12,324 bases of DNA from an uncultured Pseudomonadota bacterium (GCA_913020725.1 CAJWCD010000108.1:1-12324), one strand, 5' to 3'. Shown: positions 1-12,324, counted from the stretch's first letter. Numbers and translations are program-made. The notes: a model not told the origin generated them from the sequence alone.

Positions 1-51
1 AGTCCGCGAACCAATGTGCGTGCGTTATCGCCTGGCGGGGGTGGGCCGCCT

Positions 52-627
52 TCAGCGCAACAGCAACATGCGCCGCGCCCGCGCCGTCTCCGAAGTGACC
101 AGCTGGTAGAAGTAGACCCCGCTCGACACCGTCGCGCCGCCGGCGTCCCGGCCGTCCCAGTCTACCTGGTGAGTGCCGGCCGCGTGAGTCCCCGACGCGA
201 GGGTTTGCACGCTGCGGCCGAGGACGTCGTGTACGGTGAGCAGGACCGGTGTCGATCGTGCCAGATCGAAGAGAATCCGTGTGCGTGGATTGAAGGGATT
301 GGGCACGTTGGCATGGAGCGAGGCGCCGTCAGTGGCTGGTTGCCGGTTTCCGGCAGCGCCGCGCACGCCCGTCGGAGCGGGGGCGGGCGTGCAGTCGATT
401 GGCCAGACGCGATCCTGTTCGCCAGCTGGGCGCGGGCCGTAGTGTGGCTCCTCGCAACCGAGCTCTACGGCGCCGAGATCCGGCGCCACGCCGGTAAAGC
501 GATCATTGATGCCCGGCAGCCGCTGGCCGGCGTCGACGGCACGGGAGTCGGCGTGCAGAACGAAGGACGGCGCCTGGTGATGCACACGAGGGTCGTCGGG
601 ACCGACGAAACCAGCGGCCGCGTCGTG
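52..627 (-). CDS. 5'-truncated C-terminal fragment of a secreted protein: beta-helix-associated C-terminal motif followed by a FlgD-Ig-like / sorting-type C-terminal domain
   Basis: Translation contains [36 protein letters not shown] (resembles the SPAIDAG...APDLGA.E end of right-handed beta-helix proteins) and [16 protein letters not shown]...[14 protein letters not shown]...[24 protein letters not shown]...RRMLLLR-stop (typical FlgD-Ig-type tail). The ORF-track N-terminus (702..628, [20 protein letters not shown]) is antisense of the TRAP gene and not protein-like, so the real start is missing. Confidence 0.75.
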
Positions 628-1463
628 GCGGCCACAATGTGACGTCCGCCGCCGCCGTCGGGGTCTTTGCCGTGCTGTACATGGTGGTGGCCTGTTTTGC
701 AACCCGAGAAATCCGCCAAACCCCGTGGAAGGTGGTCAAGGGGTTCATTAGTGGAGGCGACCAGTTTGGGCGTTTGCTGATCGCCCTTGGGGTGGTCGGT
801 GTGGTGCTGGGCGTGTTGTCTGGAACTGGTTTGCCCGTCAAGCTCGCCATTTTAGTGGACAGCGTGATGCAGCAGTCGTTGCTGATGGCCCTGATTGTCA
901 CCGGCTTGGCCGCCCTAGTTTTTGGCATGGGCATGCCCACTCTGCCCGCCTACCTGACGATCATTCTCATCTTGGGGCCAAGTCTCTTGAAGCTGGGGAT
1001 GCCCTTGCTGGTGGCGCACATGTTTGTGTTCTACTTTGGCGTGGCTTCGGCGATCACCCCTCCCGTGTGCATTGCCGCCTACGCCGCCGCCGCGATTGCC
1101 GGGGCGGGGCCGTTGCATACCGGATTCACCGCCTTTCGGATTGGGTTGGCGTTGTTCATCGTGCCTTTTGCCTTTGCCTACTATCCGGAATTGCTGCTGG
1201 TTGATGAGGTGGGCGGTTACGAGTTGCTTCCCCTGCTTTCGATTTGTGTACGACTCGCCCTCGCGCTCTGGTTGCTCAACAGCGCCTTCAGCCGCTACGA
1301 TGCCACCCCGCTCAAGATTCCGGAAGTCCTGCTGCGCTTTGCCCTGACCGTGCTGCTGCTGGTGATTTGGCCATCCGTGCATTGGGCTGCATTTGTGGTC
1401 GCTCTCGTGTTGATTGGCTTCAATCAGTTGCGCTTCCGGCAAGCGGTGGCTGTGACGACCTAG
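627..1463 (+). CDS. 5'-truncated TRAP transporter fused permease (4TM/12TM DctQM fusion, TAXI-type), C-terminal part only
   Basis: Very hydrophobic, with family motifs [41 protein letters not shown] and [15 protein letters not shown]. Only about 279 codons, whereas full fusions are usually over 600 aa. Plausible residues run upstream of the GTG at 639 to [12 protein letters not shown] at about 627, then turn into RNQRPRR. Confidence 0.85.
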
Positions 1464-1538
1464 CTGGCAGCAGCAGTTGGACTAACCCGCAAGGTTGTAA
1501 TCTGAAGTCGGTGATGAATACTGATCGAGTGACCGACG

Positions 1539-2456
1539 TTATTTTGGCCGATCGGATTGATGAGTTCCCAGCAGAGTGAGGAGCAGGGCTTCTAACTCAG
1601 GATTCTCGAATTTGAAACCGGAGGCTTGCAGCCGGTCGGGCAGCACCCGCAGACTGGCGAGCATGGTGCCTCCAGCCATTTCTCCGAAGATCAGTTTGAG
1701 GATGAATTCCGGGACAGGGAACAGTGTGGGTCGGCGCAAAACTCGTCCGAGGATTTGGGTGAATTGAACATTGGTGACAGGATACGGGGCCGTGAGGTTG
1801 TAAGCACCAGACCACGATCCGGAGGTCAGTGCCTGCGCGAAGGCCCGTGTCACGTCCCATAGCGAAACCCAACTCCAGAACTGCGCTCCGGAACCGAGTT
1901 TGCCACCGAGGCCGAGACGGAACGGCAACAGCATTTTTCTGAGCGCCCCGCCGTGTGGGGCGACCACAAGGCCAGTCCGGAACTGCACGATTCGCGTTTC
2001 GGTTTCCTGCAAGGGTTCCACTGCCGCTTCCCAATCCCGTACCACTCCCGCAAGAAAACCCCGCCCGGAGTCGCTTTGCTCCGAGAGTTCCTCGCTGCCA
2101 CGAGTTCCGTAAATTCCCATCGCCGACGCGCAAATCAGAACTTTCGGAGGTGTCGATTGGGCGGCCAGTCTTTCGCAGAGAAAACGGGTGCCCTCCACCC
2201 GACTCTCCCGGATGCGACATTTTTTTCCGGAAGTCCAGCGTCCGTCCACCGACTCTCCGGCGAGATGCACCACAGCGTCGGAGTCGGCGAGTCGCCCCGC
2301 GTCAATTTCCCGGATTTCCGGATTCCAGTAGCAGGTGTCGTCGGCTTGTGCGGAGCGGGTGCGCACCATGTGGAGTATGGTGTGGCCTTCCTGTCGCAGT
2401 CGCTCGCACAAGGCTTGGCCAATCAATCCGGAAGAACCTGTGACTGCGACACGCAT
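1539..2456 (-). CDS. TIGR01777-family NAD-dependent epimerase/oxidoreductase (YfcH/SDR39U1-like atypical SDR)
   Basis: 305 aa. N-terminal Rossmann motif VAVTGSSGLIG, plus VVHLAGE, RWT..KK.RIRESRV.GT, LICASAMGIYG, GFLA.VVRDWE, GLGGKLGSGAQFWSWV, P.PVTN..FT..LG.VLRRP and S.RVLP.RL...GF.F. Confidence 0.92.
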   Translation of the reverse strand: MRVAVTGSSGLIGQALCERLRQEGHTILHMVRTRSAQADDTCYWNPEIREIDAGRLADSDAVVHLAGESVDGRWTSGKKCRIRESRVEGTRFLCERLAAQSTPPKVLICASAMGIYGTRGSEELSEQSDSGRGFLAGVVRDWEAAVEPLQETETRIVQFRTGLVVAPHGGALRKMLLPFRLGLGGKLGSGAQFWSWVSLWDVTRAFAQALTSGSWSGAYNLTAPYPVTNVQFTQILGRVLRRPTLFPVPEFILKLIFGEMAGGTMLASLRVLPDRLQASGFKFENPELEALLLTLLGTHQSDRPK

Positions 2457-2460
2457 GGGA

Positions 2461-3096
2461 TCAACTCGGTAGAGGAATCGCCTGTCCGCTGGCGGGAACG
2501 TCGTAGCCGCGCTGCACAGCGGGCCGTTTCGCGAGTTCTAGGTACCAGCGTTTCACATTTGGAAAGGAGTGGAGATCCGCTTGATGCCACTCAAAACGCG
2601 AAACCCACGGCCACGAGGCGATGTCCGCGATGGAATACTGCGCTCCGGCGAGGTACGCATTTTCGGCAAGCTGTCGGTCCAACACTCCGTAAAGTCGCTG
2701 GATTTCAGCGCCGAAGCGTTGCTCAGCGTAAGCACTTTTTCCCGGATTGTATTTCAGAAAATGATGCCCCTGCCCACAGATGGGGCCGAGTCCGCCCATT
2801 TGCCACATCAGCCACTCTAGTACCTTGGCGCGGGCCGCTCCGGAAGTCGGCAGCAGTTTTCCGGTTTTCTCGGCGAGGTAGATGAGGATCGCACCGGACT
2901 CCATCAGCGACAGCTCCATTTCTTGGTCATGGAGCCCGGGAATCTTGTTGTTGGGGCTGTGCTTGAGGAATTCCGGGGCAAACTGCTCGTCCTTGGAGAT
3001 GTTGACGGCATGGACGGTGTAGGGCAACTCCAGTTCTTCAAGGGCAATCGAGACCTTGCGGCCATTGGGAGTGGACCAGGTGTAGAGATCAATCAT
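2461..3096 (-). CDS. yfcG: Glutathione S-transferase, Nu-class / YfcG-like GSH-dependent disulfide-bond oxidoreductase
   Basis: 211 aa. MIDLYTWSTPNGRKVSIALEELELPY (TPN motif), QF.PEFL..SPNNKIP, ESGAILIYLAEKTGKLLP, WLMWQMGGLGP..GQ.HHF, YSIADIA.WPW, RPAVQRG. Confidence 0.9.
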   Translation of the reverse strand: MIDLYTWSTPNGRKVSIALEELELPYTVHAVNISKDEQFAPEFLKHSPNNKIPGLHDQEMELSLMESGAILIYLAEKTGKLLPTSGAARAKVLEWLMWQMGGLGPICGQGHHFLKYNPGKSAYAEQRFGAEIQRLYGVLDRQLAENAYLAGAQYSIADIASWPWVSRFEWHQADLHSFPNVKRWYLELAKRPAVQRGYDVPASGQAIPLPS

Positions 3097-3100
3097 GGGT

Positions 3101-4951
3101 TCAAGGATTGTGAAAATAGATTCGTGCCGTCATCCCGGCCCGTAGCACCAACTCTGGATTGGCAGCGCGAATGTAGACCGGAAACTGTTTAGTTTGGGCG
3201 TCTGCTTGGAGACCCACACGATCCACCTTACCCGAAAACTCCCTACCGGGGTAGCCTGGAGTGGTGAACACCACGGACTGTCCATCATGAACTTGCCCCA
3301 AGTCCTCTTCCGGAACCTGAACTTGGATTTCCACCTCGTCCAAGTTGACCAGCTCAAACAGCGGCGCTCCGGAACCAATCACCTCCCCGGTTTCCACCAG
3401 CTTGCGGGTGACAAACCCGGCTCGCTTGGCACGGATGGTGCGGTCGGCGAGAGCCTCCTTGCGGAGAGCAACCTCCTTTTCTGCAAGCTGCACCTGAAGC
3501 TTCGCGCTTTCCAGGCCAAGAGTGGCACGTTTGAGGTCTTGCTCGGAACGCTTGAGCGTGAGTTTGGCGTTCTCGAGGGCAAACTGCGCACCCGCGACAT
3601 CGGACTCTGTGCCTTTGAGCGCAAGTTCTGTATTCATGACTGCGAGTTCTGCACGTTTGAGGTCTTGCTCGGAACGCTTGAGCGCCAACCCCGCATTGGC
3701 CACCGCAAGCTCCATACGCTTGCGGTCTTGCTCCGAGCGTTTGAAGGCAATTTCCGCATTGCTGATTCCAAGTTTGGAGCGGTTGGCATCCTGCTCGGAG
3801 CGTTTGAGGGCAAGTTCGGCATTGGACACTGCGAGTCCGGAGCGCTGGAAATCCTGTTCGGAGCGCTTGAGCGTGATTTCCGCGTTGGCCACCGCAAGTT
3901 TCATGCGCTTGAGATCCTGCTCGGTACTTTTAAGGGTAAGCTGGGCGTTCGCCAAGCTGGTGTGGCCGCGGTTCTGTTCCTGCTGCGTCCGCTTCACTCC
4001 CAACCGTGCATTGTCCACGGCGTACTGTCCCCGAGAAAACTGAAGTTGGAGAGCGTCCAACTGCGACTGCGTGGACGAACCTTGATCGTAAAGCGCCTGC
4101 TCATCCTTGAGGCGGCGTTCAATATCCTTGAGGTTGGTTTCCTGATCCTTGCGGGAATTTTCAGCAATTTCCACCTGCACGGCCAGCAGGCTCAGTTGCT
4201 TTTCCTGATTTGTAAGGTTGTTGTGGCTGACCCCGATCTGTAGCTTGGCTTGCTCGACCTGCTGCTTGCGGTCCTGAAGATTGTTACGGCTGACTTCGAC
4301 TTGGAACTTGGCTTGTTCGACCTGCTGCTTGCGGTCCAGTAGGTTGTTGCGGTTGACCTCGACCTGAAGCATTGCTTGCTCTGCTTGTTGTTTGCGGTCC
4401 AGTAGGTTGTTGCGGTTGACCTCGACCTGAAGCTGAGCCTGCGCGACCTGCTGCTTGCGGTCTTTCAGGTTGTTGCGGTTGACTTCGATTTGAAGCCGGG
4501 CCAATTCCACCTGCTTTTTGCGATCCTCCACATTGTTGACGTTGACCGAAACCTGAGTGCGGGCGAGTTCAAGCTGCCGCTGCCGATCCTGAAGATTGTT
4601 GCGATTGCTCTCGACTTGCAGGGCTACGAGTTGCTTTTGCTGTTCGCGGTCCTGAAGGTTGTTCTGGTTGATCCGGACCTGAAGTTCGGCAACCTCAACC
4701 TGCTGTGCCTGCACAGTGCTCTTGAGGACGAGCAACACCTGATCTTCGGCAACGCGGTCATTCTCCTTGGCCTTGATTTCCAGTACCCGTCCGGGAACAC
4801 TGGACTGCACCCGCAGGGTGTCTGCGGGTTGGATTACTCCGGAAAGCGAAATGCCGCTGCGGAGCGTTTGGGCTTCGGCAATTGACGGGGGGCCGAGCAG
4901 GGGGAATGCCAGCAGCGTGGCAGAACTTGCAAACAGTTGTCTTGGAGTCAT
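3101..4951 (-). CDS. Efflux periplasmic adaptor (membrane fusion protein) with a very long repeat-built alpha-helical hairpin
   Basis: 616 aa. Signal-peptide-like N-terminus ending AEA|Q, first lipoyl half (VQSSVPGRVLEIKAKENDRVAEDQVLLVL), about 425 aa of coiled coil with a central LYDQGSSTQSQLD turn, second lipoyl half (TIRAKRAGFVTRKLVETGEVIGSGAPLFEL), beta-barrel (VPEEDLGQVHDGQSV...FSGKVDRVG..AD..TKQFPV...NP..VLRAGMTARI), then stop. Confidence 0.9.
   Translation of the reverse strand: MTPRQLFASSATLLAFPLLGPPSIAEAQTLRSGISLSGVIQPADTLRVQSSVPGRVLEIKAKENDRVAEDQVLLVLKSTVQAQQVEVAELQVRINQNNLQDREQQKQLVALQVESNRNNLQDRQRQLELARTQVSVNVNNVEDRKKQVELARLQIEVNRNNLKDRKQQVAQAQLQVEVNRNNLLDRKQQAEQAMLQVEVNRNNLLDRKQQVEQAKFQVEVSRNNLQDRKQQVEQAKLQIGVSHNNLTNQEKQLSLLAVQVEIAENSRKDQETNLKDIERRLKDEQALYDQGSSTQSQLDALQLQFSRGQYAVDNARLGVKRTQQEQNRGHTSLANAQLTLKSTEQDLKRMKLAVANAEITLKRSEQDFQRSGLAVSNAELALKRSEQDANRSKLGISNAEIAFKRSEQDRKRMELAVANAGLALKRSEQDLKRAELAVMNTELALKGTESDVAGAQFALENAKLTLKRSEQDLKRATLGLESAKLQVQLAEKEVALRKEALADRTIRAKRAGFVTRKLVETGEVIGSGAPLFELVNLDEVEIQVQVPEEDLGQVHDGQSVVFTTPGYPGREFSGKVDRVGLQADAQTKQFPVYIRAANPELVLRAGMTARIYFHNP
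3458..4024 (-). repeat. Intragenic 63-bp (21-aa) tandem repeat family B, about 9 copies, consensus LAVANAELALKRSEQDLKRxE (descending hairpin arm, aa 310-498)
   Basis: Units read directly: YAVDNARLGVKRTQQEQNRGH / TSLANAQLTLKSTEQDLKRMK / LAVANAEITLKRSEQDFQRSG / LAVSNAELALKRSEQDANRSK / LGISNAEIAFKRSEQDRKRME / LAVANAGLALKRSEQDLKRAE / LAVMNTELALKGTESDVAGAQ / FALENAKLTLKRSEQDLKRAT / LGLESAKLQVQLAEKEVALRK (outer units degenerate). An exact 34-bp match lies at 3525-3558 and 3651-3684 (126 bp apart). Confidence 0.93.
4139..4705 (-). repeat. Intragenic 63-bp (21-aa) tandem repeat family A, about 9 copies, consensus QQVEQAKLQVEVNRNNLxDRK (ascending hairpin arm, aa 83-271)
   Basis: Units read directly: QQVEVAELQVRINQNNLQDRE / QQKQLVALQVESNRNNLQDRQ / RQLELARTQVSVNVNNVEDRK / KQVELARLQIEVNRNNLKDRK / QQVAQAQLQVEVNRNNLLDRK / QQAEQAMLQVEVNRNNLLDRK / QQVEQAKFQVEVSRNNLQDRK / QQVEQAKLQIGVSHNNLTNQE / KQLSLLAVQVEIAENSRKDQE (last unit degenerate). 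An exact 42-bp match lies at 4329-4370 and 4392-4433 (63 bp apart). Confidence 0.93.
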
Positions 4952-4988
4952 GATCTTTTCTGGACTGGTTGAAAGGGTTGTTTAATGA

Positions 4989-7900
4989 TCAGGCCGCCTC
5001 TGCTGTTTCAGTCTGGACAGGCTCCGAAACGGGCTTGGGCTTGCGTTTGAAAAGGCGTCCAAACCACTCCTTGCCCCCCTCGATGAGGGAGTAGAGGGCC
5101 GGGACGACAAAGAGCGTGAGCAGCGTCGCAACGCCGAGTCCGTACATGATCGCCAGCGCCATCGACTTCCAGAACGAGGCGCTCTCTGCTCCAAAGACGA
5201 CGATGGGATCGCGGGTGAAACTGATGTCCATGCCGAGTGCCATCGGTAGCAGTCCAAGGATGGTGGTGATTGCAGTCAGCAACACGGGGCGGAAGCGCAC
5301 GGCTCCGGCGAGCACGACGGCCTCGTTGCGGTCGTAGCCCTGACGGCGGAGCGCCTGCACAAAATCGAGCATGACGATGGCGTTGTTGACGACAATCCCG
5401 GCAAGTGCGACTGTGCCAATCCCGGTCATTATGATGCCGAAAGGACGGTCATGGACGATGAGTCCAAGCAGCACGCCCATGATGGACATGAACACAGAGG
5501 TCAGCACAATTAGGGGCAGGGCAATCGAGTTGAACTGCGCGACCATGACCACGAAGATGAGGAAGACGGCAACAATCATCGACTGTCCGATGAACGCTTG
5601 CATCACCCGCTGTTCCTTGTTCTCCCCCGTGAAGCTGTAGGTGATTCCGGAAGGAAGTTCGAGCCCTGCCAGCTTTTTCTGTGCGATTTTCACCAAGACG
5701 GGGCCGGGCACCTTGAAGGCGTCTCCGGAAATGGTGATCACGCGGTTGGTCTCCACATGCCGGATGGCGCCGTAGGAGGGACCGGTGCGCACTTCGGCGA
5801 TTTCACTGAGCCTCACAAGATCGCCACTCGGAGTGTGGATGTAGAGCGAGCCGAGGTCGGTCGCAGTCTTCCGGAAGCTTTGTTCGAGTTGCACCACAAT
5901 GTCGTACTCGTCCTGGCCATCCCGGAACACAGAAACCTTTTTGCCGTTGAAGGCCGTGCGGACCGTGCTGGCGATTTCGCGGGCGCGCAGTCCCAGCCGA
6001 GCCGCCTTGTCGCGGTTGATGATCACCTTGACCTCGGGGCGGCTGCGGTCAAAATTGTCGGTCAGGTCCACCAGTCCCGGAATGTTCTTGATGCGCCGCT
6101 TGATGGCTTCGACGGTTTGCAGCATGGTGGGGTAGTCCTCGCCGCGCACCTCGATGTTCAGCGGGGCGCCCGTGGGTGGTCCCATTTGCTGTTCGCCGAG
6201 TTTGACCTCAACGCCGACCATGCCCTCCAGCTTTTTGCGGAGTTCTGTCACAACCTTGGTAGGCAGCATCACCCAGTTTTCCCAATCCGGAAACGCCAGC
6301 ACCACATGGCTCTTGTGGGTAGCGGCCCCGCCGAAGCCACGCGAACGCCCGACATTGGCGACCACGGCGTTCAGGCTGGGCTGGTAGTCCTCAAGATAGC
6401 CTTCCACTTCCTGCACATAATCGTCTGAAACGGCCAGAGTCGTTCCGGTCGGCGCCGCCATACTGACGACCACCTCTTCCGGCTCGCCCTTGGGAAAAAA
6501 CTCAATGCCCTTGCGCGGGAAAGTGTAGTTTCCATAGACAAAGAAGGTGCCGATGAAAAGCCCGATGAAGACGGCAATCGTGAGCAACCGCGCCCGCAAA
6601 ACTCCACGCAGCACTTTTTTGTAACTGCGGAGGATACGGGAGTGGTCCACGAGTTTGAGGTCGTCCGGGTCGGCGCCCTGTTGGGGCTTGACTCGCAGCA
6701 GAGTCGAGGCCAGCACGGGATTGATGAAGAGCGCGACGACGAGTGACGAGAACAAGGTGATGATCAGCGTTTGCGGCAGGTACGAGATGAACTCTCCTGC
6801 GATTCCGGGCATGAAGATGAGTGGGAAAAAAGCGGCAACCGTTGTGATGGTCGAGGTGGTCACGGGCAGGGTGATTTCCTGCACACCCAGCATGGCGGCT
6901 TCGATGCGGTTTTTTCCGGACTGCCGATGTCGGAAGATGTTCTCGACCACCACAATCGCGTTGTCCACCAACAGCCCCAGCGCAAGAATCAGGCTGAAGA
7001 GGACGACGATGTTGAGGGTGTAGCCCATGGCTTCCATCACGATCATGCTTAATAGGAAAGAAAGCGGGATCGCCGTGGCGACGAGCAGGGCGTTGGTGGC
7101 ACCCATCACCACTAGCAGCACCAACAGCACCAGGACAAAACCGCTGAGGATGTTGTTCTCCAAGTCCTTGACGATGCGCTGCACTCGTTTTCCTGCGTCC
7201 GAGAGGATCGTGAATTTGACTTCACCCTGATAACGCTGCTCCACTTGCCCCAGAATCTTCAGCACGTCATTCCGGATCGCCAACAGGTTTTCGCCGCTGC
7301 GCTTGACGACGCTCAGCGAGATGGATTCCAATCCGTCCAGTCGGGATTTGGTGGTGATTTCTTTGAAACCAAAGACGACGTTGGCCACGTCCTGCACACG
7401 CACCGGTACTTGTCCGGGGGCGGAGATGAGGGCATCGTTGATGCCCTCCGGGGTCTCGAATTCTCCGGGGACGCGGATGAGGTACTTCGTCGGCCCCATC
7501 GTGACGGTGCCGCCCGGAAGGTTGGTGTTCTCGCTGCTGATCGCGCTGGAGATTTGGTTGAGGTCGAGCTGGTAGTAGCTGAGCTTGTCCAGATTCACAT
7601 ACACGCGGATCTCGCGCTCCAGCCCACCTGCCCGCTGCACTTCGAGGATGCCCGGAATGCCCTCGATTTCCTCCTTCACGTCCTCGGCAATGTCCGTCAG
7701 TCGCAACAGGCCCATCTCGCCTGCGAGGTTGACGATCATCAGTGGCTGCTCGGAGAGGTTGATTTCTGAAATAATGAAGTCCTCCACATCATCCGGGAAG
7801 TCCGGCTTGATGGAGTCCATCACCTCCCGGACCTTGGTGCGGGCCTCGCTGATGTCGAAATCAGAGGTGAATTCGAGGGTTAGGGTGGAGGCTCCCTCCG

Positions 7901-8153
7901 CCGAGGTGGATTTGATCTCCTTGAGGTTCTTGAGGGTTTGCAGTTCCTGCTCGGCCTTGTTGGTGATCAGCGACTCCACGTCCTCCGGAGACGCACCGGG
8001 AAACGGCACCGTAACGATGAGCAGGGGGATTGTGATGTCCGGTGCGGCTTCACGGGGAATTTTGAGGTAGGAAAGCGTTCCCCAAACTCCGATGACCAGC
8101 ATGAGGATGTAAATGATGACCGGGTTACGGATCGCAAGGTGGCTTGGGGTCAC
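4989..8153 (-). CDS. RND efflux transporter permease subunit (AcrB/AcrD/AcrF family)
   Basis: 1054 aa with a GTG start. Motifs AIRNPV, P.E..PDI.IP, PGASPEDVESLIT, S.S.EG.S, AIPLS, TLNIVVLFSLILALGLLVDNAIVVVENIFRH, AAFFPL.FMPGIAGEFI, GIVVNNAIV and AGAVRFRPVLLTAITTILGLLPMA. Two-fold TM plus periplasmic loop architecture. Confidence 0.96.
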   Translation of the reverse strand: MTPSHLAIRNPVIIYILMLVIGVWGTLSYLKIPREAAPDITIPLLIVTVPFPGASPEDVESLITNKAEQELQTLKNLKEIKSTSAEGASTLTLEFTSDFDISEARTKVREVMDSIKPDFPDDVEDFIISEINLSEQPLMIVNLAGEMGLLRLTDIAEDVKEEIEGIPGILEVQRAGGLEREIRVYVNLDKLSYYQLDLNQISSAISSENTNLPGGTVTMGPTKYLIRVPGEFETPEGINDALISAPGQVPVRVQDVANVVFGFKEITTKSRLDGLESISLSVVKRSGENLLAIRNDVLKILGQVEQRYQGEVKFTILSDAGKRVQRIVKDLENNILSGFVLVLLVLLVVMGATNALLVATAIPLSFLLSMIVMEAMGYTLNIVVLFSLILALGLLVDNAIVVVENIFRHRQSGKNRIEAAMLGVQEITLPVTTSTITTVAAFFPLIFMPGIAGEFISYLPQTLIITLFSSLVVALFINPVLASTLLRVKPQQGADPDDLKLVDHSRILRSYKKVLRGVLRARLLTIAVFIGLFIGTFFVYGNYTFPRKGIEFFPKGEPEEVVVSMAAPTGTTLAVSDDYVQEVEGYLEDYQPSLNAVVANVGRSRGFGGAATHKSHVVLAFPDWENWVMLPTKVVTELRKKLEGMVGVEVKLGEQQMGPPTGAPLNIEVRGEDYPTMLQTVEAIKRRIKNIPGLVDLTDNFDRSRPEVKVIINRDKAARLGLRAREIASTVRTAFNGKKVSVFRDGQDEYDIVVQLEQSFRKTATDLGSLYIHTPSGDLVRLSEIAEVRTGPSYGAIRHVETNRVITISGDAFKVPGPVLVKIAQKKLAGLELPSGITYSFTGENKEQRVMQAFIGQSMIVAVFLIFVVMVAQFNSIALPLIVLTSVFMSIMGVLLGLIVHDRPFGIIMTGIGTVALAGIVVNNAIVMLDFVQALRRQGYDRNEAVVLAGAVRFRPVLLTAITTILGLLPMALGMDISFTRDPIVVFGAESASFWKSMALAIMYGLGVATLLTLFVVPALYSLIEGGKEWFGRLFKRKPKPVSEPVQTETAEAA

Positions 8154-8155
8154 GG

Positions 8156-8201
8156 TGGTTTTGGTTTTCAGTCTTCGGTTTCCGGTTTTCAGTCTTCGGT
8201 T
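8156..8201. repeat. Short direct repeat with 7-bp periodicity immediately upstream of the RND start
   Basis: GGTTTTCAGTCTTCGGTT at 8163-8180 and 8184-8201 (21-bp period). The minus strand reads ACCGAAG ACTGAAA ACCGGAA ACCGAAG ACTGAAA ACCAAAA. Confidence 0.8.
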
Positions 8202-8206
8202 CGGGT

Positions 8207-8353
8207 CTAGAGCATTTTCGGTTTATTTGTACTCACTTGTCATTCCCGCGCAGGCGGGAATCCAGACACACGTCCGGGGGTTCTGGATTCCGGGTCTGCG
8301 CTCCGCTGCGCCCGGAATGACGATCTTGAATCTGTGTGCAGAAAATGCTCTGG
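8207..8353. mobile_element. MITE-like element: terminal inverted repeats enclosing a REP/RPE/dRS3-like composite palindrome
   Basis: Ends are CTAGAGCATTTTC (8207-8219) and GAAAATGCTCTGG (8341-8353), a 12/13 inverted match. Inside: GTCATTCC (8239-8246)...GGAATGAC (8314-8321), ATTCCCGCGCAGGCGGGAAT (ATTCCC-N8-GGGAAT form, 8242-8261) and GGAATCCAGA (8257-8266) / TCTGGATTCC (8282-8291). No transposase is present. Confidence 0.7.
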
Positions 8354-8373
8354 CCTCCCGTCCTCATCCTCAA

Positions 8374-9495
8374 TTATGAATCGCCCTTGACGTTGACGGC
8401 TTCCTTGTCAGTGAGCTTGGTGTGGCCTTCCACAATGACCTGTTCGCCAAACTTGAGTCCGGACGTGACTTGCACTCGCTCCTCGCGGCTCACGCCGGTT
8501 TCGATGCGACGCAAGCGAGCCTTGCCGTTCTTGACGACAAAGACCACACGCCCAGTGTCGCGCTCGATGATGGCGTGTCGCGGCACGACCAATTGTTTTT
8601 TGAGAACCCCTTGGTTGATGGTGACACGGGCCAGCATGCCCGGACGCAGGCTCTCCTTGGGATTGTCCATCTCGATCTCCACCGGAAACGTGCGGTTGCG
8701 GGTGTCGGCCTCGATGCCGATGGTGCGGATTTTTCCTGAGAGGGTGCGGCCGTTTTGGGCATAAAGTTCCACCTCAACCGACTGTCCTTTCTTGAGCTTG
8801 AGGACTCCGCGTTCGGGCACGTTGATTTCGACGAGCAGTTGGCTGAGATCGAGGATTTCCACGAGCCGGTCGCCCTTGCGCACAAACTCTCCGGGCTCGG
8901 TGTCCTTGGATTTCACCTGCCCCCGGATGGGGGAGCGGACTACGGATTTCTTGAGGTTGACCTCGGCAAGCTGCTCCTGAAACTTGGCGCTGTCCCGCTG
9001 GTTGCGGCTTTGGTCCAACTGCGCTTGCGAAATCAGGTTTTTCTTGGAGAGCTTGAGGTCGCGCTTGAGATTGGTGACGGCGAGCTTGTGATTCGCACGG
9101 GCGAGATTGAGCCGCACCGTGAGTTCCTTGGTGGCGATGTTGACCAGCACTTGGCTCTTGCGCACGGTTTCGCCCTTGGAAATGTTGACGTTTTCCACTA
9201 GTCCATCCATCTGGGAACGCAGCACCACCCGTTCGTTGGGCTGAAGGTTGCCGACGTAGGTGGACTCCTGCCGGATGGACTGCGGCATCAGCTCAACGAC
9301 CCGGACGTTCGTGTTGCGCTTGGAGGTTGATTGTTTCCCGGAAGCCTCGCCCTGCTTTTGGTTCCGGGGGGTGTTTTGGTCACTGACCGCTGTGTTTGCG
9401 GAACCCTGGCCTTTGTCACATCCGGCGAGGGCCAGAGCCGTGAACAGCAACAGCAGGCTGTTCCGGAGGAAAAGAAGAAGAGGTGATTTCTGCAT
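8374..9495 (-). CDS. RND efflux periplasmic adaptor subunit (canonical lipoprotein membrane fusion protein)
   Basis: 373 aa. Lipobox LAGC, lipoyl halves (G.V..V...GE.V.K.QVL and VRSPIRGQV......PGEFVRKGD.LVEI), short hairpin with canonical R-x3-L-x6-S tip (RDLKLSKKNLIS), beta-barrel (AD..NRTFPVEI..DNP...LRPGM), and membrane-proximal domain (VVPRHAI....GRVVFVV..G.A..R.IETG......VQVTSGL..GEQVIVEG). Confidence 0.95.
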   Translation of the reverse strand: MQKSPLLLFLRNSLLLLFTALALAGCDKGQGSANTAVSDQNTPRNQKQGEASGKQSTSKRNTNVRVVELMPQSIRQESTYVGNLQPNERVVLRSQMDGLVENVNISKGETVRKSQVLVNIATKELTVRLNLARANHKLAVTNLKRDLKLSKKNLISQAQLDQSRNQRDSAKFQEQLAEVNLKKSVVRSPIRGQVKSKDTEPGEFVRKGDRLVEILDLSQLLVEINVPERGVLKLKKGQSVEVELYAQNGRTLSGKIRTIGIEADTRNRTFPVEIEMDNPKESLRPGMLARVTINQGVLKKQLVVPRHAIIERDTGRVVFVVKNGKARLRRIETGVSREERVQVTSGLKFGEQVIVEGHTKLTDKEAVNVKGDS

Positions 9496-9503
9496 AGGGT
9501 GGC

Positions 9504-11051
9504 TCAGGGTTTGGGGAGGTCATAACGTGCATAAAGGTCTCCGGTCAGCACGAGCAGTTGCAGGTTGGTTTTTTCAAACTGGACTCGCGTGAAGATTTCT
9601 TGTTGCTTGGCAAAGGCTTCCTCCTGCTGGCGTTGGGAAACCTGAAAGCTGGTGCTACGCCCAATCCGGAAGCGTTCCACTTCGTTGCGGCGCTGCTGCT
9701 CGGAAAGCTTGACGACGGAGAGTGCGGTTTGCTGCTCCTTGCGTCCCAGCCGCAACGAGCGCAGCAGCGATTGCAGGGTCATGTCCAACTCCAGTTTGCG
9801 TGAAGAGATTTGCAGTTCAAGTTGCTGCCGCTCCAGTTGCCGCTGCTGGATTTTTTCGGGGGCACTGCCGCCCAGCGGAACTGTCCACGTCAGCGAAGCT
9901 CCGAAGCCATGCAGGTCGGTTTTGGCGAAGTCTCCAAGGCCGCTGAAGAAATTCTCCCCGTAGCCCTTGAGCGTGTAGGAAAAGCCAAGGTCGAAGTCCG
10001 TCCTGTCCGCATTCAGGGCATCCACCATATCGTATTGCTTGAGCCGTAGATCGGCCTGTAGTTGGGCGAGTTGTGAATCGTTGGACTCTGCCTTCTTGAG
10101 CAAGGTGGCGCGGTCGAGCTCGGTGTTTCGGATGGCCGGGGAATCTTCCGGATAGAGTCCCACCGGAAGCTCGTTAAGACTGAGGATAGCTCGGACTTGA
10201 TCTTCCACCTTGAGGGCGTCAATACGGGCCGAGAGCAGGCTTTGGCGGTCCCGGAGCAGTTGGATTTCGGTTTCCTGCACATCCATCGTGCTGAGCATCC
10301 CAGCCTCCAGCCGTGCCTGATTGTCCCGCAGCAGTTTTTCGGAAAGCGACACCGCCTGCTTGCGAACCTCCACCGTTTCGAGAATGCCTACGAGATCCCA
10401 GTAGGTCGACCCGATTTGCTGCAAGAGGGTGGATTCGGTTTGGCGGGTGCCCCATTGCATTTTCGTGACTCCAACCTCGGCGCGGCGTTCCGAGAGCGTG
10501 TTGTACTCCGAACCGCCATCTTTGAAAAGCGGGACGCTGACGGAGGCACTCAGCGAGTTGGAATCCAGCCAGTCGCCAAACGAGCCAGCGGTGAAATCGC
10601 CGCCTTGTTTGGTGCGCTCGATGATGGCGGATTGGCTACGGGTTTCGCTATAATCCAGACCGTAATTGACCCCAGAGTCGGTGCGCTTGCTGAGTCCGGA
10701 ACCGAGCGTGATGGTATTGTTTTTTTTCCCGGTCAGGTAGCTCGAGGTAAGCGCTGCCGAGCGGGAAAAACTCGCGGAACTGGTGATCGTCCACGGGTTC
10801 CGGAGTTTGGCGACAGTGAGCGCCTGCTGGGCGGCGCCTTGAGCTTGTCGGGAGGCTTTCAGCGTTTGGCTACGCTCCAGCGCAAGTTGGAGGATCAGCG
10901 CCATCGGCACCTTGGCCATCGTGCGTCCGTCCACTTTCGTCAACTCAACCAAGGCGAGCAGTTGGGCGACTTCCGGATCGCTGGTTGAGATGGCTTGTGC
11001 CGCAGCGCAGACCGGGAAGGTCAGCAGCAGGGCGAGCAGCAGGTTTTTCAT
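9504..11051 (-). CDS. TolC-family outer membrane efflux protein
   Basis: Likely start is the ATG at 11051 (MKNLLLALLLTFPVCAAA|Q signal peptide; alternative ATG at 11081), giving about 515 aa. OEP pattern: LALERS..L, amphipathic strands (LGSGLSKRTDSG.NYGLDYS, LSASVSVPL, FGASLTWTVPLG), YWDL, ARLEAG.LS..DV and E.ERF.IG.STSFQV...Q. It ends 8 bp upstream of the adaptor start. Confidence 0.88.
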   Translation of the reverse strand: MKNLLLALLLTFPVCAAAQAISTSDPEVAQLLALVELTKVDGRTMAKVPMALILQLALERSQTLKASRQAQGAAQQALTVAKLRNPWTITSSASFSRSAALTSSYLTGKKNNTITLGSGLSKRTDSGVNYGLDYSETRSQSAIIERTKQGGDFTAGSFGDWLDSNSLSASVSVPLFKDGGSEYNTLSERRAEVGVTKMQWGTRQTESTLLQQIGSTYWDLVGILETVEVRKQAVSLSEKLLRDNQARLEAGMLSTMDVQETEIQLLRDRQSLLSARIDALKVEDQVRAILSLNELPVGLYPEDSPAIRNTELDRATLLKKAESNDSQLAQLQADLRLKQYDMVDALNADRTDFDLGFSYTLKGYGENFFSGLGDFAKTDLHGFGASLTWTVPLGGSAPEKIQQRQLERQQLELQISSRKLELDMTLQSLLRSLRLGRKEQQTALSVVKLSEQQRRNEVERFRIGRSTSFQVSQRQQEEAFAKQQEIFTRVQFEKTNLQLLVLTGDLYARYDLPKP

Positions 11052-11132
11052 TTTTTGGGTGACAGCGTGAACAAGGGTCATGCAAAATTCTAGAGGAAAT
11101 CCGGAGGGGTTGCGTCTCTGGATTGTAGGGGT

Positions 11133-11143
11133 TTTGTAACAAA
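11133..11143. promoter_or_regulatory. Candidate operator palindrome in the divergent tolC/msrB intergenic region
   Basis: TTTGT-A-ACAAA inverted repeat, adjacent to a minus-strand TACAAT (-10-like) hexamer at 11122-11127. No convincing -35 is visible. Confidence 0.3.
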
Positions 11144-11225
11144 GTATTGCCCATGCGCATTCCGTTGTGAACGGCAAGCACGTTCGAGCAAGCGTGCCCA
11201 CATTGTGCGGGAGCCGCCTTGCTGG

Positions 11226-11252
11226 TGCAAGTCTTGGAGAGACGGACTTGCA
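11226..11252. promoter_or_regulatory. Inverted repeat (hairpin or operator) upstream of msrB
   Basis: TGCAAGTC-N11-GACTTGCA, a perfect 8-bp inverted repeat ending about 45 nt before the msrB ATG. Confidence 0.35.
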
Positions 11253-11284
11253 AACGCCCGCTAGATCAGCCACCTTGTTTTCCG

Positions 11285-11291
11285 AAAGGAG
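11285..11291 (+). promoter_or_regulatory. Shine-Dalgarno site of msrB
   Basis: AAAGGAG lies 5 nt upstream of the ATG at 11297. Confidence 0.75.
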
Positions 11292-11296
11292 AGCTG

Positions 11297-11707
11297 ATGG
11301 AAAAAATACAGAAAAGCGAAGCGGAGTGGCAACAAGCCCTCTCTCCAGAGCAGTACGAGGTTTGCCGGAAGCAGGCAACCGAACGCCCGTTCACCGGGAA
11401 GTATCACGATCACAAAGCGGAGGGCACCTACACCTGCGCGGGCTGCGGTGCGCCACTGTTCGGCTCCGGCACCAAGTACGACTCCGGTTCCGGTTGGCCG
11501 AGTTTTTGGGAACCGCTGGACCCGGACTGCACGGAATCCACCGAGGACCGCAGCCTGTTCATGGTGCGCACCGAGGTTCATTGCGCCCACTGCGACTCCC
11601 ACTTGGGACATGTTTTTGACGACGGACCCCAGCCCACCGGAATGCGCTACTGCGTCAACTCCGCCTCGCTGGACTTCAATTCTGCCGACTCGAAAGAGTC
11701 CTCCTGA
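11297..11707 (+). CDS. msrB: Peptide-methionine (R)-S-oxide reductase MsrB, Zn-binding type
   Basis: 136 aa from the ATG at 11297. KS.AEW...LSPEQY.V.R...TERPFTG, CAGC and CAHC zinc pairs, KYDSG.GWPSF, D.S..MVRTEV, SHLGHVFDDGP.PTG.RYCVNS.SL.F. Confidence 0.97.
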   Translation: MEKIQKSEAEWQQALSPEQYEVCRKQATERPFTGKYHDHKAEGTYTCAGCGAPLFGSGTKYDSGSGWPSFWEPLDPDCTESTEDRSLFMVRTEVHCAHCDSHLGHVFDDGPQPTGMRYCVNSASLDFNSADSKESS

Positions 11708-11724
11708 GTCCTCTTCGTCCTCCG

Positions 11725-12323
11725 AGTTCGGACAATTTCAGCGCCTGTGTCCCGATGGCTTCGGCTCCATCGGCTTCCCACTCCAACAAGACCTTCACGA
11801 TTGCTCCTTCAGATAACCTCTCCACTGCTACCACCTACAAGGTTCGGGTGACCACGGGCGTGAAGGATGCGGCGGTGGGCTACACCTTGGGCAGTCAATT
11901 TGAGACGGCCAGTGGGTTTACCACAAAAGCTTGGACCTGCAGTGGGGATCCTCTTCAGCGGACGAAGGGAAGGGAGTGGCAGTGGACTCTAACAACAATA
12001 TCTATGTGACGGGATACACCTCTGGAGGACTGGACGGGAACACCAGTGCGGGGTCTCAGGGCATCTTTCTGGTCAAGTACAATTCCTCCGGAACCAAACA
12101 GTGGACGCAGCAGTTGGGAACCTCTGCAAATGACCTTGGGTATGGAGTGACGGTGGACTCTTCAAACAATATCTATGTGACCAGATACACCGATGGAGGA
12201 CTGGACGGGAACACCAATGCGGGGGGTAGAGACCTCTTTCTGGTGAAGTACAACTCCAGTGGTGCGCGAATTCAACTCGTAAGTGCAACTCACCGTCTGG
12301 TGAAGAGAGGCAAGCTGCGTTAG
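11725..12323 (+). pseudogene. Remnant of a surface/secreted protein: partial bacterial Ig-like domain followed, via a 1-bp frameshift, by two SBBP (beta-propeller) repeats
   Basis: Frame 1 reads SSDNFSACVPMASAPSASHSNKTFTIAPSDNLSTATTYKVRVTTGVKDAAVG.TL.SQFETASGFTT (Ig-like PxxxLxxxTTYxVxVTTGVKD pattern, no N-terminus). Frame 2 gives two 57-aa units, W..Q.G.S..D.G.GV.VDS.NNIYVT.YT.GGLDGNT.AG....FLVKYNSSG. The frames join at 11935-11937, and similarity breaks down after about 12263. Confidence 0.75.
11932..12263 (+). repeat. Two-copy 171-bp tandem repeat (SBBP units)
   Basis: ATCTATGTGAC.gATACACC..TGGAGGACTGGACGGGAACACCA.TGCGGGG starts at 12000 and 12171. TCTGGT.AAGTACAA.TCC is also duplicated. 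Confidence 0.85.
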
Positions 12324-12324
12324 A

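Follow-up and report, generated by a model that had tools for sequence, protein, structure and literature searches.

The window, the whole 12,324-nt stretch of DNA analysed here, comes from an uncultured Pseudomonadota bacterium whose relatives our search named as SAR324 (marine), and encodes a periplasmic adaptor with a helical hairpin of 216 and 215 residues per arm. No other measured member of its SAR324 adaptor family has arms as long; within this family arm length varies six-fold, the two arms change together and the pump encoded nearby keeps a constant length. We read this protein, tentatively, as a soluble extension tube of loosely constrained length that joins TolC to a hairpin-less pump; an add-on of this kind, serving a pump whose own adaptor has no arms, is more likely than a ruler for a wide envelope.

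Anatomy and authenticity of the long adaptor

The gene and its parts were delineated as follows:

3101..4951, minus strand: long adaptor gene, 616 aa, without a membrane-proximal domain (ORF call, Pfam, AlphaFold2)
4871..4951, minus strand: probable cleavable signal peptide at aa 1-27, with an A-x-A site and a short h-region but without a lipobox
4721..4813, minus strand: lipoyl half 1, aa 47-77 (Pfam (aa 47-76), AlphaFold2)
4085..4717, minus strand: arm 1 helix, aa 79-289, with nine 21-aa repeats at aa 81-269
4025..4144, minus strand: hairpin tip, aa 270-309, with the turn at G291; best-conserved part of the adaptor family
3455..4069, minus strand: arm 2 helix, aa 295-499, with nine copies of a different 21-aa repeat at aa 312-500
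3344..3445, minus strand: lipoyl half 2, aa 503-536 (Pfam, AlphaFold2)
3113..3337, minus strand: beta-barrel, aa 539-613 (Pfam HlyD_3 at 505-606, AlphaFold2), with the C-terminus 3 aa on

The lipoyl domain, split by a helical hairpin, and the beta-barrel place the protein in the periplasmic adaptor superfamily, and the membrane-proximal domain is absent, the chain stopping 10 aa past the final barrel motif. Arm lengths were measured from anchor to anchor (V75-G291-I506) and agree with the first-pass annotation, which had put the turn glycine at aa 291 between near-equal arms, each made of about nine copies of its own 21-aa repeat. Indeed, each arm holds nine such units, the tip unit being extra; lag-21 self-identity is 0.53 in arm 1 and 0.45 in arm 2 (top values over all lags in shuffles 0.21 and 0.18, n=1000), and the repeats of the two arms are unrelated, with a best cross-arm identity of 0.16-0.19. 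AlphaFold2 (11-row alignment; mean pLDDT 82, pTM 0.35) predicts unbroken helices at 79-289 and 295-499, and the predicted arm length is 30-32 nm, whether taken from 1.485 Å per residue or scaled from EmrA, in line with the continuous antiparallel hairpin of about 30 nm proposed earlier. Antiparallel pairing of the arms in this model rests on closure of the lipoyl domain and on long structural matches: in a Foldseek search EmrA ranks first, and 512-643 columns align to the long hairpins of Rad50 and PrgA. A compact bundle formed by folding back was also considered and is not supported by the predicted monomer, whose helices are without breaks and whose inter-lipoyl span contains no prolines.

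At the N-terminus, pLDDT is <50 over aa 1-32, and the best 19-aa hydropathy of 1.38 cannot alone separate a signal from an anchor. A lipobox is absent from the window protein (P0001) and from 22/22 aligned relatives, and the N-termini of the family are variable and carry A-x-A sites, in contrast to the conserved anchor of the hairpin-less adaptor described below. Judged from these termini, the long adaptor probably has no membrane anchor and is freed into the periplasm by signal cleavage. The loss of the membrane-proximal domain and the probable loss of the anchor had not figured in the first-pass annotation, nor had the link to the hairpin-less adaptor.

Mean identity in the family is 0.79 around the turn and 0.56-0.64 in the lipoyl and barrel domains. 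The tip reads D283-L287-T294 at the site that corresponds to the R-L-S motif by what we take to be that motif's spacing; D and T are invariant in 11/11 sequences, and R-L-S itself does not occur. This motif is not universal among adaptors, according to the available part of one survey (PMC4446572).

Two stripes run along each arm: a core stripe, in which one heptad position is occupied by small residues, and a second hydrophobic one that continues through every repeat. Fourier analysis of arm hydrophobicity gives a dominant peak at 154 degrees. In coiled-coil geometry, a two-sided hydrophobic stripe fits helices packed on both sides in a barrel of ~12 helices. The second stripe is thus as expected for side-by-side helix packing and supports the idea of a tube; our literature search found no paper on two-stripe barrel geometry.

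That the repeats were expanded by an assembly artefact has next to no probability. The array is repetitive and the opposite end of the contig looks chimeric, but the full 1851 nt of the gene are matched at 100% identity by the metagenome contig L141, contigs from 4 runs show no joint within it (2/4 cover every bin, with no single piece spanning the gene), DNA identity between repeat units is 84% at most, and congeners of the window's genus carry arms of 174/173 and 195/194. Together these observations contradict the expansion by misassembly that the first-pass annotation had listed among the outcomes that would refute it. A gap in contig L142 is a scaffold 'NN'. The gene is, furthermore, under purifying selection: in a comparison with the 174/173 ortholog, each of the six blocks, repeats and cores alike, gives a dN/dS of ~0.1-0.2, and 11/13 variants are synonymous. 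Low-depth contigs assembled from RNA libraries match portions of the gene in 4/4 runs, which is not proof of transcription.

A family with matched arms

The family profile matched 26/88 genomes of the phylum, all within f1, the family to which the window itself belongs. The arms form a ladder of 34/33, 48/47, 62/61, 69/68, 76/75, 83/82, 90/89, 111/110, 132/131, 153/152, 174/173, 195/194 and 216/215 residues. Arm 1 equals arm 2 plus one in 83/93 distinct hairpins (shuffled mean 15, maximum 28 in 10,000), kin among these not being independent, and the heptad phase of the two arm lengths is kept in 92/93 and 93/93 hairpins, many of them from close kin. Matching is not strict, as 10/93 hairpins are mismatched (e.g., 90/82 and 195/173); these look like intermediates, possibly with some assembly errors among them. 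The first arm anchors did not work for G011 and MFP1, which were measured separately, and 3/80 metagenome loci were unmeasurable.

A tree of the non-repeat segments, from which the G006_C61 sequence, P0026 and duplicates were left out, places repeated length changes inside three genera, and in the close contrasts read off it both arms change equally in 7/8. Length also varies at short range: alleles of near-identical sequence, with arms of 76-90 residues, differ by 1-3 heptads. Because the repeats of the two arms differ in sequence, matched growth requires two separate events, and we regard it as the strongest evidence that the arms pair along their entire length.

Length is tied to domain composition. 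The 5 genome-derived members with a membrane-proximal domain all have arms of 48/47, and those without it range from 34 to 216. The association is not absolute, as P0129 keeps the domain and has a span of ~196. The proteins of 1079-3080 aa and of 932-2660 aa that were searched included no fused or longer family form, which is weak evidence. One genome (G006) holds an extra paralog on contig C61 (L033:9752-11086), with arms of 139/180 and an end just past lipoyl half 2; it lies near the contig end and is possibly a pseudogene.

Genomic context and candidate partner

The genes around the long adaptor include those of a standard pump:

2461..3096, minus strand: gene of a glutathione S-transferase, with its start 4 nt downstream; likewise placed in the loci of two genera
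4989..8153, minus strand: RND1 transporter, 1054 aa, 37 nt upstream of the long adaptor gene
8374..9495, minus strand: MFP1, an ordinary lipoprotein adaptor of 373 aa with arms of 34/33 and a membrane-proximal domain; internal length control
9504..11078, minus strand: TolC-family channel, the only OEP gene found in the window's assembly; start codon approximate

MFP1 arms are 34/33 in 9/9 loci and the TolC core is 446-455 aa in 11/11, so that the rigid pump sees the same gap throughout, be the long-family arms anywhere from 34 to 216 residues or the protein missing altogether. A genome-wide wide periplasm in the SAR324 hosts is therefore unlikely. TolA-like lengths, compared through tol-pal orthologs, are 330/330 at arms of 90/132 and 296/299 at arms of 216/195, a weak control given the flexible linker of these proteins; in G019 (arm 132) the TolA-like protein exceeds its counterparts in three g12 relatives by ~35 aa. 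Neither RND1 nor RND2, the second RND transporter introduced below, passed a specific NCBIfam cut-off.

Several features of the stretch stand apart from the pump genes. The MFP1-RND1 intergenic region (8154-8373) contains a short direct repeat and a REP-like palindrome with 7 blastn hits in the genome, including itself. The GC content of positions 1-650 is 0.67-0.72, the genome mean being 0.567 and a value of 0.69 being attained in 0.03% of 500-bp windows, and a FlgD-Ig-tailed ORF (52-702, minus strand) abuts a DctM gene without a start, so this contig end is probably chimeric. At the other contig end, a short ORF (11931-12323, plus strand) carries SBBP beta-propeller repeats.

The long adaptor gene lies directly behind RND1 in two genera. 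Across the family, RND1 is not its constant companion, since it is lost in genus g12 (ortholog in 1/10 genomes, with MFP1 gone from the locus) and distant in genus g2, where the long adaptor gene sits behind an FAD oxidase and far from the pump. In g12, TolC directly precedes the long adaptor gene in 7/9 loci examined. One TolC gene was found in each of G000 (the window's own assembly), G013, G020 and G016, and the hairpin-bearing second pumps of G015 and G021 bring their own OEP gene. The long adaptor is intact in G035 (86% complete), whose locus is without TolC and in whose genome no OEP was found. TolC is deleted between msrB and the long adaptor in L051:4752-6644 (G035), L184 and L166:1-195, all from one species, and a 25-aa TolC fragment in L166 suggests that the loss is recent.

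A candidate partner is the second RND system, RND2, whose adaptor has a transmembrane anchor and a membrane-proximal domain but no more than a short loop joining its two lipoyl halves (16 sequences); its model has no predicted hairpin and matches BesA best. These hairpin-less adaptors are conserved in SAR324 (e.g., L080:2738-3784 in G001, L076:3156-4316 in G019, and 14 more) and occur in 30/45 f1 genomes. Of the 45, 24 carry both adaptors and 13 neither, with the long family alone in 2 and the hairpin-less adaptor alone in 6; in genus g3, G021 has both and the other 8/9 genomes neither. Three of the hairpin-less-only genomes (G002, G029, G062) are incomplete at the relevant place or overall, and genuine exceptions are G008, assembled as one contig, G017 and G018. 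In these last three (L133, L134, L135) MFP1 appears to have a plain signal peptide instead of the window's lipobox and could be a soluble hairpin donor, the long family being absent there. In G006 and G016 the gene order is hairpin-less adaptor, RND2, family member; these family members, paralogs of the form in the window, retain a membrane-proximal domain. Neither RND2 nor the hairpin-less adaptor was found in G000; both congeners have them. The ferrochelatase and kinase genes that adjoin them are likewise missing from that assembly, and the start of contig C66 coincides with the end of this block in G002; these observations make an incomplete assembly the likely, if unproven, reason for the absent partner genes.

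Under the extension-tube reading, this second SAR324 adaptor, having no membrane-proximal domain and probably being set free in the periplasm, would likely assemble as a helical, perhaps hexameric, tube, the conserved tip of which would dock on TolC and the base of which would sit on the hairpin-less adaptor and RND2. Repeat slippage would add or remove heptads in one arm, and a matching change in the other would then be favoured, since the lipoyl domain closes only when the two halves pair; length would be only loosely constrained because the long adaptor is an add-on and is not seated at a fixed height. The matched arms, the dN/dS values, the two stripes, the conserved tip, the co-occurrence with the hairpin-less adaptor, the gene order in G006 and G016 and the TolC adjacency in g12 all count for this reading. 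Counting against it are the partner genes absent from G000, the exceptions G008, G017 and G018, G035 with its lack of TolC, the shared descent of four related genera, which accounts for much of the co-occurrence, the retention of the membrane-proximal domain by the paralogs in the RND2 operons, and the ten mismatched hairpins. The 32-nm arm, moreover, exceeds the modelled periplasmic spans of 17-22.5 nm (PMC4158417) although the same cell has a standard-length pump, so the long forms would require either local widening of the periplasm or a connection that is tilted and non-coaxial. More doubtful is a fully specified four-part RND pump with a split adaptor: an anchored BesA-like adaptor would hold the transporter, and on top of it the separate soluble adaptor would form a telescoping tube of 12 helices, 5 to 32 nm long, that extends to TolC through locally swollen periplasm or membrane protrusions. 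Our literature search found no precedent for one adaptor stacking on another.

The first-pass annotation had proposed an extension tube or a molecular ruler for a wide periplasm, and its two halves fare differently: the tube agrees with the second stripe and its peak at 154 degrees, and the ruler conflicts with the constancy of MFP1 and TolC next to arms of 34-216 and with alleles that differ by 1-3 heptads. A ruler or extension tube of the RND1-TolC pump itself, in an unusually wide periplasm or across an extra envelope layer, is consequently improbable; the position directly behind RND1, the tube-like stripes and the longer TolA-like protein of G019 point towards it, but TolA-like lengths do not scale with the arms across genera (weak control), the long adaptor is kept where RND1 is lost or far away, and eight g3 genomes have RND1-type or RND2-type pumps and no long adaptor. 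We give similarly little credence to an EmrA-like arrangement, with an uncleaved N-terminal anchor and a hairpin reaching across the periplasm from an MFS or ABC transporter whose gene lies elsewhere. The three-domain layout is that of EmrA, the top Foldseek match, and EmrA-type hairpins, 118-168 aa long (PMC4158417), are bracketed by the arms most often seen in the family (62-90). Against this, the N-termini are variable with A-x-A sites, no match to EmrB exceeds the TIGR00711 cut-off in 5/5 genomes, no MFS or ABC exporter occurs among the 69 neighbours scanned, and one gap cannot fit arms of both 34 and 216. MacB-type domains are present in 5/5 genomes, none of them tied to the long adaptor gene.

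The main rival to the extension tube is a long adaptor with one end free, which would dock on TolC or on the hairpin-less adaptor and serve there as a cap, tether, collector or gate-opener, its length drifting almost neutrally through repeat slippage and compensation. This is unlikely, if less so than a ruler: the repeated length changes in three genera, the 76-90-residue alleles among near-identical sequences and the contrast between uniform 48/47 arms in members with the membrane-proximal domain (n=5) and 34 to 216 in those without all favour it, as do binary adaptor-TolC complexes, described in the available part of a review (PMC13328181), but conservation persists in the barrel and lipoyl domains, the hairpin-less adaptor co-occurs tightly with the family, and P0129 couples a membrane-proximal domain with a long span. 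Least probable among the functional readings is an exported or surface-exposed rod of variable length that no longer takes part in efflux. Its length exceeds a standard periplasm, the gene survives TolC loss in G035, and variation in the number of repeat units is typical of surface stalks; yet the tip is the best-conserved part, there is no adhesin-like domain, and the linkage to TolC is long-standing.

Comparison with known adaptors

The distance from transporter to TolC is usually taken to dictate how long an adaptor is, and a six-fold range beside a constant pump provides a natural series for asking what fixes pump length. Should the long form be a sealed tube, it would constitute a modular protein nanotube growing by ~3 nm per repeat pair, and unusual envelope regions would be predicted in an abundant uncultured marine group. 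Adaptor hairpins vary by heptad insertion, as stated in the available part of PMC4446572. In our survey of inter-lipoyl spans, 127 of 149 top-ranked representatives were measurable (22/149 were not); none reached 431 and one reached 397; similarly long adaptors exist in other lineages. Other very long adaptors include forms with YbhG-like repeats as well as P0148 and P0239, which have spans near 390-400 aa (P0239 ~390) and differ in an extra domain past the barrel and in 3 and 16 prolines within the span, against none in the window protein. The Atlas contains clusters of long adaptors of 654-716 aa, one of 669 aa, and length alone is not unique to the window protein. Seven further proteins of 842-921 aa (P0134, P0139, P0146, P0156, P0157, P0158, P0248) consist of two long-hairpin adaptors fused end to end and are possible natural two-adaptor units. 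In the literature outside subscription papers, we found nothing on a long SAR324 adaptor family or on adaptors of such length, no characterisation of other very long adaptors, and no evident imaging of a SAR324 envelope.

The long adaptor is a member of the adaptor superfamily, yet it lacks defining features of canonical RND, EmrA and HlyD adaptors. With the AcrA/MexA/MacA type it shares the TolC-adaptor-RND operon and a score above the TIGR01730 cut-off (106.5 vs 94.9 bits), and long-family relatives with the fourth domain also sit behind an RND gene; it differs in the lack of a membrane-proximal domain and a lipobox, in a hairpin 5-7 times their 47-67 Å, and in its D-L-T tip. Encoding with an RND transporter and TolC holds in the window and does not hold in genera g2 and g12. 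HlyD type I is more distant, with 43 bits against a TIGR01843 cut-off of 209 and no ABC exporter among the neighbours. EmrA of Aquifex aeolicus (PDB 4TKO; PMC4158417) consists, like the long adaptor, only of a barrel, a lipoyl domain and a long hairpin, without a membrane-proximal domain, and a conserved long barrel loop is a feature of EmrA-type adaptors (PMC4158417). Its hairpin of 168 aa and 127 Å (12.7 nm) was called exceptionally long (PMC4158417); that of the window protein is ~2.5 times longer, which puts it far past the adaptors solved so far, and the first-pass annotation had likewise set EmrA types well short of it (the window's other adaptor has 34/33); it has tandem 21-aa repeats, no clear anchor, an RND instead of an MFS context (no EmrB-type transporter in 5 genomes or among the neighbours) and a score far under the TIGR00998 cut-off (48 vs 391 bits).

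Two-adaptor RND pumps are described in the parts of two reviews available to us (PMC4338810; PMC13328181), and TriABC-OpmH of Pseudomonas aeruginosa, as presented there, resembles the proposed SAR324 arrangement in that one RND pump uses two adaptors in non-equivalent roles. In line with this, two different adaptor genes accompany one RND gene in the window, G006 and G016. The SAR324 pair differs from the Pseudomonas pair in having lost complementary domains and in the variable length of one of the two. TriA and TriB are both full adaptors. The proposed partner is closest to BesABC of Borrelia burgdorferi (PDB 4KKS/4KKT/4KKU; PMC3807786), being hairpin-less like BesA. Such hairpin-less adaptors are named as the main challenge to the tip-to-tip model in the available part of PMC4446572. 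No hairpin donor was found in Borrelia, and an additional factor was not excluded by the authors (PMC3807786); in SAR324, by contrast, a candidate hairpin donor co-occurs, sometimes in the same operon. A co-occurring adaptor with complementary domains makes hairpin supply in trans testable with the short members (34/33), and if the extension-tube reading is true, the long family would be the hairpin-supplying factor left open by the work on BesA.
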